From Tolypothrix carrinoi HA7290-LM1 (lineage in GTDB: Bacteria; Cyanobacteriota; Cyanobacteriia; Cyanobacteriales; Nostocaceae), in the NCBI GenBank assembly GCA_019358935.1, contig JAHHIK010000123.1:1-23259 (forward strand): a stretch of 23,259 nucleotides of DNA, given 5' to 3'. Of the stretch, positions 1-23,259 are shown piece after piece. The position numbers and the translations under genes were made by a program. Each line of letters begins with the position of its first letter. Position 1 is the stretch's first letter. The notes under the pieces are model-generated. The model was not told the origin of the DNA. It was given only the letters and a program-made list of their open reading frames with translations, and made no database searches.

Positions 1-50
1 CAGCAGGTCATCTATAATAGCATAGACAGTAATTATTTGATTTAGCATAT

Positions 51-82
51 TCCCCTCCGTTTTTGTTCCTGGAGGGGATTTT
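51..82 (+). terminator. Possible intrinsic terminator / hairpin
   Basis: TCCCCTCC (51-58) and GGAGGGGA (71-78) form an 8-bp inverted repeat followed by TTTT. The upstream gene lies outside the window. Confidence 0.4.
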
Positions 83-124
83 ATTGCTTTTGCGATCGCG
101 CTCTCAAGTAACTAGCAACTTGGG

Positions 125-451
125 TTAATAGGCAAAAACTGCATTACACCTGGCGATGGTCAGCATGTGTACGATTTGGTCATCGGTGAATTGTTGGCAG
201 ACCGACCTGTAGAATTAGACTTTGCAGGAGTGGAAATATTTGCTTCCCCCTTCTTCAACTTCGCGATTGGACAACTGCTCAGAGATATCCAGCCAGAAAA
301 ACTCAACCGTCTTTTGAAGGTGTCCAACCTCAACCAAGTTGGCTTTTCAATACTTAAGTTAGTGATTGAAAACTCAAAGCGGTATTACTCTGACCCTGAT
401 TTCCGTAGTAGATTAGACCAAGTAATCAGCGAACAGGCTAATACCCTTTAA
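125..451 (+). pseudogene. STAS-like (DUF4325-type) protein, probably 5'-truncated
   Basis: The ORF has the typical 'VELDFAGVEIFASPFFNFAIGQL' motif. Family-like sequence continues in frame upstream of the GTG at 167 (LIGKNCITPGDGQHVYDL) but hits TAG at 113-115 with no ATG. Its stop overlaps the next ATG (TAATG, 449-453). Confidence 0.65.
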
Positions 452-1049
452 TGCCAGTTAACTACACAGTTCAGGCAGAGGTAGTTGATATCCGGTCTGA
501 CACTCCAAAAAAAGAGGACATCTTTTTAGTAGATACAAATGTCTGGTATTGGTACACATATACTAATGGCAGTATTTCATCTCTTCCTTATCAGATTATC
601 CTTCCTACGTTGCTACAGCTATTTCTGCTAACTCGTTGCTTTTATACTGCGGTCTTTCTTTAGCAGAATTAGCACACAACATTGAGCAGACAGAAAGACA
701 AATCTTTTCTTCTACATTAAAACCTAAGGAATACCGCCATAACTACCCAGCAGAAAGGGCTAAAGTTGTAGCTGAACTTCAAGCGGCTTGGAGTCAGGTG
801 AAATCGACTGCGGTATGCACTGATGTTTTGGTTAGCGAAGAAACAACAAACGCATCGCTTACCAGATTCCAAACCCAATTACTAGACGGCTATGACTTGC
901 TTATACTTGAGGCAATGGACAAAGCGCGAATAAAACAAATCATTACTGATGATGGTGATTATGTCACTGTCCCTGGTATCAAAGTTTTCACAGCTAATGG
1001 TAGTGCGATCGCCACAGCAAAAAGTCAAGGCAAGCTATTGATTAGATAA
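451..1049 (+). pseudogene. PIN-domain ribonuclease, frameshifted near 595
   Basis: The N-part (451-) has 'FLVDTNVW'. The C-part, in the -1 frame, reads YPSYVATAISANSLLLYCGLSLAELAH...LDGYD...IITDDGDY and supplies the remaining PIN acidic motifs. The two ORFs overlap and together form one PIN domain. Confidence 0.75.
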
Positions 1050-1204
1050 AAATGCGGTTGTTAACTTCGATATACAACATCATTTTTATACCAAACAATA
1101 AATTTGAGACACGGGAGTAGATGCAGTAAACCCAAGAGAGCGCTGCATCATACCATATATCGCCTACATCTAGAATGAAATAGCTTTGGGGGAGAACCTA
1201 CCGA

Positions 1205-2275
1205 TCAACCTGCTTCTAGTAACGATCGCTTTTTTTGCTGCGATTCTAAGCTAAGAATACAAACAATCAACCATACTAAACCTGCCGCATAGCCAGCTGT
1301 CACATCAGTCAGCCAATGTACTCCAAGATAAAGCCGACTGAAACCGATCGCAGCAATTAAGACAACAGTCAAAGCATAAATCCGCAAGCGCCATTGAGGA
1401 AACTGAAGAGCTAAAATATAGCCGGTAAAACCGTAAATCACTATTGAAACCATTGCATGACCGCTGGGGAAACTGTGTTGACCCACATTAATAATATGCT
1501 TCCACAGTGCTGGACGCGCTCTACCAAATAATATTTTCATTAAACAATTTAGCAAGATTGCACCAACTCCAGCTATACCCAAGATAGTTGCTTGCCAGCG
1601 ACGATTATGATATAAGGGACTAATTGCCAGCCCCAAAGAAGATATCAGCATAAAGAGTGGATCGCCCAGAAAAGTGATACTAAGCAACAGGCGATCGAGC
1701 AGTGGTGTATGCAGCTTCTGGATCGAGAGTAAAATGGCTTCGTCAAGATTATATGCGTACAATAGTCCGGTGCCACATACAAGGGCGCAAACAGCCCCCA
1801 ATACCGGAATAAATTGACTGTTTGTTTGGTCTAATTGTCGCTGCATGGATATTTGATATCTGGCAAAATCAAATATGTTTCGGTTATTACCCCTGATGAA
1901 AGCAGTATTTTCTTTAGTATCAAAAAAATGCAAATTACTGTCTTTAATGACTGCGGCAACTGATTGGCTTTGTGTGGCAGCAAGTGATTTACTGCATTTT
2001 TTCCGATAATCTAAGACAATTTCTTGAATGAGCAGCGCGATCGCCTTTAAACTCTTATCTGGATGGAAAATAACAAGAACATTTCCTGTGTAACTATTAG
2101 CACGAGCTTGCAAGATTATTTCCTGCTCTAATAATCTCGATTCAAGATATCTTTTGAAAGCTTCCGAATAATGAAGTCCATATACCTTATATCTAGCTCT
2201 TCCTTTAACAGCAGTATGTATTGCTTGAACCAAATGATTCTGATTAAGAAGTTTATCCAAATGAGAAGTACCCAT
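1205..2275 (-). CDS. HMA2-like domain fused to a PAP2-family membrane lipid phosphatase
   Basis: The C-terminus has the PAP2 motifs KILFGRARP (C1), FPSGH (C2) and SRLYLGVHWLTD (C3) with several TM helices. The N-terminus 'IHTAVKGRARYKV...ARANSYTGNVLVIF' matches the HMA2-like domain of the neighbouring genes. Confidence 0.85.
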   Translation of the reverse strand: MGTSHLDKLLNQNHLVQAIHTAVKGRARYKVYGLHYSEAFKRYLESRLLEQEIILQARANSYTGNVLVIFHPDKSLKAIALLIQEIVLDYRKKCSKSLAATQSQSVAAVIKDSNLHFFDTKENTAFIRGNNRNIFDFARYQISMQRQLDQTNSQFIPVLGAVCALVCGTGLLYAYNLDEAILLSIQKLHTPLLDRLLLSITFLGDPLFMLISSLGLAISPLYHNRRWQATILGIAGVGAILLNCLMKILFGRARPALWKHIINVGQHSFPSGHAMVSIVIYGFTGYILALQFPQWRLRIYALTVVLIAAIGFSRLYLGVHWLTDVTAGYAAGLVWLIVCILSLESQQKKRSLLEAG

Positions 2276-2353
2276 TTTTTTACTTAATTGATGTCAAACC
2301 GTATCTGAATTTAACAGGTGATACCTTAATGTCAATCGTCACTGTGTTGGTAG

Positions 2354-2998
2354 CTACACAACGTCAGCTTCGCTAGCAGGTTGCAGTTGTAAAGGCTGGG
2401 AATTCACCTCGACATTGCCGTGCAATTGCCTTCGCTTGTTGGGCAAGATAAATATGGTGGCAGATTTTAGCCTCTTGATTATGGTTCTTGAGGTAGAAAG
2501 TATCCGTTCCCAAACGTCTGTCCTAAACCTTTGATGTACAATGGCATTACGCGCTTGGTTGATGTTGCGTGTACTGTCAATTAAGTTAATTACAGCATCA
2601 AAGATGGTTAAGATAATTGATTTTGCCGTTACCTGTTTTGGCACAACCACATCTTGGGCAGTTTGAATCAGACTGACCAGATGCTCGCGCATTTGATTAT
2701 CTGAAATTACGCCTACTTGATAATTGATGACGATGGATGCAGCTTCCGGGTTAGCACGGACATTTGTAACCCTACGGTCAGATTCTATCACTAATTTTAG
2801 TTTATTAGCATACTCAGAATCTATGGCTAGCAGAGGAATACGAAAACGTATGCGCCCACGAATTGCATGGACAATGCTATAGAATATCTTTTGGGATGGC
2901 ACTGTTTTCTTAGCTACGCTTTTAGTTGTCTTTTCCGGTGCTAAAGAAAGGTTAACAATAGCACTTTTGTCAGAATTAAATTGTTTTCTAGAAGTCAT
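2354..2998 (-). CDS. HMA2-like domain protein
   Basis: 'YSIVHAIRGRIRFRIP...VTNVRANPEAASIVINY' is clearly paralogous to the N-terminal domain of the ATPase at 7294-9531. There is no CxxC. Confidence 0.8.
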   Translation of the reverse strand: MTSRKQFNSDKSAIVNLSLAPEKTTKSVAKKTVPSQKIFYSIVHAIRGRIRFRIPLLAIDSEYANKLKLVIESDRRVTNVRANPEAASIVINYQVGVISDNQMREHLVSLIQTAQDVVVPKQVTAKSIILTIFDAVINLIDSTRNINQARNAIVHQRFRTDVWERILSTSRTIIKRLKSATIFILPNKRRQLHGNVEVNSQPLQLQPASEADVV

Positions 2999-3217
2999 AC
3001 TGTCATATTTTTATTTAAAAAAACAGAACCGAGGGTTATAAAGTTTTTGATTGATGTTCTAAGACGTTTTATTGAACTGCATTCAGTTCACTTTATTCAT
3101 AGCTATTCTTCTGAGTGAAAACATCTATCCCCGTAGTGAATCTAGCTGTCGCTACTATTAGGTTGATTAAGTTTCTTTAACATAGCTGCCTTTCTGATAA
3201 ATGCTCGTATCTCCCCC

Positions 3218-3364
3218 TCTTAGATAATTATCATTTTTATTTACAGTATATGTAGGGTGTGTTACGCCGAAAGTACGGCACTACCCTTTATGTTTTGGTG
3301 CCGTACCCTCAGCAATAACACACCCTACTTGTACTTCTTAGATAATTATCATTTTTATTTACAG
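3218..3364. repeat. 29-bp perfect direct repeat flanking a REP-like palindromic element
   Basis: TCTTAGATAATTATCATTTTTATTTACAG occurs at 3218-3246 and 3336-3364. Between the copies are GTAGGGTGTGTTA (3252-3264) / TAACACACCCTAC (3316-3328) and an inner IR GTACGGCAC (3273-3281) / GTGCCGTAC (3298-3306). Confidence 0.9.
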
Positions 3365-3520
3365 ATAGTTCAGTACATAAACGTATTGACATGTAAGGCT
3401 TTTAACTGGTCACGAATGGGTTACTATACTCTCAAGTAGTAAGATCGAGAGTATGTATGAATTTCCTGGATAAGAGTATTGCCCTGATTTCATGCAAGCG
3501 TTACTTATTTATTTTATTTA

Positions 3521-5887
3521 ATGCCTAGGTATATGTTTATGCAACAAGGGTTAAGGTTACTAATTCAACTGATAGTAGAGTTTGCACCTGTTCTTGCAGA
3601 GTTAGTACAAAAGAGAAGTCAAGCGAGTCTGTCTTTGAGTAAATATCAACCGATTGAAGCAATTCCCGAATTACTTAAAGCTCTAAATACTTCAGTTCAA
3701 AAAAGTAGTGATGTTGAAGACTTTGAACAAGAAAGAATTCTCCAACAGCAATTAGTAGCTTACAACCACGAGACGCGATTAAGAATAGCCCAAGAAGAGC
3801 GAGAAACAGCACTCAAGTTGCCTGAAGTCAATAAAATTCTTGATAACTGGTCTTTAAGATTATACCCTTCACAAATTTTAGAGCACACTAATTATGGACG
3901 GACTCCACTAAAAATTTTTATCGCTCCTCCTCAAGTACATTTTGACCAATTTGAGGATAATAGAGATGAAGGAATTTCCCAAATTGAGTTAACGTTGGCT
4001 GAAGGATTACGAGATTTTCTTAACAAGCATTACTCTCTACACAGTCAAGTTAGACCAACAGAGTTTTTAGCAGGAGCTTGGGATAGTAAACGTTTTCACA
4101 GTGAATCAAGTATTAAGGCTCTGTTTGGAATGTTGAAAACAGAGCCTATTTTGATTTTAGAGTCAGAAAATGATGGAGATTATTTAAATTTTCGTATCGC
4201 TTACTGGGGTTTGGGACAAAATAATTATTATTATAAAACGATCGCTCGTTTACCTTATCGACAAATTCTGGAAGAGTCTGCTAAAAGACGAGCGTTAGAA
4301 TGGAAAAAAATTAGAGATGAACTGATAGCATTAGGAGAAAGTTTAGAGGATATTAATCAGATTGGTAAAGATAATGTTGTTAATTTAGCAATTTTAGAGA
4401 AGTTAGAAAAATGGAATGATAAAGGAATTGATATTAGTAAGTTATCCTTACAATATCAAGTCAATCGTCAGGACTTTGAAAAACTTTGCCAAGTTTTGAT
4501 TACCTATCACTGTTTGGTTGCTGGGTGGGTAGCGGATGCTTACCACCTGGTCGATCGCGATATACCTCCGCTACTACCAGAGTTGCTGCCGAGTTTGCTG
4601 GAAGATACTTTTGATTTACAATCAGTAGAGGTTATCGCCTCTGGTTACAAACAAGTTTACCAAGCTCTGGAAAATGAGCGTTGTTACTGGATTCCGGAAT
4701 TGGCTTTGCAATTAGCTCAGAGTTTATCTCATTTAAGCGATGCCTACGGCGGTAAACTACGCTCTTGGGCAAACGAACAGCTTTCATTTTCTGTGAATAC
4801 ATGGTTGCAACTACACCAAATATCACCACAACATTCTATCAACCCGCTTCAGGCAATGCAATCAGCCGTCAGCATCAAAGATGAGGAATATGTCAAAAAG
4901 TTAAGAGAATATTTTGTCGCAGTCGGTGATAGTCAGAGTATTGCTGATGTTGAGGCAATTTTGAATTGCGTCGCCAACCTCAAACACCAAGTTACACTAG
5001 AACGTACCGTCCTCAGGCACACTTTAACTGGACATTCAGAAAAAGTAACATCTGTCGTCATTAGTCCTGATTCTGAGACTTTAGTTAGCGGGTGTGCAGA
5101 TAAAACCATCAAAGTATGGAATCTCAACACCGGCAAACTTATCCGTACCCTCACAGAAGATTTAGGAGAAATTTCCTCTGTTGCTGTTAGTTCCGATGGA
5201 CATTTTCTCGCTGTTGGTAGTTGCCAACATCCCAAAAGTAATGTCAAAGTATGGAACCTCAATTCTCGGAAATTACTTCACACTCTCTTAGGACATCAAA
5301 AACCGGTTAACTGCATCGCAATCAGTCCTGACGGACAAATTCTTGCCAGCGGTAGTAATAAAATCAAAATTTGGAACTTACATAAAGGCGATCGCATTTG
5401 TACCCTTTGGCATTCATCCGCAGTTAATGCCGCTGCTATCAGTCCCGATGGTACAATCCTCGCTAGTGCTAGTTCTGACAACAAAATTAGGCTGTGGAAC
5501 CCACGCACCGGAGATCCATTACGCACTCTTAACGGACATTCAGGTGAGGTGAAATCAGTAATCATTAGTCCTGATGGAGAAATTCTCTTTAGCGGTAGCG
5601 CAGACAAAACCATCAAAATTTGGCATCTAGCTACAGGTAAAGTGCTGCACACCTTGACTGGACATTCAGAAGAGGTAAGATCCTTAGCTGTTAGTCCTGA
5701 TGGAGAAATTCTCTTTAGTGGTAGCGCAGACAAAACTATCAAAATTTGGCTTTTACGCACGGGAGAGTTACTGCAAACTCTAACAGAACACTCAGGGGCA
5801 GTCAACTCTATTGCTATGAGCAAGGATGGTCAATTTCTTGCTAGTGGTAGTTCTGATAAAACCATCAAAATTTGGCGGTTGAAATAA
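3521..5887 (+). CDS. WD40-repeat protein (7-blade C-terminal propeller) with a long uncharacterised N-terminal region
   Basis: Seven GH...S(P/S)DG...D.TIKIW repeats occupy the last ~290 aa. The N-terminal ~490 aa are helical/coiled-coil-like. The start could be any of ATG 3521/3533/3539. Confidence 0.9.
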   Translation: MPRYMFMQQGLRLLIQLIVEFAPVLAELVQKRSQASLSLSKYQPIEAIPELLKALNTSVQKSSDVEDFEQERILQQQLVAYNHETRLRIAQEERETALKLPEVNKILDNWSLRLYPSQILEHTNYGRTPLKIFIAPPQVHFDQFEDNRDEGISQIELTLAEGLRDFLNKHYSLHSQVRPTEFLAGAWDSKRFHSESSIKALFGMLKTEPILILESENDGDYLNFRIAYWGLGQNNYYYKTIARLPYRQILEESAKRRALEWKKIRDELIALGESLEDINQIGKDNVVNLAILEKLEKWNDKGIDISKLSLQYQVNRQDFEKLCQVLITYHCLVAGWVADAYHLVDRDIPPLLPELLPSLLEDTFDLQSVEVIASGYKQVYQALENERCYWIPELALQLAQSLSHLSDAYGGKLRSWANEQLSFSVNTWLQLHQISPQHSINPLQAMQSAVSIKDEEYVKKLREYFVAVGDSQSIADVEAILNCVANLKHQVTLERTVLRHTLTGHSEKVTSVVISPDSETLVSGCADKTIKVWNLNTGKLIRTLTEDLGEISSVAVSSDGHFLAVGSCQHPKSNVKVWNLNSRKLLHTLLGHQKPVNCIAISPDGQILASGSNKIKIWNLHKGDRICTLWHSSAVNAAAISPDGTILASASSDNKIRLWNPRTGDPLRTLNGHSGEVKSVIISPDGEILFSGSADKTIKIWHLATGKVLHTLTGHSEEVRSLAVSPDGEILFSGSADKTIKIWLLRTGELLQTLTEHSGAVNSIAMSKDGQFLASGSSDKTIKIWRLK
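4737..4762. mobile_element. SDR-like 18-bp insertion splitting a HIP1 site inside the WD40 gene
   Basis: The sequence is GCGAT[GCCTACGGCGGTAAACTA]CGC. Removing 4742-4759 restores GCGATCGC and the reading L-S-D-R-S-W. Confidence 0.75.
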
Positions 5888-5893
5888 GCTTTT

Positions 5894-6472
5894 TTACTCG
5901 TTTGTTGATTGTTTTTGGCTATTTACGTGCAACTTGATAAAGCTATCAAAAGCATACCATGCTAAAACATACCAGGGAATAATTTCTAATTGCAGTCCTT
6001 TATTAAGTAATTGCCGCAGCGAAAGAGTAGCTAATCCCAAAGGGAAAAGAATCCGTAAATCAAAAGCACCATGTGTTGACTGTTTGACGCGCTGGTTTAA
6101 GTCAACAACCGCTGATGATACTCCGGCTGCTGCCTCGGTGTTACCTTCGGTAACATCGGCAAAAATTATTCCTAAATCTTTAAGTGTCGCTAGCACATTT
6201 TCTAGGCTGCCATCTTTACCGTCGTGATTGATAACAATACTGCCATGATAAACGTTAGTTTTAACTTGATTTATGTGAGAATTTGCTGACAAAGCATTGG
6301 CGATGCGTTGCATCTTTTCTGGTTGACGATGGGAATGAGCTACTCTCAATCGCAATCTTCCGGGAGTCGAACTGACAACTTTTGTGGATATCGGTTTTGC
6401 TGGTGTTTTTAAGGTGGCTTTGTCTATAATTTCCGGCATTTTATTGTAAGTGCTATAACCATTTGTTAACAT
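5894..6472 (-). CDS. HMA2-like domain protein with C-terminal membrane segment (FezC-like architecture)
   Basis: 'VVSSTPGRLRLRV...VKTNVYHGSIVIN' is followed by the hydrophobic 'DLRILFPLGLATLSL...IIPWYVLAWYAFDSF'. Confidence 0.8.
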   Translation of the reverse strand: MLTNGYSTYNKMPEIIDKATLKTPAKPISTKVVSSTPGRLRLRVAHSHRQPEKMQRIANALSANSHINQVKTNVYHGSIVINHDGKDGSLENVLATLKDLGIIFADVTEGNTEAAAGVSSAVVDLNQRVKQSTHGAFDLRILFPLGLATLSLRQLLNKGLQLEIIPWYVLAWYAFDSFIKLHVNSQKQSTNE

Positions 6473-6533
6473 GCAATTGCCTTTTTGGTTTGTGTGATGG
6501 TGGGTTTTTTGTTGTGAAAGGATTTGTTATCTA

Positions 6534-6650
6534 TAGGACTTACGCTTTTAGGACTAAAAAACGAACCGCGTTCGGCGAAGCCGTTGCCGCAGGCTAGACA
6601 CGAAGGACACGAAGAAATAAGAGTTTGAGAGAGTTTTTGCGTAAGTGTTG
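6534..6650. mobile_element. MITE-like element 1
   Basis: Ends are TAGGACTTACGC ... GCGTAAGTGTTG (perfect 8-bp core ACTTACGC/GCGTAAGT). It is flanked by the direct repeat TATCTA (6528-6533, 6651-6656) and contains ACACGAAG repeats and a GC-rich SDR-like stretch. Confidence 0.7.
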
Positions 6651-6668
6651 TATCTAATATTTTCAGTA

Positions 6669-6768
6669 GGTACTTCCAAAACATAAATTATTCTATTTTC
6701 GTAGGGTGCGTTAGGTGGAAGACCGTAACGCACCCTACTAATTTGATATTTTGGTAATTGGAAGTCCC
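6669..6768. mobile_element. MITE-like element 2 containing a REP-like palindrome
   Basis: Terminal IRs GGTACTTCCAA / TTGGAAGTCCC (1 mismatch). Internal perfect 13-bp IR GTAGGGTGCGTTA (6701-6713) / TAACGCACCCTAC (6726-6738). Confidence 0.7.
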
Positions 6769-6782
6769 CTATGGGGAACAAT

Positions 6783-6892
6783 TTACAGCAATTTTCATGT
6801 ATTTAGACCACACTCTTGTTTCTTCCTTTGCGCCTTTGCGACTTGGCGTGAGATAAAAATAATGTGGTTGATTTACCTGAAAATCGCTGTAA
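6783..6892. mobile_element. MITE-like element 3
   Basis: Imperfect ~30-bp terminal IRs TTACAGCAATTTTCATGTATTTAGACCACA / TGTGGTTGATTTACCTGAAAATCGCTGTAA. Internal CCTTTGCG tandem repeat. Confidence 0.7.
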
Positions 6893-6913
6893 CTTGCTGA
6901 TGGGCGGATGGGA

Positions 6914-7222
6914 TTATGCCCCATTATCTGGGACATTATCTGCATGGGTGGCACTAGCTTCAAACGCTGGGGTTTGTTTTTCCTCAGCAAGTTCTGCTCT
7001 AGCTTCGGCTACCATGTCTTCCCAGGTTTCCCCCATTTCTGCAATGGTTCCTTTGCTTCTTTCATAAAGACCAATTCCACCTTTGATCACTGATTTGACT
7101 AAGGGTTTACCAACTCCAGCTACAATCGGCAACAAAACAGGTGCTAAAAGTACTGCACCAATTCCGGCTATAATACCGGGAGCGCCTGCGTCTTCCACGA
7201 AATCACTAATTTTAGGTGCCAT
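6914..7222 (-). CDS. DUF5132-type small membrane protein (GxxxG-rich, MamC/Fez-like)
   Basis: 'GIIAGIGAVLLAPVLLPIVAGVGKPLVKSVIKGGI...GETWEDMVAEARAEL'. The ATG at 7222 is preceded at 8 nt by AGGAGGA (7231-7237, minus strand), which favours it over the TTG at 7228. Confidence 0.8.
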   Translation of the reverse strand: MAPKISDFVEDAGAPGIIAGIGAVLLAPVLLPIVAGVGKPLVKSVIKGGIGLYERSKGTIAEMGETWEDMVAEARAELAEEKQTPAFEASATHADNVPDNGA

Positions 7223-7293
7223 ATTCAATTTCCTCCTGGTTAATTAAAAAATCTGGGAAAGCTTTTTAAGGTACTCTTGTCAAGATAGTTGTA

Positions 7294-9531
7294 TCATCTT
7301 GCCGATGGTAGACTTTTATTCTTGCGACTTTTAAGAATTGGACGCAAACCGTTGACTCCGGCAACTACCGTTGAGCCGTTGTTAACTACCGTTGCAGCTA
7401 AGGGGTTAAGACCAAAGAGAACGGCTATTATTAATGCCGCTAAGTTAGGAACGGCAACAAGACCTGTGTTTTGTCGAATCAATTGCTTGGCTTGACGAGC
7501 GATCGCTAAAGCTTCTAATAAACCATGCAAGTCATTCTGCATCAACACTAAGTCTGCTGTCTCGCGGGCTATTTCAGAACCGTTGGCAAAGGATACGGAA
7601 ACATCAGCGTAGGCTAAAGCTGGCGAATCGTTGATGCCATCGCCTACAAATGCAACTGTCTTGCCTTGTTCGTGCAGTTGGCGGACTACTGTTGCTTTTT
7701 GTTCTGGAAAAGCTTCTGCGTGAGTTGCGGATGGCAATATACCAAGTTCAGCAGCAACAGCGGTAGCGGTTCGCTTATTATCGCCGGTTAGCATGTGAAT
7801 TTCCACACCTTCTTTTGAAAGTGCTGTAATGACTTCTCGGCTTTCCGGACGCAGAAGGTCACTATATTTAATAATACCTTGAAGTTGACTGTTGCTGGCT
7901 ACATAAATCGCTGAATCTGCTGATTTTTGCTGACCATTTAGCGCTTCGGTGTCAATGCCACGGTCGCGCAAAAAGCGATCGCTCCCGACGTAAACTGTCT
8001 CTCCATCAATCAAAGCTTGCACGCCCAAACCTAGTTGATAGTCCCACTTGCTACGCGGTAAAATTGCTACTTGCTGTGCTTCCGCATAGCGAACAATTGC
8101 TTCTGCTACTGGATGAGTTAAACGCTGTTCGGCGGCTGCTGCCAATTCTAACACCCGCAATGTTGAAGTTGCCGGATTGAGACTTTCTACACTGACAACA
8201 TCGACTTCTCCCTTAGTCAGTGTCCCTGTCTTATCAAAGACAATCGTATCAACTTCTGCTAGTTGTTCTAACGCCCGTCCGCTACGGATAAGAATACCCC
8301 GCCGTGCAGCATAAGTTAAGGCTGCTAAAACTGTTGTCGGGACTGATACTCGAATCCCGGTAGCAAAGTCTAAAGTTAAGACGCTGGCTGCTCGTGAGGG
8401 GTTGCGGGTTGCGGCAAATACTGCCCCACCAAGTAGCAAAGTTGGCACAACAGCTTTTTGAGCAAATTTTGTGGCATAATTTTCCATGCGGGTATCGTGG
8501 ACTGGCGCTTCTTGCATTAACTTAATGCTCTGTCCGGCGCGGGTATCATTGCCTACGCGTTCTGTAAGAATATAAATTCGTCCTTCCCGCACCAGCGTAG
8601 AAGCAAAAACTGGTTGTCCCTTCTTTTTCAAGACAGGCATCGATTCGCCAGTTAGTTTCTGCTCATCTAGTAACGCTTTACCTCGCAAAATGCTACCATC
8701 AACCGGCACTTGTTCGCCAGGGTAAACAATCACTGTATCCCCACGCTGGACATCTTGAATGGGAATTTGTACCTTTTCCCCATTGCGTTCTACCCAGACA
8801 AATTGTCCCAGAGAACTAAGTAAATCTAGGGTTTGTTGAGCCGAAGAACGAGCCGTGCGATCGCGTATATTTTCGCCGACTTCAATTAAACTGAGCATTA
8901 GCGATGGTGTGAGAAATTGACCTTGGAAGGTAGTAATAGCGATCGCCATCAAATCCAAAAAGTCAATATTCAGTTTTCGCTCTACTGTAATACCTGACCA
9001 TGCTCGTTGAACAACAGGTAATGTGGCAATGGCGATCGGCAGCGCTACTATTAACGGTGGGATCGGTAATCCCAAAGGTCCCCCCAACACAGCTAAAGTA
9101 GTTGCAACAGCAGAAAGTTGTAAACCGGGCCAAGATGTCTCTTTTTCGGTTGACGTGACGGTATTTTTCAGAACGACTACTTCACTTGCAGCCTGAATCA
9201 AATCGTGAAGGTGCGATCGCATTTTCGCATCGTCAACTTTAGCAGATTTATAAGTAACTGCAACTGACATTGCCGCCGGCTTGACACGGACATTCTTTAC
9301 CAACGCATCTGCTGTTAACAATACTTCTAGACGCTTGGCATAATCTGCATCACAGCGTAAGCGAGGCACGCGAAACCGCAGCCTTCCCGGAATTGCATGA
9401 ACAACGCTGTATGTAACGTTGGGAAACTGTCCTTGATGTCCATTACTGTCAATTGAAGAAACTTTACCATTCCCTTCCACCACAGTCACTTGAGTTGGGG
9501 GTGATGGTAGTTCCAGTGTTACTTTTGCCAT
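7294..9531 (-). CDS. P1B-type heavy-metal-translocating ATPase, P1B-6/FezB-like
   Basis: LTGES, DKTGT (8221-8235), HP and GDGINDSPAL motifs are present, along with an N-terminal 'HAIPGRLRFRVP' domain. 'LDFATG' replaces CPC and 'VNNGST' lies in the last TM. The ATG at 9531 is preferred over the TTG at 9549. Confidence 0.9.
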   Translation of the reverse strand: MAKVTLELPSPPTQVTVVEGNGKVSSIDSNGHQGQFPNVTYSVVHAIPGRLRFRVPRLRCDADYAKRLEVLLTADALVKNVRVKPAAMSVAVTYKSAKVDDAKMRSHLHDLIQAASEVVVLKNTVTSTEKETSWPGLQLSAVATTLAVLGGPLGLPIPPLIVALPIAIATLPVVQRAWSGITVERKLNIDFLDLMAIAITTFQGQFLTPSLMLSLIEVGENIRDRTARSSAQQTLDLLSSLGQFVWVERNGEKVQIPIQDVQRGDTVIVYPGEQVPVDGSILRGKALLDEQKLTGESMPVLKKKGQPVFASTLVREGRIYILTERVGNDTRAGQSIKLMQEAPVHDTRMENYATKFAQKAVVPTLLLGGAVFAATRNPSRAASVLTLDFATGIRVSVPTTVLAALTYAARRGILIRSGRALEQLAEVDTIVFDKTGTLTKGEVDVVSVESLNPATSTLRVLELAAAAEQRLTHPVAEAIVRYAEAQQVAILPRSKWDYQLGLGVQALIDGETVYVGSDRFLRDRGIDTEALNGQQKSADSAIYVASNSQLQGIIKYSDLLRPESREVITALSKEGVEIHMLTGDNKRTATAVAAELGILPSATHAEAFPEQKATVVRQLHEQGKTVAFVGDGINDSPALAYADVSVSFANGSEIARETADLVLMQNDLHGLLEALAIARQAKQLIRQNTGLVAVPNLAALIIAVLFGLNPLAATVVNNGSTVVAGVNGLRPILKSRKNKSLPSAR

Positions 9532-9667
9532 TAGTTTTCTTTGATACAAAATTGTGAAAATGAAAATCAGGCTCTTTGCTGAGGTAAAGAAAGCAAATTA
9601 GCCACCAATCCTGCAAGATTGATTAGCTATGAACAGGTTATTTGTCAAATTCTGCTAGTAGGGTTAG

Positions 9668-10480
9668 CTAACTTATCGCTGCTGCGGGATCGTTGGCAGA
9701 TTGAATTAGACTGGCTAGATGGGATATTGCTGCTGACAAGAAGCTTTGCACTCGCTTGTGGGAATCCCGCATCATCCCAGTTTTATAGGTAATGACAATT
9801 GATCTGGCAGCGCTATTAACTCGCTCACTCGTAACTGTAGAATCCGATGTGAGTAATGCCTTTAAGCGTTGGACATATTGTGGATCGCTGGCAATTCGAG
9901 GTATGCGAAACCGCACTCTTCCGGGAATTGCATGAGCAACGCTATAAGCTACTTTTGTCGGTTGCTTTGTTTGTTGAATTACGGGTTGAGAATGAGTAGA
10001 GGATACCGAGTTGCTTTTAGTTTTAGAGACTGACGCATCCAAAAAGGACTTTGGCTTTGTATCCTGCCTGGATTCTAGGTTCTTGGCAACTGGGTATAAT
10101 TTTAATTGGTTTGCAGTTGCTGCTAGCACTTCTACATTACCAGCAAACTGAATCAAATTGCAAAGATGCGATCGCATTTCAACATCTGACATGACACCAC
10201 AATTGTAAGTAATGACAATTGACCCGGCGGTAGTATTATTGATATTGATTTGCTGACTTATTACCAAAGGTTCATTGGCAAGCAAAGCCAGAAGGCGTTG
10301 CAGATATTTTGGATATAAGCTAATTTGAGGTATGCAAAATCCCACTTGTCCGGGAAGTGCATAAGTAATGCTATATACTACCTTTGCAGGCGGCGTTACT
10401 GGGCAATTAATCTCGTCTGTGACTATTTGCGCTTGTTTTCTATCTAGATGCGATCCCATTTCCAACGTTAAACCAGCCAT
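9668..10480 (-). CDS. Tandem HMA2-like domain protein (one degenerate, one canonical copy)
   Basis: Domain 1 is 'YSITYALPGQVGFCIP...AGSIVITY' and domain 2 is 'YSVAHAIPGRVRFRIP...RVNSAARSIVITY'. A Ser/Lys/Gln-rich linker joins them. Confidence 0.8.
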   Translation of the reverse strand: MAGLTLEMGSHLDRKQAQIVTDEINCPVTPPAKVVYSITYALPGQVGFCIPQISLYPKYLQRLLALLANEPLVISQQININNTTAGSIVITYNCGVMSDVEMRSHLCNLIQFAGNVEVLAATANQLKLYPVAKNLESRQDTKPKSFLDASVSKTKSNSVSSTHSQPVIQQTKQPTKVAYSVAHAIPGRVRFRIPRIASDPQYVQRLKALLTSDSTVTSERVNSAARSIVITYKTGMMRDSHKRVQSFLSAAISHLASLIQSANDPAAAIS

Positions 10481-10514
10481 AATTTACCTTGAGTATTCCG
10501 CTTCAAACTGTGTC

Positions 10515-11771
10515 TTACGTTTCTAAAGGTAAGTTCGCCATAATACCTAAGGAGAAAGACATCGCTGGCGATTTTAGGTTAGTCCACGGACTGGATAATG
10601 TTGACTGACTAACTTTTAAATTTGTTTGATTCGCCGTTGTTGCCTCTGTAATTTCCGCAGTCTGACTAATTTCTGATTGTTGGTATGTTGGCGGGTTTGT
10701 CTCTAGCGCCAACTCGATCAAACTCACCCAATGAGATAATGGTATCTCACTCTGCTGATAAGCGATCGCGATCGATGCCGCATCATAATTTACTCGCACG
10801 CTTGTAACTTGAGCATCAGTTTTTACTAATCTCTCAAGTCGCCGTCCATAAGCGCGATCGACAGCGATTTTCGGCACATTCAACCGAATACGTCCATTAA
10901 TTGCATGGACTACGCTGTAGTCAATCTTTGCAGGTGCTACCCCCTCACTAGTACTCGACCAACCCAATTTTGACGGGTGAAGGCTAGCAGGGGAGGCAGG
11001 GGAAGCAGGGGAGGCAGGGGGAGAAAAGAACTTGGTTTTCTTACCATAAACCCCGCAAAGTTTCTTTGGTGAACTACTAGCTTTATCAACATTTGTTGAC
11101 TTTTCTTCTTGGATTGATAATTCCGATTTGTCTTTGATGTCGCTTTTTATCGCAGAACTCGGATGATAATTTTTATTTTTTTCTGATGTCGAAACTTGAC
11201 CAAGATAACCAATTACACTACGAGTTGCATCTGCTGCAATCATGTAGACTGGAATCGATACCCAGCCATAAATTCCCAACCCTCTTGTTACCGCCAAGCC
11301 TGTCATCATCGGAATTAAGGAAATGCCCTGTTCTTTCCAAAATGAAAGCGATTTCCAAGCTGCAAAAGGATCCAGATTGCTAGCTGAATCAGACTTTGCT
11401 TGCGGTTGGATGTCAAAATTCGAGTTTTTAGCCAAAATTTGCGGCAATGACAGCTTATCTTCATCAAAATTAATTACCAAACTGCCCGTTTGCTCATTCA
11501 CACAAACTTCTCTGACTCCATCTAAGGAGCGTAAATCTTGGGCAATGCTGTCTAATATCGAGTTAAGACTACTGTCAGTAGTGCAAAGTCGCACCCGACC
11601 AGTAGTTACATGAACTATTTGCAAGCCACCTGAGGGCTGTAACCCCGTTGACTGTGCCATAGTTTTAGTTGTACTCTGATTAACTTCATTGCTTTGTTGT
11701 GTAGAGATGAAGTCAGGTGATATTTTAGCGGACAGATTTAATTTTTTGTGATTGCTGATACTTTTAGTCAT
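10515..11771 (-). CDS. Protein with two HMA2-like domains flanking a membrane hairpin
   Basis: 'IVHVTTGRVRL...VNEQTGSLVINF', then the hydrophobic 'LIPMMTGLAVTRGLGIYGWVSIPVYMIAA', then 'YSVVHAINGRIRLNVP...RVNYDAASIAIAY'. Confidence 0.8.
   Translation of the reverse strand: MTKSISNHKKLNLSAKISPDFISTQQSNEVNQSTTKTMAQSTGLQPSGGLQIVHVTTGRVRLCTTDSSLNSILDSIAQDLRSLDGVREVCVNEQTGSLVINFDEDKLSLPQILAKNSNFDIQPQAKSDSASNLDPFAAWKSLSFWKEQGISLIPMMTGLAVTRGLGIYGWVSIPVYMIAADATRSVIGYLGQVSTSEKNKNYHPSSAIKSDIKDKSELSIQEEKSTNVDKASSSPKKLCGVYGKKTKFFSPPASPASPASPASLHPSKLGWSSTSEGVAPAKIDYSVVHAINGRIRLNVPKIAVDRAYGRRLERLVKTDAQVTSVRVNYDAASIAIAYQQSEIPLSHWVSLIELALETNPPTYQQSEISQTAEITEATTANQTNLKVSQSTLSSPWTNLKSPAMSFSLGIMANLPLET
10948..11080. 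mobile_element. In-frame MITE-like insertion in the 10515-11771 gene
   Basis: Imperfect terminal IRs CTAGTACTCGACCAA / TTGGTGAACTACTAG, with CTAG at both ends, and an internal (GCAGGGGAR)n tandem. 133 - 4 = 129 bp = 43 codons. Confidence 0.8.
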
Positions 11772-12229
11772 TTACCCCATTACCCAATAGCTAAATCAAG
11801 CCAATAGGTTAACAATAAATTAAATGTAACGTAACTTTCAGGTTAAATCTATCTCTTCCGGATTATTTTATATAAAAAATTATTAAGAATTCGCTGTTGA
11901 TATTCTTGCTCAGTAACTATGTCTAAAATACTGTTCAATTAATGAAAAAATGGCGTAGATATAGTGAAGCTGTAACTATTATTATTTGAATTATCCTGAT
12001 AATTTTAGTTTTTAATCTTGAGACTCTTCATAAATAGGTTTTAATTCGGTTTGCGGCTCAGTTTTGATATTAATCAGGCGTTGCGGGTTATTAAATGCAA
12101 ATATACTATTTCAGGCGATCTTTGTTAACTCCAATTCTTGCGGTGAGACTCTCTGTGCGGATTTAATCAAATCAGCTGCCTTTTGTGCGATCGCAGACAA
12201 AGCATCGCAACGATCCACAATTTACGAGT

Positions 12230-12251
12230 GCGATAATTCATGAATTATCGC
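12230..12251. repeat. Perfect 22-bp palindrome in the divergent intergenic region
   Basis: GCGATAATTCATGAATTATCGC is self-complementary. Confidence 0.85.
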
Positions 12252-12567
12252 TACAGAAGATATGTTTTGCGCTCCCAATAGATGTAGTTGAAATCAGCGT
12301 TTAGTTTTCTCTGTTGTATTTACCTTATTGGGAATACCTGAATTGATTTATGCAGTTTTTGGAAAAAAAAGAATATTTCCCAAAACCAGACAAACTCAAA
12401 CAGCGTAAAATCACGTATCCTATTATAAGAAAAGGTACTTATAAACCACGCAATCAGGCGGCGAAATCTGCTTGATTTGGCTGTTTTTATATTTCCTGCT
12501 TTAAATTTCTTTAACTCAGCATTGCTGGGTCATTTTCCATGCATTAGTCTAAAGTCGAGTCATAAGC

Positions 12568-15342
12568 ATGAGGAGTCAAAGCGTGAGGAGTCAAGAAAAA
12601 CGAATAAGGAAGAACGATTTAAGCAAAAAGAGAAAATTGCTAATACCTTTAGCCTTTTACTTTTTACCTTTTAGCTTCTTTAACATCAAGCCTGCGATCG
12701 CAGCGACTCAAAGCCCTATATTAACGATAGTGCAGAGCCAAGAAAATACTAATCAGTGGACAGGGATAACAAACCGCTTGCAACAAGCCGGGGTAAATTA
12801 TTGTGTGATTTCCTTGACAAATGTCAGGAGTGCGGCAGATTGGGGCGATCGCCAAGTGTTATTTTTACCGAATGTAGATACATTAACACCCGCACAAGCG
12901 ATCGCTCTCGAAGAATGGATGAGCAAAGGTGGGCGATTAATTGCCTCAGGACCTGTAGGTACTTTATCAGCACCGGGAGTGCGGCAGTTATTGCAAACAC
13001 TCTTAGGGGGTTATTGGGGATTTAGCCTCAATGATGCACAACAATTGCAACCCGTAAAAAACAACTTACAAAATTGGGCAAACCAAAACGGACTTTTTGG
13101 TAAAGTGCGCGGCGGTGTTGTCGTTGCTGATAATGCAAACAGTGAAGCTGCTGCTGTTTGGAATTCTAAAGATAATCCCGCCGCCGTCGTCGCAACTGAA
13201 CGATCCACCTTTTTTGGCTGGCGTTGGGGGGTAGATACAGCTTCATCTCCTGAGTTAGATACAGCTTGGTTAAAAGCCGCTGTCAACCGTCATGTGAAAG
13301 AAGCAGCAAATACCTCAAATAAAGTAGAAGGCGGTTCGCCAAATTGTTCTACATCCGTCGCCCTCGCTTCCCCCACTCCTGTTCGGACGGGGGAATCTCA
13401 AATAAAACCCCAAAGGGCGGGGGAGGCTCAAATAAAACCCCAAAGGGCGGGGGAATCACGCCCCTACACATCTTTCCCCGCACCTCTCACCGCTACTGCA
13501 CCCCAATCTAGACCGATTCCTAATGTCAACCCCCCAAAGTCAGAAGAAGCGATCGATCAACTTGAACAAGCAGTGCGTTTGGATGTTGTCCCTAACTCAA
13601 ATGCGCCGATTAGTAATAGTGATGCGATCGCCTTACAACAAGAATTACAAAATCTCATCGGTCGAGTTGACAGCGCCAATTTAACCGCCAACGCCATTGA
13701 CAACAATCCCCAAATTGTCAAGCAGGCGCAGCCTACCCAAGTCGCATCCACCAGACCTGGAGTGCTAATTTCTACCACCAACCAAGCCAGAGAAATTGCC
13801 AAAAACTTACCTCAGTTAATTGCCCAACAAAAATACGCCGAAGCGCGTCAGCAATGGATTCAAGCAAAAGGCAATTTGTGGCAGCAATTTCCCGTCGATC
13901 GCCAATTGGCTCAACCAGAAATTCGCGCCGTCTGGTTAGACAGAGGTACAATTGTCCGTGCCAGAAACGAACAGGGACTGGCTGAGATATTTGATCGGCT
14001 GTCAAAAGCCGGTATTAACACTATCTTTTTTGAAACCGTCAACGCCAGTTATACAATTTATCCCAGTCAAGTTGCGCCTCAGCAAAACCCCTTAACTCGT
14101 GGCTGGGACCCTTTAGCAGCAGCAGTGAAATTAGCCCATGAGCGCAACATGGAATTACACGCTTGGGTTTGGACATTTGCTGCTGGCAACCAGCGCCACA
14201 ACGAAGTTATCAACGCTCCTGCTAATTACCCAGGACCAGTGCTAGCGGCTCATCCTGACTGGGCAAACTACGATAACCGGGGTAACATGATTCCCGCAGG
14301 ACAAACTAAGCCATTTTTCGACCAAGCTAATCCGGAATTGCGGCAGTATTTACTTAGGCTGTATGAAGAAATTGTTACCCGCTATGATGTAGATGGGCTG
14401 CAACTAGACTACATTCGCTATCCTTTCCAAGACCCAGCCGCAGGCAGAATTTACGGTTATGGTAAAGCTGCCAGAGCGCAGTTTCAACAACTTAATGGCG
14501 TAGATCCAATTAGTATTTCTCCCTCTCAACGGGATTTGTGGCAAAAGTGGACGGAATTTCGCACCCAACAAGTTGATAGTTTTGTCGCTCAAGCTTCACA
14601 GCAGTTGCGACAAAAGCGACCTAATTTAATTGTCTCAGTTGCCGTATTTCCCCTGCCAGAACTAGAACGCATTCAGAAAATCCAACAGCATTGGGAAGTT
14701 TGGGCAAGACAGGGAGATATAGATTTAATTGTCCCCATGACTTATGCCTTAGATACTCCTCGCTTCCAGCGACTAGCACAACCTTGGATTGCTTCCACAA
14801 AATTAGGTGCAACTTTGTTAGTGCCGGGAATTCGCTTGCTTTCTTTGCCGGTAATTGGCGCATTCGATCAAATTCAGGTAATCAGGGACTTGCCAGTTAG
14901 CGGTTACGCATTGTTTGCCGCCGAAAATCTGACCAACGAGTTACAGAAAGTCTTTGGTAATACTCAAGGTAATATTCGCCAAGGTGAAATTATTCCTCAC
15001 CGCCAACCTTTTAAAACTGCTGCCGTGCGTTACACAGCGCTGCAACGCGAATGGAAGTTTGTCTTGCAAAACGACCAATTGCGTCTACCTCAAACGACAC
15101 TTTCAACTTTTAACAGCCAAACAGAAGTTTTGCAAAATGCTTTAGATCAGCTTTCTGCCGCACCTTCTGCGAGTAAGTTAATCGCCGCAAAAGCTTCTTT
15201 AACTCGCTTTCAGTCTCAATTCCGCATTTGGATGCGCCAAGAAAATATTGATAATCCTTATCAAGTTAGAGCCTGGGAAAATCGCCTTGCCACTATCGAA
15301 AGGTTATTGCGATACGGTGAGCGGGTGCAGTTGAGGCGATAG
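12568..15342 (+). CDS. Secreted GHL10 / DUF187 (family 10-like) glycoside hydrolase
   Basis: Basic-hydrophobic signal peptide ending AIAA. TIM-barrel motifs EIRAVWLDRG, GINTIFFE, LHAWVW, GLQLDYIRYP and DLIVPMTY. Pro-rich linker. Confidence 0.85.
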   Translation: MRSQSVRSQEKRIRKNDLSKKRKLLIPLAFYFLPFSFFNIKPAIAATQSPILTIVQSQENTNQWTGITNRLQQAGVNYCVISLTNVRSAADWGDRQVLFLPNVDTLTPAQAIALEEWMSKGGRLIASGPVGTLSAPGVRQLLQTLLGGYWGFSLNDAQQLQPVKNNLQNWANQNGLFGKVRGGVVVADNANSEAAAVWNSKDNPAAVVATERSTFFGWRWGVDTASSPELDTAWLKAAVNRHVKEAANTSNKVEGGSPNCSTSVALASPTPVRTGESQIKPQRAGEAQIKPQRAGESRPYTSFPAPLTATAPQSRPIPNVNPPKSEEAIDQLEQAVRLDVVPNSNAPISNSDAIALQQELQNLIGRVDSANLTANAIDNNPQIVKQAQPTQVASTRPGVLISTTNQAREIAKNLPQLIAQQKYAEARQQWIQAKGNLWQQFPVDRQLAQPEIRAVWLDRGTIVRARNEQGLAEIFDRLSKAGINTIFFETVNASYTIYPSQVAPQQNPLTRGWDPLAAAVKLAHERNMELHAWVWTFAAGNQRHNEVINAPANYPGPVLAAHPDWANYDNRGNMIPAGQTKPFFDQANPELRQYLLRLYEEIVTRYDVDGLQLDYIRYPFQDPAAGRIYGYGKAARAQFQQLNGVDPISISPSQRDLWQKWTEFRTQQVDSFVAQASQQLRQKRPNLIVSVAVFPLPELERIQKIQQHWEVWARQGDIDLIVPMTYALDTPRFQRLAQPWIASTKLGATLLVPGIRLLSLPVIGAFDQIQVIRDLPVSGYALFAAENLTNELQKVFGNTQGNIRQGEIIPHRQPFKTAAVRYTALQREWKFVLQNDQLRLPQTTLSTFNSQTEVLQNALDQLSAAPSASKLIAAKASLTRFQSQFRIWMRQENIDNPYQVRAWENRLATIERLLRYGERVQLRR
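13388..13459 (+). repeat. 30-bp in-frame tandem duplication (2.4 copies) in the GHL10 linker
   Basis: CGGGGGAATCTCAAATAAAACCCCAAAGGG / CGGGGGAGGCTCAAATAAAACCCCAAAGGG / CGGGGGAATCAC, translating as GESQIKPQRA-GEAQIKPQRA-GES. Confidence 0.85.
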
Positions 15343-15534
15343 GAATGGGTAATGGGTAATCGGTAATGGGTAATTGGGAATTGGGAATTGGTAATGGGTA
15401 ATTGGGAATTGGTAATTGGTAATAGAAAGAAATTATCTCCCCATGCCCCATGCCCCATTCTCCATTCTCCATTACCCATTCCCCATTCTCCATTACCCAT
15501 TCCCCATTCCCCATTCCCCATTCCCCATTACCCC
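15343..15534. repeat. Two STRR heptamer arrays in inverted orientation
   Basis: (GGGTAAT/GGGAATT)n at 15343-15423 and (CCCCATT/CTCCATT/ACCCATT)n at 15439-15534, directly after the GHL10 stop codon. Confidence 0.9.
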
Positions 15535-15670
15535 TTGTCTCCTTGCAGACGAAAATTACAGTAAAAATACGCGAGTGTTTCTGAGGGTTGGGCGCAAAAA
15601 TATGAAAGGATACTTTATATAAGCTCGTAAGGACGTACATATTTTGTGATACGATCGCTCGCTATCATCT

Positions 15671-18600
15671 ATGCAAGCTTTGGCTGAATTTCTTCATCTA
15701 CCATCAATAGAATCGGTAATTGATTTTTCTTTTTTGACTGTTGCACCTGCAACATCTGTAATCGAAGCGATCGCGCTTTTGAGTCAGGAACAAGCTAGCG
15801 CTGTCTTGGTAATCGAAGAACACACTCTTGGCTGGTTTACACCGCAAGATGTTCTGCGGCTAATTTCTCATGAAGTTGACTTGAAAACTACTCAGATTTC
15901 TCAAGTCATGAATCATTCAGTAATTACGCTGAAAAAATCTGATTTTCACGATATCGCTACAGCTTTGTCATTATTGCGCCAACATCAGTTAAGTTTAATT
16001 CCAATTGTTGATGAGCAAAATGAATTATTAGGTATAGTCACATTTCAAAGCATTTGTCAAGCGCTAGAAACGAAAGTAAAAAAACGAGATTTTCTAGAGT
16101 CGGCATCGCTAGTAGAGACGAACGAGGATGTATTTCGGCAACTTGTAGAAAACATTTGCGAAGTTTTCTTTGTACGCGACCCGAAAGAGAACAAGATAGT
16201 TTATGTTAGTCCGGCTTATGAAAAAATTTGGGGACGTAAGTGCTCAAGCCTGTATGAAAATCCGCTGGACTTTACCGAAGCGATTCATCCGGAAGATCGC
16301 GATCGCATAATCGCCGACATCACCGCCCAAACATCCGGCAAGCCTTACGAACAAGAATACAGGATTTTGCGTCCCGACGGCGAAGTGCGCTGGATTTGGT
16401 CGCGAGCTTTTCCCCTCAAAAATGAATTGGGAGAAGTTTACCGCATGACTGGGATTGCTCAAGACATTACTTTGGCAAAACAAGCGACTGAGTTGTTGCG
16501 AGAAAGTGAAGAACGCTTTCAGACAATGGCTGATTCTGCACCAGTGCTTATCTGGATGGCAGACACAGACGGGCTGTGTACGTTTTGCAACCAGGCTTTA
16601 TTAGAATTCACTGGACGAACCCAAGAACAAGAATTAGGCAACGGTTGGACAGATAACATTCATCCCGAAGATAAACGCTGTATAAATACTTACCTTTCAG
16701 CTTTTAATGCTCGTGAGTGCTTCCAGATGGAATATCGTCTCCGACGTGCAGATGGAGAGTATCGTTGGTTACTCGATAAAGCCATCCCCAGATTTACACC
16801 TGATGGTAACTTTGCTGGTTACATCGGTTGCTGCATAGATATTACCGAACTCAAGCAAACGAACGAAGAGTTAGAAACACACATAGCAGAACGCACTAAA
16901 ATTGTCAAACAAATGAATCGGCAACTAGTGCTAGAAATGGCAGATCGCCAGCATTTTGAAGACGAATTACGGCGATCTGAGCAAATGTTGCAACTAGTGC
17001 TAAACAATATCCCCCAACGTGTTTTCTGGAAAGATAGAAATTCCGTTTACTTGGGTTGTAACCAAAATTTTGCTAATAGTGTCGGTTTTGACAATTCAGA
17101 AGATATTGTAGGTAAAACTGACTACGATTTGCTTTGCAATCAACAAGAAGCTAGCTTTTATCGAGAGTGTGATGCCAGGGTAATGCAGACAAATACCCCT
17201 GAATACAAAATTGTCGAACCCCACACTCAAAGAGATGGTAAACAAACTTGGTTGGAGACAAATAAAGTCCCGCTTCATAACACCGAAGGTAAGGTGGTGG
17301 GTATCCTTGGCACCTTTGAAGATATTACAGTCAAAAAACAGGCAGAATTAGCATTGCGCGAAACTCAAGAGCGACTGCAAGCAATTTTAGATAATTCTCC
17401 AGCAGTTATTTATATAGTAGATACCGAGGATAGATATCTGTTGATCAACCGTCAGTATGAAAAGCTGTTTAACATTACGAATAAGGAAATTGCAGGTAAA
17501 AGCGTATATGATATTTGGTCTAAAGATGTTGCCGATGGGTTTGCGGCAAATAACCGTCAGGTACTCTTAAATAATATTCCCGTAGAAGCGGAAGAAGTTG
17601 CTCCCCAAGAAGATGGGTTGCACACTTACTTATCAGTTAAGTTTCCTTTACTTGATGCCAAAGGTGCTGCTTATGGTGTATGTGGAATTTCTACAGACAT
17701 TACAGAACGCAAACGCATCGAGTCAGAATTGCGCCAAAGTGAAGAACGCTTTCGCACTTTAGTTGAAGGTGTCAGAGACTACGCAATTTTTATGCTCTCA
17801 CCACAAGGACAAATTGCTAGCTGGAACTTTGGCGCCCAAAGCATTACCGGATATCAAGAAGCAGAAATTATCGGGCAGCATTTTTCTTGCTTTCAAAAGC
17901 TTGAAGAAACTAGCGTTATAAATGAAGAATTAGAGATAGCAGCAGCGACAGGTCGATTTGAATGTGAAGGCGATCGCATCCGCAAAGATGGTTCGCACTT
18001 CTGGGCAAATATTGTAATTACCGCATTACGAGATGAAACCGGGTTACGTGGCTTTTGCCAATTTCTCCGCGATATCACATACAAAAAAGTAGCGGAGGAA
18101 ACTTTGTTACGCTGGCGAAAAGCAATCGAAAGTAGCAGCGATGCGATTGGGATAACTGACATCGACGGGCAGGGAGTTTATGTTAATCCAGCGTTTATCG
18201 AATTGTTTGCTTACACAGTAGAAGAGTTAAATGCAGTCGGCGGACCATCTGCTATTTTTACAAAGAAGCCGGAATTTGAGAGAATAAAAGAGACTGTGCA
18301 GCGTGGCGAGTCGTGGCGTGGTGAAGTGAGTTTGCAAACCCGCATTGGTCGCATTGTCCAAATTGATTTACGTGCCGATGCGATTAAAGATGCTGCGGGG
18401 AAAATTATCGGCACTGTTGGTATCCACACCGATATTACTGAGCGCAAGCGAGTAGAGCAAACTTTAAAACTACGCGATCGGGCGATCGCTGCCTGCAACA
18501 ATGGCATTATGATTTCTGATGCCAAATTGCCAGATTCGCCGCTTATCTATGTCAATGCTGCCTTTGAGCGAATGACCGGCTACACAGCAGTAGAAGTCAT

Positions 18601-19999
18601 CGGACGCAATTGCCGTTTTCTCCAAGGTAGCGATACTCAACAACCAGAAATCAAGCAACTTCGTGCAGCTATACGGCAAGAAGAAGAATGCACGGTGATT
18701 ATACGCAACTATCGTCAAGATGGTACTTTGTTTTGGAATAAATTAAACATTTCTCCAGTTTTTGATGTCAATGGTGTCTGCACCCACTATATCGGTATTC
18801 AAACCGATGTTAGCGAGCAGCAAGCTGCGCTACGCGAACGCAAGTTAGCAGAAACAATTCTACTGGTATTGCAACAAAGGCTGCAATATCTACTTGACTC
18901 TAGCCCTGGCGTGATTTATACCTGCAAAACTTCCGGAAATTACCGCACCACCTTCGTCAGCGAAAATATCGTCGCCATGCTGGGGTATCAAGCACAAGAA
19001 TTTCTCTCTTCTTCTAGCTTCTGGGCTAGCCACATTCACCCAGAAGACGCACCGCAGGTATTTGCTCAGATGTCAAGGATATTTGAGCAAGAACAGTACA
19101 ACCACGAATATCGCTTTTTGCATCAAGATGGGGTTTATCGGTGGATATACGACCAAGCGAAACTAGTGCGCGATCGAGCTGGCAATCCACTGGAAATTGT
19201 CGGTTACTGGGCAGATATTAGCGATCGCAAGCAATTAGAAGAGGAACTCAGAAGTGCGTTAGAAAAAGAAAAAGAACTTAACGAACTTAAATCCCGCTTT
19301 ATTTCCATGACTTCCCATGAATTCCGCACACCGTTGAGTACTATTCTTTCTTCTTGCGAGTTACTCGAACACTACCGACACAAATGGACGCAAGAAAAAC
19401 AACTCAATCATTTGCATCGCATTCAAAACGCTGTCAAGCGGATGACTGAAATGTTTAATGATGTTTTGTTTATTAGTAAGGAAGAAGCGGGAAAACTAGA
19501 CTATAGAACACAAACCTTGGATTTGGTTCAATACTGCCGTCATTTGGTGGAAGAAGTGCAACAGAATCTCAGCTGTCACGAATCGGCACAACCCAGCCCG
19601 CGTATTGCTTTTAGCAGTCAATATCAATTCATGCGATGTTGCATGGATGAAAACTTGCTGGAACACATTCTGAGTAACTTACTCTCAAATGCGATTAAGT
19701 ATTCAAATATTGATTCTACCGTCAAGTTTACTTTGACTTTTGAGGATGAACGAGCAATATTTGTGATTCAAGACCAAGGTATTGGTATTCCTCAAGAAGA
19801 CCTACTTCACCTGTATGAATCTTTCCACCGTGCCACTAATGTTGGCAATCGCCAAGGAACCGGCTTAGGATTGGCGATTGTGAAAAAGTGTGTATATATA
19901 CACCAAGGGGAAATTTTTGTCAAGAGTGAACTAGGCGTTGGGACAACTTTTACTGTGATTCTACCTTTAAATAAAGCGGACGCTTGTACTGGGGACTGA
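15671..19999 (+). CDS. Cytoplasmic sensor histidine kinase: CBS pair + 8 PAS domains (the 7th is LOV) + HisKA + HATPase
   Basis: CBS motifs 'ISQVMN...LIPIVDEQNELLGIVT'. Repeated PAS/PAC units ending in DIT. LOV motif GRNCRFLQG (18602-18628). SHEFRTPL, NLLSNAIKY, DQGIGI and GTGLGL boxes. No TM segment evident. Confidence 0.92.
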   Translation: MQALAEFLHLPSIESVIDFSFLTVAPATSVIEAIALLSQEQASAVLVIEEHTLGWFTPQDVLRLISHEVDLKTTQISQVMNHSVITLKKSDFHDIATALSLLRQHQLSLIPIVDEQNELLGIVTFQSICQALETKVKKRDFLESASLVETNEDVFRQLVENICEVFFVRDPKENKIVYVSPAYEKIWGRKCSSLYENPLDFTEAIHPEDRDRIIADITAQTSGKPYEQEYRILRPDGEVRWIWSRAFPLKNELGEVYRMTGIAQDITLAKQATELLRESEERFQTMADSAPVLIWMADTDGLCTFCNQALLEFTGRTQEQELGNGWTDNIHPEDKRCINTYLSAFNARECFQMEYRLRRADGEYRWLLDKAIPRFTPDGNFAGYIGCCIDITELKQTNEELETHIAERTKIVKQMNRQLVLEMADRQHFEDELRRSEQMLQLVLNNIPQRVFWKDRNSVYLGCNQNFANSVGFDNSEDIVGKTDYDLLCNQQEASFYRECDARVMQTNTPEYKIVEPHTQRDGKQTWLETNKVPLHNTEGKVVGILGTFEDITVKKQAELALRETQERLQAILDNSPAVIYIVDTEDRYLLINRQYEKLFNITNKEIAGKSVYDIWSKDVADGFAANNRQVLLNNIPVEAEEVAPQEDGLHTYLSVKFPLLDAKGAAYGVCGISTDITERKRIESELRQSEERFRTLVEGVRDYAIFMLSPQGQIASWNFGAQSITGYQEAEIIGQHFSCFQKLEETSVINEELEIAAATGRFECEGDRIRKDGSHFWANIVITALRDETGLRGFCQFLRDITYKKVAEETLLRWRKAIESSSDAIGITDIDGQGVYVNPAFIELFAYTVEELNAVGGPSAIFTKKPEFERIKETVQRGESWRGEVSLQTRIGRIVQIDLRADAIKDAAGKIIGTVGIHTDITERKRVEQTLKLRDRAIAACNNGIMISDAKLPDSPLIYVNAAFERMTGYTAVEVIGRNCRFLQGSDTQQPEIKQLRAAIRQEEECTVIIRNYRQDGTLFWNKLNISPVFDVNGVCTHYIGIQTDVSEQQAALRERKLAETILLVLQQRLQYLLDSSPGVIYTCKTSGNYRTTFVSENIVAMLGYQAQEFLSSSSFWASHIHPEDAPQVFAQMSRIFEQEQYNHEYRFLHQDGVYRWIYDQAKLVRDRAGNPLEIVGYWADISDRKQLEEELRSALEKEKELNELKSRFISMTSHEFRTPLSTILSSCELLEHYRHKWTQEKQLNHLHRIQNAVKRMTEMFNDVLFISKEEAGKLDYRTQTLDLVQYCRHLVEEVQQNLSCHESAQPSPRIAFSSQYQFMRCCMDENLLEHILSNLLSNAIKYSNIDSTVKFTLTFEDERAIFVIQDQGIGIPQEDLLHLYESFHRATNVGNRQGTGLGLAIVKKCVYIHQGEIFVKSELGVGTTFTVILPLNKADACTGD
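18813..18841. mobile_element. SDR-like 21-bp in-frame insertion at a HIP1-like site
   Basis: The sequence is GCGA[GCAGCAAGCTGCGCTACGCGA]ACGC. Removing 21 nt gives D-V-S-E-R-K, matching the DITERK/DISDRK ends of the other PAS domains. Confidence 0.7.
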
Positions 20000-20037
20000 T
20001 GAGTCCGTAATAAATTAGATACAACTGGAGATAAATC

Positions 20038-21255
20038 ATGACTAAGATTTTAGTAATTGAAGATGAAAAAGCTGTCCGCGAAAACCTTTTGGAATTGCTG
20101 GAAGCTGAAGATTTTCAGACTGTTGCCGCTGCCAATGGACGAATTGGATTAGAGTTAGCTAGTGTGGAAAATCCGGATTTAATTTTGTGCGACATGATGA
20201 TGCCGGAAATAGACGGTTATGGGGTGTTAGCAACATTACGACAAGACCCGGTAACGGCAACAATTCCGTTTATTTTCCTCACAGCAAAGTCTAGCAGGTC
20301 TGACTTTCGTCATGGCATGAATTTGGGTGCTGATGACTATTTAACGAAACCATTTACTCGCGCTGAATTATTAAGTGCGATCGGGGGTCGTTTAAATAAG
20401 CAAGCTACTTGGAAAAAGTATTTACCCCGGAAAACAGAAGTTGAGGAATTTCAGAGTGAAATTAACATAATTGAAGAGATTTTACGCCATGCTTTAAATG
20501 ACGGAGAACTTCAACAATTTTATGTTCAGTATCAACCAATAGTTGATATTAATTCTGGAAAAATTATTGGTGCTGAAAGTTTGTTACGTTGGCAAAGCCC
20601 CCAATTGGGACTAGTATCACCCTCAGAATTGATTCCTTTAGCAGAATCTACTGGTTTAATTATTCCTATTGGCGAATGGGTATTGCAAACAGTCTGTAAA
20701 CAAATTAAAATTTGGCGCGATGCTGGCTTTACTTCGTTACCTATCACTGTGAATTTATCATCACGTCAATTTACTCAAATAGATTTTAACCAAAAACTTT
20801 TGGGATTTTTAAATGCAAACAATTTGCCACCAAGTTGCTTAGAACTAGAATTAACCGAAAGCATGATAATGCAAGATGTGAATAGTGCGATCGCCACTAT
20901 GAATGAATTGCAATCTTTCGGAGTCAAAATTGCTATTGACGATTTCGGTACAGGTTATTCTTCTTTAATGTATCTGAAAAAATTACCGATTCATACCTTG
21001 AAAATCGACCGTTACTTTATCCAAAATATTGGTTATGACCACCAAAAGTCAGCAATTACAAAAGCATTAATTCAAATGGGACACAATTTAAATCTAAACG
21101 TAGTTGCTGAAGGTGTGGAAACCGAAGCCGAACTAGCTTATCTTAGGCAACATAACTGTGATGCTATGCAAGGTTTTCTCTTCAGTCGTCCTTTAGGCGT
21201 ACCCGAATTTGAAAAATTGTTGTTTGCCGACAAACATCGATTTAAACAACAATAA
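20038..21255 (+). CDS. Response regulator with EAL c-di-GMP phosphodiesterase output (REC-EAL)
   Basis: REC motifs 'ILVIEDE...LILCDMMMP...FLTA...DYLTKPF'. EAL motifs YQP, AESLLR, VNLS, ELTE, DDFGTGYSS, KID, AEGVE and QGF. No GGDEF domain. Confidence 0.92.
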   Translation: MTKILVIEDEKAVRENLLELLEAEDFQTVAAANGRIGLELASVENPDLILCDMMMPEIDGYGVLATLRQDPVTATIPFIFLTAKSSRSDFRHGMNLGADDYLTKPFTRAELLSAIGGRLNKQATWKKYLPRKTEVEEFQSEINIIEEILRHALNDGELQQFYVQYQPIVDINSGKIIGAESLLRWQSPQLGLVSPSELIPLAESTGLIIPIGEWVLQTVCKQIKIWRDAGFTSLPITVNLSSRQFTQIDFNQKLLGFLNANNLPPSCLELELTESMIMQDVNSAIATMNELQSFGVKIAIDDFGTGYSSLMYLKKLPIHTLKIDRYFIQNIGYDHQKSAITKALIQMGHNLNLNVVAEGVETEAELAYLRQHNCDAMQGFLFSRPLGVPEFEKLLFADKHRFKQQ

Positions 21256-21280
21256 ATTTTGCCTCGGCAATTATTAAATA

Positions 21281-21371
21281 GGTAATGGGTAATGGTGAGC
21301 CAGCGCGGTCTTGGGGGTCTCCCCCATGAGCGACTGGCGAACCCCGAAGGGGGGAATGGGTAATGGGTAAT
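21281..21371. repeat. STRR (GGGTAAT)n array interrupted by an SDR-like structured unit
   Basis: GGTAATGGGTAATGGT-[GAGCCAGCGCGGTCTTGGGGGTCTCCCCCATGAGCGACTGGCG-AACCCCGAAGGGG]-GGAATGGGTAATGGGTAAT. Confidence 0.8.
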
Positions 21372-21394
21372 AGGATAAATCCTTCGTTCTCCCC

Positions 21395-21729
21395 CTAGGG
21401 CGTGTTGTCGCTCCTACTCGTTTAGCCTCCTAACTTTTAAGATCCCCCTTTTCAAGGGGGACTTTAAGAATCTCTTAGCCCCCTGACCAAGAGGAGCCAC
21501 TTGCGTGGTGAGGCAGCGCGGACCAGACCAGCCCCCGTCTTGGCGGTCTCCCTGATCGATGGGGGACTGGCTCTCCCGTTGGGTCTTGGGGAGGCAGTGC
21601 GTTGGGCGGCTCTGCCGACTTGAAGCACCTGCCGTGGTTTCCCCCATGAGCGACTGCCGCTCATGGTTTCCCGACTTGAGCAAAGTGGCGTGGGTTGGGG
21701 AGATTTAAGACTTTGAAAACACGCCCTAG
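21395..21729. mobile_element. MITE containing nested SDR-like units
   Basis: 15-bp terminal IRs CTAGGGCGTGTTGTC / GAAAACACGCCCTAG (1 mismatch). The GC-rich interior (21495-21691) is built from nested related hairpin units. Confidence 0.8.
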
Positions 21730-21733
21730 CGCC

Positions 21734-22759
21734 CTAACGCACCCTATCAAGAACACCCCAATCACCGGAGGGAACAAAGCTCGCCCAAAAATAGGGATGC
21801 TCATAACCAGGGGTGTTGATAAACTCCAGCTGTGTTTCTCGCAGTGCTTCGTGTCTACCTTTACCGCCTTTCAACTTTTGATAATAGTTCACCATCAAGT
21901 CTTTAGTTGCAATGTCGTCAACAGACCACAAACTCAAGATTTGACTTTGTACACCTGCAATCACGAAAGCACGCCGCAACCCATAGACCCCTTCCCCAAC
22001 TTTGACATCACCCGTTCCAGTTTCGCAAGCAGAGAGCACCGCTAACTGAGTTCCGTGCAAATTTAGTCCGGCGACTTCTAGAGCAGTGAGAACTCCGTCA
22101 TCATTACCTGCGGTATTCTGGTTACGTTTGTTGACACCAGCTAATGCTAACCCTGCCCGCAACAGGGGATTTTCTCCTTGTAATTTTGGTTGCGGTTGTC
22201 CTAATCCAGTTAAGGATAAATTGGAATTGGGTTCTAGATCCGAGAGAAAGAAACCGTGGGTAGCTAGATGTAAAATACTGGGAGCCTGTAGTTGTTTGAC
22301 AGCGCTTTCTGTTGCTTGTTTACCCAACAACACTTTCGCATTAGGAAAGATTTTTTGAACCGCAGCTGCTTCTTCTTTTGTACCAGGAAGTGAGTCAAAT
22401 GTCAGGGAAGCTTGGTCAACTGAGGTGTTTTTTTGTCCAGATGCAACTTGTCGCGTCTCTACATTGTCGTAGTCGATATCAGCCAACACCACAGGAGCAG
22501 AACTGCTATTCAATGAAGATGGAAACCGCAACAAATCGCGACCAGAGGTGAGATAAGATATTGAATACCGCTGAATTAGGTATTGTCTTTTCTCATCTCG
22601 CAGCGCTTCAAAGGGAATTAGTGTTAACTGTCCATCGGGAGACAGCAATATCTGACGCGCATTACCCAGTAAAGTCCGAATGGGAGACATTACTTGCTTA
22701 TCCAGTTTGCGAGCCATTTCCTGTGCCGGTTTGGCTAACGTTCGGTTTGTCAAAGCTTC
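21734..22759 (-). pseudogene. C-terminal CHAT (caspase HetF-associated with TPRs) protease domain, cut off from its 5' part by an IS
   Basis: ILLSPDGQLTLIPFEAL, LPGT.EE, LHLATHGFF (catalytic His), VLSACETG (catalytic Cys), SLWSVDD and HPYFWASF. Upstream of ~22759 the sequence is the tnpB element end. Confidence 0.8.
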
Positions 22760-22772
22760 CGCTCTGTAAAAC

Positions 22773-23134
22773 TTATACAATCTTGGACATGCCAAGTTGA
22801 GGCTTACTTCCTGTTTCAATCGGTCCCCCAGGCAGATCCCGTCCGCAGGCTTCCACGGCAGAGCTTGCCGCAGTTTCTGAATAATCTCTGATATTCAACG
22901 AAGCATTCAAATCGCGGTCAATAGAAATACCACAATTAGGACAGTCGTAAGTCCTTAAGTGTAGTGGCATCGGTTGACGATGACCGCAATTACTGCAAAG
23001 TTGACTAGATGGATAAAATCTGTCGATGACAACAACTTTGCTACCATACCATTCAGCTTTGTATTCCAACTGCCTTCTGAACTCATAGAAACCAGAATCA
23101 GCGATCGCACTCGCTAATTTGTGATTCTTCAGCA
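22773..23134 (-). CDS. tnpB: TnpB RNA-guided nuclease, 3' exon (interrupted by a group II intron)
   Basis: The frame reads LKNHKLASAIADSGFYEFRRQLEYKAEWYG...PSSQLCSNCG...YDCPNCG..IDRDLNASLNI (Zn ribbon + RuvC-III Asp). It extends upstream of the called ORF start to 23134. Confidence 0.88.
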
Positions 23135-23259
23135 GTTAGAGTCGAGAGGGGATATTATTCCCCGTCCCTCTCTGTTAGAACCGTGCGTGCAACTTTTGCT
23201 GCACACGGCTCCCGATATTCTTAAGGGATAACCCTTTTACTCATGTGGGTATAATCGTG
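23135..23259 (-). ncRNA. Group II intron, 3' end (domains V and VI)
   Basis: The minus strand reads GAGCCGTGTGCAGC-AAAA-GTTGC-AC-GCACGGTTC (23211-23178), a 34-nt domain V with the AGC triad and AC bulge. A domain VI hairpin follows, ending CTCGACTCTAAC (AY end) exactly where the tnpB frame resumes. Confidence 0.9.
23221..23259 (-). CDS. Probable last 12 codons of the intron-encoded RT/maturase (HNH tail), partial
   Basis: It reads HDYTHMSKRVIP* and ends just before domain V. H-x3-H resembles the end of the HNH domain of cyanobacterial intron-encoded proteins. Confidence 0.5.
   Translation of the reverse strand, partial: HDYTHMSKRVIP

What the first reader, a model, noticed from the sequence alone, without database searches (positions are those of the whole stretch)
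21734..23259. Three-level nesting: group II intron inside tnpB, inside an IS, inside a CHAT protease gene
Seen: intron domains V/VI end at 23135 (...CTCTAAC), precisely within a tnpB codon (x|TG-CTG-AAG-AAT-CAC, likely M-L-K-N-H). The tnpB element in turn ends at ~22759, abutting a 5'-less CHAT gene. Inference: TnpB production would depend on intron splicing, the intron can hitchhike on or home into a multicopy IS, and two RNA-based selfish systems share one transcript.
Basis: partly seen in the sequence, partly recalled or inferred. Interest (0 to 1): 0.75.

Follow-up and report, generated by a model that had tools for sequence, protein, structure and literature searches.

The report
Intron homing into TnpB catalytic motif
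A self-splicing mobile intron sits inside the RNA-guided nuclease gene (tnpB) of a transposon that itself breaks a protease gene, and the same intron family repeatedly lands just after the nuclease's catalytic motif in many unrelated tnpB genes of cyanobacteria; introns in tnpB are already described, but this shared landing site was not found in print.

Summary
The nesting is real. The window is a whole contig ending inside a group II intron (RT-HNH type), inserted at A|TG in an IS607 tnpB. The IS ends at GG 22759-22760 inside a TPR-CHAT gene. A separate contig (L267) supplies the matching left half: TPR part, left end, intact tnpA, tnpB exon 1 and intron start. The intron did not hitchhike; it homes. 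Identical copies sit at the same codon, seven after the RuvC-II catalytic Glu, in 4 unrelated tnpB genes (IS607 and IS605 types) of 5 assembled 3' ends. EBS1/EBS2 of relatives pair with this motif and covary with it. 24 distinct insertions at this site were found, all named ones cyanobacterial, from two intron clades only about 40% alike. Splicing would restore a full TnpB; no RNA data test this. Introns homing into divergent TnpB genes are published (Kapitonov 2016, Fig. S9, a different site), and this scan noted similar nests on other DNA. The convergent RuvC-II site was not found in 6 literature searches on introns and IS elements. It is uncommon: only this genome of 401 sampled.

The parts
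23221..23259 (-). Last 12 codons and stop (23223-23221) of the intron-encoded RT/maturase/HNH protein; the contig ends here
   Evidence: the identical copy on C151 extends into the HNH motif; full-length relatives L063 (525 aa) and L016
23135..23213 (-). Group II intron domains V and VI, ending ...CTCTAAC
   Evidence: Rfam RF00029, 60 bits; identical at 5 contig ends
23134..23135 (-). Intron/exon-2 junction, splitting the Met codon A|TG seven codons after the RuvC-II Glu
   Evidence: Exon 1 on L267 ends E-N-L-N-V-S-G plus one base A; intron-free L006 has the unsplit ATG
22773..23134 (-). tnpB exon 2: TG + 119 codons + stop; zinc-finger CxxC at 22997-22986 and 22943-22932, RuvC-III Asp motif at 22919-22899
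22761..22900 (-). Conserved 3' segment of the IS; probable omega-RNA scaffold and right end (function inferred; the intron does not interrupt it)
   Evidence: Strongly conserved across 6 aligned copies with a recurrent hairpin; no Rfam match above cut-off; omega/reRNA position from PMC13565253
22759..22760 (-). GG core at the IS607 right end; no target duplication
   Evidence: IS607 GG rule from PMC6188088
22739..22758 (-). Flank that would serve as the TnpB guide, aimed at the IS-free CHAT allele (inferred)
   Evidence: 16-mer occurs once in the assembly; left flank on L267 ends GAGGG, a common IS607 TAM according to PMC13565253
21734..22759 (-). 3' part of a TPR-CHAT (caspase-like) gene broken by the IS; His codon at 22258 and Cys codon at 22027 retained
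   Evidence: 5' part on L267 (TPR hits)

Best explanation
An IS607 element (tnpA serine recombinase + tnpB, about 1.86 kb) inserted at a GG in a TPR-CHAT gene. A cyanobacterial RT-HNH group II intron then retrohomed into its tnpB. The intron RNA recognises the codons of the RuvC-II motif: EBS2 pairs with the Asn-Val codons, EBS1 with the x-Gly codons and the A of ATG. Because this motif is conserved in most tnpB genes, one specificity opens many unrelated IS605 and IS607 copies as low-cost landing sites. The intron lies in the sense direction, so maturase-assisted splicing would rejoin a 398-codon TnpB with all three catalytic residues; unspliced RNA gives a truncated, inactive protein, while the omega-RNA region is untouched. 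SHOWN: anatomy, boundaries, same-site insertion in divergent genes, EBS/IBS pairing in relatives, two intron clades at the site. INFERRED: that L267 is this copy's left half, the order of events, this copy's own EBS, in vivo splicing and TnpB activity.
For: 4 of 5 assembled 3' ends of this intron are followed by tnpB at the same codon; exons 48-59% identical, a level not above the pairs with the intergenic flank by much (44-50%). The fifth site is intergenic; a 5' end with a mimic of the target exists (C166). Four 5' exons share AAYGTG-NNN-GGSA, and 0 of 24 unoccupied matches to AAYGTG-NNN-GGNAT lie in a tnpB. Seven tnpB-site introns pair 8-10 of 11 positions with their own exon; the sister intron C51 pairs 10 with its TPR exon and 0.5-2.5 with tnpB exons. 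EBS2 at a fixed position: 4.54 of 5 against 2.43 shuffled, 0 of 2000 shuffles (13 introns); within the 8 RuvC-II introns 4.25 against 3.72, 9 of 2000. In G061 all 5 starts of one intron type are at this site. Complete copies exist with both exons (L016, L063, L080, L083). Run X2 has a contig identical over 22759-23134 that then leaves the intron path.
Against: The middle of this intron copy, including its EBS loops, is not assembled; pairing was scored on relatives 79-98% alike. L267 is a separate contig, linked by complementarity only. One tnpB fragment with a well-pairing LNVSG-M site (C174) and several LNVKG-M sites scoring 8-9 are unoccupied; the rule that excludes them was derived afterwards from four sites. 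EBS1 was picked by best fit, and the introns are related, so shuffle counts overstate. Several relatives are damaged (L016 lacks HNH, L040, L051, L077 truncated or deleted). X2 contigs have depth 2 and their unmatched letters were not shown.
Confidence: 0.82

Rival explanations
1. Homing is right but splicing is negligible in vivo: the insertion simply knocks out tnpB, which is dispensable for transposition, so there is no gating or shared function.
For: Most bacterial group II copies are truncated or lie outside housekeeping genes (PMC4424553); tnpA alone suffices for IS607 transposition (PMC6188088); several relatives are damaged.
Against: Spread by retrohoming needs spliced lariat from at least some copies (established mechanism); copies are identical at both ends, so recent; exon pairing is good; both exons and tnpA of this copy are intact.
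Confidence: 0.4
2. The RuvC-II site is not special: introns drift onto any conserved stretch of an abundant, harmless gene family, and tnpB offers many such stretches.
For: Intron starts abut tnpB at 14 different profile positions in five genomes; in G000 at least five sites are used; the published site is near residue 50; my database patterns were built for this site, so its rank among sites is unmeasured; only G000 of 401 sampled genomes had it.
Against: Two IEP clades about 40% identical, each with 100/100 support, hit the same phosphodiester bond; 10 different intron starts among 24 insertions; another family inserts 13 bases upstream in the same motif (L221, L222).
Confidence: 0.5
3. The intron spreads mainly by hitchhiking: one insertion, then transposition of the composite IS.
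For: tnpA is intact on L267, so the composite could move; Kapitonov et al. could not exclude this for two of their copies.
Against: The IS is single-copy here; host tnpB genes are unrelated and of two IS families.
Confidence: 0.06
4. Chance juxtaposition of fragments or an assembly artefact.
For: The contig breaks inside the intron, and the left half is absent from the held assembly.
Against: X1 unitig across both junctions; L267 supplies an exact complementary half with the CHAT frame closing as L-R-E-A-L, as in homologue L253.
Confidence: 0.02

Closest known systems
RT-maturase-HNH group II intron in TnpB ORFs of IS605-1_CC and IS605B-1_CC, Coleofasciculus chthonoplastes (Kapitonov, Makarova, Koonin 2016, PMC4810608, Discussion and Supp. 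Fig. S9)
   Same: Near-identical intron copies at one position in tnpB genes only about 60% alike; same orientation; cyanobacteria; the authors state many other introns lie at other TnpB positions (data not shown).
   Different: Their site is EQQ|N(C/S)L at residues 50/51, in IS605 only. Here the site is seven codons after the RuvC-II Glu, in IS607 and IS605 types, used by two distant intron clades, with EBS/IBS pairing tested. The passages read give no EBS analysis or site list.
Thermosynechococcus elongatus family F4 introns in ISEL1 (Mohr, Ghanem, Lambowitz 2010, PMC2882425)
   Same: Cyanobacterial IIB introns at a conserved site in an IS200-family element; families defined by EBS; insertion elements as expanding harmless target space.
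   Different: F4 introns are ORF-less, three copies in one IS family; the text read does not say which gene or motif is hit.
IStrons, group B (group I intron fused to IS607; PMC13565253 review)
   Same: IS607 with GG ends, TnpB and a self-splicing RNA in one transcript.
   Different: In IStrons a group I intron spans the whole IS and splices it out of the host gene, competing with the omega-RNA. Here a separately mobile group II intron lies inside tnpB, and the CHAT gene stays broken.
IS607 family (Chen et al. 2018, PMC6188088)
   Same: MerR-HTH serine recombinase tnpA, tnpB, GG core, no inverted repeats or duplication.
   Different: tnpB carries an intron.

Membership tests
Mobile group II intron | Domains V/VI and AY 3' end | tested here: met
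   RF00029 60 bits, ends AC
Mobile group II intron | GUGYG 5' end at the matching exon | tested here: met
   On L267 and on C85, C166, L268, not in the window
Mobile group II intron | RT/maturase/HNH ORF in domain IV | tested here: inconclusive
   Only the last codons are in the window; HNH motif on C151; RVT_N, RVT_1, GIIM in relatives L016, L063; Pfam did not call the HNH part of L063
Mobile group II intron | EBS1/EBS2 pairing with the 5' exon | tested here: met
   Met in 7-8 relatives at the same site; this copy's domain I is unassembled
Mobile group II intron | Splicing and retrohoming activity | not testable with these tools
   Needs RNA or a mobility assay
Subclass IIB / CL2B | EBS3-IBS3 and IEP clade placement against reference introns | not tested
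   +1 is T in 5 of 5 but EBS3 was not located; best solved relative is 6ME0; 525-aa IEP with En fits the CL2B description in PMC8919778 by length only
IS607 | Serine-recombinase TnpA with N-terminal HTH upstream of tnpB | tested here: met
   L267 200 aa, Resolvase + MerR; L002 likewise
IS607 | GG core at both junctions, no target duplication | tested here: met
TnpB nuclease | RuvC-I D, RuvC-II E, RuvC-III D and zinc finger | tested here: met
   D and E on L267 exon 1, zinc finger and D in the window; motif names from PMC13565253 and recall
TnpB nuclease | Omega-RNA and guided cleavage | tested here: inconclusive
   Conserved 3' segment, no Rfam family above cut-off; activity untested
IStron | Group I intron whose splice sites coincide with the IS ends | tested here: not met
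   Only a group II match, internal to tnpB
TPR-CHAT protease | TPR region plus CHAT domain with His-Cys dyad in one ORF | tested here: not met
   Both parts and the dyad are present but split by the IS; a pseudogene

The most novel reading that the evidence does not exclude
The RuvC-II motif of TnpB is a selected, convergent hotspot: several cyanobacterial intron lineages have independently tuned their EBS loops to codons that TnpB cannot change, occupy every matching copy, and make TnpB (and thus the IS's guided homing) dependent on intron splicing. Because the site lies between RuvC-II and RuvC-III, the interval that holds HNH in IscB and Cas9, it would be a living model of the proposed route by which an intron HNH entered a RuvC nuclease, better placed than the published example at residue 50.
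Probability: 0.25. Interest if true: 0.7.

Novelty: new variant of a known kind. Interest (0 to 1): 0.45.

Why it matters
It turns a 'data not shown' remark into a mapped, testable case: a retroelement that reads the catalytic-motif codons of an RNA-guided nuclease family and so parasitises two transposon families at once. It gives a natural construct for asking whether splicing gates TnpB, and a concrete site for the hypothesis that the HNH of IscB/Cas9 came from a group II intron. It also warns that cyanobacterial tnpB genes annotated as fragments may be spliced and active. If the site is merely one of many, the result is ordinary nesting with a measured enrichment.

Tried and rejected
The left half was sought in the held assembly and not found: no exon 1, tnpA or CHAT middle part; the truncated TPR gene on C6 was rejected as the partner. 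Sequencing-run search: no RNA holder listed. The IS right-end pattern gave 0 metagenome matches. A looser site pattern in 401 genomes of the phylum gave 6 matches, 5 of them not tnpB, against 15 control matches that I counted in the table. 32 of 49 matches were chance hits outside tnpB. One search scored target sites one codon out of register and was replaced. Folding of the L016 domain I segment put EBS1 and EBS2 in loops but was not better than shuffles (z -0.66). An IscB/IsrB alignment was too poor to place the HNH insertion to a residue, so only 'same interval' is claimed; intron En against IscB HNH gave 27% over 48 aa, E 0.03, generic. The IEP frame is not in frame with tnpB exon 2, so no ready-made fusion exists. 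The 34-40 of 90 figure from five genomes was rejected as an estimate of prevalence because those genomes were chosen for carrying the site. Other contigs of the L267 record could not be reached, so this copy's domain I stays unknown.

Full report
Observation. The window is the whole contig C123 of its genome. Domains V-VI of a group II intron lie at 23213-23135 on the minus strand, preceded by the last codons of the intron-encoded protein. Then come 362 bases of tnpB, a GG at 22760-22759, and a CHAT domain ORF lacking about 700 N-terminal residues. The contig breaks because the intron is repeated: in run X1, which may be the source, intron unitigs have depth about 5000 against about 500 for the flanks, suggesting some ten copies, though the tool warns that depth is no copy number.

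The missing half. It is not in the held assembly. A metagenome-collection contig, L267, carries in order a TPR region aligning to residues 393-694 of a CHAT paralogue, a GG, an IS left end, an intact 200-aa MerR-resolvase TnpA, 278 codons plus one base of tnpB, and 123 intron bases identical to the intron start on C85. Its IS part is 91% identical to the intron-free IS607 L002, to which the window's part is 88% identical. Removing the IS at the GG closes the CHAT frame as L-R-E-A-L, as in homologue L253. By arithmetic the spliced tnpB has 398 codons with the RuvC D, E, D residues and the zinc finger. The link is an inference from complementarity, not a spanning read. In an independent run, X2, one contig matches 22759-23134 without a difference and continues for 1356 letters that are not the intron; another matches the CHAT part to 22760 and continues for 1550 letters that are not the IS. 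Both have depth 2 and the letters were not shown; they fit intron-free and IS-free alleles.

Homing, not hitchhiking. Five contig ends carry the identical intron 3' end; four continue into tnpB at the same codon. The first 180 bases of these exons are 48-59% alike; two have IS607-type and two IS605-type right ends (end types recognised partly from recall). The fifth is intergenic, and one intron start follows an intergenic mimic of the target. Four known 5' exons share AAYGTG-NNN-GGSA; none of 24 unoccupied near-matches in the assembly is in a tnpB, but this rule is post hoc, and sites such as C174 pair well with relatives' EBS yet are empty.

RNA basis. In seven relatives inserted at this site, EBS1 and EBS2 pair at 8-10 of 11 positions with their own exon. 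A sister intron on C51 (84% IEP identity) has different loops that pair 10 of 11 with its TPR exon and at most 2.5 with tnpB exons. With EBS2 read at a fixed position, 13 introns average 4.54 of 5 against 2.43 for shuffled exons (0 of 2000); within the 8 RuvC-II introns 4.25 against 3.72 (9 of 2000). The introns are related, so these are not probabilities. EBS3 was not located.

Spread. A pattern scan of 185,579 species genomes gave 49 matches; 17, in 12 cyanobacterial genomes, are intron starts after the tnpB motif, 32 are chance. The metagenome scan gave 7 more matches, 6 distinct. In all there are 24 distinct insertions with 10 different 22-base intron starts (duplicates such as L016 and L052 counted once). 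A tree of 23 IEP rows places them in two clades with 100/100 support and about 40% identity, with other-site introns interspersed; at least three label changes are needed. The site is uncommon: of 401 genomes sampled from the phylum only this one matched truly.

tnpB as a general target. In this genome 9 of 23 domain V hits adjoin a TnpB match, though tnpB is about 0.5% of the bases. In five genomes chosen for the site, 34 of 90 intron starts have a TnpB match within 45 codons upstream, 26 within 5, at 14 positions (90 of the 100 matches were fetched). A Pfam scan of 79 segments from the rest added about six tnpB hits and one IS200 TnpA, and no other transposase family. In relatives not chosen for the feature, 7 of 69 usable starts abut tnpB, all in sense, against 1 of 1500 random positions of G000 (70 starts fetched, only part of those listed, and the control is from G000, not those genomes). 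So the enrichment is real, about 10%, not dominant.

Comparison with what is known. Kapitonov et al. 2016 (PMC4810608; passages of the main text, and supplement parts 60 and 63 read; supplementary file 2 could not be searched) describe near-identical RT-HNH introns at one position in two TnpB genes about 60% alike, at residues 50/51, state that many others lie at other positions, and propose this route for the HNH of IscB/Cas9. Mohr et al. 2010 (PMC2882425; passages and part 2 of the results) report three introns at a conserved site in ISEL1. PMC13565253, PMC6188088, PMC8919778, PMC4424553, PMC3073962 and PMC7923331 were read as passages only. Searches (and 94) listed no paper on a RuvC-II site, but the library lacks most subscription journals and the intron databases were not checked. 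Two earlier notes of this scan describe similar nests on other genomes; one led me to the Kapitonov paper.

HNH question. In an IscB of this genome the RuvC-II Glu is at 152 and the HNH cysteines start at 193, so the intron site falls in the same interval. The alignment could not refine this, the frames do not fuse, and the paper itself derives HNH-bearing IscB from HNH-less IscB1 (IsrB), not directly from TnpB. It is an analogy, not an ancestor.

Verdict. Real, well mapped three-level nest; mechanism most likely retrohoming to the RuvC-II codons (0.82). The kind is known; the convergent site, its use in IS607 and the EBS evidence are additions. Splicing-dependent TnpB is untested. Interest 0.45.

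Noticed in passing
G000:C84:105-3216: One tnpB appears to carry two different group II introns, at profile positions about 248 and 325.
   Followed up: partly
L221, L222 (G006): A related intron inserts directly after the L-E-D-L codons, 13 bases upstream of the site studied here.
   Followed up: no
L102, L107, L111, L115, L122, L127, L243, L246: One intron family inserts into a hairpin-like motif resembling IS200/IS605 right ends, several just 3' of tnpB, so possibly in the omega-RNA.
   Followed up: partly
L187: An intron start follows ...GTTTTACAGAG, the same motif as this IS607 right end, three bases before the end.
   Followed up: no
L090, L146, L148: An intron family with a shared site; in L146 the exon is IS200 TnpA (Y1_Tnp).
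   Followed up: no
L267, first 127 bases of the minus strand: The TPR part of the same CHAT gene is cut by the end of a second multicopy repeat with 16 hits in G000, mostly at contig ends, so the gene was hit twice.
   Followed up: partly
G000:C151:1-130: This intron copy is preceded by unrelated sequence inside its HNH region, perhaps another element nested in the intron.
   Followed up: no
G000:C51:2258-6018: A complete sister intron sits in a TPR gene just downstream of an intact tnpB that it does not target.
   Followed up: partly
window 21256-21733: Intergenic stretch packed with short, very high-copy cyanobacterial repeats, partly nested (depth up to 44,000 in X1).
   Followed up: no
window 15261-15640: Heptamer tandem repeats produce spurious ORFs.
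   Followed up: no
window 5894-11771: Cluster of a heavy-metal P-type ATPase-like gene with several small proteins sharing a repeated 'HAIPGR.R' motif (family names recalled, not tested).
   Followed up: no
G000:C6:46982-48385: A TPR gene paralogous to the CHAT genes ends abruptly near residue 470 with no CHAT domain.
   Followed up: partly
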